A stretch of 64,000 bases of DNA from an uncultured Verrucomicrobiae bacterium (GTDB lineage Bacteria; Verrucomicrobiota; Verrucomicrobiia; Chthoniobacterales; UBA10450). Below, in pieces: positions 1-64,000 of this stretch (position 1 is its first letter; every line of letters starts with the position of its first letter). The stretch spans positions 288,001-352,000 of the forward strand of contig CAWFGO010000002.1 in assembly GCA_963815455.1 (NCBI GenBank). Direction: 5' to 3'. A program made the translations under genes and the position numbers. The notes under the pieces are model-generated. The model was not told the DNA's origin and did not search any database. It worked only from the letters and a program-made list of their open reading frames with translations.

Positions 1-266
1 ATACATCGTCTCGGCTGATCTGATTTTTTATGTGCTGTTGGTCGCAGCGGTAATGGTTCTTCAGGAAAAACTCGCCGGGCGCGGAACGGCCTTATCGAAC
101 ATGGGGCTATCCAATCGTCCCGATAATCTCCATCGCGCTGGCGGCAGCCTTGATTGTCGATCTTGCCTGGCTCGCTCCGGCGACCTCGGGAATCGGAATC
201 GTCATTGTGCTGACTGGCCTGCCGATTTATCTCATTTGGCGACTTCGGGCAGAGCCCGGCCGTTAA
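1..266 (+). CDS. APC-family amino acid permease, C-terminal part (partial, one frameshift near 60)
   Basis: Manual translation gives YIVSADLIFYVLLVAAVMVL, then PGAERPYRTWGYPIVPIISIALAAALIVDL...GLPIYLIWR. The ERPYRxxGYP motif plus TM helices is typical of APC permease C-termini. Stop TAA at 264-266. Confidence 0.75.
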
Positions 267-1357
267 CGGCTGCGGCCCTTGGCTTCGACGCGATTAAATT
301 TTCCGCTCGTGCGAGCGGCGAGATTCATCAGCATCATACGTTCATCTGCTTTTTCCTTGCCGGTGACGTAATAAATCACGTGGATGCGGGCGCGCTTGGG
401 CAAAGTTTTCTGACCGGCTTCCATCACCTTGAAAATATCCTCGGGCGGAATCGGCGCCAGACCGCCGCCGGGTTGCGAGGCTGTGGCATTGCCGTCAGTG
501 ATCATGTAAATAACTTCGGGCTTCAGCGAGAACGCTTCTTCGAGCGCGTAATCGTGGCGCGTGCCTCCGGGTCGCCCCTTGTTCGGTCTGGCCTTCTTGT
601 AGTCGACTTCGTTTTGGATGTGTTCGATGGCTGCTTTCTTGTTCTCCTCTGTCGCCGGAACCAGCTGCGGTTTCCACGAATAAGCGCCGCCCGACCACCG
701 CACGATGCCGAAGTTCACCGCCGGACTCAGGCTCTGGATCAGCTTGATCGCTTCATCGCGCACCGTCTGGAAATTCTGTTCTTTGCCATGCAGCTCCAAT
801 CCTTTGCCGTATTCCGCGTCGCCGGTGCGAGTGAACATCGAGTCGGAAACATCGATCATGATGACGATATTGCTGCTCACATCCTTGATGCCAAAAAAGT
901 TGATCGATGCTCCACTTCCGGTACCGCCGGCCGAGGCCATCGCCCCCGCAGCCGAGAAACCGGGATTCTGTCCCGCGGCGGCCATCACTGGTGCTTGCGA
1001 AGCAGGATCGACAGGAAGCGCTGGCAACGGTGGCAACTGAACTTTCGACTGGCCGGTCGAGAGCACGCGTTTGGGCACGGCCGGCGGCGCGTTGCTGCTC
1101 TGTAGTTTCTGTTGGACCTGCACGCGATGCTCCAACGCGCGCTCGGCGGGATTCGGCGACTTCGGCCCCGCGGCGAAAGTGAGCTTGCGTCCGGCTACAT
1201 ATTTCGAAACCACCCAGAATGTCGCGCCGAGTCCAAACAACAAATGCACACCGATACTGATCAGCAGAACCCGGCGGCTCATTCGCTTCAACGGTTTGCC
1301 GGGATGCACCGGAGGAGATTCCAATTCGACTGCCACGCGCCAATTTAATCTCGCCAT
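263..1357 (-). CDS. Membrane-anchored von Willebrand factor A (vWA) domain protein
   Basis: N-terminal TM (ISIGVHLLFGLGATFWVV), Pro-rich linker, MIDAS motif DVSDS...GGT...ITDG. Start placed at ATG 1357 rather than 1651. Confidence 0.8.
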   Translation of the reverse strand: MARLNWRVAVELESPPVHPGKPLKRMSRRVLLISIGVHLLFGLGATFWVVSKYVAGRKLTFAAGPKSPNPAERALEHRVQVQQKLQSSNAPPAVPKRVLSTGQSKVQLPPLPALPVDPASQAPVMAAAGQNPGFSAAGAMASAGGTGSGASINFFGIKDVSSNIVIMIDVSDSMFTRTGDAEYGKGLELHGKEQNFQTVRDEAIKLIQSLSPAVNFGIVRWSGGAYSWKPQLVPATEENKKAAIEHIQNEVDYKKARPNKGRPGGTRHDYALEEAFSLKPEVIYMITDGNATASQPGGGLAPIPPEDIFKVMEAGQKTLPKRARIHVIYYVTGKEKADERMMLMNLAARTSGKFNRVEAKGRSR

Positions 1358-1426
1358 ATAGTTTTGCACGAGCACGGAATTTACGTGTGACAAAACCGGA
1401 GCGCTGGTCAGAAACGAAGTATTGGT

Positions 1427-1618
1427 ATGCCTGCAAAATCCAAGAAACAGCAAATGGCCGCCGGGGCGGCGCTCGCTGCCAAGCGCAAGAAACGCTCCAA
1501 GTCTTCGCTCAAGGGCGCTTCGCGGGGAATGTACGAATCGATGAGCAAAAAAGAATTGCGAAAAATGGCCAAGACCAAGCGTAAGGGCAAGCCGACCAGA
1601 AAACGCAAAAAGAAATAA
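1427..1618 (+). CDS. DUF3008-like small basic protein
   Basis: MPAKSKKQQMAAGAALAAKR...LKGASRGMYESMSKKEL matches the DUF3008 consensus as recalled. Confidence 0.85.
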   Translation: MPAKSKKQQMAAGAALAAKRKKRSKSSLKGASRGMYESMSKKELRKMAKTKRKGKPTRKRKKK

Positions 1619-1691
1619 CGGCTGCGGCGACAGGCAATCGGCGCTGATCATTTAGGGTAGCTTTTGCCCGTTCATGCGATAAAACGACGGC

Positions 1692-2486
1692 ATGAGCGAT
1701 CACGTCTCTCCGCCACCGCCACCGGCTTCGTCTCCGCCCCCGATCCCCCCGTCTGGCCATCCACCCACCGCGCCCAGCGCGATCTGCAGCTTTGTTCTTG
1801 GAATTTTCCTGTGCGGCGGGTTGTTCACCGCAATTCCTGCCATCATTTGCGGGCATGTGGGCCGAGGCACGATTCGTCGATCGAATGGCGCGGTTAGCGG
1901 AATGGGCCTGGCTACTGCCGGTTTGGTCCTTGGATATGTCGCGCTCGTGCTAAATCTGATGTTGATCCCCGCAATACTCATTCCCGCGATCGTCAAAGCC
2001 CGTCACGAAGTGCGCGAGCATCGACATCGCTCCAGCATCGACACCAAAGAGGTTGCCTCAGCCTATGGAAAAGCCCGCCTAACCGTTCCGAGTGACTGGA
2101 ACGAGCTAAGAGATTTGAACGATGCAGCCGAACTTCAAACGGGCAACAAGGCGAGCGAACAATACGTTATCGTTCTGTCCGAAAATAAGTCGGATCTCTC
2201 CAATCTCACCCTTCAAAAACATCATCAGCTCACTCGCGACGCGATGTTAGAGAAAATGGGCAATTCTTCCGCCAGCAAAACGGTCGATCTTATTATCGGC
2301 GGACGACCCGCGCTTCAGGATGAAATCAGCGGCACGCAGGAGGGAACCAACATCGTTTTCCTTCATACGACGATCGAGAGCGACGACGGCTATCATCAGG
2401 TGCTGGCCTGGACGACCAAGTCACGGTGGGAACAATACAAGGACAGACTCGAGGAAGTGACCCGCTCTTTCCGCAGCGAAAAATAG
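1692..2486 (+). CDS. DUF4190 membrane protein with C-terminal extracytoplasmic domain
   Basis: Pro-rich N-terminus followed by AICSFVLGI...PAIICGH...I.RS.G...G.GLATAGLVLGY, the DUF4190 pattern. Confidence 0.8.
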   Translation: MSDHVSPPPPPASSPPPIPPSGHPPTAPSAICSFVLGIFLCGGLFTAIPAIICGHVGRGTIRRSNGAVSGMGLATAGLVLGYVALVLNLMLIPAILIPAIVKARHEVREHRHRSSIDTKEVASAYGKARLTVPSDWNELRDLNDAAELQTGNKASEQYVIVLSENKSDLSNLTLQKHHQLTRDAMLEKMGNSSASKTVDLIIGGRPALQDEISGTQEGTNIVFLHTTIESDDGYHQVLAWTTKSRWEQYKDRLEEVTRSFRSEK

Positions 2487-2550
2487 AAAGTCGCGGGCCG
2501 GGCAAATTTTGGCCAGCGCATCGAACCGGTGTCGCACGAATTGATATTGT

Positions 2551-3000
2551 ATGAAGGATCAAAAAATGAGCCGCGAACGGATGGTTGAATTACTCAACGA
2601 AGATTTGGCTCGGGAGTATCAAGCTATCATCGCATACGTGATTTATAGCCAGACCATGAAAGGCGCGGAATACAATCACATCGCCCAGGAACTCGAAACA
2701 CACGCCGGAGAGGAACTCCAGCACGCCATCAAAATCGCCAAACAGATCGATTACTTCAATGGCATGCCCACCAATAAGCCGAGGGAAGTCAAGATGTCCG
2801 ACAAGGCAAAAGACATGCTCAAATTCGACCTGGAAAACGAGCGGCAAACGCTGATCAACTATCGCCAACGTGTCCGCCAGGCTGACGAAATGGGCGAATA
2901 CGCGTTGGGCGAAGTCTTGCGCGAAATCATCGCCCAGGAGCAGGAGCACCTTCAGGATTTGGCCGATGCTCTCGGGATCGATACGCCCAAGATCGAATAG
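2551..3000 (+). CDS. Ferritin-like / bacterioferritin-family protein
   Basis: LNEDLAREYQAI, EELQHA, DLENE and QEQEH di-iron ligand pattern. Confidence 0.88.
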   Translation: MKDQKMSRERMVELLNEDLAREYQAIIAYVIYSQTMKGAEYNHIAQELETHAGEELQHAIKIAKQIDYFNGMPTNKPREVKMSDKAKDMLKFDLENERQTLINYRQRVRQADEMGEYALGEVLREIIAQEQEHLQDLADALGIDTPKIE

Positions 3001-3050
3001 TGAAATGTTTGATGTTTGCCGCGCCATGTTTGATGTAGTCAGACATAGGC

Positions 3051-3788
3051 ATGCATCGTTTTTACATCGCGCCTGAAAACTGGAATCCGGACGCGCTGTC
3101 CCTGCGCGGAACCGAGGCGCATCACGCCCGGGATGTGTTACGGCTGAAGACCGATGACAGACTCGTTGTATTCAACGGGCGCGGCCGCGAGATCACGGCA
3201 GCGGTCACCAACGTTGCCAGAGGCGAAATTCTGCTGCGGAAACTAAATGAAACCGAAACCCCGCCGCTTCGTTGCTCTATTGTTCTGGGCCAGGCGATTC
3301 CAAAAGGCAAGAACATGGAACTGATCGTGCAGAAAGCGGTCGAGATCGGCGCCGCGGAAATTTTCCCGATCATATCCGAGCGAACGATTGTCGATCTTGA
3401 TTTCGCCGCCGCCGAGCAGAAACAGTCCAAATGGCAGACGATTGCGATCGAGGCGGCCAAGCAATGCGGACAAAACTGGCTGCCGCAGGTTCACGCGCCG
3501 CAGAAGCTCAAGGATTTTTTCGGGCACGCTCGGCCATTCGATCTTCGCTTGATCGGCTCGCTTCAACCCGGGGCGCTGCATTTGAAAACAATTATCGCCG
3601 ATTCCTCAGGCGAACGGCGTCCCGAAAGCGTCCTCATGCTCGTCGGTCCGGAAGGCGATTTCACGCCGGCGGAGCTGGCCCTGGCCCGCAGTCACGGTTG
3701 CCTGCCGATCACGCTTGGCCCGATCGTTCTTCGGGTCGAGACCGCCGCGATCTATTGCCTGAGCGTGCTCTCCTACGAGTTGTTCTGA
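3051..3788 (+). CDS. rsmE: 16S rRNA m3U1498 methyltransferase
   Basis: HHARDVLRL, QKAVEIG, EAAKQCG, VGPEGDF and LGPIVLRVETA motifs. Confidence 0.95.
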   Translation: MHRFYIAPENWNPDALSLRGTEAHHARDVLRLKTDDRLVVFNGRGREITAAVTNVARGEILLRKLNETETPPLRCSIVLGQAIPKGKNMELIVQKAVEIGAAEIFPIISERTIVDLDFAAAEQKQSKWQTIAIEAAKQCGQNWLPQVHAPQKLKDFFGHARPFDLRLIGSLQPGALHLKTIIADSSGERRPESVLMLVGPEGDFTPAELALARSHGCLPITLGPIVLRVETAAIYCLSVLSYELF

Positions 3789-3888
3789 ACTTTTTTGCGC
3801 CGCTTCACCTTCGACAGGATTGCGTACAAAAACGAACCGCGACTGCGAATTGAAACCGCAGCGCGGTCCGTAACTAACTTTCGCCGAT

Positions 3889-4077
3889 TTACGTCACGGG
3901 CGGTCCTTGAGGCGGATCGATCGTTCCGCCGCCGCCTTTGGTAGCGCCGCCGCCCTTGGTATCGCCGCCGCCTTTCATATCACCCGCGACGGCTCTCCGA
4001 CCACCTGTTACATCCTTTTCCGCAGGCAAATCGCGGAATGGTTTTTCCGTTCTCTCTTCTTTGTTTTCTTCGCTCAT
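3889..4077 (-). CDS. 62-aa peptide with a leader-like DLPAEKDVTGG segment and Gly-rich repeats
   Basis: ATG start with a purine-rich upstream region (GAAAGGAAAAA on minus). Charged N-terminus, double glycine, then (GxxKGG)x3. Confidence 0.6.
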   Translation of the reverse strand: MSEENKEERTEKPFRDLPAEKDVTGGRRAVAGDMKGGGDTKGGGATKGGGGTIDPPQGPPVT

Positions 4078-4261
4078 GTTTATTTTTCCTTTCGGTTCTC
4101 ATTGCATGGTTTCACGCAATCAATGCTTTTCTAACCAATCGCATCCCGCATGGCGAGCCTTTTTTTTGACACGTTTGTTTTCCTCCATCCCCGGCCGCGC
4201 ACCGCTCAGCGCATTTTTTTATGGCGCAACGTTTTGCCTTGCCGGTTAATGATTTTGCACA

Positions 4262-5044
4262 TTGAAAGCCTCTTCCATACTTGCCCTCCTCGCTTTGGGG
4301 TGCCTATGGGCCGGATGCAGGCCGCCGAAGAACCGTGTACTCGAACAAACAATCGAACAAACCTACCCCATCGATCCGGCGGCAAACATCAGCATCCGTA
4401 ATGGAGATGGATCGATTCGCGTTTTGGGTTCGGACACCCGAGAGCTGAAATTGGAGGCAATCAAAAAGGCCTATTCCAGGAAGCAGCTCGACAAAATAAC
4501 GATCAGAGTTTCCGCGCAGCCGGCTTCCATCGCTGTCGAAACAATCTTTCCACCGAAGGCGGATTGGGATCTTTCCGATCGCTCCGGCACAGTCGATTAC
4601 ACTCTGCTCGTGCCGCAGACGGCCACGATCGCGCGCGTGGAGTCATCGAATGGCATCATCACAATCGAAGGAATGCAGGGAGCCCGCACGCACGCCCGGC
4701 TCGAAAATGGACGGCTCTTGGTCCGAAACAGTTTTGGCAATCTTAATGTGACCGTCGGCCGCGGCGTATTGACCTTGATCTACGATCGGTGGCAACGGAA
4801 CGCATTTTCTGTCGATGCGACGATTACGCATGGAAACGCGGCGGTTTTCATTCCCGGCGATGCGCCGTTCCATCTCGTGGCCGAATCAGGAACCGGAAAA
4901 ATCAGCAACGACTTTGCCGGGACAGACGAGCGCGACAGCGATGAGACGAAAAAGATCGACAGGGTCATCGGCCAGGGTGCGACGGCCACGATCGGGATTC
5001 ACGCAATCGATGGAAATATTCAGATCTCCGAGCAGAATCCTTGA
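4262..5044 (+). CDS. DUF4097 (beta-strand repeat) lipoprotein
   Basis: Lipobox-like WAGC. Repeated NGDGSIRV / SSNGIITI / SGTGKIS / AIDGNIQI motifs. Confidence 0.8.
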   Translation: MKASSILALLALGCLWAGCRPPKNRVLEQTIEQTYPIDPAANISIRNGDGSIRVLGSDTRELKLEAIKKAYSRKQLDKITIRVSAQPASIAVETIFPPKADWDLSDRSGTVDYTLLVPQTATIARVESSNGIITIEGMQGARTHARLENGRLLVRNSFGNLNVTVGRGVLTLIYDRWQRNAFSVDATITHGNAAVFIPGDAPFHLVAESGTGKISNDFAGTDERDSDETKKIDRVIGQGATATIGIHAIDGNIQISEQNP

Positions 5045-5086
5045 TTGATCAATCGACCATCGACATTCTAAGATCCGAAAAATCAG

Positions 5087-5572
5087 ATGCCCTCATTCGA
5101 TATTGTTTCCGAAGTGGACAAACAGGAGCTGGACAACGCCCTGAATCAGGCGCGCAAAGAGCTGGCTGCGCGTTTCGATTTCAAAGGCGCGCAGACGGAA
5201 ATCATTCACGAAAAAGAAAAGATCATTTTGACTGCCGATGACGCGTCGCACTTGAAAGGCTTGCGCGAAATTGTCATTGGAAAGTTCTCCAAGCGCGGTG
5301 TCGATCTTCGCAACATCGAGCAGGTCGACCCAGAGATTTCATCGATGGGGCATGCCCGGCAGGAATTGAAAATTCGGCAGGGACTCGAGGGCAATAAAGC
5401 GAAGGAGATTATTCAGGCGATCAAAGCGGAGGGATTCAAGGTCCAGAGCCAGTTGCAGGACATGCAAATCCGCGTCAGCGGAAAAAAGAGGGACGACTTG
5501 CAGGCGGTGATTCAATTTGTGAAGAGCAAAGATTTCGGCGTGGCAACGTATTTCAAGAATTTCCGGGACTGA
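5087..5572 (+). CDS. yajQ: YajQ-family nucleotide/c-di-GMP-binding protein
   Basis: MPSFDIVSEVD...RFDFKG...RVSGKKRDDLQ...NFRD. Confidence 0.95.
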   Translation: MPSFDIVSEVDKQELDNALNQARKELAARFDFKGAQTEIIHEKEKIILTADDASHLKGLREIVIGKFSKRGVDLRNIEQVDPEISSMGHARQELKIRQGLEGNKAKEIIQAIKAEGFKVQSQLQDMQIRVSGKKRDDLQAVIQFVKSKDFGVATYFKNFRD

Positions 5573-5590
5573 AATCAACGAGAGGCCGAG

Positions 5591-5655
5591 TGGAGAGACG
5601 AGCTCCGTCTCGACGGCATTATATTGGGACGGCAACGGGAGCGCCGATCCCTCCA
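5591..5655. repeat. REP-like palindromic doublet between convergent genes
   Basis: TGGAGAGACGAGCTCCGTCTCG ... GGAGCGCCGATCCCTCCA, with inverted TGGAG/CTCCA ends. Confidence 0.6.
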
Positions 5656-5663
5656 TGATGGCC

Positions 5664-5909
5664 TTATCCGCCTTGCACAGGCGGCATGATTGCGATCTCG
5701 TCGCTGTCGCGGAGTTTGTAATCACGGCCGACAAATTCCAGGCCCACTCCGGTCAGGATCGTCTTGTCGTGGACGCGCAACGCCGGCGTTTGGGCGTAGA
5801 TCTGTTGGAGCAAATGGCGAACGGTTGATTCTTCGGCAACATCGACATCGCGCTCGCTGGTCCCGGCCAGGTCGCGGAGTTGCGCGTAAAACTGCACTCG
5901 AATTTTCAT
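5664..5909 (-). CDS. moaD: MoaD/ThiS-family sulfur carrier
   Basis: MKIRVQFYAQLRDLAG...DEIAIMPPVQGG, ending in C-terminal GG. Confidence 0.88.
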   Translation of the reverse strand: MKIRVQFYAQLRDLAGTSERDVDVAEESTVRHLLQQIYAQTPALRVHDKTILTGVGLEFVGRDYKLRDSDEIAIMPPVQGG

Positions 5910-5931
5910 CAAACGCTCAGAGGCTCTCGCC

Positions 5932-6609
5932 TCACGAGCGGCGGCGACGCAACCAGAGCAATGGGCCAAAGAGCGTCAGTAACACGAAAGACGAGGGTTC
6001 GGGAACCACTGCGTAAGTGATCGAGCCGGTTAAACCCCGAGGGGCAAACCACGATCCCGTCGGAGTAAACGGGACGGAGCGCGAATCGCCGGTAGTCAGG
6101 GTAAGATTCGAATCCGAAAACATTTGATAAGGACCGCTGCCGGTGCCGAAATATCGCGGACCGGCGCCGGTAAATAGCACCGCCACACCAACCGTGGCAA
6201 AAGGATCGACATTGATCGCCGGAATATCAATCGGCAGCGAGATTCCACTCGAGGTTGGGCCTTGCGTCGCCATTGCAGTACCGAGCGAGGTCCAGCCATC
6301 CGGTGAACTGCCCGGTCCGCCGGTCACTGGCCCGCCTAACGCGGTACCGGTGCGCGTAAAGATCTCGATCGAGAAAGGCGCATTTGCCGCGGCGGTGCTT
6401 GCCGTCGTCATGCTGGTCACCGACACGGGCATCGTGTTCGCGGTCAGGTCGAAGAAAATGGCCCAGCCCGGCGAGCCGCCGTTGTTTGCCGTGGCATTTG
6501 CATTAATGATGTCCGCCGAGGCCGGCGACTGGCACAGGATTAGCGCAAACAGGAAAAGGACCGCGCGAGCGGTCCCCGAAAATCCGAAGGACGAAAGCTT
6601 CGCACTCAT
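5932..6609 (-). CDS. PEP-CTERM sorting-domain protein
   Basis: Signal peptide and a C-terminal VPEPSS + TM + RRRRS. Confidence 0.92.
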   Translation of the reverse strand: MSAKLSSFGFSGTARAVLFLFALILCQSPASADIINANATANNGGSPGWAIFFDLTANTMPVSVTSMTTASTAAANAPFSIEIFTRTGTALGGPVTGGPGSSPDGWTSLGTAMATQGPTSSGISLPIDIPAINVDPFATVGVAVLFTGAGPRYFGTGSGPYQMFSDSNLTLTTGDSRSVPFTPTGSWFAPRGLTGSITYAVVPEPSSFVLLTLFGPLLWLRRRRS

Positions 6610-6723
6610 AGACAGATCACACTAGCCTCCAAATCAAAAGTCAACAAAAAAATCGAATCTGTTATCCAGCTGAAAATCTGATCGAAAAATGGAATGACTG
6701 GGGCCCATCGCGGCGATCGCGCT

Positions 6724-7278
6724 TCATCCCATCGATTGCGCGATCAGATCTTTTCGCAGGACGCCGATGTAAGGAAGGTTGCGATACTGCTCCATAAAAT
6801 CGAGCCCGTAACCGACTACGAATTCGTCCTCGATCTCGAATCCGATGTAATCCGCGTCTACTCGGCGTTCGCGCTGCTTCTTTTTACTGAGCAAGACACA
6901 GACGCGAATGCTTTGCGGACCGACCGCTTCCAGTTTTTCTCGAATGGCGGCGAGAGTATGGCCGCTATCGAGGATGTCGTCGAGGATGAGAATATGCCGG
7001 TCTTTCACATCCGGGAGCGCGACCTGCTTGAAAATCACTTCACCGGTGGTCTGCGTTTTTCCGTGATAACTCGCCACCGCGAGAAAATCGAGTTTCAACG
7101 GCAGCGGAATCCGGCGAAGCAAATCGGCCATGAACATCAGGCTTCCGGTCAGGACGGCGATGACCGTGAGCTCACGACCGCGATAATCCTTCGAAATCTG
7201 CGCGGCTAATTCATCCAGCCGGCTGAGAATCGTCGTCTCATGAAATAAAATGCGATCGAGATCGTCTTGCATCGACAA
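6724..7278 (-). CDS. hpt: Hypoxanthine phosphoribosyltransferase
   Basis: ILDDILDSGHTL PRPP-binding motif and FVVGYGLD...YRNLPYIG. Confidence 0.96.
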   Translation of the reverse strand: MSMQDDLDRILFHETTILSRLDELAAQISKDYRGRELTVIAVLTGSLMFMADLLRRIPLPLKLDFLAVASYHGKTQTTGEVIFKQVALPDVKDRHILILDDILDSGHTLAAIREKLEAVGPQSIRVCVLLSKKKQRERRVDADYIGFEIEDEFVVGYGLDFMEQYRNLPYIGVLRKDLIAQSMG

Positions 7279-7354
7279 CTCACTACTCCATTGCTACACG
7301 AAAAGATCAACTCCTGGAGAGTCTCTGAGCTAATTTTGCAATCCAATCACATTC

Positions 7355-7771
7355 ATGCGCGTAAGACACGACACCCTCGAAATTGCGACCAAAGGCAAGG
7401 GCACGCACGAGATCACGGCCGAAATTCAAGAGAAGATCGACAAGGCGGGTGTGCGTAATGGAACCGTCACCGTGTTCGTTCAGCACACGAGTTGCAGCCT
7501 GACCACGATGGAAAATGCGGCGCCCGCGGCTCGACGCGATGTGGAACGATTTTTCGACAAACTTGTGCCCGAGGATGCGAACTACGAGCATGATGACGAA
7601 GGCCCGGACGACATGCCTTCGCACATTCGCATGGTGCTAACCCGGACCAGCGAAACCGTCCCGGTTGTCGATGGTAAAATGCAGCTTGGCACCTGGCAGG
7701 GAATTTTCTTGTTCGAGCATCGGCGCGCGCCGCACCGAAGGAAAATTTCCATTACGATCATCGGTGAATAA
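7355..7771 (+). CDS. yjbQ: YjbQ (UPF0047) family protein
   Basis: HTSCSL..ENA, H..EGPDDMPSHI and LGTWQGIFLFEHR motifs. Confidence 0.93.
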   Translation: MRVRHDTLEIATKGKGTHEITAEIQEKIDKAGVRNGTVTVFVQHTSCSLTTMENAAPAARRDVERFFDKLVPEDANYEHDDEGPDDMPSHIRMVLTRTSETVPVVDGKMQLGTWQGIFLFEHRRAPHRRKISITIIGE

Positions 7772-7772
7772 T

Positions 7773-7849
7773 CTGTAGCCATGGCCCTGTGGGCCGTCTC
7801 CGCCGAGCGAAGGTACCGGAAAAGACCGGCCACGGGCCGGTGGCTACAG
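7773..7849. repeat. GTAG-type REP doublet
   Basis: CTGTAGCCATGGCCCTGTGGGCC ... GACCGGCCACGGGCCGGTGGCTACAG, with inverted ends. Confidence 0.8.
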
Positions 7850-9821
7850 CTATTGAATCACGAACGCCGCCGACGCCGTGGCGCTGTTGGTGTAACCGGT
7901 CCTAACGGCGATTGCCTTGATCACCGTCGTCGAGCCTCTGGTCTTTACTTTGATTGCCTTCTTGTAGCGCTTCGAGCTCGTCGTGGGATTACTTCCATCC
8001 TTGGTAAAGTAAATCTTTGCGCCCGACGTGGTCGTGCTGAGGCGAACGGTCACGTTTTTCGTGAAGGTCCCCCCGTTCGGCGAGATGATCGGGGTCGCGA
8101 CAATCGGCGGGGTTGGACTTGGAGTTGGTGTAGCAGTCGGGTTCGGAGTCGGGGTCGGAGTCGGAGTCGGAGTCGGAGTCGGGGTGGGGGTGTGGAGTGG
8201 GAGTAGGAGTGGGAGCTATGGTTGGCGTCGGAGTGGGAGTGGGCGAAGTGAAGAGGCCGAACACCCCCACCCCTTCCTTGGTCCCTACAAAGACCTTGCC
8301 GTTGGCAATTGTCGGCACGACAAACTTGTTGCCTGTGCCGAAGCGATCACGCCCGTTAGGCGCTTGTTCGCTGTTGTAAAGCTCGATCGCAAGGTTCGCT
8401 GCGTTGTACGCGCGCAACACCGCCGGCACTGTTGCGTTGGTGTGCTCGACCCAGACGATGCCGTTGGCAGTTCCATCGGCCGAAACGCTTGGCGTCGTGC
8501 CGGGGTAAGAAAAAACGACCGAACTTTGTGATGCCGGCGCGGCTTCCAGTCGCGCATCGACGAAACGAAATGCTTCTAGCCGATCGCCGTTGGCTCCGAT
8601 AAAGAGGGTGCCGTTAAAATAAGCCGGCGTCGCCCACATGCCGTGAGCGAGTGCCCCCGTCACGTCCTGATACAGATTCGCATTCGAAACCGCGCTAAAT
8701 TTTCCCATGTTATCGCGATCGGCGATATAAATATGAGCATCCTTTCCGGCCCCGACCGCGAGATGTCGGGTCGCGCCGGAGGCATCAGTCATGTCGGGGA
8801 GAACCACGAGACCGCCGGAACCAAGATCGAGATCCTGAGCTGTCTCGGAAGCGGTGTTGAACATCGTCCAATAATCCACCACCTGGAGTGAGTTGTTAGC
8901 GGTCGAGAGTTTCACGAAGCAATTGCCGAAGTCGGCGCGATTGGGAAATCCGTTCGCGTCGAGATTCGTTTCGAAAGTCCCGTCACCGGTAAGCGCGAAA
9001 ATATTGCCGGCGGCATCGACAGCCGGCGCGGCGCCCGCGCTCCAGATTGCGCCATGAGTGCCGTTCGGCGTGAGATTGAGGACGCGGACGCGGGCCAACG
9101 TGTTCTGGTCGTAACCGATTACCCAGCTGGTGTAAGGCCGGATATCGCAATGCGAAGCCCACGTCGTATAGATAATTCCGTTGCTCAGCAACAGCCCGGC
9201 GCGCTCCTTGTATTGTGCCGGGTCGAAAACAACATTTCCGCCTACGCTGTTGTCACCGGTCCCCGGATAGGTCGCGGCAACATCGATTGGCCCGCCGAGC
9301 TGCTCTGCGCCCGTAGCCAGGTCGAGAGCATGTAGCCGTTGGAAATAATTCGCGCCGTTCCGGCTTATCGCGACAACATAGATCGTTCCATGCTGCCCGA
9401 CGCCACGATCGATCACCGGCGTTCCCGTAATTCCGATTTCGGGAGTGATTTGCGACGGGCAACCGCGATTATCGGAGAGCGATTCGCCCGGCCCCAGGAG
9501 CGAGACCTGCCAGAGCACAGCGCCGTCGTCAGCGTCGCAGGCATAGACCGTGTCATGCTCGGTCGCGATGTAGACCACGTTATGGGTCCCCTTCCCGGGA
9601 ATGCCGAGATCGGAAACATACAGAGGCTGCGCATATACCTGACCGTCGGTCGGAATAACAAAAAGTTTTCCGAATTCACTGAAGTTAACGTTTGATGGCT
9701 TGAGGATCGTTTCGCTCAGGTTCTGCCCGGTCCGGGCGAGGTCGTTATGCCACGTAAGCACGTCCGTCGCGAAAGCTGGCCGCGCCAGAACCGCCGCGAC
9801 CAGAATCGGAATGAATTTCAT
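7850..9821 (-). CDS. Secreted PQQ-like beta-propeller protein with PT linker and C-terminal chitobiase/FN3-associated domain (frameshift in the PT repeat near 8190)
   Basis: Signal peptide, DVLTWHNDLARTGQN, DGQVYAQPLYV and PEIGITGTPVID. ORF 7850..8053 (IYFTKDGSNPT...IKAIA) continues the protein after the PT tract. Confidence 0.8.
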
Positions 9822-9955
9822 GGACGAAAATTTCGGCGATTCCGGGGGGAACACACGGGTGTTCTAGCAGCTGAACTGCCAACAGGCAACCGCGAGTGGG
9901 CAGGATCGCATCCATCGGGCGCGCCAAGCCCTTTCGAGTTGCCACGCCGCACCGA

Positions 9956-9980
9956 GCCGGGGTCATCGACCCCGGCTACA
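9956..9980. repeat. Single GTAG-type REP
   Basis: GCCGGGGTCATCGACCCCGGCTACA, a hairpin followed by CTACA. Confidence 0.75.
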
Positions 9981-10003
9981 GCGGGAAACCAGGCTCGGCT
10001 TCG

Positions 10004-13000
10004 CTACCTTTGAATCTTGACCGAGGCCTTTCTGAACTTCGCCTTGTTTGAAAGCACGTAGCCATTGCCGCTGGTCAGATTCATCGTGGCGGTCACTTTC
10101 TTCGCGTGCGGATAATTCGCATGCAACGTGACCGTGCCCGTAGATGACCCTGCCGGGATGAGGACCTCCCCAGGCGTACCGCTCAACGTGTAATCGCTCC
10201 CCAGGATCGCATTGCCGCTCATATAATAATAAACCGTGGTTGGACAAGTGCTCGGCCCATGGATTGACCTCACGGTGAAGGTCGCGTTCCCCCCTGTCCT
10301 AACTGAAGCCGGTGCAGCCGTCGGGTGAACCTCCAAGTTTGGACAACAACTTCTGGTTAATGTAAATGAGCCGCTGGCCCCGCCGAAACCTGTCACTATT
10401 ACATAATAGGTGGTGCCTACAGTAGTCGGGAAAGTGACCTGCGATTGCAATCCGCAATAATCATCATTCCCGGTCACGCAACTCAACGCGCCGCAGGAAC
10501 CGGTGAACACACCAATCTTGGTGTCATAATTCGATCCACAAAGGCTTAACGTGTTTACGTTGCCGTCGCCCGTGAATGTGTACCACACTCCCGGCGCACT
10601 ATTCAAAGTGGTAACACACGTCGGCACACCCGAATCGACTGTCGCTCCAACGGTGGTGCCATTTATGGTCTGACCACAAGCAATTGGAATGGCTCCTGGA
10701 CACTGATCATTGGCCGGAGTCGCAGTTGCGGTCGGTGTCGGAGTCGGTGTTATGGTAGGGGTTGGCGTTGGAGTTGGCGTTGGACAAAGATTGAGCGTTT
10801 CTGTGGTCGTTACAGTCGTCGCACCGGTGTAGCCACCGGCAGCAATCAGTTTGCTGCTCACGGCAGTCCCCGATACGAATGAGCGCGTAACGTTCAAGGC
10901 GGGAGCGTTCGACCAACTGTTAGTCACCGGATCATAAACCAACGCTGCGTTGGTCGTATCCGGGATCATCGGCGCGAAGGCCGTGGGAGCTGTCAATGTG
11001 GGAGACTCGATCGAAAATGGATTGCCGCCTCCGAATATCCAGAGTTGGCTGTTTCCTATCGCGCTCCCAGGGACATTCACTCCACTCGGCAGATTCGCTT
11101 TCTGCGTCCAAGTGTTCGCGGCGATGTCATAATCCCAGATGCCGTCGTAGTTGTCGGTAACGCCGTCGCGCCCGCCCGCCACATACAGATGGCCGTTAAT
11201 GATCCCAAAGCCGGCGCCGCCTATCGGATGAGGTATTGCCAGTCGGGTTGTGTTGAAGGTGTTAGTGATGGGATCATATTCCCACACTTGCGATTCGGTG
11301 GGTATCACGTTGCCCGTGCTGTAACCACCGACCAGATAAATTTTGCCGTTAAAATAACCCGAGGCCATGAAACAACGCACAGCCGGCAAATTCGCGCCGG
11401 CGCTCCAGGAATTGGTTGCGATGTCATAAATTCGGGTGGCATTGGTCACAGTGCCGGAAGCGGCGGATTCGCCGCCGAAGACGTATATCTTATTATTCAC
11501 CGGCGAGTAAACTGCGGAACCCATGGTTGCCATCGAATCAGGCACGGGTGTGAGCGTAGTCCAGGTGTCGGTATTCACATTGTACCGCTGGAAGACATTA
11601 GAATCGCCGCTAAGGGAGAAACTGTAGCCCCCGGCCAGGTAAACGAAGGTGCCGTCGGAAGTAACCGCGGCGCCATAAACGTCCGGCGGATCGAACGGAG
11701 CCACGATCTGCCATGCGCCAGGCGTGCAAGTCGGCGTCGGAGTGGGTGTCACAGTCGGCGTCGGCGTCACCGTTGGGGTGGGTGTGATGGTGGGGGTCGG
11801 GGTGATCGTGGGGGTCGGGGTTACGGTCGGGGTTGGAGTAACCGTCGGAGTTGGAGTAACCGTCGGGGTTGGCGTCGGAGTCGGGGTTGGGCATGCCGCC
11901 GTCGTGTCTGGGAAGATGTCGGTTTGGGCAATGTTCGTTAGACGACTCTGATTGCCCCCGTTAGCATCCATGACGTAGATTTCATAGTTCCCGTCGCGGT
12001 TGCTGGTGAAATAAATGTTCGCGCCGTCTGGGGAGAACACCGGATAATTATCCTCCGCAGCATTATTGGTCAGGCGCGTTTGATTATTTCCATCGGCGTC
12101 CATGACATAAACTTCCACGTTGCCGTCGCGGACACTGGAGAAGACGATGTGGGCCCCGTCGGGCGAGAACGAAGGGTAGAAATTAGGGCCCGTAGTAGTC
12201 AGCGGGGTTTGTCCCGAGCCATTGGCGTTCATGATGAAAATTTGCTGGACAGCTCCAACGCGATCGCTGGAGAAAACGATCTGGTTCCCATCAGGGGAGA
12301 AGCGCGGGTCGCTGTCGAAACCGGTATCGGTTGTCAATGCGGCCGCATTGTTGCCGTCGGCATCCATGATCCAAATGTTGTAGTCTGACCCGGTGGGCTG
12401 CTGCGGCATGCCAGGGTTCAAAACTGTTGGGCGGTCGCTGACAAACACGATGCTTGCGCCATTGGGGGAGAAACTGGCAACGCCGTCAAAGCTGTTACTA
12501 GTTGTCAATCGTGTTTGGCCGTTGCCATTAGCGTCCATGACATAGACCTCGTAATTTGGGTCATCGCGATTGCTTTGAAAAACAATCCGGCTGCCATCTG
12601 GGCTAAAGCGCGGCTCATCGTCTGCGGCGGAATTGTTCGTTATGCGAGTTTGGTTCCCGCCGTCTGCGTCCATTACGTAAATTTCGGCGTTGCCGTCGCG
12701 CGAGCTGCGGAATGTGACTGTCGGCGAGCAGCTTGGAGTCGGTGTTACCGTAGGGGTGGGGGTTGGGGTTGGCTGGAACGCCGTGGCTATTTCATACATT
12801 CCTCGACCATGCGTGGCCGCGCGAAGAATCCGGTTCGGATCCTGAATTTGCACGCCGAAAACCGCGACATGCGGGAGCCCGCCCCCATAAACACTCCAGG
12901 AGGCGCCGCCGTCGGGCGAATAATACACTCCGGCATCGGTGCCGACATAAACGTCGGTGGAACTCCCGGCAGAAAGGGTCTGCGGGTCGATGGCGATCGC

Positions 13001-15304
13001 ATTGACCGGAATATCGGGCAAGCCAGTGGACATGGCAGTCCAGGTAACAGAGCCTCCCGGAAGCGTATCCAGGTTTGTTGTTTTCCAGACGTGAGCGATG
13101 GGAGTGCCGGTGGTGCCGAAGCCGTTAAAGCAAAGGTAGGCCACCGCTTTGTTATTCGGGTCGATGATCATGCGACCGACACCGGTGGCCGGAGTGGTGG
13201 TCGTTCCATTGGTTGCCCCAGTACCGGCAATTTGCAGAAGCGGATTTGCCCCAGTTGATGTCCCGAAAACTTTGCCATTATTCAATCCCGCGAGCCGGAA
13301 GTTGTCGTCCTGAGGCGAAATCGCGATCGAGCTTACCGCTACGCCGGCCTGCAATACTTGACTCACTGCGAGCGCGGTATCGGCCTTATTAGTCGAGCGG
13401 TAGAGCTTGTTGGTACCGAAGTACCAGGTATTTGGGTTGCCCGGTCCGAGCGCCTGCGGCGCATAAAAATTCACCGTATCGCTCACGACAATCCCATTAA
13501 TCGTGTCACTTGTCCCGTCGCAATATGGCCCACCCAGTCCGACATTTGTTCCGTGAAACGACCATTGGCCTTCAACCGCGCACGGCACGGTCAAATTGCG
13601 CCCGGTTCCAATCAGGTTGTTCGTCTGGTTGAAATAGGTGTGATACATGGTGACGGTCGTGTTGTCGGTCGCGTTTTGATCGATTAACGAATAGCCGCCG
13701 TCGCCGAAATCGGCCCGGGTAAAGCTCGTATCCGGTTTCAGGAACGGAGTGCCGTTGTCCTGGGTGCCGCCGATGGAGAAATAACGATCCAGCGGATGCA
13801 CCGCCAGATCCTGAAACTGCGTCGCGCTAAAGGTCGTGTTGTTGCGCGAGATCCAGTTGAGTCCAGAATCCGTCGATCTCCAGATACCGCCATCATTGCC
13901 GTGATAAATGATGTTGCCCGCGGTACCGCCGTCGCCTGCGCCTGTCGTATCCTGATTCGCAACTGCGATGGCGTGAACATCGGCGTGTAATCCGGTCACG
14001 CTGGATGTGAAGGTCACGCTCGTGGGCGGATCAGTCAGGGCATTGGTCGAATACCTGAAGATATTCGTTCCAGTCGCGCCGCCTATGTAAACTCGATTAG
14101 CATCGTTCGGATCGACTGCGACGGCGATGTCGTAAAAACCCTGGAAGCTCGCGAATCCATTTACAGCCGACAATGCGGCACTCCAGGTCGCACCCCCATC
14201 GGTCGACCGGTAGAGCCGGCCATTGGGTGAGCCTTCCTCCGTCGTGGCATAAACGGTTACGGCCGAGCCTACCTTGTTGATGGCGAGCTTCACATTGATG
14301 AAATCGGCCAGCCCCTTGGTGCGGGTAAAAGTAGGCGTGCCGGCCAGCGCGTTCGTGCTCATATAAATGCCGCCTGTCGTATTGGTGCCGCTCTGGCTGT
14401 AAATTGCACAGACCAGGTTGTTCGCGTTGCTCGGGTCGGCCGCGGCTGCCGTGGTAATCGTATTTGTCTCCGAGGCGTTGACATCGAGGCGCGTCCAAAC
14501 CGGTGATCCAGAGAAAGCGTTGGTGGATCGATAAAGACCGCGCGCCGGAAGCATCGAATAAGCCGTCGCTACGATGCCACCGATTCCCGACGAAGTTGCG
14601 CAGAACACATTGTTGTGGTCCGCCGGATCGACAACGATCGAGACAATGGAACGACCGGTAAAAATGTCCTGCATTGCTCCATTTAGATTGTAAGGCCCAT
14701 TTACCGTCGGGCTCCCGCCGTCCGCGCCGGTAATGATATAAAAACCCGAGCCAAAGAAGCTGTCTCCGGAAAGATTGCCTTCTCCGGTGCCGACCAGAAC
14801 GTTGCTCGAGTCAGTCGGATCGATCGTGATCGCCCCGATGGCGAGTGGTGTCCCGATCGCGGTTGAGAAAGCGTTATCCATCAACTGCGTCCAGGTCGCT
14901 CCTCCATCAAGGGAACGGTAGACGCCGCCCTGGGCCGCGCCCACATAGACGATATTTGGATTGGTTGGATGAATGGCAATCGCAGAAACACGTCCGCTTA
15001 CCGGATCGGTCCGGTTTTCAGTTTGACCGTTTGGAATGGGAAATGGCCCCAAGGCGGTCCAGGTCGGGGCGAGCTGCGGCGCCGTAGGCCTGAAGGCCGG
15101 CACGCTGGCTCCGCGATATGGCGAAACCGGGAGATTCGGATCGGCCGGCAGATTCTCCACCCAGAACTGTGGCGGCGACTCGGAAAAATCTTCGTGCTCC
15201 TTTTCGCCTTTGTCCCTGGCCGGTGGAGCAACCTGTTTGCTCGCGCTGAGCGCGATTAATGTGAGTATGGCGAGGGCGGCGAAGATGCGAAAGATCGGGC
15301 GCAT
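10004..15304 (-). CDS. 1766-aa secreted multidomain protein: BNR/Asp-box propeller, TolB-like PD40 propeller, Kelch propeller, Cys-rich PPC-like domain, Calx-beta-like C-terminus
   Basis: YRSLDGGATW-type Asp boxes, FSPDG..IVF.S.RDGN.EIYVMDADG repeats, IY.FGG/GG..YD..TNTW Kelch repeats, and PT linkers between modules. Confidence 0.9.
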   Translation of the reverse strand: MRPIFRIFAALAILTLIALSASKQVAPPARDKGEKEHEDFSESPPQFWVENLPADPNLPVSPYRGASVPAFRPTAPQLAPTWTALGPFPIPNGQTENRTDPVSGRVSAIAIHPTNPNIVYVGAAQGGVYRSLDGGATWTQLMDNAFSTAIGTPLAIGAITIDPTDSSNVLVGTGEGNLSGDSFFGSGFYIITGADGGSPTVNGPYNLNGAMQDIFTGRSIVSIVVDPADHNNVFCATSSGIGGIVATAYSMLPARGLYRSTNAFSGSPVWTRLDVNASETNTITTAAAADPSNANNLVCAIYSQSGTNTTGGIYMSTNALAGTPTFTRTKGLADFINVKLAINKVGSAVTVYATTEEGSPNGRLYRSTDGGATWSAALSAVNGFASFQGFYDIAVAVDPNDANRVYIGGATGTNIFRYSTNALTDPPTSVTFTSSVTGLHADVHAIAVANQDTTGAGDGGTAGNIIYHGNDGGIWRSTDSGLNWISRNNTTFSATQFQDLAVHPLDRYFSIGGTQDNGTPFLKPDTSFTRADFGDGGYSLIDQNATDNTTVTMYHTYFNQTNNLIGTGRNLTVPCAVEGQWSFHGTNVGLGGPYCDGTSDTINGIVVSDTVNFYAPQALGPGNPNTWYFGTNKLYRSTNKADTALAVSQVLQAGVAVSSIAISPQDDNFRLAGLNNGKVFGTSTGANPLLQIAGTGATNGTTTTPATGVGRMIIDPNNKAVAYLCFNGFGTTGTPIAHVWKTTNLDTLPGGSVTWTAMSTGLPDIPVNAIAIDPQTLSAGSSTDVYVGTDAGVYYSPDGGASWSVYGGGLPHVAVFGVQIQDPNRILRAATHGRGMYEIATAFQPTPTPTPTVTPTPSCSPTVTFRSSRDGNAEIYVMDADGGNQTRITNNSAADDEPRFSPDGSRIVFQSNRDDPNYEVYVMDANGNGQTRLTTSNSFDGVASFSPNGASIVFVSDRPTVLNPGMPQQPTGSDYNIWIMDADGNNAAALTTDTGFDSDPRFSPDGNQIVFSSDRVGAVQQIFIMNANGSGQTPLTTTGPNFYPSFSPDGAHIVFSSVRDGNVEVYVMDADGNNQTRLTNNAAEDNYPVFSPDGANIYFTSNRDGNYEIYVMDANGGNQSRLTNIAQTDIFPDTTAACPTPTPTPTPTVTPTPTVTPTPTVTPTPTITPTPTITPTPTVTPTPTVTPTPTPTCTPGAWQIVAPFDPPDVYGAAVTSDGTFVYLAGGYSFSLSGDSNVFQRYNVNTDTWTTLTPVPDSMATMGSAVYSPVNNKIYVFGGESAASGTVTNATRIYDIATNSWSAGANLPAVRCFMASGYFNGKIYLVGGYSTGNVIPTESQVWEYDPITNTFNTTRLAIPHPIGGAGFGIINGHLYVAGGRDGVTDNYDGIWDYDIAANTWTQKANLPSGVNVPGSAIGNSQLWIFGGGNPFSIESPTLTAPTAFAPMIPDTTNAALVYDPVTNSWSNAPALNVTRSFVSGTAVSSKLIAAGGYTGATTVTTTETLNLCPTPTPTPTPTITPTPTPTATATPANDQCPGAIPIACGQTINGTTVGATVDSGVPTCVTTLNSAPGVWYTFTGDGNVNTLSLCGSNYDTKIGVFTGSCGALSCVTGNDDYCGLQSQVTFPTTVGTTYYVIVTGFGGASGSFTLTRSCCPNLEVHPTAAPASVRTGGNATFTVRSIHGPSTCPTTVYYYMSGNAILGSDYTLSGTPGEVLIPAGSSTGTVTLHANYPHAKKVTATMNLTSGNGYVLSNKAKFRKASVKIQR

Positions 15305-15446
15305 AAATAATTCCTTTTGTTATTGGGTGGGAGGCGCATTAAGCGCCCAAACCGGATGCTCACCAAATCGGTTCGTTCCCGTCAAGCGGATTTCTTACGT
15401 CTAGGCTAGAAATTGGAAACCGGTCCTTGCGATCATTCCCGCCGGA

Positions 15447-16625
15447 TTAAATTGCGCCATAAATCGCATCCAGCAGGCGAAGCGATTTGTCGTTCGGCAA
15501 CACCGATTGCTCCATCTGGTTCATCACGTAGGCAAAACCGATCTTGTTTTCCGGATCGGCAAAGGCGTGACTCCCGCCCGCGCCGGGATGCCCGAATGAC
15601 GATGTCGATCTTCCAAAGATACGGCGTTTCGCCGGTTTCGAATCTTTCATGAACCCGGCCGAGAATGCGGTCGGGATTCCAAACACGCGATCAATCCCGT
15701 CGGTTAACGTGGTCATCATCCATGCGAGAGTCTTCTCCGAAAAGAATTGCTTGCCACACCGTAGCACCACGGAGGCGGGCTGATCTTGCATGCGCCCGCC
15801 ATTGGCCAGCATCGCGTAAAATTTCGCCAGTGAACTGGCACTGCCGATTCCGCCGAAAGAGACGAACGGCAGCGCCCGGATTTTCGGATCGTTCATCGCG
15901 CTCACGGCGTTCAATCCCGACGGCGACATGAACACTTCGTGGGCAAATGTGCCGCGCGCAGCGACATCAACGTAGAACTGTTTGGGTTCCGGCGGCTTCC
16001 CGACTTTCGCCGCGTACATGGTCGCCACCCGCGAGTTTTCACCTTCCGGCAGACCGATCCAAAGATCGAGATCGAGCGGCTCGGCAAATTGTTCCCGCCA
16101 ATATTCAGCCAATGGCTTCCCGGCAATGCGTCGCACCAATTCATCGAGCAGAAAACCAAACGTGCGCGCGTGATAACCGTGGGCCGTTCCCGGCTCCCAA
16201 TTCGGTTCCTGTTTCTCAATCGCAGCGATCACCGCCGGATAATCGAGGATGTCCACTTTTCGATCCAAAGCAGCCAGCCCCGCCTGATGCGACAATAATT
16301 GCGCCAGCGTGATCCGGTCTTTGCCAGCCTGACCGAATTCCGGCCAAAATTCGGCCACCCGTTGTCCGATGTCGATCCTGTGTTCCTGCAACGCATGAAG
16401 CACGCATGCGCTACCAAGCCCCTTCGTTGCCGACCAAATCAGGACGATTGTGTCAGCAGTCCATTCCTGTTCGCGACGCGCATCGCGAAACCCGCCATGA
16501 AGGTCAAGAATTGCTTCTCCTTTATGCCAAAGGGAAATCGCGGCACCGAGTTCGCCCAGCTTCTCGAAATTCTCCCGAAACGGCGGTTCCAATCGCTGGC
16601 GAAGCGCATCCGGGTGCAATTCCAT
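15447..16625 (-). CDS. Serine hydrolase, beta-lactamase class C / EstB-like esterase
   Basis: SxxK (WSATK), LLSHQAG, GYHA and FGHPGAGGS motifs. Confidence 0.92.
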   Translation of the reverse strand: MELHPDALRQRLEPPFRENFEKLGELGAAISLWHKGEAILDLHGGFRDARREQEWTADTIVLIWSATKGLGSACVLHALQEHRIDIGQRVAEFWPEFGQAGKDRITLAQLLSHQAGLAALDRKVDILDYPAVIAAIEKQEPNWEPGTAHGYHARTFGFLLDELVRRIAGKPLAEYWREQFAEPLDLDLWIGLPEGENSRVATMYAAKVGKPPEPKQFYVDVAARGTFAHEVFMSPSGLNAVSAMNDPKIRALPFVSFGGIGSASSLAKFYAMLANGGRMQDQPASVVLRCGKQFFSEKTLAWMMTTLTDGIDRVFGIPTAFSAGFMKDSKPAKRRIFGRSTSSFGHPGAGGSHAFADPENKIGFAYVMNQMEQSVLPNDKSLRLLDAIYGAI

Positions 16626-16794
16626 CAACAGACATTAACCAGCCAGCGTCTAGTTCCAAAAGCCTGTCGAACCAGGACCTGGGAAAGTAGCAGAAATCAT
16701 TTCGCAGTGAATTGGTACCAGCCATTTGGTTGCGCCAGGGATCCGAATTGCACTCCCTCCACGTCACTTACACCACGGCACACGGCGTGAAATG

Positions 16795-16803
16795 TGATAT
16801 AAT
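16795..16803 (+). promoter_or_regulatory. Extended -10 promoter (TGnTATAAT), probably producing a leaderless hicB mRNA
   Basis: TGATATAAT ends 7 nt before ATG 16811, and there is no clear Shine-Dalgarno sequence. Confidence 0.6.
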
Positions 16804-16810
16804 GTCGGAC

Positions 16811-17017
16811 ATGAAGTTCCCGACCGTGATCTACCAAGATGAAGATGGCGCATGGGTCGTAGAGTGCCCGGCGATTCCTGGCTGTGTGAGTCAGGGTCGC
16901 ACGCGCGAGGAAGCCATGACGAATATCAAGGAGGCCATCTCGCTTTGCCTCGAAGTTCGAGCTGAGTGCGGCATGCCCCTTACATTCGAGACTTCGGACG
17001 TCGAAGTCGCGGTCTAA
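16811..17017 (+). CDS. hicB: HicB-family antitoxin (short form, no DNA-binding domain)
   Basis: QDEDGAWVVECPAIPGCVSQGRTREEAMTNIKEAI. Confidence 0.92.
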   Translation: MKFPTVIYQDEDGAWVVECPAIPGCVSQGRTREEAMTNIKEAISLCLEVRAECGMPLTFETSDVEVAV

Positions 17018-17085
17018 CCGCATTATATAACGTGCGTTATATCATATGAGTTGCGCTGTCGGCACCGAACGCCAACTGTGAATGA

Positions 17086-17306
17086 ATGTCGAAAGTTCCC
17101 GTGCTCAGTGGGCCCGAGGTCGTCCGCGTACTTGAAAAATTCGACTGGCGAATCGCGCGGCGACGTGGAAGCCACATTATTTTGGTCAAGGAAGGCGCAC
17201 GCGCGACGTTATCAGTTCCCGATCACAGGGAAGTGCTAGAGCAACACTCCGGAGTTTGATCCGTGCCGCGGGGTTGACCGCCGAAGAATTTATCCGGGAA
17301 GTCTAG
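17086..17306 (+). CDS. hicA: HicA-family mRNA interferase toxin (one frameshift near 17235; absent from the ORF track)
   Basis: Manual translation: MSKVPVLSGPEVVRVLEKFDWRIARRRGSHIILVKEGARATLSVPDHREV / RATLRSLIRAAGLTAEEF, including the GSH catalytic motif. Confidence 0.88.
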
Positions 17307-17458
17307 CACGCAGGTCGAAATGGGCTGCTCTCCCGTAAGTCGATAGACAAAAACTCGTGGCGGCGACGTCAATATACGAATCCAAATGCGCCGGGGGCGC
17401 ATCCAATTCTTGGTAACAAAAGCTAAAAGCGTTGCAAGATTACAGAAGCTCTCGACTT

Positions 17459-19882
17459 ATGATGACTGACCTTCGTTTTGCGTTCCGCCAATTGCTTAAA
17501 TCGCCCGGGTTCACTTTGCTTGCGTTGATTACGCTGGCGTTGGGGATCGGATTGAACACCGCCATCTTTAGCCTAATCAACGATCTGTTCCTTCGCGGGC
17601 TGCCGTTCCGCGAGTCGAATCGGCTTGTGCATCTGTTCGCCAACCCGAAAGACAACCAGCAAAATCCTTTCCCGTTGTCGGCCCCGCGCTTCATGCATTA
17701 CCGCGACGGCCAGACGATCTTCGACGGATTCGCGGCCGAGAATGGTACCGGCGCCACCCTGACCGGCTTGGGCGATCCGGTTCAAATCGCGGCGTTCAAG
17801 ACGACCGCGAATTATTTTGATGTCCTTGGGGTTCGGCCGATCCAGGGCCGGAGCTTCCTGCCGCAGGAGGAGGAAGGCGCCGACGTGGCCCTGGTCTCGG
17901 AAAATTTCTGGCGGAAACGAATGGGCGGCGATCCGAACGTGATCGGACGCAGCATTACGCTCGACGGCGTAGCTCATTCCATCGTCGGGGTTTTGCCCAA
18001 CATGCCGGTGCAATGGGTCGGCCCGAATGGAAACGAAGTCTGGACGACGAAGCCGTTCAACATTCCCGGTTTTTCCCATGAACGCATGATGCGTGGCACC
18101 GGATTTCTGCGCGTGATCGGACGCATGAAGCCAGGTCAAACCCTCGAGCAGGTCCGCGCCGCGCTGCCGTCCTTGCAGCAAAGTTATCAATCACAGCATC
18201 CGGAAAAGATCGATGCCCAGTTCCCGAACCTTGTCAGGACATTATCGGAGGATGTGAGTGGCGATTTGCGTCCGGCTTTCGCCACTCTGTTTGCCGCGGT
18301 GGCCTTCGTGTTACTGATCGCGTGCAGCAACGTCGCGAATCTCCTCCTGGTGCGATTCAGCGGTCGCCGTCGTGAAATCGCGCTGCGCATGGCCATCGGG
18401 GCTTCGCGCTCGAGCGTGATGCGGCTGTTTGTCTTCGAGAGCCTGCTCGTAAGTGTGCTCGCCGGAATCGCAGGCGCGGCGCTGGCCTGGCAACTGGTGC
18501 CGCTCGTGCCGAAAATAGCGGCGAACTTTCTCCCGCTCGAACCCAACTACCATGTCGGTCTCTCCCTTCCTCTGCTCGCTTTCACCATTGTGCTGTCGAT
18601 CCTGACCGGTCTGGCCATGGGAGTTTACCCGGCCCTGCAAAGTTCGCGGGCTGATCTGGTGGAGGGATTGAAAGAAGGCGGCCGCGGAACTGCCGGTAGC
18701 GTGAAGCAACAACGCTTTCGCAAACTGCTCGTTGGCGCTCAAGTCGCCCTTTCGGTCACTCTGCTCGCCGGCGCGGCCCTGCTTATCAATAGTTTCATTC
18801 GATTAAGCCACCAGGACCTCGGATTTCGCCCCGAAAATATCTGGGTTGGTTTCGTGACGTTGCCTGCTGCGCAATATCCTGACCTCGGCGCGCGCGCCCG
18901 GTTCGCCGATCAGATCGACAAGACGTTGCAAACCATACCCGGCTTCCAGAATCCAGCGGTCAGCGGTGATTTCCCGCTGGCCGGTGGCAATGGGGCGACC
19001 CTTTATACCCGGCCGGACGGCAATGTGCTGCCGGTTCCGCAACGCACGGCTGCGCCGTCGCACGACACGTCACCGGGATATTTCAAAGCCTGGGGAATTC
19101 CTATTTTGGCCGGCCGCGACTTCGACGAGCACGATGTCGAGAATCATCAGAACGTAATGCTGATCAGCCAGGCGGGAGCAAAAAAAGTTTTCCCAAACGA
19201 AAACCCAATCGGCAAGACACTCCTGGTAACAAGCGGAAGTGTTCCCTGCGAGATCATCGGCATTATCGGCGATGTGCGCACCGATCGCGTCGCGCGCCAG
19301 AACGACATGGAATTTTACCGGCCATGGGCACAGGAAAATTTCCCATTCCTGAGCATCATGGTGCGTAGCTCTTTGAAGACGGAAGCCGTGACGAAGCTCG
19401 TGCAATCGGCCGTCAACACGATCGATCCGACAGTCGCGATCGCCCAACCGCAATCGATGGACACCATCGTGGCCCAGGCGTTAGGCCAAGCGCGTTTGAT
19501 GATGTGGTTGCTCGGGATCTTCGCCGGCGTCGCATTATTACTGGCGACAGTTGGGATCTATGGCGCGGTCGCCTACACCGTGGAGCAACGCACCGGAGAG
19601 ATCGGTGTCCGCATGGCGCTGGGCGCGCAAACCATGGATGTGCTTCGACTCGTCGTGAAACAGGGAATGACACCAGTCGCGTTTGGATTACTGGCCGGCC
19701 TCGCCGCCGCGCTTGCCCTGGGCCGGTTGATCGCATCTCAACTTTACCAAACATCGGCGCATAATCCGTTGTTGCTCGGCGCGACGATGTCGATCCTCGG
19801 CCTGGCCGCGCTGCTGGCGTGTCTGTTCCCAGCAATGCGCGCGAGTCACGTTAACCCGGTCGAAGCGTTGCGAGCGGAATAA
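17459..19882 (+). CDS. MacB/FtsX-like duplicated orphan ABC permease
   Basis: DLRFAFRQLLKSPGFT, LLIACSNVANLLL, RRREIALRMAIGA and QRTGEIGVRMALGA. No adjacent ATPase gene. Confidence 0.93.
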   Translation: MMTDLRFAFRQLLKSPGFTLLALITLALGIGLNTAIFSLINDLFLRGLPFRESNRLVHLFANPKDNQQNPFPLSAPRFMHYRDGQTIFDGFAAENGTGATLTGLGDPVQIAAFKTTANYFDVLGVRPIQGRSFLPQEEEGADVALVSENFWRKRMGGDPNVIGRSITLDGVAHSIVGVLPNMPVQWVGPNGNEVWTTKPFNIPGFSHERMMRGTGFLRVIGRMKPGQTLEQVRAALPSLQQSYQSQHPEKIDAQFPNLVRTLSEDVSGDLRPAFATLFAAVAFVLLIACSNVANLLLVRFSGRRREIALRMAIGASRSSVMRLFVFESLLVSVLAGIAGAALAWQLVPLVPKIAANFLPLEPNYHVGLSLPLLAFTIVLSILTGLAMGVYPALQSSRADLVEGLKEGGRGTAGSVKQQRFRKLLVGAQVALSVTLLAGAALLINSFIRLSHQDLGFRPENIWVGFVTLPAAQYPDLGARARFADQIDKTLQTIPGFQNPAVSGDFPLAGGNGATLYTRPDGNVLPVPQRTAAPSHDTSPGYFKAWGIPILAGRDFDEHDVENHQNVMLISQAGAKKVFPNENPIGKTLLVTSGSVPCEIIGIIGDVRTDRVARQNDMEFYRPWAQENFPFLSIMVRSSLKTEAVTKLVQSAVNTIDPTVAIAQPQSMDTIVAQALGQARLMMWLLGIFAGVALLLATVGIYGAVAYTVEQRTGEIGVRMALGAQTMDVLRLVVKQGMTPVAFGLLAGLAAALALGRLIASQLYQTSAHNPLLLGATMSILGLAALLACLFPAMRASHVNPVEALRAE

Positions 19883-19890
19883 ATCACCCA

Positions 19891-19996
19891 GGTAGGGATG
19901 GCTCTCCGAGCCGTCCGATTTGTTTCGGAAATTTGTCAGGCGGTTCGGAGAACTGTCCCTACCTGTTTGCGGCCGGCACGGCCGCCTCTACACTTT
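19891..19996. repeat. Composite GTAG-REP cluster (copy 1)
   Basis: GGTAGGGATGGCTCTCCGAGCCG...CGGTTCGGAGAACTGTCCCTACC, followed by GCGGCCGGCACGGCCGCCTCTACA. Confidence 0.82.
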
Positions 19997-20033
19997 TCTC
20001 AATTTCTATTTTCCCGATTAAAGGACGCTTCTT

Positions 20034-20060
20034 TTGACAAATCTCCCAACCGGTCTATAG
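20034..20060 (+). promoter_or_regulatory. Putative sigma70 promoter of the first 3D-domain gene
   Basis: TTGACA at 20034-20039 followed by a TATAGA-like -10, about 165 nt upstream of the ATG. Confidence 0.5.
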
Positions 20061-20224
20061 AGAAGACCGCTCGGCACAACCGAGTCGTCGTCAGAAGTCC
20101 GCGCGCCCCCAAGGGCTAACGCGCCGGGGCTGTTCCGAAACTGATCTGCAATCCTGCAGCTTTGTCATCGTGAATGGCGTGCTCCACCCGAGACTCGACA
20201 AAATCGGAGCAATGTTGGAACACC

Positions 20225-20626
20225 ATGAAACCATTTTACATAATCATACTTTTGTCGTCGTTGGCTTCCGCCGCTTTTGCGCGCCAAGAGGCGGTTTTGG
20301 CCCGGGTCACCGGTTACTGGGCAAACGAGGGAGCTTCCGGCCTTTACGCCAGTACGGGCCGCCGGTTGCGTCCTGGACATTGCGCCGTCGATCCAAAGCG
20401 AATCCCGTACGGCAGCAAAGTTGTCTTCCCCGATATCACGTGCACGGCGGTCGATACCGGATCGGCCGTAGTTAGTCGCAAAGCGGCACGAGCACGCGGA
20501 CGAACCCCAGCTCAACGCAACGCCATCGTGGTCGATCGATTTTTCGAAACGAAGCAAGACGCGGTCGCCTGGTCGAACGCGCATTCGGAATTCATGGTCC
20601 TGCAAGTTATCCCGCCGCAGGAGTGA
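20225..20626 (+). CDS. Secreted 3D-domain (MltA-like lytic transglycosylase) protein, paralogue 1
   Basis: Signal peptide, RVTGYW, HCAVDPKRIPYGS, AVDTGSAV and VVDRFF, carrying the three conserved Asp residues. Confidence 0.85.
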   Translation: MKPFYIIILLSSLASAAFARQEAVLARVTGYWANEGASGLYASTGRRLRPGHCAVDPKRIPYGSKVVFPDITCTAVDTGSAVVSRKAARARGRTPAQRNAIVVDRFFETKQDAVAWSNAHSEFMVLQVIPPQE

Positions 20627-20631
20627 GTACA

Positions 20632-20760
20632 GGTAGAGATTCGCCGTGGCGAAGCCGTGCCATTTTCGGATTCGCCGGACGGTTCGGAGAACCGTCCCTA
20701 CCGGTCAGAGCCGCTCGATCGGCGAGCGGTTTGCGGCCGGCACGGCCGCCTCTACACTTT
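20632..20760. repeat. Composite GTAG-REP cluster (copy 2)
   Basis: GGTAG...GGACGGTTCGGAGAACCGTCCCTACC, followed by GTTTGCGGCCGGCACGGCCGCCTCTACACTTT, identical to 19965-19996. Confidence 0.82.
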
Positions 20761-20764
20761 GCGA

Positions 20765-22325
20765 ATGCAAACCGCCGGTTCCGAACCCGCGCCGGGATGG
20801 ACGGCAACGGAGCGCACCCTGCTGATCTCCTTCGGCCTGGCAACCCTGCTCATCCACCTGCTCACCAATGGCGGTTACGGTTACTTCCGGGATGAGCTCT
20901 ATTATATAGCGTGCAGCCGGCACCTCGCCTTCGGCTACGTCGATCAGCCGCCGTTGTCGATCCTGCTGCTCCAGCTCAGCCGGATGCTCTTTGGCGACTC
21001 TCTGCACGCGATCCGGCTGCTACCGGCCTTCGCGGGCGCGGCCGCGGTCGTGCTCGCTGGCATGATCGCGCGCCAGATGGGGGGGCGCATTTGGGCGGTA
21101 GCGTTGAGTTGCGCCGCCTCGCTCACCGCCCCGGTATATATAATAAACGGCAATTTCTTTTCCATGAACGCGTTCGAACCGTTGCTCTGGATGAGTTGCA
21201 TCTATTTCCTGATACGAATCATTAACGGCGGCCCGCCCACTCTCTGGCTCTGGGTCGGGTTGCTCGCCGGGCTGGGCGTCGAGAACAAGCATTCGACAGT
21301 TTTTTTCGGCGTGGCTGTAATCGCAGGACTGCTTGCTCTCGCCGGACCGCCGCCATTTCCGAGAAAAATGGATCTGGCTGGGCGGCCTCATCGCGTTTCT
21401 CGTCGCGCTGCCGAACATCATCTGGCAGATCCAAAATCACTGGGCGACCTGGGAATTGCTCAACAACGTGGCCCACAGCAACAAGAATGTGATTCTTAAT
21501 CCGGCGGACTTCCTGAGTCAGCAGGTGCTGCTGATGAACCCCGGCACATTGCCACTTTGGTTAGGCGGACTGGTGTGGTTGCTCGCATCGCGCGCCGGCA
21601 GACGCTACCGGGCACTGGCAATCATCTATCTCGTCACGCTGATCGAATTCATCTTGTTGCATGGCAAAGTTTACTATTTGGCGCCCGCCTACCCGATGCT
21701 GTTCGCAGCGGGCGGGGTCGGAGCGGAAGGCCTCTTTAATCTGCGGTGGACATGGATGAAACCGGCGTTGGCCGCGCTCATCATTTTGCCCGCGGCAGTC
21801 CTGGCACCCATCACTGTGCCCATTCTGGCGCCGGAAAAATTGGTCGCCTACATGAAGGCGATTCATTTTGAGCCGCCCCGAACCGAGACTTCGCACACCG
21901 CGGCGCTGCCTCAATATTTCGCCGATCAATTTGGCTGGGAAGAAATGGCCGCCTCGGTGGGTCATGCCTATAATCACTTGAAGCCCGAGGACAAAAAGCG
22001 AGCCGCCATTTTTTGCCAGAACTACGGCGAAGCCGCCGCCCTGGAATTCTTTGGACCGAAATACAATATCCCCCCGGGGATCGTAATCTCCGGCCATCAA
22101 AATTACTTTCTCTGGGGACCGCGCGATTATACCGGGGACGTTGTGCTGGTCATGGATGATCGGGCGGACGATGAACGACAGCAATTTACCGAGGTGCAAG
22201 AGCTCGGGGAAGTGTTGAGCAGTCCGTGGGCAATGCCTTGGGAACAACGCCAAAAAATGTATCTCTGCCGTGGCCTAAAGGGCAGTCTCCGAGAGTTTTG
22301 GCCCCGGCTGAAAAATTGGCTATAA
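20765..22325 (+). CDS. GT-C (ArnT/PMT, GT39/GT83-like) membrane glycosyltransferase (frameshift near 21335)
   Basis: YGYFRDELYY, LAFGYVDQPP, many TM segments and GKVYYLAPAYP. Joins ORFs 20657..21499 and 21333..22325. Confidence 0.88.
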
Positions 22326-22329
22326 AGAA

Positions 22330-22358
22330 TTGACATTATTCTAATTACTGATAAAACT
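22330..22358 (+). promoter_or_regulatory. Putative sigma70 promoter of the second 3D-domain gene
   Basis: TTGACA at 22330-22335, an AT-rich spacer, then TGATAAAACT, about 220 nt upstream of the ATG. Confidence 0.6.
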
Positions 22359-22577
22359 GCGGCGACCCATAAGGAGAAAAGAGGCGCGCCCTGTTAGTAA
22401 CCACTGAGTTGTTCACATATTCCCCCCGGACAAGCTCGTTCTCGCCGAGTTTGATCTTCTTCGCTTCCCGGACGCCGTATCGCCCGGAGGCAGCGCTGCC
22501 GTACCCCCAATGTAAAACCGGCATTTCGAGCTTTTGCGAGGTCTCAAGGCTCGGGCCCTGCTAAAAAACTTAACCTA

Positions 22578-23168
22578 ATGAAACGATTCCTCACCCCCAC
22601 TGCGTTTCTTATCCTGGCCATGCCAGCGGCGGCTCTTGCCCGCGAACAGACGAAGCCTGCGAAGAGTCGCGAGCGGGTCGCTCTCGTCAAAACCCGCGAG
22701 CAAACGGTGCTCGCCCGAGTCACTGTCTACTGGGCCAAAGGCGGCTCAGGCTCGGACCGCTATACCCGCCAGCACAAGACAGCCACCGGCGTCCGTCTCC
22801 GCAGTGGGCATTGTGCTGTCGATCCACGGCGGATTCCCTATGGCAGCCAGATCATTTTCCCAGACGGCCGTTTCATGGCGGTCGATACCGGCACCGCCGT
22901 GATCAATCGGAAAGCTGCGCGCCTCTCCGGACGGACCAAATACGAGCGCGATGCGGTCGTCGTCGATCGCTTCTTCGAGACCAAGCGGCAGGCGCTCGCC
23001 TGGGAGAAGACCCATCCCCCGTTCATGATGGTGCGCGTGATTACGCCGAACTATCGGAGAACAGTGCCGTCGCAGGAGCGTTTGGCCGCAGCCGCGGGGA
23101 AATATCCGCGAGCGATACCAGTTGCGCCGCCGAAATATCCGCGCGCCACACTTGTAGCGAAGAAATAA
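22578..23168 (+). CDS. Secreted 3D-domain protein, paralogue 2
   Basis: Signal peptide, RVTVYW, HCAVDPRRIPYGS, AVDTGTAV and VVDRFF. C-terminal KYPRA occurs twice. Confidence 0.85.
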   Translation: MKRFLTPTAFLILAMPAAALAREQTKPAKSRERVALVKTREQTVLARVTVYWAKGGSGSDRYTRQHKTATGVRLRSGHCAVDPRRIPYGSQIIFPDGRFMAVDTGTAVINRKAARLSGRTKYERDAVVVDRFFETKRQALAWEKTHPPFMMVRVITPNYRRTVPSQERLAAAAGKYPRAIPVAPPKYPRATLVAKK

Positions 23169-23221
23169 CGAAACCGGCCACGCTGTTGCGTGGACATCCA
23201 AGACGAAGCGCACTTCCTCTT

Positions 23222-23313
23222 GTCATCCTGAGTGGAGCGAAGCGGAGTCGAAGGATCCCGTTTTGGAATCTTCAGCTAACGCAACGGGATTCCTCGACTT
23301 CGCTCGGAATGAC
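23222..23313. repeat. GTCAT(C/T)C...ATGAC palindromic element (short form)
   Basis: GTCATCCTGAGTGGAGCGAAGCGGAGTCGAAGGATCCCGTT...AACGGGATTCCTCGACTTCGCTCGGAATGAC. Confidence 0.85.
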
Positions 23314-23332
23314 GACGGGTTCCGGCGCGTCT

Positions 23333-23901
23333 CTACGAGGAAGTGAACTTCCCGTAAACCGCCACCAGCGGATAGAAACAGCGATTCTTTGAATGATAAT
23401 CGCTCACAAACCCATCCTTGGTCCGGATCTCGACATGGCCGCGGCGCCTGTTCCCATAAACCAGCACGGCGCCCACCGGCGCCTTGTACGGATCGCGAAC
23501 CGGCAATCGTTTGAAAGCCATATTTCTGAACCAACTCCTGTCCGGCATCAGCGGCATAGGCGGTCTTCGGATACGATTTCACCGCGCCCGCCTTAACCAG
23601 CGCTTCCTTCACGTATTGCCAGCACCGAAAATGCGACCGCGCATTGGCCCGCTCCTTGGCAATGCTTGCGGCCTTCATCAGTTTCGGATCGATCCGCGGA
23701 TCGACATGGGCAAACGGATGCACGATCCGCTTTGTCCAATACCGGCGAATGATCCGGGCAGACGTGACTTTGCCCGAGCGCTCCTTGTAAACGAAATCCG
23801 ATTTCGACCGGGTTATGCCCTCGGCCTGAACCGTATTCGAAAAAAGCGCCAGAACGCCGGCGAAAACTAAAATTGCGAATTTGGACAATCGCACGCGCCA
23901 T
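23333..23901 (-). CDS. Secreted CHAP/NlpC-P60-like Cys-His peptidoglycan hydrolase, paralogue 1 (frameshift near 23515; start 23894 or 23901)
   Basis: Signal peptide and RCWQYVKEAL, then PVGAVLVYG...GHVEIRTKDGFVSD in the adjoining frame. Confidence 0.72.
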
Positions 23902-23961
23902 TCCTATCGCAGCACTTATGCCGTCCGACAAGTCGTTTTGAAAAAGATGGCCAGCCGCTAT

Positions 23962-24462
23962 TTAACGCAGCTGAGCGGATCCGCCGATAAACCCCGGAAG
24001 TCTGGAAGCATCATTTCGGGCGGCGATGCCGATCGACGGCGCGGCAGATCTATTTCGTTTTTCCGGCGCGATAACCCGAACGGTAATGAATTGCGGATGG
24101 GAATTAGCCCAAACAACGGCTTCTCGTTTGGTTTCGAAGAATCGATCGATCACCAGCGCGTTTTTTTGAACAGGATTATGCCCACAATAACGCGCTGATT
24201 TTCGACTCACGACCGCCGGGCCGGTATCCACGGCGAGGCATTCCATATCCGGAAATATAACTTTGCTTCCGTATGGGATCTTCTTGGGATCGACTGCGCA
24301 GTGCCCGGCGCGCAGTCGTGCCCCATTCCATGCCGCGCGTTCACCCGAACCTTCTCCGCGCCAGTAGCCGGTGACTCGGACCAGAATCGATTGCTCACGG
24401 CCCAATGCGCAAGGCGCAGCGAGCGTCAGTAAAAAGCCAGTTGCTATGATTAAGTGTTTCAT
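23962..24462 (-). CDS. Secreted 3D-domain protein, paralogue 3
   Basis: Signal peptide, RVTGYW, HCAVDPKKIPYGS, AVDTGPAV and VIDRFF. Confidence 0.85.
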   Translation of the reverse strand: MKHLIIATGFLLTLAAPCALGREQSILVRVTGYWRGEGSGERAAWNGARLRAGHCAVDPKKIPYGSKVIFPDMECLAVDTGPAVVSRKSARYCGHNPVQKNALVIDRFFETKREAVVWANSHPQFITVRVIAPEKRNRSAAPSIGIAARNDASRLPGFIGGSAQLR

Positions 24463-24616
24463 TCTTCCAACCGATTCCAGCGTTGCCGAAATCGAGACTA
24501 CTTTTTGAAGTCGTGGGATCCCGCGGAAGCCCCGTCAGTTTTCAATCGAAAATCCGTGATAATTTGGTCGCCCCTCCGCGACCGAAATTTGCGAAGCAGC
24601 AAGATCGACAATTGCG

Positions 24617-25167
24617 CTACGACTTGGCGTAAACGCCTACCAATCGCCGCGGCGACGGAATTCGCGATTTGAAATCGCTGACGAATCCGTCCCGGGTGCG
24701 AATCTCCACGTGGCCGGCAGAACGCCCCGCGCCATAGACCAGCACTGCTCCCACCGGTGCCTTGAATGGATCGCGCACCGGGAGCTTCTTGAATCCGTAA
24801 TCCTTCACCAATTCTTGAGCAGCCTGCTTTGCATAGACCGTCTTGGGGTAGGACTTGACCGCGCCCGAGGCCACAAGCGCCTGCTTCACGTAACGCCAGC
24901 ACTGCGAGCGGGAATGCACATTGGCGCGCTCCTGGGCGATGGTCGCCGCGCGCATCAACTTGGGATTGATATTGCGATCCACTTTGGCCAATGGATGCTG
25001 GATCTTTTTCCGGTAATAGCGGGTAACAACGGGGATCGACTCCGTTCTGTCATTACATGCTTTAACCGGAATTGGGACGGTGCTGAACTGGCATGGACCG
25101 CCTGGACACCACCGGCAGTGAAGATCGAGCAGAGAACAACTAGGGAAAGGGGGATACGATTTGACAT
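24617..25167 (-). CDS. Secreted CHAP/NlpC-P60-like hydrolase, paralogue 2 (frameshift near 25060)
   Basis: Signal-like MSNRIPLSLVVLCSIFTAGGVQA, then QCWRYVKQAL...PVGAVLVYG...GHVEIRTRDGFVSD. Clearly paralogous to 23333-23901. Confidence 0.72.
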
Positions 25168-25284
25168 GGAAGCGCGCCATATCGAGCAGGATGGTTGCCT
25201 GCGCAAGCGATTTCTTCAGAAATTTTCGGGTTTTCTTGGAGGCTCCTCGGCCAACTCGCGCCCCCAAGGGCTCAACTGAAGACG

Positions 25285-26203
25285 CTACAGCGCGGACGAT
25301 GAATTCGGCCATTCGGCGGCGTTTATCCGGATCGGGAAGCCGGCCTTTCCCCGCTGCTAGGTTATCGGCGAGATGATCGGGCTTGCTGGTCGCGGGAATG
25401 GCACAGGTCACGGCCGGATGGGCGACGATCCATTTGAGGAAGAACTGGGCCCAGGATCGACAATCGAACTCGGTCGCCCAATCGGGCAACGGCTTCGACC
25501 GGACTCGCGAAAATAGATCGCCGCCGCCAAATGGCCGATTGATGATCACCGCCACTTGTCGATCTTGCGCCAGCGGCAGGATTCTCTGCTCGGCCTCGCG
25601 TTCCATGATCGAGTAATTGATCTGGAGAAAATCGAGCTTCTCGCTTCGCAAAACTTTTTCCACTTCGGGAAAACTGCTCTCGTTGTAATGGGTCACGCCA
25701 ATGTAGCGAAACCGGCCTTGCGCTTTCCAATCGCGCATGGTGGCAAGCTGCGTCCCGACATCGACGAGGTTATGCACCTGCATCAGATCGATTCGCTTGG
25801 TTTGGAATCGCGCAAATGAGCGATTCATCGACTCGATGCCGGCTTCCTTGCCCCGCGTCCAAACTTTCGTGGCCAGAAAGAGCTTGTCGTGCAGCTTGCG
25901 CTTCGTCGCCAGGCTGCCGATAACTTCCTCCGAGCGTCCGTACATCGGAGAGGAATCGACGATGCGCCCGCCCAGTTGCACGAACAGCGAGAGCACGTCG
26001 CCCAGCTGCTTCTCTTTCTCCGGCGTAAGATCGACATCGAACACCTGCCAGGTTCCGAGTCCGATCACCGGCAACGTCTCGCCGGAAGATGGAATCGCGC
26101 GCATGAGCATCGCAGATGATTCGCTCGCCGACTCCGCATTGATCGGCAAAAACACGCCGGCCGCACTCGTGCCCAGCAATTTCGCCGCCTCACGTCGCGT
26201 CAT
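25285..26203 (-). CDS. Aldo/keto reductase with twin-arginine-like N-terminus
   Basis: IGLGTWQ, DSSPMYG, LATKV, DLMQVHN and IPATSK motifs. The true stop is probably TAG at 25285-25287 after a 1-nt error. Confidence 0.9.
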
Positions 26204-26209
26204 ATCCTT

Positions 26210-26289
26210 TGTCATTCCGAGCGGAGTGGAGGAATCTCTCGACAGCTTTCGGAAATGACACAGATGGTCGACTTCGCTCAATATGGACA
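26210..26289. repeat. Degenerate GTCAT...GAC palindromic element
   Basis: TGTCATTCCGAGCGGAGTGGAGGAATCT...TCGACTTCGCTCAATATGGACA. Confidence 0.65.
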
Positions 26290-26294
26290 ATCAA

Positions 26295-27465
26295 ATGCCT
26301 ACGACCCGACGCCACTTTCTAAAAATCTCCGCCGCCGCCAGCGCAACTATTGCCTTGGCGCAAGATCGACATCTTTGTTTGCCACGGAATCCGTGAAACC
26401 TCTGCGCATCCTCATCCTGGGCGGCACCGGATTTACCGGGCCGTATCAGGTCGGTTACGCCCTTGGCCGCGGGCACAAGGTGACGACTTTCAACCGCGGC
26501 AAAACTCACCCGAACGAACTGCCGCCCGAAGTCGAGCAGCTCATTGGCGATCGCAACGGCAAACTTGAGGCATTGAAGGGCCGCCAATGGGATGTCGTGA
26601 TCGATAATCCGACAACGCTGCCGGTCTGGGTGCGGGATGCCGCCGAAATCCTGAAGGGCAACGTCGATCGTTACGTCTTCATTTCGACCATTTCCGTTTA
26701 CGGAGACGTGGAGCAGGGAGTCGACGAATCGGCCCCGGTCGAGAAATATGATGGCCCCGATCCCTACAAGGAAACCTTGGAAGCGATGCGCGCCTCCGGT
26801 TTCAAAACATACGGTCCGCTCAAGGCGCTTTCGGAGAAGGAAGCCGAGAAATGGTTTCCCGGAAAGGCGCTGATCATTCGACCAGGATTAATTGTTGGTC
26901 CGCGCGACCAGACCGATCGGTTCACTTATTGGCCGGTGCGGATCGATCGCGGTGGCGAAGTGCTCGCACCGGGCACGCCCGACGATCCGGTCCAGATCAT
27001 CGACGCCCGCGACCTGGCCGAATGGACGATCCGGATGGTGGAAAATCGCGAGACTGGAATTTACAACGCCACTGGTCCGGCCAAGCCGCTAGGCGTTGGC
27101 GGCATGCTTGATGGAATCAAGAGCGCGCTCAAATCGAATGCGAAATTCACCTGGGCCAGCGAAGAATTCCTGACCCAGCAAAAAGTCGAGCCTTGGTCGG
27201 ACATGCCGGTCTGGACCGGGAAGGAGAGCGGCATGGCGCGGACGAGCATCGCCGTGCTCTTGCCAAAGGGATTGACGTTCCGTCCGCTCGGCGATACTGC
27301 CCGCGACACGCTGGCCTGGTTCAAATCACTCCCGCAAGATCGACAACCCGAAATGATCGGGGCTCGCGAAGCCCTTCGGAGTCGCAATTAAAAGCCGGCC
27401 TAACGCCCGAGCGCGAAGCCGAAGTCCTCGCCGCGTGGAAGAAACAAAAAGCTTCGTCATCCTGA
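26295..27465 (+). CDS. NAD-dependent epimerase/dehydratase (extended SDR) with Tat-like signal (frameshifts near both ends)
   Basis: MPTTRRHFLK from ATG 26295, LILGGTGFTG, YGPLK and IRPGLIVGP. C-terminus KAGLTPEREAEVLAAW, with the stop codon lying inside the downstream repeat. Confidence 0.85.
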
Positions 27466-27595
27466 GCGAAGCGAAGGATCTCGCGAAAACAGTTTCTACT
27501 CACATATTTCGAAAACCGTTACTGCAGCAGCAACGTAGTGAACGCTTGCGTGCCTACCGACCTACTGCGGGGTCCCTCGCTTCGCTCGGGATGAC
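27456..27595. repeat. GTCATCC...GGATGAC element (long form, copy A)
   Basis: Terminal inverted repeats of about 28 bp and an internal TGAACGCTTGCG core. Confidence 0.88.
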
Positions 27596-27619
27596 CCCGG
27601 GGTGCAGCGTTTACTGTAA

Positions 27620-29874
27620 TTACAACGCGAGCGTCTCCTGCCTTGCTGAATTGCTTTTCAAGTCCGCGAATTTTTTGGCCAGCTCATCGAGCTTGGCAAC
27701 ATAGTAGTCCACATTTTCATCTCGGTTCTTTGGGTCGAATTCGCAGACCAACTTTGCCGCTTCGTAAGCCGGAACCTTCTTCGGCGTGCTCTTAATATAA
27801 TAGCTGACCTGATCCCCGGGCTTATACGGGCGTCCGCTGGCCAGGGCGAGTTCGTAGGCGGCGGCTCGATTCCGGGCAGAGCCGGCGATCTTGGCCCGAT
27901 ATTTGTCGAGCGAATCCTGGAGCGTGTCGGTCTTCATCAACATGTCGATGTTCCATTCCCGGTTCCGGATTTTTTTCTCAAACTTCTCCCGAAGATCGAC
28001 AATCGCTTCTCGATTTTCCTTCCATGATGAGCCTAATCATCTCCTCCAGGAAAACGCGCTGAAATTTTTCGAGCCCGCGCGACTTGAGCGCGCCACCTTT
28101 GATGATCACGTCGCCCTCTTTCGTGAGCAGGGCGTAGTTCTTCGCTTTATAACTGAACATCGCGTCGAATTGCTCGTCGATTTCGACTTCGATTCCGGGC
28201 GGCAGTTCCTTGGCCAGACCTTCGCGCACCTTTTCAATCGCCTCTGGTGTAGCGGCGGCCGTGCCGGCCGCATCCTCCTTTTTTGCGCTCGACACGGGCG
28301 CCTCTACACTGGGCGGCACGAAATAAATTCCGTCGGTGTCGACTTCAATGACCTTTGCGCCCTGGACATTGAGCCAATCGATCATCTTCTTCAGCAAATC
28401 GCGCCCGATCTGGGTGACTCGCGCGGCAGCATCGAAATCGGCAAAATGGCCCTGGGCGAACCCGAGATAGCCGTAGAAACTGTTGATCAGAATCTTGAAC
28501 GTATTTTGCAGCGCGTGGAGATGACGCTGCTCTTTCGCATCCTTCGCTTCTCGCATCCGCGTCTTCGTTTCCAGCCGGAATGTCCGAAGATCGGTCAACA
28601 AATGCCGGAAGATCTGCAGTTGATCGCTCACCGGAAAACAATCGAACTGCAACATGATCGAGGGATAAAGCGATGCGACGTCGCAATGCCAGACGTTGTG
28701 CGCGACGCCGGTGAAAAAAATATCGGTGTAGCCGCCTTCAAACCCGCGCGCCATTGGCATTTCGGGAATGGAGTGACGCTGCCGGAAATATTCGCGGAGG
28801 AATAACGCGTTGATCCGGGTGGCGTTGCCGCGAACAATTACGTCCTGGTAGTTGTAGGGAAAAATTTGAGCCTGAATGAAGTAGCTCGGGCTAAGAAGCT
28901 CCGCCACGGCCCGCGTTTCGTTCACACCGCAGAGCGCGCGCTTGCGAAATCTTCCGTCGTTGTCCAGATAAGCGCGCTGCAATTCCTTACCCGACAGCGA
29001 GGAAATTTCTTCGCTGTCGCAGAGGCCAAAGTGCCGCGCCACATCGGCTCTCTCGAAACCGGCGAGCGTGCGCATACCGACATCGAAGAATTGGGCCAGC
29101 AAAAACGTGTCGACGAAATGGCGGCCATCGATGGCGAACTTCGGATAATCGATTGTTTTCTCGGCGATCTGGAGCCGGGACGGCCGCGAGCGCAAGAAAC
29201 CGCCGCTGCGTCCCCAGTCGAGTTTCGTCTTCAACTTCTTCGCCCGCGCGACGAGATAGGGAAGATGAACACGGAAAAGATCGTGCCCTTCGATCACATC
29301 CGGATCGCGCTCCTTAATCAGCGCGGTGAGTTTCTTGATGCGCGGCATGCTCCGATTCGGCGACGCTTTTAGGATCGACAACGATCAGCTCTTCCCAGCC
29401 GCTGTTGTCGGAAACCGCGATGCTCATGATATGATCATCGCTGCCGGGGTCGCCGCCCTCGGCTACAGTGGAGAGCACTTCGATCTGCATCCGTTTTAGT
29501 TCTTCGAACGGCAAATCTTTGAACAACGTGCGCCCGGTCGCGGTAAGGTAATGCTGCACCGGATCGGTAAAAGCGAAGAAATCGCGGCCGGCGTTTTTGA
29601 GCCCATTGCGCAGCGCGATCAGCTCCTTCCAGCTATCGACCGTAATGCCCCAACCGTATTTTAGATCGCCTTTGAGCTTTTCCGCCTCGATCCCAAGATC
29701 GACAACGTCGCTATCGGCCCAGACGAAAGGACGGAACGGCTCAACGTCGGCGACTGTCGATCCATCCTTTTCCCGGCGGTACACTTTGACCGTCCCGGTC
29801 TCGCCGAGCTCGATGGCAACGATCCGCGGTGTAGGATCAATGCCGAAAAGGAGCGTGTTCTTCTCGAATTCCAT
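27620..29874 (-). CDS. Family-B DNA polymerase (Pol II-like), frameshifted near 29350 and 27980
   Basis: DVASLYPS, KILINSFYGY, EVDTDG and KNYA motifs. Joins ORFs 29314..29874, 27978..29381 and 27620..27943. Confidence 0.92.
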
Positions 29875-29931
29875 AAGTTCAACCGCAGATTACGCGGATT
29901 TCGCGGATTCAAAAGGCACGCTCTGACATCC

Positions 29932-30079
29932 TGTCATCCCGAGCGGAAGCGAGGGACCCCGCGAGATTAGCAAAGTCATGAAGTTCGCCAGTCCCGACCG
30001 TCGGAAGATGCGTCGTGAACGCTTGCGCATCCGCTACCTACTGCGAGGTCCTTCGCCGTCTTCGCGACTCGGGATGACA
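29932..30079. repeat. GTCATCC...GGATGAC element (long form, copy B)
   Basis: TGTCATCCCGAG...CTCGGGATGACA with internal GTGAACGCTTGCG...ACCTACTGCG. Confidence 0.88.
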
Positions 30080-30130
30080 AGCAACGTGACCGCATTGTCG
30101 TAGGTGCCGGTCTTCTGCTATAGATGCGAC

Positions 30131-31477
30131 ATGAAAACCCCGTTTGTGCTAACTCTCCTCCTGGCCAGCTCATGGTCGATTATCGCGTTTGCCCAGCAAA
30201 CGCCACAATCGCTGGCTGACTCCGAACTGCCGTCGTTGCTCACGATTTACAAGGACGTTCACAGCCATCCCGAATTATCAACCCAAGAGGAACGCACATC
30301 AGCAATGGTGGCGAAGGAATTGAAAGCCGCCGGCTGCCAAGTGACCGACCACATCGGCAAATACGAAAATCCCCAGCAGAAAGGATACGGTGTGGTCGGC
30401 GTGATGAAGAATGGCGACGGGCCGGTCGTGCTCGTCCGCACAGACATGGATGCGTTGCCCGTCCTGGAAGAAACCGGCTTGCCTTACGCCAGCACGGTGA
30501 CGACAAAAAACGAACAAGGGCGAAGAAGTGCACGTGATGCACGCCTGCGGTCACGACGTTCACATCGCGACGTTTATCGGCGTGGCCCGCGCGATGTCGA
30601 AAGCTGAAAGACAAATGGCACGGCACAATCGTGTTCGTTGCGCAGCCGGCTGAAGAACTCGGCGACCGGCGCTCGAGCAATGTTGAAGGCCGGGCTTTAC
30701 ACACGTTTTCCAAAACCGAATTATGCCCTCGGTTTTCACGACAACGCGCAAATGGAAACGAACCATATCGGTGTTACCCCGGCTACACTTACGCCAATGT
30801 CGATTCTGTCGATGTCACTGTGCACGGCTCGGCGGTCACGGCGCATATCCTCACCAGACAAAAGATCCAATCGTCCTCTCGGCAGAAATCATCAACGCCT
30901 GGCAAACGATCGCTTCACGCGAAATCAATCCGGTCGATCCGGTCGTAGTCACGGTCGGCTCGATTCACGGCGGGACGAAACACAACATCATTCCTAACGA
31001 AGTCAAAATGCAGCTCACGGTGCGCACTTATAAAGCCGATGTCCGCGAAAGAGTTCTGGATGCGATCGATCACATCGCCAAGAATTGTGCCAAGGCCGGC
31101 GGCTGGCCCAGGATAAATTGCCGGATGTTCACGTTCGCAAAGATGAGTTCACGCCATCGACTTACAACAATCCTGAGCTGACCCAGCGTCTCGTCGGCGT
31201 TTGGAAAAAAGCGTTAGGCGATCAGAATGTGGAGATTGTCGATCCAACAATGGGCGGCGAAGATTTCTCCGAATTTAGCCTGCCCGATCATTCGATTCCC
31301 GCGGTTGATTTTCATGTCGGCGCGGTCGCTCCCGAAAAGATCGCCGCCTCGAAGAAGCCAGGCGCCGAGCCGCTCCCGAGCTTGCACTCAAGCAAGTTCG
31401 CGCCAGTCCCCGAACCGACGATCCGAACCGGCATCATCGGAATGACCAGCGCGGTGCTGGAGTTGATGAAGAAATAG
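30131..31477 (+). CDS. Secreted M20-family amidohydrolase (several frameshifts)
   Basis: HSHPELS, RTDMDALP, MHACGHD (shifted frame), QPAEE, GGHGAYPH and MGGEDF. Confidence 0.9.
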
Positions 31478-31490
31478 CGATTAGAAGATC

Positions 31491-31573
31491 GTCATCCCGA
31501 GGGTAGTCGATGGATCGCGCGGCATTACCTCAAAACTTTGCAACGCGGATCCCTCGACTTCGCTCGGGATGAC
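31491..31573. repeat. GTCATCC...GGATGAC element (short form) between convergent genes
   Basis: GTCATCCCGAG...GGATCCCTCGACTTCGCTCGGGATGAC. Confidence 0.85.
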
Positions 31574-31589
31574 CGCGGGGAGGTGCTTA

Positions 31590-33027
31590 TTACTTCACCC
31601 GGATGTTCTTCCGCAGAAACGTCGGCACATCGAGGTCCTGGCCTTCCACAATCGTCGGCTCGCTTTTTTCGAAGCGCCCGCGCGTGACCGGCTCGAATTG
31701 CAAAACTTCCTGTTTCGCCTGGACAAATTTCTTCTTCACCGGTTTCGCCTCAGGTTCTGGAACCGGTTTGTTCTTCGGCAGATCAGGCGCGGCTCAGGCG
31801 TTCTTAATGACCGCTGGTGGCGGCGCGACTTCTTCAATCGGCGCCGGTTGTTCAAATGGAATGAGATCGACGGGCGGCGAGGTTTCAGTCACGACCGGCT
31901 CGGGCAAGAATCTCGATCGTGGCATCGGCATCTTGCCGATGGTCTTGGGCACATCGGCTGGAAGCCGATGCCACTTCTTCTGGTGCCGGCGGCGGCGGAG
32001 CGAGAATTGGCGTCGGAGCGATGGCGCGCTATGCGTCGCAACATCGACATCGGCCGCAAGAGAACTGATGATCGTAACGCTGAGCCGGTTTCCCATTCGT
32101 CCGTCAACCGCGGTTCCGAAAAGGATTTGCGTCCGGTCGTTCACGTGACGCCCGAGTTCTTTCATCAGGATTTCCACTTCCGACAACGTCATCGCCGGTC
32201 CGCCCGCGACTTGAACCAAAACGTGAGCCGCATCGGAAAGCATTCGGCCTTTATCCATCAACGGATTTTTCAATGCCTGCGTAAGCGCATCATGCGCGCG
32301 ATTGTCGGATATCGGCCTCGCCGAATCCGAACAAGCAGCGCCCGTTTTGACTGCGCAAGGCGGCCAGAAGATCGTCGAACCCGATGCGAATAAGGCCGGG
32401 GCGTTGAATCAAATTCACAATCGCCCGCACACTTTGGCTGATGGTGATGTCGGCCCCCGCAAAGGCCTGATGAATCCCCGCTTTCGGCGCGACCATGTCA
32501 CCCATTCGATCGTTCTCGAAACAGATGACCGCGTTCGCAATTTCGTTCAGGCGGGCCAGAGCATCGTTTGCCTGGGCCGCGCGCCGTTTGCCCTCGAAAG
32601 AAAACGGCAGCGTGGCGAACGCGATCACCAACGAACCCGCTTCGCGGGCGAGTTGCGCCACCACTGGCGCCGCGCCTGAGCCGGTGCCGCCACCCAGCCC
32701 GGCGCAAATGAAAATCATGCGTCCGCCGGCAAGCGCCTGCCGAATTTCGTCTGCCGATTCCAGCGCGGCCTGGTAACCAAGCTCGGGATCGCCACCGGCG
32801 CCAAGGCCGCGAGTCACGCTTCGCCCGAGTTGCACTTTCACGGCCGCAACCGAGCTGGCCAGCGATTGCACATCGGTATTGACCGCCACCAGATCGGCGC
32901 GCTCCAGACCATCGAGCACGACGCGATCGAGCGCGTTCGAGCCCGCGCCGCCCACGCCGACAACTTTGATCGGAATAATTTCATCCTGGCGTTCGGGCAG
33001 ACTGTAATTCTTGCTCAGTTGAATCAT
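31590..33027 (-). CDS. ftsZ: Cell division protein FtsZ (frameshifted)
   Basis: VGVGGAG, NTD, GLGAGGDP and GLGGGTGSG motifs, plus the C-terminal core peptide EGQDLDVPTFLRK. Confidence 0.95.
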
Positions 33028-33070
33028 GTCGTTCTTTCCGTTGTTAGTGTGGCACCGCGCAAAACAGCTC

Positions 33071-33213
33071 TGTCATCCTGAGCGAAGCGAAGGATCTCGC
33101 GAATTCGGCCGTTTATTACGAACTTCGACGAATGTTGCTGCCCCGACGACGTGTTGAACGCTTGCGTGATTGATCGGCCCATCGCGAGATCCCTCGCTTC
33201 GCTCGGGATGACA
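33071..33213. repeat. GTCATCC...GGATGAC element (long form, copy C) between ftsA and ftsZ
   Basis: TGTCATCCTGAGCGAAGCGAAGGATCTCGCGA...TCGCGAGATCCCTCGCTTCGCTCGGGATGACA. Confidence 0.9.
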
Positions 33214-33238
33214 AGGTTGGAGTGCGTGTCGTGATACA

Positions 33239-34447
33239 TCATCGCATTCCGCTGAAGAGCTTATTGATAATCCCTCGAATTCCCCGCCGCGGCCGATCGG
33301 CTTGAACGGCCTGGGCGTACTTTAGAAGGCCGATCGCCGTCGAGAATTGCGGGTTCTCGAATGCCGACGTGAGACCCGACATCGTTTGCGCATGGGCCAC
33401 ATGCGCCGGCATTTCGAAAATCTCCTCGGCCAAATGTTCGATGCCGTTTAGCAGACTGCACCCGCCTGTCACGAACACGCCCGCGCCGGTGTAATTGATG
33501 AACGGCTGCTCCTCCAGTGTCCGTTTCAGCAGCTCGAGAATTTCCCGAACGCGCAAATTGACGATCGTGTTGAGCGTCTCGCGTTCAACTTCTTTGCCGG
33601 CAAATCCGGAATCGTCTTTCAGCAGGATCGTTTCGCCAGGAAGACAATTGCCCAGAATCACGCTTCCCTCCTCGATCTTCAGCTTCTCAGCTCGCGCCAT
33701 CGGAATGCGCAGGCCCATCGAAATGTCGTTGGTAATGTGGTCGCCGCCCACGGCCAGAGCGCCGCTTTGTTTACCGCGCCATCAGCATATAAAATGTAAT
33801 CGGTTGTCCCGCCGCCCATGTCGATGACCAAGCGCGCCGAGATCTTTTTGGTGTTGAGTGAGCACAACCTGCGCGGAAGCGAGCGCGCCGAACACCACGT
33901 CCTCGACTTCGAGCGGCAGCTCTTTCACGCATCGGATGGTGTTTTGAATCCGGGTCCTTACGCCGTGGATGATGTGAAAATCAGCCTCTAATTTTTGCCC
34001 GAGCATCCCAATCGGATTGAGCACGCCATCCTGACCATCGACATGGTAATGCTGAATGATCGAGTGCAGGAACGCGTTCTGCGCGGGAATGCTTACTTCA
34101 CGCGCGCTGATCTTCACATCTTCGATGTCCTGTTCGTCGATCTCGTCGCGATCTTCCGGCAACGTAACGGAGCCTCGATTGTTGAAGCTTTGAATGTGCG
34201 ACCCGGCCACGCTCACGAACACGCTGCGAATCATCACGTCGCTTTTTTGTTCGGCATCCACCACGGCCTCATGCACGCATTTCATCGCCGTCTCGAAATC
34301 GACGATCTCGCCTTTGCGCACACCGCGCGAAGGCGACTGGCCGACGCCGAGGATTTTGACCGTGCCATCGGTGCGGCTTTCGCCTACCACCACGCAAATT
34401 TTCGACGTGCCAATTTCCAGACCGACCATCAAATCGCCACTTGCCAT
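33239..34447 (-). CDS. ftsA: Cell division protein FtsA (frameshifted)
   Basis: GLEIGTSKI, SRGVRKGEIVD, IDMGGGTTD, GGDHITNDI and VTGGCS. Confidence 0.95.
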
Positions 34448-35534
34448 TGCGTTAGTCTCCTTCCCGTGATCGACTGGAATCGCGCTTGCCGTATCGAGGT
34501 GCGATGACGCTGTCGGGCGCGTTTGATGTCGTTTCGCTTTCGACGGGTCGGTTGGCCGGCGAAGGCAGGTATGGCCTTCAGGATTTGCGGGGCGTGGCCG
34601 CGGGATCAATCGTATCGTTAATCACTGCGGCGGCAGATTTCGTGAAAGTGACTGGAATGTTGCGTTGCACCAGCAGATTCGCAGTGGCGAGTTCTTGTTT
34701 CGTGTCGTCCGAATAAACAAGAAATTGTTCGAGCCGATTCAATTGCATATCGAGATTATCGAATCCGAACGTGACCCGCGTATGATTCTTGTCCGTCACG
34801 ACAAGACTATAACCCCTCGACACATCGATCTCGCGAATTTGAAAGCGCGTCTGCATAAAGCTGCCGGTGCTTAAGCCGCAACAATTCCAGCGCCGCTTTG
34901 GCTTCGAACGACTCGACGATTTTCCCCGCCTCGAGCGATTCGCTCGAGCACCCCAAAATAAGTGGAAGTCCCAGATATTCGGGCAACAATTTCTTTTCTT
35001 TCATCAAAACTCCGCGCCCGTCCACTAGAAAAGCGCCATCAGTCGAAAACGGATCGACGATCTGTTTTTCGCCGGTGATCCACGCGATCGGTTTGCGTTC
35101 GGTAACTTGAATGTCGATCTCGCCAGGCAACTTGCGCACCACTTGCACCTCATCCACTTGCGGAAGCTCCTGCAAACGATCGTGAACACCTCCCGAGATT
35201 CACCGCGAAAATATTTTCTCCCTCGCGCAGATCGGCCGTTTTCAAAATCTGGTCCCGTTGCAACGTGCCGTCGGTCTGCACTTCGATTGCACGCAGCTGG
35301 TAATCAGGATTTTGAAAGAAGAAACGGTCCGCGCCGCGCTTGATTCCGATGATAAGCCCCGAAGGCACAAATTCCGCAGACCAGCGCAAGTTTCGAAACG
35401 AACACCAGAACGCGGCGATTTCGTTGCTGGGTCGCGCTGCGCGAGCGCACTTTCACGTCGAGCAAATGTTGCCCGCGCCGCTGACGCCAACTCGAGACCC
35501 GTTGATTGCGCGCGCGCTTCTGCACGCGTCTCAT
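34445..35534 (-). CDS. ftsQ: Cell division protein FtsQ/DivIB (frameshifted; 3' end approximate)
   Basis: Basic N-terminus, TM and POTRA segment (ENIFAVNL...LPQVDEVQVVRKLPGEIDIQVTERKPIAW). Lies between ddl and ftsA. Confidence 0.85.
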
Positions 35535-36468
35535 TTCGCGGCTCCTTTCATCCGCTCACGCGAGAGCTCGATAATGCGCAGAACAAAGATCGACATAACT
35601 GATTCCGGCGGCCGCGGCGGCTTCGGGCAGCAGACTCGCTTCGGTCATCCCGGGAATCGTGTTGATTTCCAGCACGAACGGTTCGCCGCTTTCGGGCAGG
35701 ATGACATCGACGCGCCCATACACTTGCAAGTCCAGCGCCCGAAATGCGCGCAACGCCAGCTCCTGGATCTCATGCGTTTTTTCCTTGTCGATCTTGGCCG
35801 GGCAAACGTGCGTCGCGCCGCCTCCCGCCTGCGGATTCAGAAACGGATACTTATTGTTGAAATCGTAAAAACCGCCCTTCGGAATTATCTCGATGATTGG
35901 CAAGGCTTGATCACCGAGGATACCAATCGTCAATTCTCGCCCCAGACACGAATTTTTCGATCAACAATTCGCTTGATCGAATTTCGCAGCCTCGGCAATG
36001 GCGAAATCCAGATGTTCTGCGTTTTTAACAATGACCACGCCGACGGTGGACCCTTCGCGCGGCGTCTTGACCACGAGTGGAAGTGCAATAGTGGGGCGTT
36101 GGCCCGGATGAACGACCTCCCATTCCGGCGTCGTTACACCGTGATCCCGAAATTTTTCCTTCGACCGAATCTTGTCGAAGGCAGTTTCGCTTCCGTCACA
36201 TCTTCGCCCGTATAAGCGAACACCGCGCTTTTCCAGGATTCTTTGGACTTGTCCATCTTCGCCGAAAGTTCCGTGCGAAGGTGATAAAGCCAAGATCGAC
36301 ATCGTTCGGCAGCTGAAAATTTTCGTCCCGAACATCGACATCGACAACTTCCGCGCCTAACGAGCGAAGCGCTTTCGAAACGCCAGCCGCGGTCGCGAGC
36401 GAAACTTTTCTTTCCGATCCCGGGCCGCCCATCAAGACTGCGATTTTTTTTGGTAACTCTCGGTCCAT
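35531..36468 (-). CDS. ddl: D-alanine--D-alanine ligase (frameshifted)
   Basis: VLMGGPGSERKVS, HGTFGEDG, GSTVGV, GRVD and LEINTIPGMT. Confidence 0.95.
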
Positions 36469-38771
36469 CACCCTGGTTCCCCCACAATTTGCACTTCTGT
36501 CTTCAACTCAATACCCCGCTTTGCTCGCGCCGTCGCTTTGATCTTGTCGATCAACTCAATCACCTCGGCACGCCGACGCGCCGCCGTCATTCACGATGAA
36601 ATTGCCATGCACCTCCGACACCCGCGCATTGCCAACGCGCGAATTTTTCAATCCGAGCTCATCCACCAGTTTTCCCGCCGGGCACGAATCGGGGTTCTTG
36701 AAAATGCAGCCTGCGCTCCTGGCCGCTGGTTGAGACGTGCGCCGTTTTTCCTGGGACGCCTCCAGCTGCTCGTCGATCTCCTCGGCCGCGCGCCGAGTGC
36801 CCGCGAAAAACAGCCGAGACGGCAAAATTATTCTCGAGCAATGGGAAATGCCGGTAATGCACTTCCAGTTCGTCTCTCGTTTTTTCGTGAGCATTGCCCT
36901 CGGAGTCGAGATACCGAATCCGCACCAGATTTTCAAAAAGCTGCGCGCCCATGGCGCCGGCATTCATCCGCAGCCCGCCGCCAACCGCGCCTGGAATTCC
37001 CTCCATCCATTCCAGTCCGCCCAGACCGGCGCTCTTCCCCGCGTATGCGATCTCCTTCAATTTGGCGCCGACTCCAGCTGTGATCTCGTTCGCCGTCAAT
37101 GTCGATCTTATCGAAATCGCCGCCGCTTGGATGAACCACCACGCCTCGAATCCCGCCATCGCGAACGAGCAGGTTCGATCCGCGGCCAATGACGAAAAGC
37201 GGAAGATTTTCGCGCCGGCAGAAGCGAATCAATTCCGCCAGCGCATTCTCGTTGCGCGGCTCAACCCAAAATTCCGCCGGGCCACCGACGCGCAAGTGTG
37301 GTGTGTTTCGAAAGCGGTTCGTAAAGGCGAACGTCGCCCTCTTCGCCTACGATCGACTTCAATTTTTCCGCGATCACGAGATCTGCCGCGAGGATCGACA
37401 ATTGCTCGTGAATATTTCCCGCGCCCAGACTCAGAACGAGATCGCCGCGTCCAACATGCTGCCTACATCGCGATGCACCCAATCCAAACGCGGCTGATAA
37501 CTGACCCCGCGATGACCGTGCGCCGCGATTTCATCGGCGATCGTTTGGCCGCTAATTCCGGGAATCGGCGGTTCGCTGGCGGGATAAACATCGGTCACCA
37601 CCACGCGGTCGGCGTCGTCGAAAGCCTTGCCAAATTCCTTGCGCCAGCGCTTTGGTGCGCGAATATCGATGCGGTTGAAACATCGTCAGCACGCGCTTGC
37701 GTTTGCGGCCCGGGCCGTCTTCAACGTGGCGCGGATCTCGGTGGGATGATGCGCGTAGTCGTCCACCAGCAAGAAACGATCGCTCTCATATTTGATTTCG
37801 AACCGGCGGCGCGCGTGCTCGAACTTGCGAAGTGAAGCGGCAATTTTTTCGAATGGAATTCCCAGCTCGGTCGCCAGCGCAATCACGCCTACCGCATTGT
37901 GGACGTTATGCCGTCCCGGAACGTTTAGAACCGCCTCGCCCAACTCGCTCGCCGCGCCGGTGAACACAAAAAACAGATGTGAAATCGCGAAGATCGACAT
38001 CGGTGGCGCGATAATCGGCCTGCTCGGAAAATCCATAGGAGATCGAGCCCTGTCGCTGCCGCGCACAGTCGAGCGCAATTTGCGTCATCGGCATTATAAA
38101 AAACTGTGCCGCTCGTTTGCTCGATCAGCTGGACGAAGACTTCTTCGATCGCGGCCAGATCCTCGTAAAAATCGAGATGTTCTTCTTCTATATTTAGAAT
38201 GAGCGCATGCTTCGGGATGGAAATATCGAATCGTTCCGTCGCTCTCGTCGCCTTCGGCCACGAAATATTCGCCGCGCGGGTCCCAGTGCGCATTTGCGCC
38301 AAGAATCGGAATTTCCGCGCCGACGTAATGCGACGGATGCAGTCCGCCTTCACGCAACCCGTGCGCAGCCATGGCCGAGGTGGTGGTTTTGCCGTGCATT
38401 CCCGCGATGACAATGCCGCGCTTGCCGCGCATGATCGCGGCCAGGGCTTCGGCCCGTCGCACGATCCGCTTTCCGGAATCGCGAGCGTCTAAAAGGATCG
38501 GATTGTCGCTCTTGATCGCAGATGAAAAAATCACAAGCTCGGCGTCTTTGGCGTCGTCCGCTCGATGTTCCTGAAAAAAACGCAGGCCAAGTCGCTGCAA
38601 ACGGTCCGTCTCGAGCGAGCTCACTTTGTCCGAGCCTCTCACTTCGTGTCCGAGATCGATCAGAAGCGCAGCGATCCCGCTCATCCCGCTTCCGGCCACG
38701 CCGATGAGATGAATTCTGTGCCGCTCGCGCGTCAGCAACTTGGTCAGTTCCAAATCAGAGTCGCGTTTCAT
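36468..38771 (-). CDS. murC: MurC-MurB fusion (UDP-MurNAc-L-Ala ligase + UDP-GlcNAc-enolpyruvate reductase), frameshifted
   Basis: GVAGSGMSG, GMHGKTTTS, EGDESDG and DDYAHHPTE. The MurC end LSLGAGNI reads in frame into YEPLSKHTTL, then VGGPA, IGRGSNLL, GIPGAVGG, SAGCIFKNP and HGNFIVN. Confidence 0.9.
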
Positions 38772-39855
38772 GAGTCGTATATTTTTCCATGGTCGCGACC
38801 ACGAGCCCGGCGGCGTTCTTCGGCGCCAGACGCGCACAATATTCCGACATGCGGTGCAGTTGCTGCGGGTTTGCGTTCAATTCCCCGATCTTGCGCGCGA
38901 GCAAATCAACCGACAATTCCGATTCCTTCAACAGAATTGCCGCGCCCGAGCGAACAAAAATCTCGGCGTTGCGCGTTTGATGATCGTCGGTCGCGTAAGG
39001 GTAAGGGATTAAAATCGACGGGAGCGCAAAGAATGCGATCTCGGCCAGACTGGCTGCGCCGGCCCGGGCAATAACCAGATCCGCCGCGCTGTACGGCTCT
39101 TCCATCTGATGATGGAACGCAGCCACGTAGGCGGGAATATTTTCGCGGCGATAATTGTCGGCCACAAGACGTTCCTCCCGTGCGCCGGTCAGATGGATGA
39201 TCTGCAGCGGCGCGGCCGCGCAATAATGGGATCGCCTTAATCATCGCTTGGTTAATCCCGCTCGCGCCCTGGCTCCCTCCCATTACCAGAACAGTCGGCA
39301 AATTATCGCACAGTCCGAGTTTCAGGCGGGCTGACATGTCGATCCAGGCGTTTGAGGTCGGTCCGAATTGGCGTGCCCGTGATCTCGGTCCGCACTTTCG
39401 GAAAAAAAGTCGCGCGCTTCCTTGAAGCCGAGCATGACCGCGCGAACAAATCGGGCCGTCCACCGATTCGCTTTGCCGGGAATGGCGTTGGATTCGTGAA
39501 TGAAAGTGGCGGCGCCGCGCATCCGGCCGGCCAGGACCGGAGCGGTGGAAGTGAAACCGCCCATGCCGAGCACGACTTGCGGCTTGAACTTGCCATAAAG
39601 CGACCGGCAGATCGACAGACTGCCGGTGAAACGCCTAACGAAACCAAAAATAGCCGGCGAATAGAGCGAAGGGAACCCAACCGTGGGCAATTTTTCGAAT
39701 CGGAGATCGGAATGCCCGGAAAGCGCGAGCATGTCGATCTCCTTTTCCGAGACCAGCAGCATGACTTGATGACCGCGATCACGCAGCACTTCGGCCACGG
39801 CAATGCCGGGAAAGAGATGTCCGCCGGTTCCACCACATGCAATCACTGCGTTCAT
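38755..39855 (-). CDS. murG: MurG lipid II GlcNAc transferase (frameshifted)
   Basis: CGGTGGHLFPG, HESNAIPGKAN, GGSQGA, ARAGAAS and HQTRNA. Confidence 0.95.
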
Positions 39856-39869
39856 GCGAATAGAGACAT

Positions 39870-39960
39870 AGGTGGATCGGCCGCTCCGCGGGCGATGCCA
39901 GAAATCATGCGGCTTCGCCGCCTAAATTTAGCATCGAGCAAGGGACTGCTCGATCCACCT
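39870..39960. repeat. AGGTGGATCG...CGATCCACCT palindromic element between ftsW and murG
   Basis: 10-bp perfect inverted ends and an internal GCGGCTTCGCCGC hairpin. A relative occurs inverted at 51985-52066. Confidence 0.8.
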
Positions 39961-39992
39961 GGTGTGCGTCTTGCGTTCATGGTCGATCCTGG

Positions 39993-41137
39993 TCAAATCC
40001 GCGGCGTCATTCTCACTTGGAGCGCCGTGCGTCTCTTGTTACCGGGTTCTAAAATCCCCTGGCGATAAATGTTTAGCAGCAGCCCAATCCCGAACAGGCA
40101 GGCGACCAGGTTCGAACCGCCGTAGCTGATGAACGGCAGCGGCAGACCTTTGTTCGGTAGAAGCGACGTGGTTACTCCGATATTCATCGCCGCTTGCAAC
40201 CCAAGCAGCGCGACAATGCCGGAACCGAGCAACAAGACCGAAACGGTCTTTGGCATGTAGCGCGATCATCATCCCGCAAATAATAATCACCACGAACAGG
40301 AACACGATCGCCAGCGTGACGCGCAATCCCAGCTCTTCGCCAATGATCGGGAAAATGAAATCGGTGTGGGCATAAGGAAGATAGAGCATTTTCTGGCGGC
40401 CATTGCCCAAACCGAGCCCTTCGATTCCTCCGCTGCCCAGAGCGATCAACGCCTGCATCTGCTGCAAGCCCGCGTCTTCCTTGAAACGCGCCGGATCAAG
40501 AAACGCGGAAAGACGACCCATGCGTTCCGATATTTGCGTGGCAATAACAAGAATACCGCCCAGACCAGTGAGCGAAACCAGGCCGAGCAAAATCGGATTC
40601 GCTCCGGCGACGAACATCACCACAAACGCCGTCATGGCGAGCAACGCCGTGGTGCCGAGATCGACCTCGAAAAGGATCAGTCCAAGCAGCGGTTCCGACG
40701 ATGGCCAGCGGCAGAACAAAATTGTATAACGGATTGCTACCCGCTTTTTCGTACCGGGTGAACCACCATGCGAGAAAAAATAGGGCGGCGATTTTGGCGA
40801 TTTCCGAGGGTTGAAAACCGAACTGCCCAAAGCCCACCCAACGCCGGGAGCCGTTGATGCGCATCCCGATATGCGGAACGAAACAAAACGCCAGCGCGAC
40901 GAGCGCGATGGCAAACCAAATCCACCAGGTCCGTTGCCAGAAATGGTAATCGATCAGCGCGGCCAGGATGCAGATGGCGAGGCCGATCCCGAACCAAACG
41001 GCCTGACGTTTGATGAAAAATGAAACGTCTCCATGACTGTCGCGCGCGAAAGCGCTGGTGCTGAATAGCATGACGATGCCGACAACGAGCAACGCCAGCA
41101 CAGCGAGAAATAGAAAGTATGCGCTCTTACGATGCAT
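39993..41137 (-). CDS. ftsW: FtsW (SEDS) glycosyltransferase (frameshifted)
   Basis: NGSRRW, FQPSEIAK, DLGTT, LPYAHTDFIF and KGLPLPFISYGGS. Confidence 0.95.
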
Positions 41138-41150
41138 GATGGATAGAATT

Positions 41151-41210
41151 TGGGAGCGCACGCATCCTGCGTGCAGTCTTCGGCGAGCACGCTGGAAGCG
41201 TGCGCTCCCC
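41151..41210. repeat. GGGAGCGCAC-type REP doublet
   Basis: GGGAGCGCACGCATCCTGCGTGC...GCACGCTGGAAGCGTGCGCTCCC. Confidence 0.8.
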
Positions 41211-41227
41211 TAAATTCCAGCTTCTTC

Positions 41228-41805
41228 TCATTCGTCGGTCTTTCCCTTCGCGGGCTTCGGGATTAGCAGTTTTGTCCCGATCTGTAATTTGCGCGGATCG
41301 TCAATGTGGTTGAGCTCCATTAAATCGTCGTAAGCGACCTTGAATTTCTTCGCGATGGTCACTGGATTATCGCCTTTGACAACCACGTAAACTTTTCCGG
41401 AATCGACGGGCGTCGCCGCGTGCTCGCTCGCTTTGGCGTGATTAGCTCTTGTGTTCTTCCTTTGCGATTGATTTTGCCGGCGCGTGGGACGGCTTCGCTT
41501 CCTCGCTCGGAGCGTCTTGTTTTTCCAGAGCCGTTGTCGATGCTGCGGCGGGAACCGAGCTGCTCGTCGGGCTGGCGGACGCGCTCGGCACCACGGAGAC
41601 CTGTCGCGTCTTGATCGCGTTGAAGGCGATAATCCCGGACACCGCGACGACATGGAGAACCAAAACGATCAGCAAGCGCGCGAGACAGCTTCATGTTCGG
41701 CTCGGACATATCGTCGTAGCCCATTTCGGCGGAAGCGCGCAGGGACGCGGCGCGCGGTGGTTGTCGCCCGAAGTTTTTTGCGACGGAAAACTTTGGGATT
41801 TTCAT
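41228..41805 (-). CDS. Membrane-anchored LysM-domain protein (frameshifted)
   Basis: TM LIVLVLHVVAVSGIIAF, a linker, and LysM YVVVKGDNPVTIAKKFKV...LMELNHIDDPRKLQIGTKLLIP. Confidence 0.85.
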
Positions 41806-43152
41806 TTTGATTTGAGGGAGGGCTTGCACGAGCGCGCGAAATTGATCGCCGCGATCGGCGTAGCTTTTGAACATGTCGAAGGAAGATGTGCCCGGGGAAA
41901 AGAGGACCACCTCGCCCGGTTTGGCGATGGCGTGGGCGCGCTCGACCGCATCGGCCAGCGAACCTGCGATTTCGGTATTGACCGCGCCGTCCCAGGAGTG
42001 CGCGATGCTTTCGGCCATTTCGCCGATTAAAATTGTCGATCTTACTTTTTCTTTCACCAGCGCGCGGAGCGGATCGAAGGTGAAACCCTTGTCCTTGCCA
42101 CCGGCGATCAGGACCACCGGCTTGGTTTGCGCCCGCAGCGCTTTCTCGACCGCATCGAGGTTGGTTGCCTTGGAATCGTTGATGTAACTCACGCCGGCGA
42201 CTCTCCCGCACAAATTCGCACCGATGCGGCTGCGGCTCGTAAGCTGCAGAGCGGCGGCGCCATTTTTTCAAACGACAAGCCGCGCGCCATGCCGGCGGCC
42301 AGCGTTGCCATCAGATTCTCGATGTTGTGCGAGCCGCGCAATTTCGTCGTCGGCCAGACGCAGAACCGGTTCGTTTCGATAAACAATCGCGCCATCGGAA
42401 AGCCGGAAATCGGCCTTGATCGGAATAAGCGCTAAAGGTGATTTTGCGCGGCCGGATTTCCGGCAGACTTTCGAGCCGCGTTGACGACGCGCCACGTCTT
42501 CTCGGTCTGGTTCTCGAAAATCCGCAGTTTCGCTGCGCGATATTCTGCCGACCGAACGATAACGATCGAGATGATCGGGGGCGAAGTTGAGCCAGAGACT
42601 GATCGATGGCCGGAATGTTCGGATCGTCTTCCAGTTGAAACGAACTCACCTCGACCGTGAGCACGTCGAATTGCTTTTTCTCGCGCGCCACTTCGGAAAG
42701 CGGTTTGCCAATGTTGCCGCAGGCAATCGTGCTCTGGCCGCACGCGTTCAACATTTGCGCGAGCAACTCAGTCGTGGTGGTCTTGCCGTTGGTGCCAGTG
42801 ACTGCGATGACCGGCGCTTTCACAAAATTGCCAGCCCAGCTCGAGCTCGCCGATGATGTCGATTTCCGCTCGAAAAAGTTACGGGCCAGGGCCGAGACCG
42901 GATCGATTCCCGGGCTCAACACCGCGAACTGATAGGTGGACGAATCCTTCTCCGCTTCCGGCCCGCAGACGATGCGAATCCCTTGCGCGCGCAAGATTGT
43001 CGAGCGTGGATTTGAGTAAATTTTTTTCTTCCGCGCTGTCGAGGACGGTAACGTTTGCGCCTTCTGTCCGCAGCAAAAGCGCAGCGGCGGTGCCGCTCAA
43101 GCCCGCGCCGAGCACGGCAACGTTTTGGTCTTTGTAACGGGACGGTTTTCAT
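41802..43152 (-). CDS. murD: MurD ligase (frameshifted)
   Basis: [36 protein letters not shown] and [14 protein letters not shown]. Confidence 0.94.
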
Positions 43153-44249
43153 CTCAGTTTCAGCGTGGCCAGACCGAGCAGGGCGAAAATCGGCGGAAAG
43201 AATCCAAAATCGCACGATCACGGTGTTTTCCTTCCAGCCGATCAATTCGAAATGATGATGGATCGGCGACATGGCGAAAATTCGGCGGCCGGTCAGTTTG
43301 AAACTGAGCACCTGCAAAATCACCGAGACCGCTTCGATCACAAAAATCCGCCGACTACGACGAGAAGCAGTTCCTGTTTACAACAGATCGCTACAACGCC
43401 GATCATGCCACCAATGGCGAGCGAGCCGGTGTCGCCCATGAAAACTTTCGCCGGATGACAGTTGAACCAGAGAAAGCCAAGACCCGCGCCGATCAGCGCG
43501 GCACAAACTACCGTGAGCTCGCCGGTAAATGGATAGAATGGGACCTGCAAATATTCGGCGATCCGGAAATTGCCCGCCGCATAGGTAAGCAACGCGTAGG
43601 CGAATGCAACCGTGACCGTGCAACCGATCGCGAGGCCATCAAGACCGTCGGTCAGATTGACCGCGTTGGATGCCCCGACAATGACCAGCGCGAAAAAGAA
43701 AAAAGTAAACCAGCCCATGTTCGTGATGACCGGCGCCTTGATAAACGGCACATAAAGCGAACGCGCCTGGACTTCGAGCAACGGACTGGTGAGAAAAACC
43801 GCCGTGACGATGGCGGCAAGAATGAATTGGAATAGCAGCTTGTAGCGGCCGCTCACACCGGCCGATTTTTTCTTCGTCACTTTCAGGTAGTCGTCCGCGA
43901 AACCCAATGCGCCGAGATAAAGCATGGTGAACAAGGCGAGCCAGACGAAACGATTATCCGGGCGCGCCCAAAGCACGCTGGAAATAACCACGGCGCCAAT
44001 GATGAGCACGCCGCCCATCGTCGGCGTGCCCTGCTTGCCGCCGTGGAGCTCGGCCAGGCGATGAACTTCCGCCGCCAAGCGAATTGGTTGACCCAACTTC
44101 AAGCGCCGTGAGTTTCGAATCACCCAGTTCCCGAACACGAGCGAGATCGCGAACGCGGTCACGGCGCCCGCCACTGCTCGGAACGTGACGTAAAGGAAAA
44201 CGTTGAAGCCGCCGAATTGATCGCTTAGCCGATGAAGGTAATACATCAT
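43149..44249 (-). CDS. mraY: MraY translocase (frameshifted near the 3' end)
   Basis: [32 protein letters not shown] and PIHHHFE. Confidence 0.96.
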
Positions 44250-45643
44250 GAGGCGACTCCTCCCGCGGGTTGATGTTTCGAAAACTCGTCGATCACCAAT
44301 TCAGTGCGGGCCAGCCGACTGCCCTTGATCAAAACAAGATCGCCGGGCGCGGCGATCTCGGCCAGCAACTCCGCCGCTTCCGATGTCGATCCTACGGTGA
44401 CGCTATTTTCCAAACCGGCATCTTTGGCCGCCTCGGCAATGGCGGATGCGGCATTTCCGATTGCAATTAGATGATCGATTTTCAGCGCGGCGGCGGCTTC
44501 GCCCACTTCGCGATGATCCCGCTCGGATTCCTCTCCCAGCTCGCGCATCTCGCCCAGCACGGCGATCCGTTTCCCATCCGCGTCCAGTTCCACCAGCGTG
44601 CGCAAAGCTGCCTTCATCGAATCCGGATTGGCATTGTAACTATCGTCGATGAATTGCACGCCGCGAACCTGCCTTGATCTGCAAACGCGCTTTGGTGAGC
44701 GGAGTGCCAGCGAGTCCGGCCGCGCATTCTTCCAGCGAGAGTCCAAACACGCGCCCGGCCGCAATGGCGAGCATCGCGTTTTGCACCATGTGCAGACCCG
44801 GCACCGGCAATTGCCCGCGACAGCGGTGCGCCCCTTCGAGAATCGTAAACTCCGATCCATCGGCGCTCTGGGTGATTTCGCTGGCGCTGAATCGTACCCT
44901 GCGTTGTCCCCGCGAAAACGATCTTCGCCCGCGTCCGCTCCGCAATGCTCTTACTGAATGCATCGTCCGCGTTGAGAATGACCGTTCCCTGCGGGCCAAC
45001 CGCTTCGGCTAATGCGCCTTTTTCATTTGCGATCGCTTCCCGCGATCCCATAAACTCGATGTGCGCGATGCCGACGTTTGTAATAATCGCCGCATCCGGC
45101 GCAGCCAGCTTCGACAGCGCGGCGACCTCGCCAGGGTGATTCATTCCGATTTCCCAAACGCCGATTTCGTCATCGGACGTCGCCTCGAGTATAGTGCGGG
45201 GCAAGTCCAACGTGATTGTTGAAATTGCCTTCCGTCTTCGTGACTCGAAATTTTTTGCCGAGGACCGAGGCGGCAAAATCCTTCGTGCTGGTTTTGCCGT
45301 TGCTTCCAGTAATGGCGAGGACTTTGAGCGGCAGCGATTTTCGATAATTGGCGGCGAGGGTTTGATAAGCCGCCAGCGTATCGGCCGCCCGAATCAAGGC
45401 GAATTCCTTCGGAACTTTCCCCTTCCAATCAAGCTCGACAATCGCTCCAGCCGCGCCTGCCTTCCCCGCCGCTTCGACAAATTTGTGTCCATCGAAATTT
45501 TCGCCGCGCAACGCGACAAATAATTCGCCGCGCTTCAACGTGCGCGAATCGGTACTGATCTTGTTGACGCTAATCTTCCCGTCTCCGGAGGAAAGTTTCG
45601 CACCGGCGAGTTGAGCAATCTGAGAGAGTGGCAGCGAATTCAT
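44246..45643 (-). CDS. murF: MurF ligase (frameshifted)
   Basis: TDSR, GENFDGH, TGSNGKTSTK, EIGMNHPGE, DSYNANPDSM and KGSR. Confidence 0.95.
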
Positions 45644-47149
45644 CAAAACTCCATGGGATGATCTTCAATCGCGCGACGGGCCACCTGAATATCGTCGAAC
45701 GGGATCGTGTGATCGGCGAATTCCTGATACGCTTCGTGACCTTTGCCTGCAATCAGAACAATGTCGCGCGGCTCGGCAATTTTCACCGCGCGCGTAATCG
45801 CCTGAGCGCGATCGGTGATTTTTTCATAACGATCGGCGCGAAAACCTTTCTCGATCTCGGCGATGATTGCATCCGGATCTTCCTTGCGCGGATTATCGGA
45901 GGTGACGATCGCGTAATCGGCATGTCGATCCACCGCCTCGGCCATGAGCGGGCGCTTTTGCCGGTCGCGGTCGCCGCCGCAACCGAACACAACAATCAAA
46001 CGGCGGGGCTCGAGCTCGCGAAGTGTCTTGATCACATTCAACAGCGCGTCCGGCGTATGCGCATAATCGACAAAGACCTGGAACTGCCGCTTTGCCGGCA
46101 CGATTTCCAATCGGCCCGGCACTTGCGGCGATTTCGTCAGGCTCAGGACGGCTTCTCGCAGATTGACCCCCAGCGCGTTGGCGGCGGCCAGCGCGGCCAT
46201 TGAATTCGCAACATTGAACCGGCCGATCAATGGCACGCGTACCAGATAACTTCGTCCCCGCGCATCCAGTTGATACGAGGTGCCGCCAAATTCCATTCGG
46301 TAATTCGAGGCGCGAAAATCAGCGCGCGCACCCATCCCGAACGTGACCACCGAAATGCTCCCGCCACCGCGGGTCCGTCCTCCGGCGAACTTGTCGATCT
46401 TCTTAAGCAATTGCTCGCCGTAGCGGTCGTCGATGTTAACGATCGCGACCGCTTTGCGCTTTTTTTGTTGTTGAGCCAGTTGGGTAAACAATTTCGCCTT
46501 CGCCTCGAAATAATTTTCCATGGTGCCGTGAAAATCGAGATGGTCCTGGGTGAGATTGGTGAACACGGCAACGTCCCACTCGATCCCGCCGGTGCGGTCC
46601 TGGGCCAGCGCGTGCGATGAAACTTCCATGGCCGCGGCGCGACAATCTGCGTTCGCCATTTGGGCGAGCAACTCCTGCAAATCGAGCGACTCCGGCGTGG
46701 TGCGCGTGGCCGGCAAAACCCGCTCGCCGATTTCGTAGCGCACGGTGCCGATCAAGCCGCAACGCAAACCGGCCTTCTCGCAAATGTGCTTGATAAGAAA
46801 GTGGTGGTCGTTTTGCCATTCGTGCCGGTAACAGCGGCCAGCTTCAATCGGTCCGCCGGATGCCGGTAAAAGGTGGCGGCGAGATCGGCCAGCGCGCTGC
46901 GGGTATTTTCGACGACGAGACAAGTCGCGCGCGAATGTTTTTCTTCGCGCTCGGTAACGATCACCGTGGCGCCTTTTTCGATAGCCTGCCCGATGAAATT
47001 GTGTCCGTCATTTTTCTCCCCCGCAGCGCCACGAACATGCCATTCCTCTGCACTCGCCGCGAGTCATACGCGATGCTTTCCACCGCGCGATCAAGTGGGC
47101 CGATGATTTCGCGAATTGGAATTGCACCGGCGAGAGACTTGAGCTGCAT
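45643..47149 (-). CDS. murE: MurE ligase, meso-DAP type (frameshifted in the 5' part)
   Basis: [37 protein letters not shown] and AGKGHE. Confidence 0.96.
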
Positions 47150-47177
47150 GAGGATTCAACAACATTGCGCAAAGTGC

Positions 47178-48944
47178 TCAATGGGGCGAAGCATTGCTTG
47201 AGGCGACTCTTCCCACCGGAATGGCTTTGCGGATTTCCTCATGCGGTTGAAGATCGAGATAACGGGCCGCTTTTTCGGCGATCCGGGCAAAAATGGGGCC
47301 GGCCACAAGTCCGCCGTAGTTCAGTTCCGGCGTAGCTGGTGTGGGCATCGTCCAGCACCACCAATCCGACAAACTCCGGATGATCCGCCGGCAAATATCC
47401 GCTGAAAGAGACGACATATCTTCCTTGTTCGTATCCGCCTTTGGGATCGACTTTTTGCGCCGTGCCGGTCTTGCCCGCAATCATAAAACCCGGGACGGCG
47501 GCCGCCGCGGCGGTGCCGCGATCACTCACGACACCGCGCAGCGCATCGCCGATTTGTCTGGCTGTCTGGGGAGAAATTACCTGGCGCAACACGACCGGCG
47601 AAAGCGAGCTGATCGTCTGGCCGTCATCGGAGGTGATTGATTTTACGATCCGTGGCGTGACCAGCTTGCCGCCATTGGCAATGGCCGCCATCGCCAATGT
47701 CATTTGAAGGGGCGTGACTCCGATCTCATGCCCCATCGGGATTCGCGTAATGGAAATCTTGGTCCATGATTGGGGCGGCCGAATCAAGCCGCTGATTTCG
47801 CCGGGCAACTCGATCCCGGTCCGTTCGCCAAAACCGAACCGGCGAATGTATTCGTAAAATTTTTCTTCGCCCAGGCTGATGCGCGAGCTTGGCGGCGCCG
47901 ATGTTGCTCGATTTCACGAGCACATCCTTCACGGTCAAATCGCCGAAAGGCCGGTGATCGTGGAGCGCGGTCCCGCCAAAATGCCCATCGGCCATTCTCG
48001 CAAAAAATGACCGAGTCAGGCCGGAACCTGCGTTCGTTGAGCGCGGCGGCAGCCGCGACGATCTTGAACGTCGAACCGGGCTCCATCATGTCGATGATGG
48101 CGCGGTTTTTCATCTGCTCGGGTTTGGCCTGGGAGCGCAGGTTCAAATCGAAGCTCGGACGATTGGCCATGGCCAGGATCTCGCCGGTTTCGGGGCGCAT
48201 AAGAATGATTGTCGCCTTGTTAGGCGTATATTCGCGCATGGCGGCATCGATCTCGTTCTCCACGATGTTCTGCAGATTAAGATCGACAGTGAGCCGGACG
48301 TTGTAACCGTTGCGGGGCGCGCGTTCCTGCCCGCGATACAGAACGATCTCCTGGCCGGCCCGGTTCCGCTCGGTGAACCGGTAGCCGTCCTGACCGTGCA
48401 GATATTCTTCCATCGACGCTTCCACGCCCTGTATCCCGCGATGATCGAAATCGGTGAACCCGATCACGTGACAGAGCATCGGTCCGTTTGGATAAACGCG
48501 TTTGCTGTCGGGCTCGAAATAGATTCCGCCCAAATCCTGCTTTCGCATTTTTGCCACCAGCGCACCGGCCTCAGTGTCCGGCACTTCGCGCTTGAGCACG
48601 ATGTAACGACGGTCGCTGTGTAGTTTCTCTCTCAATTCCCGGGCCGGGATCTTCAAGGCGCCGCTGAGAAGATCGACAGTCGCCTCTATATTATTAAGAC
48701 GGCTCGCATCGGCCACGACCGTTTGCATCGGCACATTGTCCGCCAGCACGTCTCCGTTCGCGTCGAAAATCGCGCCGCGCTCGGCCCGGATGGTCTGCTT
48801 ATGAACGTGTTTTTCAGCGGCAAGCCCGGCGTATTCGTCGTGCTTGATCATCTGAATATAAACGAGCCGGAATGAGAAAATGCTGAAAAGCGCGGTCAAG
48901 CCGAGGCAAACGACCACGCAACGAATCCGGCTGTTCCACTTCAT
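47178..48944 (-). CDS. ftsI: Class B PBP FtsI (frameshifted)
   Basis: RGAIFD, EPGSTFK (SxxK), KSSN (SxN) and KTGTAQK. Confidence 0.93.
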
Positions 48945-49306
48945 CGTCCGGCTCGCTGGTTCGAAATGGGCTGAATCGCGTCCTCGACGCGGCGCGCGGG
49001 AATCGCAAGTCTCACGATGTTACGCTCGGGGATTGGGATCATTTTCAGCTGCCCTTCCTTTAGCCGCCGCTGCAAGGCCGCTCGCGAGGTCAAGGCCGCA
49101 ATCGCTGAGCTGGTGACGTCGTTCTGCGTGCGCAAATTTGCCAGCTCCGTCTCCAGCGCCTTCTTTCTGTCGCCGAGATGATAAAGCTGCACCTTCAGGT
49201 AAAGGTAACCCAGCGCGGTCAGCGCAAAAAACGCCGCCACCACGATCCAACGTGCCAGTGACGGCGCATCGACCATGTTCCAATTCTTTCGGTGGGAACG
49301 GCTCAT
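48941..49306 (-). CDS. ftsL: FtsL-like cell division protein
   Basis: TM followed by a coiled coil, located between rsmH and ftsI with overlapping ATGA junctions. Confidence 0.75.
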   Translation of the reverse strand: MSRSHRKNWNMVDAPSLARWIVVAAFFALTALGYLYLKVQLYHLGDRKKALETELANLRTQNDVTSSAIAALTSRAALQRRLKEGQLKMIPIPERNIVRLAIPARRVEDAIQPISNQRAGR

Positions 49307-50307
49307 GCGATTTTTTCTGCCACGCGCAATTTCGCGCTGCGCGAACGCGGGTTTTGCCGTTGTTCTTCTGCTCCCGGCTCAACCGGCTTCTGGGTGATAA
49401 GATTAAAATGGAAATCCGGATTGCGCCGCGGCTCCGGCCATTCCGGCCGGTCGATCCATTCGCGGCTGCGATCGCGGAAGAAATTTTTGACGATGCGATC
49501 TTCCAGGGAATGAAACGCGATCACGGCAATGCGGGCGCCGATTTCGAGTCGTGACGTTAAGACTCGCAAGCCCTGCTCCAGGGCGCCGAGCTCGTCGTTC
49601 ACTTCCATGCGCAATGCCTGAAAGACCTGCGTCGCCGGATGCCGTCGCCCATGGCGGCCGACTACTTTCTCGATCACGCGCACGAGCGGGAGCGTTTCGC
49701 TAAACGGCGACGTCTTTCGCGTCTTCACGATTAAAGAGGCGATACGGCGCGCCGCCGGTTCCTCGCCCAGTTCGCGAAACAAACGAGTGAGTTGTTCTTC
49801 GGTGTAGTCGTTAATGATGCTGGCCGCGGTCGTAACCTGATGCCACGGGTCCATTCGCATATCGAGCGGGCCGTTGCGCATCATGCTGAAACCGCGCTCG
49901 GCATTTTCCAGCTGCCGCGAGGAAACACCCAGATCGAGCAGCGCGCCGCCGATTGCACCAACACCCAGCTCGTCGAGGATCCTGTCGGCGTAACGAAAAT
50001 TTGCCTGCCGCACGGTGACGCGCCCGCCGAATTTGGTCAGCTCCTCGGTCGCGTGCCGGATCGCATCAGGATCCTGATCGAGCGCCAGAACATCAGCGCC
50101 TGTGCGCAAGATCGCTTCGGTGTGACCGCCGCCGCCGCAGGTGGCATCGACCACAAGCGCGCCGGGGCGCGGGGCCAGCAGCTCGACGACTTCGGTCAGC
50201 AGAACCGGTTGATGATAGGTGTAATCCTCCATTTCCTGCGCCTCCTCTTCGAGAATCAGCGGGCCGGTTGCGAACCAGACTGGCCGTTCGAACAATAATG
50301 CATTCAT
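49303..50307 (-). CDS. rsmH: 16S rRNA m4C1402 methyltransferase (start 50307 or about 50232)
   Basis: HQPVLL, DATCGGGGH, DLGVSS, LDMRM, FHSLEDR and NPRSRSAKLR. Confidence 0.96.
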   Translation of the reverse strand: MNALLFERPVWFATGPLILEEEAQEMEDYTYHQPVLLTEVVELLAPRPGALVVDATCGGGGHTEAILRTGADVLALDQDPDAIRHATEELTKFGGRVTVRQANFRYADRILDELGVGAIGGALLDLGVSSRQLENAERGFSMMRNGPLDMRMDPWHQVTTAASIINDYTEEQLTRLFRELGEEPAARRIASLIVKTRKTSPFSETLPLVRVIEKVVGRHGRRHPATQVFQALRMEVNDELGALEQGLRVLTSRLEIGARIAVIAFHSLEDRIVKNFFRDRSREWIDRPEWPEPRRNPDFHFNLITQKPVEPGAEEQRQNPRSRSAKLRVAEKIA

Positions 50308-50328
50308 GTTTCTCCCTTCGCTTGCGCG

Positions 50329-50796
50329 CTACAAACCGATCACATTCGCCACGTGCTGGTAGGTGCCGGTCTCGTCTTCATGGGCCTTCTTCCAGCGCTG
50401 CAGATTCCAAATCTCGAAACGCCCGCGACCGCCGACGAGAGCAACCTCGCCTTTGAGCCCGATTTTTTTGCAAAGGTCCTCGGGGAGAACGAGCCGCCCT
50501 TGTCGATCGGCGCTGCCGTGCTGGGCGCGGGAATGCAAATGCCGCAGGAAAACCCGGCGATCGCGCGCGGAAATGTTAGGCTCGGATTCGGCGGCGGCGC
50601 TCATACGAGAAAATTCCTCAGGCGACATGACCAGGAGAAATTGATCAGTCGCTTCCGAAAGAACGATGAACTCCTCGGAGCCACGGCGACGCCAGCGCGC
50701 GGGAATCGTGATCCGATTTTTTTCGTCGATGAAATGGCGGAACTGGCCTGCGTAGAGAGGCGAAGGGTATCCTGGCGATGTTGTCGTGCTCTCCAT
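50329..50796 (-). CDS. mraZ: MraZ transcriptional regulator
   Basis: IDEKNRITIPARWR and DRQGRLVLP...FEIW. First gene of the dcw cluster. Confidence 0.94.
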   Translation of the reverse strand: MESTTTSPGYPSPLYAGQFRHFIDEKNRITIPARWRRRGSEEFIVLSEATDQFLLVMSPEEFSRMSAAAESEPNISARDRRVFLRHLHSRAQHGSADRQGRLVLPEDLCKKIGLKGEVALVGGRGRFEIWNLQRWKKAHEDETGTYQHVANVIGL

Positions 50797-50813
50797 GTCT
50801 GAGTGGTGAATTG

Positions 50814-50869
50814 GTCCATTCTAACCCACTTTCACCCACTTTTAACCACCCTCGCCCCAGCTATGTCAA
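50814..50869 (-). promoter_or_regulatory. dcw promoter with MraZ boxes
   Basis: On minus, GTGGT/GTGGG/GTGGG at a 10-bp period (plus 50845-49, 50835-39, 50825-29), and TTGACA on minus at 50869-50864. Confidence 0.8.
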
Positions 50870-50966
50870 CAGAATTTTTACTCTTTTTTCCGGCCGGTTT
50901 CCCGCCCAGGCCTTTTTCTCTTTTATCAAAATCATTTTTGGCACGGAAAATTCCAGATACCGGCTT

Positions 50967-51008
50967 CAATTGAGCGTTGAAAGTTGAGCGTTAAACGTTG
51001 AGCGTTGG
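50967..51008. repeat. Heptamer tandem repeat (TTGAGCG/TTGAAAG)
   Basis: TTGAGCG TTGAAAG TTGAGCG TTAAACG TTGAGCG. Confidence 0.75.
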
Positions 51009-51020
51009 CTCTTCAGACGC

Positions 51021-51524
51021 ATGCAACTGTTCGCTGTTAGATCGACAATCGCGTTCGCCGCCTTCTTTTTTCTTGAGGCCTCAGCCCTGGCCCAATCTCC
51101 GGAGCAGAGCGATTCCGTTCGCGTGATGGTAACCGTAAACCTGGATGGCTCCCGCACCGCTTACAAATTCGATGATGGCAAGCGCAAGGCTGTCGCCACG
51201 ACCACCAACCCCGACGGCAAACTGCGAGAGAAGATTCGTTACGATCTCGACGAAGCCGGGCGCTTTTCCACCGGACGCATTTTCGGTCCCGATGGCAAAT
51301 TTCGTTTCAAGAGCCGTTACAAATACGACACCGACGGCCGGATGCAGGAGGAAATTCAAATGAGCGAGAAAGACGCGGTCCTGCACAAGATCGTTTACAG
51401 CTACGATCCCAACGGCAAACAGATCGGCTATTCGATTTTCGACGCGAACGGAAAACTCCTCGCCCGAACAACCGGGCCAACCCCCGCCGCCTCGCCTAAA
51501 TCACGCGAGAAAAGCTCGCGGTGA
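51021..51524 (+). CDS. Small secreted protein with YD-like beta repeats
   Basis: Signal peptide and repeats YDLDEAGR / YKYDTDGR / YSYDPNGK / FDANGK. Confidence 0.7.
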   Translation: MQLFAVRSTIAFAAFFFLEASALAQSPEQSDSVRVMVTVNLDGSRTAYKFDDGKRKAVATTTNPDGKLREKIRYDLDEAGRFSTGRIFGPDGKFRFKSRYKYDTDGRMQEEIQMSEKDAVLHKIVYSYDPNGKQIGYSIFDANGKLLARTTGPTPAASPKSREKSSR

Positions 51525-51527
51525 CTC

Positions 51528-51666
51528 TGGGGCGCACAGGCTGCCAGCCTGTAGGTCTCGGCAGCTTGCCGAGACCGGACGTTTCAAGTCAATCCTCTGA
51601 ATCATATGTGCAAAAGATGTTGCCGGCAGGCTGCCGGCAACTGCAGGCTGGCAGCCCGCGCTCCCC
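51528..51666. repeat. Nested palindromic REP-like element
   Basis: GGGGCGCACAGGCTGCCAGCCTGT...GCAGGCTGGCAGCCCGCGCTCCCC, with internal CGGCAGCTTGCCG and CCGGCAGGCTGCCGG hairpins. Confidence 0.8.
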
Positions 51667-51676
51667 GAAATTCCGA

Positions 51677-51889
51677 TCAGCGCTTCAAATCGTGCAGTGA
51701 CTCGCGGGCGACTTCGGCTTTCTCGATTGGAATTGGAACTGCCGTTCCGATTTTCGATTTCACAGTGGCGACATCCGATGCGCTAATCGTCCCGCTCACA
51801 TTGATGTCAGTGCGGAAATTCGAACTCGTGACCAATTGTCCTACTTGCGCCTTGGTTTGGCTGACGTCGGAAGCGTTGACCAGTTTCAT
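51677..51889 (-). pseudogene. Isolated dockerin-like C-terminal domain remnant
   Basis: VNASDVSQTKAQVG...NFRTDINVSGTISASDVATVKSKIG. The first Ca-binding loop is truncated, and there is no signal peptide or upstream domain. Confidence 0.65.
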
Positions 51890-51984
51890 CTCTTTCTGGA
51901 TTTGCGGACGAAAGATTACAGAACGGCGACTCAGTTAGGCAAGATTAATCCGCCATGGAACAATGGCTCTGTGGCGAAGGGAAC

Positions 51985-52066
51985 GGGATCGATCAAGACC
52001 CTATGGCCAAATGAGGCGGCGAAGCCGCGATTGATCGACATCGCCCGCGGACCGGCCGATCCACCT
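51985..52066. repeat. Partial copy of the GGTGGATCG element
   Basis: Its reverse complement AGGTGGATCGGCCGGTCCGCGGGCGATG...GCGGCTTCGCCGCCT matches 39870-39923. Confidence 0.72.
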
Positions 52067-52126
52067 TCCCCTACGGCGGCTGCTACGGCGCTTGCCAGCG
52101 AGGGCAAACGACGTTAAAAAAGCCCG

Positions 52127-52810
52127 GTGATTGATTACATCCAGAAGGGCGGGTTGCTAATGTGGCCGATTTTCGTCTGCAGCATTGTTTCCATCGCCGT
52201 TTTCGCGGAGCGCTTTTTCTTTTTGCATCGGGCGACGATCCACGTCGGTGAATTTCTTAAAGGGCTTTCCAATCTCATTCAGCGGCGAAATTTTGCCGAA
52301 GCGTTGCATGAATCGGCGGGGACGCCGGGGCCGGTGGCGCGCGTGATTCATTCGGCCATTATCCGGCACGATGCACCGCGGGCGGAGTTGCGCGATATCG
52401 TGCAGGAAGCCGGTCAATTGGAAGTGCCGAAGCTGGAGCGATTTTTGGGTGTGCTGGCGACGATCGCGTTCCTCGCGCCATTGCTTGGATTGCTCGGGAC
52501 GGTGGCGGGAATGATCGACGCTTTCGGCACGATTTCATCGAGCGGCGGTTACGTCACCGTGACGGAGCTGTCGCGCGGTATCTATAAGAGCCTGCTGACG
52601 ACGGCGGCCGGTCTCGTCGTGGCTACGCCGACGTTTGTGGCCTACAGTTATCTCTCGTCGCGGGTCAACACCATGATGCACGACATGGAACGGGCCGGAA
52701 TCGAGATCGTGCATATGCTGACGGAAACGCGCCCGCTTGGCGGGATCATCAGTTTCCAGCAAGGCGGCGAGTCGCCGGCGCGCGACCGCGACGCCCGTCA
52801 GGACGTCTAA
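52127..52810 (+). CDS. exbB: MotA/TolQ/ExbB proton channel protein
   Basis: APLLGLLGTVAGMI, GIYKSLLTTAAGL, three TM segments. Confidence 0.88.
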   Translation: MIDYIQKGGLLMWPIFVCSIVSIAVFAERFFFLHRATIHVGEFLKGLSNLIQRRNFAEALHESAGTPGPVARVIHSAIIRHDAPRAELRDIVQEAGQLEVPKLERFLGVLATIAFLAPLLGLLGTVAGMIDAFGTISSSGGYVTVTELSRGIYKSLLTTAAGLVVATPTFVAYSYLSSRVNTMMHDMERAGIEIVHMLTETRPLGGIISFQQGGESPARDRDARQDV

Positions 52811-52930
52811 CAACAGATGGACATGGCAACCAGACCGGATTCTGGAAGGGAAGCTGTCAGCTCCCCCTACAAGAAATTTTCCGGCTATTCGTGTTTATTC
52901 GTGTTCATCGGTGGTTAATTCAGCGCGCGC

Positions 52931-53335
52931 ATGAAGCTTAGCCGGACGAAGGATTATCACTTCGGGTGGCTGGTGGTTTTCCCGATGCTCGATGTGGCGT
53001 TCCTGATGGTTTTCTTCCTCGTGCTCAGTTCGCATTTTATTTTGCAGCACGGCGTTTCCATTTCGATGCCGTTCTCGCGGTTCACGCTCGGGCCGCAGAT
53101 CAATCAGCAAATCATCAGCATCACCGGCGGCGCGGCTCCGGCGATTTATTTTCGGGACCAAAAAGTTACTCTCGAACAGCTCGGGCCGATGCTGGACGCG
53201 GCCAAGCGCGACGGCCAGTCGATCATTATCAAGGCCGACCGGTTCACTCCGTACGAAACCATCATTGAAGTGACCAACGCGGCTCTCGAACACGGGATCA
53301 CGTCCGTAGCGTTGGCGGCAACTCCTCCCCGATGA
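52931..53335 (+). CDS. exbD: ExbD/TolR protein
   Basis: PMLDVAFLMVFF TM with the conserved Asp, and IIIKADR. Confidence 0.88.
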   Translation: MKLSRTKDYHFGWLVVFPMLDVAFLMVFFLVLSSHFILQHGVSISMPFSRFTLGPQINQQIISITGGAAPAIYFRDQKVTLEQLGPMLDAAKRDGQSIIIKADRFTPYETIIEVTNAALEHGITSVALAATPPR

Positions 53336-54129
53336 ATGCGCCTGCGTCGGCAACAGCGCCGCTTCTTTTTCATTGGGAATCACAAGGCAGGAGACGAAGA
53401 GCGATCATCGTGTTTCTCGTTGCCTCGTTAGTCGCGCACGCTCTCTGCTTCTATGTTTTTCAGATCGTCTATCCACCCACCGTCGCCCTGGTGCCGCCGC
53501 CGGTTCGGGTGAGTCTGATCACGGCCGATTCGGAGGAAGGACGCACGCTGCTCCGCTGGGTTGAATCAGAAGATCCCGCGCTCGCCTTCGCGACTCATCG
53601 GCCGCCCGAAGCGAGGCTGCATGCGTTACCGAAAATTGCGCACGTGCCGTCGTATCTGACCAAGGAGCCGATCTTGAAGCAGGCGCCACCTTTGGTTGTC
53701 GATCTTCGCCCGCCCAGCCCCCACCAGCCTGGTCCGGTCCCGATGACGCGTCGGTCGGCCGCGCCTGCAATCGGCGCAATCCCTACGGCGGTCTTGTTCT
53801 CCGAGACGCTTGATGAGCTGGGTCCGCCGATTTTGCCCAAGCCAAGATTTATCGCGTCTAATAATGAGCCTGCTCAAAGCACCCGTTTCCGCATTGCGGT
53901 GGGCCCCGCCGGGGAAGTTCGATATTGTTTCCCGCTCGATTCCTCAGGCGATCCTGCCTTGGACGAACAAGCGCGCAATCATCTCATGCTCTGCCGTTTC
54001 CAGCCGGTCCGCGATCAGCCCCTCCCTGGCGGGGCAACGAGCGATTCATTGATCTGGGGCGTAGCGACAATCGAATGGGGCAACGACGTCGCACCGCCGC
54101 CAGGAGCATCGACAAAGAGTTCGCCGTGA
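53332..54129 (+). CDS. TonB-like energy transducer
   Basis: TM with SLVAH (S..H motif), Pro-rich linker, C-terminal RIAVGPAGEV...SSGDPALDEQA. Confidence 0.72.
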   Translation: MNAPASATAPLLFHWESQGRRRRAIIVFLVASLVAHALCFYVFQIVYPPTVALVPPPVRVSLITADSEEGRTLLRWVESEDPALAFATHRPPEARLHALPKIAHVPSYLTKEPILKQAPPLVVDLRPPSPHQPGPVPMTRRSAAPAIGAIPTAVLFSETLDELGPPILPKPRFIASNNEPAQSTRFRIAVGPAGEVRYCFPLDSSGDPALDEQARNHLMLCRFQPVRDQPLPGGATSDSLIWGVATIEWGNDVAPPPGASTKSSP

Positions 54130-54365
54130 TCCAGGTCAGCCTCACAACGCTGGTGACGATTTATTTGCTGCTTTTTCTTGCAGCGGTTTTTCTCTTCTGG
54201 ATATTGGAAGAATGGAATCGCCGGCGGCGCGAACGTCGAGCATTACGCTATCGTTTGCGCTGTGTGATTTGCGCGTTCGAATTTGAAGATCGAACCGACG
54301 CATTGCTTCCGCGGTGCCCGCGCTGTGGAAGTTTAAACGAGCGATTCAAACTGGAGCGAATCTAA
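54126..54365 (+). CDS. Small membrane-anchored zinc-ribbon protein
   Basis: GTG start overlapping the tonB-like stop, TM, RRRR, then CVIC-x15-CPRCG. Confidence 0.75.
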   Translation: MIQVSLTTLVTIYLLLFLAAVFLFWILEEWNRRRRERRALRYRLRCVICAFEFEDRTDALLPRCPRCGSLNERFKLERI

Positions 54366-54368
54366 AAA

Positions 54369-55547
54369 ATGGGAATGTGGATCGGCCGCAATCGCAAAGC
54401 ACGGGTGACCTATGGGTTCGACGAAATCGCGCTCGTTCCCGGGCGGGTCACAATCAATCCAAACGAAGTCGACACGAGGTTTCGTTTGCCGCGAAAAAAC
54501 GGGGAGCCGCTCGAACTAAAGATTCCCATCCTGGCCAGCGCCATGGATGGCGTTGTCGATGTTCGATTCGCCATCGCAATGAGCAAACTCGGCGGACTGG
54601 CGGTGCTCAACCTCGAAGGCGTGCAGACCCGCTATAAGAATCCGCAGGAGGTCCTGCAAAAAATCGTCGATGCGGACAAGTCCGAGGTCACGGCGTTGTT
54701 GCAAAAAATTTATCAGGAACCGGTTCAGGAAAACCTGATTGCGGCCCGGATCCGGCAAATCAAAGATGGCGGTGCTCTGGCAGCGGTCAGCTCAATTCCC
54801 CAGCGGGCAGTCGAGTTTGGAAAAATCGCGCAAGAGGCTGGGGCGGACGTGTTCGTGGTGCAAAGCACGGTTTCGACCGTCCGGCACATGTCGTCCGAAT
54901 ATAAATCGCTCGAACTGGAACGGTTTTGCCGTGACATGCGCATTCCGGTGATTGTGGGTAACACCGTTGGATACGATGTGACATTCGAGATCATGGAATG
55001 CGGCCCGGCCGGGGTGTTGATCGGCGTGGGACCGGGAGCGGCTTGCACATCGCGGGGCGTGCTGGGCCTTGGCGTTCCTCAGGTCACGGCCTCGGTCGAT
55101 TGCGCGGCAGCCCGCGACGCTTATTTCAAGAAGACATCGCGTTACGTGCCAATCATCACCGACGGCGGAATGAGCAAGGGCGGCGACGTGTGCAAGGCTC
55201 TCGCTTGCGGCGCGGACGCAGTCATGGTCGGAAGCGCGTTTGCCAAGACGGAGGAAGCGCCGGGCCACGGTTATCATTGGGGAATGGCGACGCCGCACCA
55301 GAATCTCCCGCGCGGAACCCGGATCAAGGTCGGCACCACCGGTTCGTTAAAGCAGATTCTTTTTGGACCGGCCGCGGTCGACGACGGCAGTCAGAACCTC
55401 GTGGGCGCGATCACCACCTGCATGGGGAACGTCGGCGCGCGCGATCTGTCCGAATTTCAGCAGACCGAAATCATCATCGCGCCATCCATCAAGACAGAGG
55501 GAAAACTTTTCCAGACCGTACAAAGCGTCGGAATGGGAACGAACTAG
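54369..55547 (+). CDS. guaB: GuaB3-type IMP dehydrogenase-family protein (no CBS domains)
   Basis: YGFDEIALVP, SAMDGV, GVGPGAACTSR, ITDGG and WGMAT. Confidence 0.9.
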   Translation: MGMWIGRNRKARVTYGFDEIALVPGRVTINPNEVDTRFRLPRKNGEPLELKIPILASAMDGVVDVRFAIAMSKLGGLAVLNLEGVQTRYKNPQEVLQKIVDADKSEVTALLQKIYQEPVQENLIAARIRQIKDGGALAAVSSIPQRAVEFGKIAQEAGADVFVVQSTVSTVRHMSSEYKSLELERFCRDMRIPVIVGNTVGYDVTFEIMECGPAGVLIGVGPGAACTSRGVLGLGVPQVTASVDCAAARDAYFKKTSRYVPIITDGGMSKGGDVCKALACGADAVMVGSAFAKTEEAPGHGYHWGMATPHQNLPRGTRIKVGTTGSLKQILFGPAAVDDGSQNLVGAITTCMGNVGARDLSEFQQTEIIIAPSIKTEGKLFQTVQSVGMGTN

Positions 55548-55552
55548 ATCGA

Positions 55553-55588
55553 AGTGATGAGTGACAAGTGACGAGTGACAAGTTAGTG
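55553..55588. repeat. Heptamer tandem repeat (AGTGACN)
   Basis: AGTGATG AGTGACA AGTGACG AGTGACA. Confidence 0.7.
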
Positions 55589-55636
55589 GTTCTCGCCGCT
55601 TTCTAGCCCTTACCCAACAGCAGTCACTCCGCATTT

Positions 55637-56886
55637 ATGAATAACGATCGCAGAGTAGTCATCACTGGCATGGGCGTGATCACGCCGATCGGCAATGATC
55701 TGGAGACTTTCTGGTCGAATCTCAAAAACGGCGTCAGCGGCATTCGCAAGATCGAAGCGTTCGACACCGCTGATTACGATTGCCGAATCGCCGGCGAAGT
55801 GCGCGACTTCGACGCGAAACCATTTTTCAAGAATCCAAAGGACGTTCGGCGCACCGATCGTTTCACCCAATTCGCCATGGCGGCGGCGAAAATGGCGTTG
55901 GAGGACGGCGGCGTTGATGCGGAGAAACTCCAGCGCGATCGCTTCGGGGTGATCGTCAGCAGCGGTATCGGCGGGCTCAAAACGCTCCAGGACCAGCACA
56001 CGATCCTGCTGACGAAAGGGCCGTCGCGAAATTCTCCGTTCACGATCCCGATGCTGATCAGCAACATGGCCAGCGGGATGATCTCGATGGAATACGGTTT
56101 GCAAGGCCCGAACCTTTGCATTGTGACCGCCTGCGCGACTTCCAATAACGCCATTGGCGAATCGTGGCGCATGATTAAGTTCGGCGACGCGGATATGTTT
56201 CTCGCGGGCGGTTCGGAAGCATCGATTGTCGCGATTGGTCTGGCTGGGTTTTCCGCCATGAGAGCGCTTAGCCTCGCAATGACGAACCGGAGCGCGCCTC
56301 GCGCCCGTTCGACCGCGACCGGGATGGCTTTGTCATGGGGGAAGGCGCGGGCGTGGTCGTAGTAGAAGAACTCGAGCACGCCAAAGCGCGCGGCGCGAAG
56401 ATTTATTGCGAACTGGCCGGGTATGGTCTGAGCGCGGATGCTTATCACATGACAGCGCCGCCGCCGGATGGCGAAGGCGCGGCGCGAGCCATGCAAATGG
56501 CGCTCAAGCACGCCGGCATCGCCCCCGAGGAAGTCGATTACATCAACGCGCACGCCACCTCAACGGACATTGGCGACATTTGCGAGACCCGCGCGATCAA
56601 GAAGGTCTTCGGCGAGCATGCGCATAAAGTTGCGATCAGCGCGACGAAATCCATGACCGGTCACTTGCTAGGCGGGGCTGGCGCGATTGAAATGGCAGCC
56701 TGCGCTTTGAGTATTCGTGATTCGGTGATTCCACCAACGATCAATCTGGAAAATCCGGATGAGGCCTGCGATCTCGATTACACGCCAAAAGTTGCCCGGG
56801 AAAAGAAAGTGCGCGTCGCCTTGAATAATGCCTTCGGTTTCGGCGGGCATAATGCCACGCTCATCGCCAAGGCGTTCGAAAGTTAG
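55637..56886 (+). CDS. fabF: 3-oxoacyl-ACP synthase II (frameshift near 56272)
   Basis: [31 protein letters not shown] and FGFGGHN. Confidence 0.96.
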
Positions 56887-56927
56887 CCCCGACGATCCGA
56901 AGGCCCGCAACCACACCGATGTCGATC

Positions 56928-57395
56928 CTACTGATCGACAAAAATGGGCGCGGCGGTAATATCCGCGGCGGTAAACTCCAGACCGTGTCCGCCCTGTTGG
57001 AGATTTTTCAGGAGACCCGCCACACTCTGCGCGGCTTGAGACGCGTAAAAACGCACCAGGCCGACAGTGGTGCGTCCGCCAAACACGGTGATCATGATCG
57101 CATCTTCATCGACTGAATTCATGAACACATGGCTGCCGTTACCCTGATGGTAAAGCGCATTGAACTCGACCTCGCCTATGCGCCGGGCGAGTTCCCGCGT
57201 GGCCGCGAACGAGCCGGCGGCAAGCGCAGCGATGATCGTGACATCCATGGCGTTCATATCGCCGAACTGCGAGATAACGTTGCCGCCGCGATCGATCACG
57301 ACCGTCAATTCGGCTTCCGCCTTTTTCAAAAAATCGGCGAGCACGCCGTCAAGGGAGGCGACGTCTTCAATGGTCAGGACAGGGATCGCGCTCAT
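56928..57395 (-). CDS. mglB: Roadblock/LC7 protein, MglB-type GAP
   Basis: VIDRGGNVI, AALAAGSFAATRELARRIGEVEFNALYHQG and TTVGLVR. Overlaps the mglA stop. Confidence 0.9.
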   Translation of the reverse strand: MSAIPVLTIEDVASLDGVLADFLKKAEAELTVVIDRGGNVISQFGDMNAMDVTIIAALAAGSFAATRELARRIGEVEFNALYHQGNGSHVFMNSVDEDAIMITVFGGRTTVGLVRFYASQAAQSVAGLLKNLQQGGHGLEFTAADITAAPIFVDQ

Positions 57396-58069
57396 GCAGG
57401 AGTGGGCGCGCTCGATTCGTGCGCCGAAGGCGGCTCGACCGGAATGGCGATCGGCGCCACCGGTCGCTGCGGGACGTCGCTTTGTTTGCTGAACTTATGG
57501 AGCAATATCTGGGAAACAGCGTTTAACGCGGCAAACACGTTCTGGCCGGTGCTGGAAATGACCTCAAAACTCTGGAGCCGCTTCTTCCGGTTGTTCATGG
57601 TGTACTCCATGTAATTCACTGGAGCGATATCGGGCAGGTCGCGCTTGTTGTATTCGAGCACTAATGGGACATCGTCGATGGCGACGTTCTGAAGTGAGAG
57701 ATTTTCCTCCAGATTCCTAAAGCTCTCGACGTTCTCCTCCATTTTTTCCCATTGGGAATCGGCCACGAACACGATGCCGTCGGTGCTGCGCAAAACCAGT
57801 TGGCGGGTGGCGTTGTAGATGACCTGGCCGGGAACGGTGTAGAGCTGAAACTTGGTCACGAAGCCCTTGATGACGACCGCATTGAGCGGCAGAAAATCGA
57901 AAAACAAGGTGCGATCCGATGCGGTCGCCAGCGAAACCATGTCGCCCCGGTTCTTCGGGCTGATCCGCTGGTGGATGTAAGCGAGATTGGTTGTCTTCCC
58001 GCAAAGGGCCGGCCCGTAGTAGACAATCTTAAATTGAATCTCGCGGCTGGCGTAATTGATGATCGACAT
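57392..58069 (-). CDS. mglA: MglA small Ras-like GTPase
   Basis: KIVYYGPALCGKTTNL, DRTLFFDFLPL, YTVPGQ and YNKRDL. Confidence 0.95.
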   Translation of the reverse strand: MSIINYASREIQFKIVYYGPALCGKTTNLAYIHQRISPKNRGDMVSLATASDRTLFFDFLPLNAVVIKGFVTKFQLYTVPGQVIYNATRQLVLRSTDGIVFVADSQWEKMEENVESFRNLEENLSLQNVAIDDVPLVLEYNKRDLPDIAPVNYMEYTMNNRKKRLQSFEVISSTGQNVFAALNAVSQILLHKFSKQSDVPQRPVAPIAIPVEPPSAHESSAPTPA

Positions 58070-58078
58070 ATTCTCGGC

Positions 58079-60226
58079 TCAATCCCTTCCCTGTGGTCCC
58101 GTTTCGGCCAACTCCGGTTGCGCGTAGGTGCGCGAAAGTTTCTGGACGATGGCCGTGAGTTCCTCTTGCGTTTCGACGGCGAGGCTCGCGCCGCCGGCGT
58201 GCACCGCCGTCAGGCAAATATTGCCTTCCATGAAAAATGTGAGCGACGAATCCGCGCAGTGCAGCGTCATCGCCTTGAAGGCGCCGAGTTTCGTGTCGTT
58301 AACGTGCTGGCCGATTTTCTCCCAAAGCGAGGGCGTCATTGCGCAAACGCCATCGGCGCTCAGTTCGGCTGGAATATTTCCGGCCAGGGATAGGCCATCG
58401 GCAAAACTAATCGCGCAGGCCCCCACCCCCGGCAGCGTCACGGCGCGGGCAACGACTTGTTTGGCATCGATGTCTTCGGTCGGCACGGGCGAAACGTCCG
58501 CCGTTGCGGCGGCTTCTTTTTCTTCCGCTTGAGGTTCGGGGGTGGCAGACTTCTTCTCCGCGGCGGCGATGGCGTCGAAACGTTTCGCGTCTTCCTCCGC
58601 CTGGATCGAAAATGGCGTTTTAAATTCTTCCTTAACTCTGGTTGCGTCCTCCTGATCGGCCCGCGTCCGTAGAGCGCCGGAAGGGAGATGCCTTAAAATT
58701 TCCTGCAACGGCAGCGTCACCGGCGTTTCGTTTTGATCGATTATGAATAATCCGCGATGCATTTCGGGGATCGCGCGGTGGAAAGCCTTGGCCGAAACGA
58801 TCACGCGACCGCTGGCAAGCTGAGGCTCGATTAGCGACATTGGAAATTCGACCAAGACATTCTCGTCAACAGACATCGGGCTGCCGTTCAATTGGAAGGC
58901 CGGCACCTCTTGCAAGAGCAGTTGCAGCGGCACTGCTAACTTGGTCCCGCCATTTCTCGGGCCCGATTTGATAGAAACGGGCGGCGCCTTTTCTTTCGGC
59001 TCGACTCCCGGCACCAAAGTAAACTTCGGACGAATATCCTCGGACGGCGACGTGAACTTGAACGGAATCCGCGGGGTCTTGGCCAACTTGGAGGACTCCG
59101 CGCTGGTGGCGGTTGGTTCCTTCGAGGGCGACTCGTCTTCCGGCTGCTTCGGTTGCTCCGCCGCTGCAGGAGGGACGTCTTTCTCCACAGCGGGCGATTT
59201 CAGAACCGGCGAAGGAGTTGGAACGGGCGGCCCGCTTGAGGCTGGAACTATCTCAGAGGCGGGCACACCCGTCCCGTTCGGTGGAAGATGAAACGGTATT
59301 TTCTGGGGAGAAATTGGCCCAACGTCATGCTGCTTTTTTTCAGGGGACGGGGTCGATGCGCCGGCGGCGATCGATGTCGATCCTAACGCACCCAGATCTC
59401 GCATCGATATGGCCGGACGGGATTGCTGCGGCGTAAGTTGTCGTGCCACTTCGCGAACGGCCGCTTCCGGCTCGGCGGCGGCAAGCGTTAGCGCGGTAGC
59501 GGGCTCAACTTTCACCGGTGGAGCCGCCGAAGCTTGCAGCGGTTTTACCGGAGTCCCAAACCGCTCCGTATCTTCGAGCGTCACCGTGAGGAAAGGGGTC
59601 TCAAGTTGCGGCACCGCCTGTTCGCATACTTGATCGGCGCGCACCTTTAGATTGGCGAACTGTTCCAGCACTTTGGTGAACGGCAGCAAAACCGGGGTGG
59701 AATCGGCCTCGGGGACACTGGTGAGAAAAATTTCCGGCGCTTGCTGGTAGATGCTGGCAAGGGGAACACTCGGTTGACCGGTTGCCATTCCCTTCTCGAT
59801 CTCCGAGGCCTTTAGAATAATGGACCGGGCCGCATCGAAACTGTCCGGCGGCTTGATCGTTTCCCGAGGCAATTGGTCGAGGATGTCGCAAAGCTGAAGC
59901 GAGATAGCGCGTTCCGCGTGCGGCTCTGGCGCAATCGCGGCCGCCTTTGGCGATGAGCGCGAGATTTTTTGAGAAGAATCGAGTGATATTGTGCGCGGCC
60001 CTGGAATCGTCGCGGGCTTTCCTATTGGCGCGGCACCACCGCGGGGTTCGAATCCAGCGGAGGCCATCCGCGCCCGCGCGGTGTTCGGCAACACTGTCTT
60101 GCTCAGGCGCTGGTCGCTCGGTTTTTCGACACGAACGATCCCCGACGGCGTGTGCTTGGTTACATGAACCAGGGGGAACAGCCGCTCTTTCACATTTTTA
60201 AAAAGATCGAGGAATGGAATCGTCAT
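58079..60226 (-). CDS. 715-aa protein with two internally repeated unknown domains, Pro-rich linkers and a C-terminal roadblock-like domain
   Basis: The C-terminus LPGVGACAISFADGLSLAG...LTFFMEGNICLTAVH is roadblock-like. The repeats share TPVxLP...RADQ...TPF. Confidence 0.75.
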   Translation of the reverse strand: MTIPFLDLFKNVKERLFPLVHVTKHTPSGIVRVEKPSDQRLSKTVLPNTARARMASAGFEPRGGAAPIGKPATIPGPRTISLDSSQKISRSSPKAAAIAPEPHAERAISLQLCDILDQLPRETIKPPDSFDAARSIILKASEIEKGMATGQPSVPLASIYQQAPEIFLTSVPEADSTPVLLPFTKVLEQFANLKVRADQVCEQAVPQLETPFLTVTLEDTERFGTPVKPLQASAAPPVKVEPATALTLAAAEPEAAVREVARQLTPQQSRPAISMRDLGALGSTSIAAGASTPSPEKKQHDVGPISPQKIPFHLPPNGTGVPASEIVPASSGPPVPTPSPVLKSPAVEKDVPPAAAEQPKQPEDESPSKEPTATSAESSKLAKTPRIPFKFTSPSEDIRPKFTLVPGVEPKEKAPPVSIKSGPRNGGTKLAVPLQLLLQEVPAFQLNGSPMSVDENVLVEFPMSLIEPQLASGRVIVSAKAFHRAIPEMHRGLFIIDQNETPVTLPLQEILRHLPSGALRTRADQEDATRVKEEFKTPFSIQAEEDAKRFDAIAAAEKKSATPEPQAEEKEAAATADVSPVPTEDIDAKQVVARAVTLPGVGACAISFADGLSLAGNIPAELSADGVCAMTPSLWEKIGQHVNDTKLGAFKAMTLHCADSSLTFFMEGNICLTAVHAGGASLAVETQEELTAIVQKLSRTYAQPELAETGPQGRD

Positions 60227-60229
60227 CTC

Positions 60230-61948
60230 TTAGCGGTCCTCCGATGTTACGCGCCAGATTTCCTCCAGCGTGGTGATTCCTTCGAGCGCTTTTTCAATTC
60301 CAACCATGCGCAACGTCTTCATTCCTTCGGTGACAGCTTGATTCTTGATCACGGCTGCTGAAGCGCGCTTGATCACCAAACGCCGCACCGTCTCGCTCAC
60401 GGGCAAAGCTTCGATAATTGCGACCCGGCCAAGGTAACCGCGCCCTTTGCAACGGTCGCACCCGCTGCCTTGGTAAAAAACTGTTCCGCTCTTGTCCTGG
60501 AGCGCGAGTCTCTCCAGCATTTCCGGTTCGGGGACAAATTCTTCCTGGCAATTGCTACAGATGCGCCGGACGAGACGCTGGGCGCAGCTCATCAGGATGG
60601 AACTCGAAATCAGGAACGGCTCGATGCCCATGTCATCCAAACGGGTAATTGCGCCTGCCGCATCGTTCGTGTGCAACGTGCTCAAGACCTGGTGACCGGT
60701 CAGCGCGGCTTTGACCGCGATATCGGCTGTCTCGTTGTCGCGAATTTCTCCCACCATCACGATGTCCGGGTCCTGGCGCAGGATGGAGCGCAGAGCGGAA
60801 GCAAAATCGAGCCCGATATCGCTGCGCACCGCCACCTGGTTGACGCCCATCAGCTCGTACTCGATCGGGTCTTCCACCGTTACGATGTTATATTCGGGGT
60901 TGTTCAGCTCGTGCAGAACCGAGTAGAGCGTTGTGGTTTTTCCCGAGCCGGTGGGTCCAGTCACCAGAATCATTCCGTGCGGTGCGTCGATCGACTTTTT
61001 GAACTTGGATAGCGTGTCCTGGTCCATACCCAACTGGTCGATCCCGCCGCTCAGAGAAGCCTTGTCCAGAATTCGGATCACGATTTTTTCGCCATGCGCA
61101 GTGGGGAGGATCGAGATACGCAGATCGACTTCCTTGCCCATCACCCGGATCCGGAACCGGCCATCTTGCGGGAGACGGCGCTCGGCGATGTTAAGTCCCG
61201 CCAAAATTTTGATGCGCGACGTGATGGCCAATTGCAACGCCTTCGGCGGCGATTCGGCCGGGATGAGCTCGCCGTCTATTCGGTAGCGTAATTTGAGCGC
61301 GGTGTGAAATGGCTCGATATGAATATCGGAAGCTTTTTCCTTCACCGCCTGGGCCAGGATCAAATTCACGATCTTGATGACCGGCGCGTCTTCGCTGTCG
61401 GAAGCCAGCCGATCGAGATCGATGTCCTCCCGCTTGGCGACCTGCACTTCCACCTCGCCCGCTTGCACCGCTTCGTCGGAAACTTGTTTGAGCACGGCGC
61501 TCATATTGCCCGCGCCGTGAATTCCGCTGAGCGTCTCAACCACGGCTTTTTCCGTGGCAATCATCGGCACGATCTCGAGTTGGACCCGGCGTTTCAGATC
61601 GTCCAGCGCGAGGACGTTCGTGGGATCGGCCATGGCCACGAAAAGTTTTCCATTCAGACGCGCGATCGGCAGCAGCTTGTTCGCTTTGGCCATTTCCCGC
61701 GGCACCAGTTCCATGACCTCCTCGGGTACACGCAACCGCGTCAGATTGATCGGCGGCGTGTTCAGACAACGCCCCATGCTAAAGGCCATGTCCTGCTCGG
61801 TAACGAATTGGCGATCCGTTAAAATCTTTAAGAGCCGGCCGCCTTCGTTCTTCTGAATTTCAACCGCTTCGTGCAGTTGATTGGGCAGAAGCAGTCCGTC
61901 CTCGATCAGGACATCGGCGATGCGTTCTCCGAAAGATTTACTTTTCAT
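60230..61948 (-). CDS. pilB: PilB/GspE-family assembly ATPase
   Basis: ASDIHIEP, RRLPQDGR, GPTGSGKTTT, TVEDPIE, LRQDPD, TGHQVLSTLH and a tetracysteine motif. Confidence 0.93.
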   Translation of the reverse strand: MKSKSFGERIADVLIEDGLLLPNQLHEAVEIQKNEGGRLLKILTDRQFVTEQDMAFSMGRCLNTPPINLTRLRVPEEVMELVPREMAKANKLLPIARLNGKLFVAMADPTNVLALDDLKRRVQLEIVPMIATEKAVVETLSGIHGAGNMSAVLKQVSDEAVQAGEVEVQVAKREDIDLDRLASDSEDAPVIKIVNLILAQAVKEKASDIHIEPFHTALKLRYRIDGELIPAESPPKALQLAITSRIKILAGLNIAERRLPQDGRFRIRVMGKEVDLRISILPTAHGEKIVIRILDKASLSGGIDQLGMDQDTLSKFKKSIDAPHGMILVTGPTGSGKTTTLYSVLHELNNPEYNIVTVEDPIEYELMGVNQVAVRSDIGLDFASALRSILRQDPDIVMVGEIRDNETADIAVKAALTGHQVLSTLHTNDAAGAITRLDDMGIEPFLISSSILMSCAQRLVRRICSNCQEEFVPEPEMLERLALQDKSGTVFYQGSGCDRCKGRGYLGRVAIIEALPVSETVRRLVIKRASAAVIKNQAVTEGMKTLRMVGIEKALEGITTLEEIWRVTSEDR

Positions 61949-61954
61949 GCACGC

Positions 61955-62839
61955 TTAAGCCCGCGACTCGAGCCGGTAAATTCCCTGTAAACTTTTTACG
62001 ATCGCCGCCGGCCGGGCCAGGTACCAGGTCACGGTGTAATCGACCGATTGTTGCACCGCTTCGCGTCCGGCCGAATCGAACGGATTGCAGCACGCCACCA
62101 TCATCGTGCGACTGACCAGATCGAATGGCACGAAAAGACGACCGAGCGTCAGATAATCAGGCACCATCGGTGCGATCTGCCGGTCGACGTCGTAATATTC
62201 CAACGGCACGTAGGCAAACTTCGTCCGGTCGATCAGCGCCGAAAGCACCTTCTCCAGCTTCTCGACGTTCCCCTTGCAAAGCTGATCCAAAAGGGACTGG
62301 GCCAGCGCCTGGCCGGTCAAGTTCTTGTTCTGGTGCTCCACCACTTCCAGCACCGGCTTCACTTCTTCTTCGGGAAAGAGCTGTTGCACGATCAAAAATT
62401 TCGCCAGTTGATCCGTGCCGCGGTCGTGCAGGTTGGCCAGTTTGCCCACGTGGGAGCCGCCGCGAATGTCGATCAACGCCCCCTCCGTTCCGGTCGCGCC
62501 GTTAGTTCCTCCGGCTTTCGCAATCTCCGCGCCGGATGCTTGCAAACGCACTTCGATTTCGCCCAGCATGGCGAGGATATCTCCCGCGTTCGGTTCCTTC
62601 ACCAGGATCATCTCGCATTCCTCCATCGCCAGCGTGTAAGAACCGGCGGTGAAATAAGCCTCGGCCAATCGCCGGGAAGCACGCAAACAATCGTCGTGCC
62701 GCCCCACTTTTTGGTAAGCTTCCTTCAGAATTTCCAGCGATTGATAGTCGTCGGGTTGAGTTTGAGTGATAGCCTCAAACATCTCGATCGTCTGGACGAT
62801 CTGGTTGTGTTCTTGCTCCGACAGAGGGTGTTCCAGCAC
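61955..62839 (-). CDS. TPR-like plus GspE/PilB N-terminal-like domain protein (no ATPase domain)
   Basis: Helical TPR-like N-terminus (QPDDYQSLEILKEAY...RLAEAY...EPNA). The C-terminus YVPLEYYDVD...FVPFD...MVACCNPFD parallels PilB's LLPIAR...FVAMADPTN. Confidence 0.72.
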   Translation of the reverse strand: MLEHPLSEQEHNQIVQTIEMFEAITQTQPDDYQSLEILKEAYQKVGRHDDCLRASRRLAEAYFTAGSYTLAMEECEMILVKEPNAGDILAMLGEIEVRLQASGAEIAKAGGTNGATGTEGALIDIRGGSHVGKLANLHDRGTDQLAKFLIVQQLFPEEEVKPVLEVVEHQNKNLTGQALAQSLLDQLCKGNVEKLEKVLSALIDRTKFAYVPLEYYDVDRQIAPMVPDYLTLGRLFVPFDLVSRTMMVACCNPFDSAGREAVQQSVDYTVTWYLARPAAIVKSLQGIYRLESRA

Positions 62840-63166
62840 AACGGGCTGTAAAAGCCAGAAACATGCCCCGACTGGCTAATCCCCCGAAAATCGCTCTTAA
62901 AATTGCGAATTTCTCAGCGCTGCAACCGAATCGCGCAAAAACGCCGGAAATCAGGGAACCGGTGCGAGGTCGCCTGTGTCGGACGCACATCCGCGCTATT
63001 TGTAGCGGCGGTGTCTGACCGTCGCACTTAAGTCCGGAACCCGCCTGTCCCATTTATCCCAACTACGTTGGACGCATCCCCGCGTTTCCATTCGCCATGG
63101 TTGCCCTCGACCTCCGGTCCCTGATTGCCACTCGTCACTCGTCCGTCCTTTTGATATATTCACGCC

Positions 63167-63826
63167 GTGGAATCGTGCCGCGCTCGTCACTCTGCCTTCA
63201 CCCTGCTCGAACTCCTCGTGGTCATGGGAATAATCGCGCTCCTGCTCCTGGCCGTGATCCCGGCGGTCACGTCGATCTCAAAATCCAGCGGGCGCAAAGG
63301 CGCGATCAACAATCTGCTGGGGGCCATCGAGCAAGCCCGGACCGAAGCGATCAAGACTGGCCAGGCGGCGTATATCGTTTTCCCTGCGTTCGCCACCGGG
63401 TCGCAAACGACACTCGATCGCTACAACTACAAATCGTACGCAATCTTTCAGGACGATCCGGCGAATCCGGCCACGCCGAAACAGCTCGCAAATTGGAAAA
63501 CGTTCGCGACCGGTGTTGCGCTCAGGGCAGCCGGCCCCACCCCTCTCTCCGACCTGGCCGACCCCGCGACGCTCACTCCGGCGGTCACATTCAAGTTCAC
63601 GCCGGAAGAAGGCGCGGACACATCAGGGTTTCGTTGCATCAAGTTCAACGCAAACGGCGAAGTGGAAGGGCCCGCCGGCACTGGTAAGATCACGCTGGCC
63701 ATCTTCGAAGGATATGTAAATGGGGGCACCGAAGTCGTCACATCAGCAAGGACGGGCGGCGAACCAGCAGCCACGGAGTCGATAACCATCGCGCGCCTTA
63801 CCGGCCGCGCCGAACGCGGACCATGA
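63167..63826 (+). CDS. Prepilin-type GspH/FimT-like protein (Verru_Chthon cassette D-like)
   Basis: SAFTLLELLVVMGIIALL, IEQARTEAI, FNANG and a terminal LTGR. Confidence 0.85.
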   Translation: MESCRARHSAFTLLELLVVMGIIALLLLAVIPAVTSISKSSGRKGAINNLLGAIEQARTEAIKTGQAAYIVFPAFATGSQTTLDRYNYKSYAIFQDDPANPATPKQLANWKTFATGVALRAAGPTPLSDLADPATLTPAVTFKFTPEEGADTSGFRCIKFNANGEVEGPAGTGKITLAIFEGYVNGGTEVVTSARTGGEPAATESITIARLTGRAERGP

Positions 63827-64000
63827 AACATCGACAAGTTCTCTCTGTAACCGCGGGCGCCGACCGCGGCCCCGTGTCGCATCGATCCGCGTTCAGTCTC
63901 GTCGAAGTCGTGCTCGCGTTGGGCGTCGTTTCATTCGCGATCGTTGCGATTCTCGGCATCCTGCCAACCGGCCTGCAAACCGGCAAGTCATCGCAGGACG
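63823..64000 (+). CDS. Prepilin-type protein (Verru_Chthon cassette B-like), partial
   Basis: ATGA overlap with the previous gene and SAFSLVEVVLALGVVSFAIVAILGILPTGL. Confidence 0.82.
   Translation, partial: MKHRQVLSVTAGADRGPVSHRSAFSLVEVVLALGVVSFAIVAILGILPTGLQTGKSSQD

Follow-up and report, generated by a model that had tools for sequence, protein, structure and literature searches.

In Myxococcus, mglAB is encoded apart from the pil genes. MglA of M. xanthus influences the localisation of PilB via SgmX; in the sections of that report considered here, direct SgmX-PilB or SgmX-PilM contact was not detected, and the route from MglA-GTP to PilB is stated to be open (PMC11580455). In the part of a second report that concerns us, SgmX has 14 TPRs, and its C-terminal TPR triad binds MglA (PMC9811614). 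MglC, RomY and RomR/RomX are further known partners. A survey of MglA proteins names, in the sections relevant here, only one verrucomicrobial MglA, a 174-aa Group 5 protein of Methylacidiphilum; the survey's table of gene neighbourhoods carries none of the labels pil, GSPII and TPR, and Group 1 neighbourhoods are reported as variable (PMC4316618).

What the locus studied here has in common with the Myxococcus MglA/MglB-SgmX/FrzS/SopA-PilB system is an MglA orthologue that keeps R53 and Q82, an MglB of roadblock type, a protein with TPRs and a PilB of the type IVa kind. By contrast with Myxococcus, however, all five genes here lie in one predicted operon, in the order mglA then mglB. What sets the locus apart is that MglA/MglB and an undescribed putative scaffold share this operon with PilB and a probable PilB adaptor. 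Within the window (the whole stretch of DNA that was analysed, 64,000 nucleotides), the features are as follows.

56928..57395, minus strand: mglB, 155 aa, intact ORF
57392..58069, minus strand: mglA, 225 aa, intact ORF
58079..60226, minus strand: gene of the 715-aa DX-DX-roadblock protein, intact ORF
58118..58471, minus strand: C-terminal roadblock of the 715-aa protein, residues ~586-703 (Pfam Robl_LC7 E 0.015)
58562..58945, minus strand: DX copy 2, residues 428-555 (AF2 pLDDT 90.2, pTM 0.69)
59543..59911, minus strand: DX copy 1, residues 106-228 (hhalign of copy 1 against copy 2, probability 97.9%, E 5e-13)
60179..60226, minus strand: N-terminal aromatic/basic helix of the 715-aa protein, a candidate membrane-targeting sequence
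60230..61948, minus strand: pilB, 572 aa, intact ORF
61955..62839, minus strand: TPR-MshEN gene, 294 aa, intact ORF
63167..63826, plus strand: minor prepilin, FimT/GspH-like and Verru_Chthon D-like (Pfam N_methyl and GspH; TIGR02596 33 bits against a cut-off of 70)
63823..64000, plus strand: start of a second minor prepilin, PilV-like and Verru_Chthon B-like (TIGR02598 39 bits against 51.4)

An earlier sequence-only reading had given the gaps between the five minus-strand genes as 6, 3, 9 and -4 nt, with two prepilin genes divergent from them. Re-reading the ORFs returned exactly these gaps and placed the prepilin starts at 63167 and 63823. We fetched 80 loci from close relatives. The order TPR-pilB-715-aa gene-mglA is kept in all 50 of those with at least 6.5 kb upstream, and mglB comes next after mglA in 78 of the 78 with at least 700 nt downstream, so the arrangement is not due to chance. 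Median gaps in the relatives are 11, 6, 4 and -4 nt, and we infer from spacing that the five genes are co-transcribed. Promoter and terminator scans of the locus gave chance-level results. The GC content of the region is unremarkable.

The unrelated genes fabF and guaB are also kept beside the operon in most close loci, which makes synteny within the family cheap evidence. The sequence-only reading had proposed surveying neighbourhoods across Verrucomicrobiota; the gene order holds within the family and in four of six genomes examined from other families of the same taxonomic order (G174, G427, G428 and G432, but not G429 or G430), and does not extend phylum-wide. A phylum-wide five-gene operon was rejected, as only 4 of 29 sampled mglA loci besides the present one have the order. 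We found no description of the operon in the literature, with most subscription papers falling outside the search.

MglA resembles solved MglA chains of M. xanthus and T. thermophilus (E 1.5e-63 over residues 1-195), which suggests a Group 1-type small GTPase. The P-loop, intrinsic Arg, Gln and NKRD reported earlier are all present, and G19, GKT 24-26, R53, T54, G81, Q82 and NKxD 141-144 are invariant in 30 of 30 aligned homologues. Judged by sequence, the GTPase is intact and carries both its intrinsic Arg and its Gln, and hydrolysis is predicted. The earlier reading missed that residue 21, the equivalent of Ras Gly12, is Ala and not Gly, a difference from Myxococcus. Among the 30 homologues, 13 have Ala, 12 Gly and 5 Pro at this position; it is natural variation, and MglA orthology is unaffected. 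Ala21 might blunt GAP-stimulated hydrolysis, which G21V abolishes according to the relevant part of a published study (PMC3199381).

MglB consists of a single roadblock domain (Pfam Robl_LC7 E 1.7e-10), its gene overlaps mglA by 4 nt, and it matches the solved MglB chains 6h5b, 6izw and 6hjm (E 2-4e-17). On the NCBIfam MglB model it scores 62 bits, under the cut-off of 200. Domain, adjacency and homology identify it as the roadblock partner of MglA and its predicted GTPase-activating protein. The search of the whole genome found no roadblock domains beyond two, both encoded in the operon.

The other roadblock forms the tail of the 715-aa protein, which also has two DX copies of ~125 aa each, a linker rich in Pro and Ala, and a helix that is a candidate for membrane binding. 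The tail's Robl_LC7 match is below cut-off in this protein but above it in many relatives. It has diverged from MglB, and with a profile match of only 23.5%, its identification as a second MglB was rejected. The first seven residues of the protein are highly conserved among 61 close homologues. An ad hoc test for N-terminal membrane targeting was positive in 63 of 95 relatives versus 68 of 586 control genes, although the protein's own N-terminus fails this test on net charge. The N-terminus probably binds the membrane.

DX occurs as a repeat and its fold is predicted with confidence, but it matched neither a known family nor a known fold. Searches with its sequence (110 members) against Pfam, and against PDB sequences, gave nothing consistent. 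The DX model gave no credible row with Foldseek against the PDB (best E 4.3), with VIA-align against 48,161 chains (best Z 2.3) or against a viral fold library (best E 1.1). This missing match does not make the DX fold new. In the ESM Atlas, only unnamed Verrucomicrobiota clusters were hit, with scores of at most 0.87. The domain has ~2,100 cluster representatives. The 715-aa protein has no plasmid match, and folding it whole without an alignment yielded a useless model (pLDDT 38).

We propose that the 715-aa protein is a membrane-anchored scaffold of the MglA/MglB switch. Eukaryotic Ragulator, with its LAMTOR1 anchor and roadblock subunits, is a membrane-tethered extended scaffold for a small GTPase. 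The likeness to the 715-aa protein would be an analogy only, with homology limited to the roadblock fold. Separately, one DX relative has a weak LAMTOR5 match in Pfam (E 2e-4). Ragulator is also named in the discussion of a paper on MglC, RomY and RomR/RomX, and these resemble the present protein in being an additional partner, roadblock-bearing or Pro-rich, found together with MglA/MglB (PMC9481161). By their description in the part of that paper used here, they differ from the present protein, in which a roadblock is fused to DX repeats, a Pro/Ala-rich linker and a candidate membrane helix. In Myxococcus, the DX-roadblock scaffold has no described counterpart.

Among 401 genomes, MglA occurs in 30 and DX in 33, with both in 29 and neither in 367, although 22 of the matches are circular because mglA-adjacent genes were the source of the DX profile. 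In the unbiased subset, 6 of 7 mglA genomes that lack an adjacent DX gene have DX elsewhere, versus 4 of 371 genomes without mglA. These sequence matches establish the DX-roadblock protein as a steady genomic partner of MglA, and we refer to MglA, MglB and the DX-roadblock protein as module A.

PilB scores 635.5 bits on TIGR02538 (cut-off 675.65) and 616.7 on the GspE model (cut-off 630.25). Its MshEN N-domain, Walker A/B, Asp and His boxes and tetracysteine motif are all intact, features of an ATPase of the type IVa extension kind whose activity is predicted. It falls within a 26-row clade (SH-aLRT 100) in a quick tree of 74 rows that has SH-aLRT support only and omits two split ATPase pieces from its own genome. 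In other genomes, the clade is linked to pilC and PilA-like major pilins. All 18 pilC genes adjoining clade members match the present genome's orphan pilC best (322-375 bits, versus at most 283 for the other two), which identifies the PilC encoded at C1:504911 as the clade's platform partner by sequence. On the c-di-GMP-type MshEN model NF053729, PilB scores 37.1 bits against a cut-off of 38; the Gly of the canonical RLG...L motif is Ala, and the canonical R/K-L/I-G pattern is absent from all clade members checked.

The TPR-MshEN protein has ~2-3 TPRs in its N-terminal part and MshEN in its C-terminal part (Pfam TPR_14 and MshEN), and a profile of its family hits solved PilB/PilF in their N-terminal domain (E 3e-17). 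It is probably a PilB adaptor. Together with one PilB clade, of which it is a steady genomic partner by sequence matches, it forms module B, usually encoded beside pilC and pilins. Full-length TPR-MshEN was found in 76 genomes, 53 of them without mglA, and it is missing from 7 of 30 mglA genomes. Judged by genome content, TPR-MshEN goes with PilB and not with MglA, whereas the 715-aa protein goes with MglA. The proposal that the TPR protein is an SgmX equivalent is therefore weakened: TPRs are present, but there are ~2-3 and a copy of the PilB N-domain instead of 14 TPRs, and the protein tracks PilB. Identity with SgmX was rejected on this layout and on the carriers without MglA. A complex prediction of MglA-GTP-Mg with TPR-MshEN scored 0.00 against a mark of 0.32, which is no evidence either way.

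The predicted operon is the junction of modules A and B. Across the phylum, the modules adjoin in about three arrangements. Outside the taxonomic order, G004 has the same five-gene order; mglA-mglB-pilB(-pilC) occurs in G062, G365 and G383; and TPR-MshEN lies immediately before mglA in G370 (E 3e-21, own row removed) and, tentatively only, in G169 and G289 (E 1e-3 to 6e-3). Thus 7 of 19 genomes, a count that includes the two tentative ones, show adjacency (about three independent events), versus a crude chance expectation of 0.13. This count omits G352, in which pilT lies immediately before mglA.

We consider it most probable, at roughly 60%, that MglA acts as a spatial gate for a type IVa pilus, by way of the DX-roadblock and TPR-MshEN adaptors. 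The operon would best be explained as the regulatory head of this pilus, with structural genes scattered in the genome. A functional link between MglA and a pilus motor, as the sequence-only reading had supposed, appears likely.

It is unlikely, but worth weighing, that the genes are co-regulated without coupling, in which case module A would serve polarity or signalling but act on something else (PATAN regulators, type II secretion or cell organisation), TPR-MshEN and PilB would act independently, and adjacency would reflect inherited order or shared transcription. Each module occurs without the other, which counts against coupling. Moreover, 22 of 29 sampled mglA loci have no nearby pilB (7 do), and in the tree, no matched ATPase of seven mglA genomes (G123, G354, G169, G247, G289, G352 and G370; MAGs, 91-99% complete) falls in the PilB clade. 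The nearest secretion genes in G342 and G354 are gspF/gspG-like. In favour of coupling, a DUF4388 gene, which we take to be PATAN, lies within the fetched locus in 11 of the 29. Such a neighbour of mglA-mglB is shared with Group 1 MglA neighbourhoods as far as the survey's relevant sections go (PMC4316618), and binding of PATAN domains to PilB1 and PilC is described for Synechocystis in the pertinent part of another report (10.1101/2021.06.11.447907). The modules also adjoin repeatedly and in different arrangements, TPR-MshEN occurs in 23 of 30 mglA genomes (10 circular, 2 tentative) versus 53 of 371 others, and the Myxococcus precedent, by analogy, would favour coupling.

If MglA does gate the pilus, the N-terminal helix of the 715-aa protein would anchor it to the inner membrane, and MglA/MglB would dock on its roadblock tail, its DX domains or both. 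Docking on this membrane-bound scaffold would confine MglA-GTP to one site, probably a pole, where TPR-MshEN would recruit or release PilB at the PilC/PilM platform. Tip or priming minor pilins may come from the divergent cassette, with major pilins supplied from C1:1445935 and C1:1446471. The result would be a pilus that can retract and serves attachment, twitching or DNA uptake. FlhA was not found in the genome. Neither was CheW, in a genome that is 90% complete, so no Frz/Chp-like reversal input like that of Myxococcus is evident.

The sequence-only reading had favoured a self-contained, GTPase-gated system whose pilins would be the neighbouring Verru_Chthon-like ones and in which MglA would act directly on the TPR protein, an effector resembling SgmX. 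We regard this as very unlikely. Of 50 close loci, 44 keep a divergent prepilin no more than 3.5 kb away, the TPR gene does immediately precede mglA in G370, and PilB scores nearly equally on the PilB and GspE models. However, that reading itself noted no pilC or pilT in the window, and we find that platform, alignment and secretin genes all lie outside the locus: because the cognate pilC, pilT/pilU, pilM, secretins and major pilins sit elsewhere in the genome (which holds five PilT-like ATPases, PilM, secretins and ComEC), the system is not self-contained. The genome also has a separate GspE with a secretin and a gspF-G-H-I cluster, the PilB clade is tied to pilC and PilA-like pilins, and TPR-MshEN is unlike SgmX and mostly found in genomes without MglA. 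The assignment of the pilins to the Verru_Chthon type is also weakened. The second prepilin gene extends past the window edge and is followed by C-like and A-like genes, giving four prepilin-like genes in D-B-C-A order, a likeness to the Verru_Chthon A-D cassette (TIGR02600, 02598, 02599 and 02596) and to FimT/PilV/PilW/PilX minor pilins. All four nevertheless score below the curated cut-offs (D 33/70, B 39/51, C 29/257 and A 21/332 bits), the present assembly splits the A-like gene into frameshifted pieces, and the cassette genes look like minor pilins.

Least probable of all is a module dedicated to DNA uptake, in which the scaffold marks the pilus DNA-delivery site and binds DNA in some lineages: a ComEA-like helix-hairpin-helix domain occurs in 12 of 46 DX relatives hand-picked from 150 listed (between the DX copies and the roadblock, where positions were printed), ComEC is present and no chemosensory CheW was found, but the 715-aa protein itself lacks this domain, ComEC is common (10 of 14 control genomes carry it), and the scaffold looks cytoplasmic, unlike ComEA, which acts outside the inner membrane.

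In the preferred reading, with MglA gating a type IVa pilus, the genome offers two adaptor candidates for the link from switch to motor, one tracking MglA and the other PilB, and this sorting would make the question testable with five soluble proteins. A bolder extension is possible, if doubtful: the 715-aa protein may be the first of a class of membrane-anchored MglA scaffolds, combining a new-fold DX with a roadblock, that replaces the RomR/SgmX machinery, with the TPR protein's decoy PilB N-domain handing PilB to the pilus base. If so, the five proteins would make up a complete, reconstitutable pathway from a Ras-like switch to a motor. The operon's carriers form a family of uncultured soil Verrucomicrobiota that is common among soil metagenome genomes, and under that extension, the abundant, non-flagellated soil Chthoniobacterales would gain a polar retractile pilus.

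We recovered the five minus-strand genes of the operon by ORF calling in the window, with the gaps of 6, 3, 9 and -4 nt described in the sequence-only reading; the divergent prepilin genes are also present as that reading described them.

61955-62839, minus strand: TPR-MshEN protein (294 aa), a short TPR region plus a copy of the PilB N-terminal domain
60230-61948, minus strand: pilB, with all ATPase motifs present
58079-60226, minus strand: DX-roadblock protein (715 aa), two copies of an unannotated domain (DX, ~125 residues each), a Pro/Ala-rich linker and a roadblock tail
57392-58069, minus strand: mglA
56928-57395, minus strand: mglB

The MglA protein aligns with a solved MglA over 195 residues (E 1.5e-63). 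It keeps the previously claimed intrinsic arginine finger, Arg53, and likewise Gln82, which are given as the intrinsic catalytic residues of MglA (PMC3199381). MglB matches a solved MglB (E 2e-17). The closest MglA relatives are annotated as Chthoniobacterales/Spartobacteria or as unclassified Verrucomicrobiota metagenome genomes. The five genes are intact, although frameshifts split several of the window's housekeeping genes. The genes in pieces are murF-like, ftsI-like and fabF, as well as the cassette A-like gene beyond the window (window 44246-48944 and 55637-56886; L001:2094-4783; names by inspection), which points to indel errors in the assembly. The feature itself is real and conserved.

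We compared neighborhoods at the best 80 of 387 confirmed MglA loci. The order TPR-MshEN, pilB, 715-aa protein, mglA is kept in 50/50 of those with at least 6.5 kb upstream, mglB lies 3′ of mglA in 78/78 with enough downstream sequence, and a divergent prepilin gene occurs within 3.5 kb in 44 of the 50. However, fabF and guaB, which adjoin the operon, are often retained as well, so synteny at the family level alone is weak evidence. An evenly drawn sample of 401 Verrucomicrobiota genomes contains mglA in 30, every match having an E-value of 1.4e-65 or better. The order kept within the family does not hold across this phylum, as only 4 of the 29 other mglA loci have all five genes in order. Within other families of the order Chthoniobacterales, the arrangement occurs in genomes G174, G427, G428 and G432, and is absent from G429 and G430. 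At one locus (L063), a single 366-aa frame appears to hold both mglA and mglB, as a possible fusion or an assembly error.

The two DX copies match each other (hhalign 97.9%) and no Pfam family was matched. The predicted fold has four strand-helix units and a terminal helix (pLDDT 90); searches of solved and viral structures gave no credible match, which does not by itself prove the fold new. A profile search found 2,095 cluster representatives. Among the best 150 of these, 125 combine between one and four DX copies with a roadblock tail. In 12 of 46 hand-picked relatives, a ComEA-like helix-hairpin-helix domain is inserted (P0057, P0073, P0081, P0082, P0085, P0091, P0094, P0101, P0123, P0127, P0132, P0139), two of which are named as Lentisphaeria proteins. 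Relatives typically begin with a short aromatic/basic helix, and 63/95 pass an ad hoc membrane-targeting test, versus 68/586 control genes; the N-terminus of the 715-aa protein itself fails on charge. Some further matches are far longer proteins that carry 6-8 weak DX-like repeats (P0031, P0115 and G430:C9:773978, the last of which our local DX profile failed to recover). One has 1465 aa and a hydrophobic N-terminus, and another has 2283 aa and a receiver domain in front.

DX is present in 17 of 22 genomes of the family (two further genomes were left out), and its gene adjoins mglA in 22/29 loci. Of the 401 genomes, 29 have both mglA and DX, one has only mglA, four have only DX and 367 have neither. 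Because the profile was made from mglA-adjacent genes, the unbiased co-occurrence is 6/7 mglA genomes versus 4/371 others. In the four DX-only genomes, DX occurs in short stand-alone proteins lacking a roadblock domain (L215-L218, in G020, G146, G056 and G299: ~150 aa, ~90-residue DX core, mglA not found).

The TPR-MshEN protein had been likened to SgmX, but this needs correction: SgmX has 14 TPRs (PMC9811614), while TPR-MshEN has a short TPR region and the PilB N-domain copy. Full-length homologs occur in 76/401 genomes (E 2e-31 or better, leaving out about 15 partial matches). Of these, 23 have mglA (ten of them belonging to the query alignment) and 53 do not, which makes TPR-MshEN chiefly a PilB partner and not an SgmX. 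Its gene nevertheless directly precedes mglA in G370 (E 3e-21 after exclusion of its own row), and weak matches may indicate the same for G169 and G289. The clade PilB described below was not found in these three incomplete genomes. A bridging adaptor would be expected to produce such a pattern, which is seen here in a single family of incomplete genomes.

Nor is the system self-contained, as had been proposed. Elsewhere, the source genome has further PilB/GspE ATPases, five PilT-like ATPases, three PilC/GspF genes, PilM, at least three secretins and two major-pilin-like genes. The five PilT/PilU-like ATPases (C1:69464-71872, C1:846068-848326, C3:582678-583910) include two tandem pairs. FlhA had no match in this 3.6-Mb genome. 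A quick maximum-likelihood tree of 74 ATPases places the operon's PilB within a 26-row clade (SH-aLRT 100) whose members mostly adjoin a TPR-MshEN gene. All 18 of 18 pilC genes beside clade members score best against the source genome's orphan pilC (C1:504911), and several clade loci have PilA-like pilins. Given these observations, the PilB most likely serves a type IVa pilus as its extension ATPase, distinct from the type II secretion genes of this genome. The divergent cassette is similar to the D-B-C-A set of Verru_Chthon, with all four genes below cut-offs, and is probably a minor-pilin cassette. A second, three-gene minor-pilin-like cassette lies ~13 kb past the window's right edge (L001:14188-17404), its last gene weakly HpsA-like.

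The operon is a junction of module A (MglA, MglB and the DX-roadblock protein) and module B (TPR-MshEN and the PilB clade). The modules adjoin again outside the order in other arrangements (G004; G062, G365 and G383; G370, tentatively G169 and G289). In G352, pilT is directly upstream of mglA-mglB (L049:10489-11580). From these sequence comparisons, we propose, with a probability of roughly 0.6, that the DX-roadblock scaffold would tether the MglA/MglB switch to the membrane, with MglA-GTP licensing PilB at one site through one or both adaptors. Each module also occurs without the other, which counts against such coupling and favors a serious though less probable rival, namely co-regulation of the modules without physical coupling. 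Also counting against coupling are the lack of a CheW match in the source genome and the Ala at MglA residue 21 (Ras Gly12 equivalent). Among 30 verrucomicrobial MglAs (alignment A4), 13 have Ala at this residue, 12 have Gly and 5 have Pro. Four of the five Pro21 proteins are from loci with a shortened, divergent mglB (L056, L058, L060) or with mglB not found (L059). DUF4388 genes occur in 11/29 mglA loci. Five are dispersed in the source genome (C1:1616999, C1:350723, C3:74223, C2:598614, C1:1262119), and these scattered genes are candidate inputs to the module.

Pili are not new to this lineage, since type IV pilus genes have been described in a Chthoniobacteraceae genome, for which twitching was also predicted (PMC11596606). 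A survey of prokaryotic Ras-like GTPases includes one verrucomicrobial MglA, in Group 5, and no pil genes appear in its neighborhood table (PMC4316618). In a body of literature consisting mainly of open-access papers, we found neither the operon nor the DX domain nor the TPR-MshEN protein described. For Myxococcus, how SgmX leads to PilB is given as an unresolved step (PMC11580455). The coupling proposed here would represent a new version of the route from MglA to the pilus, in which two of the proteins are undescribed and one domain has an unrecognized fold.
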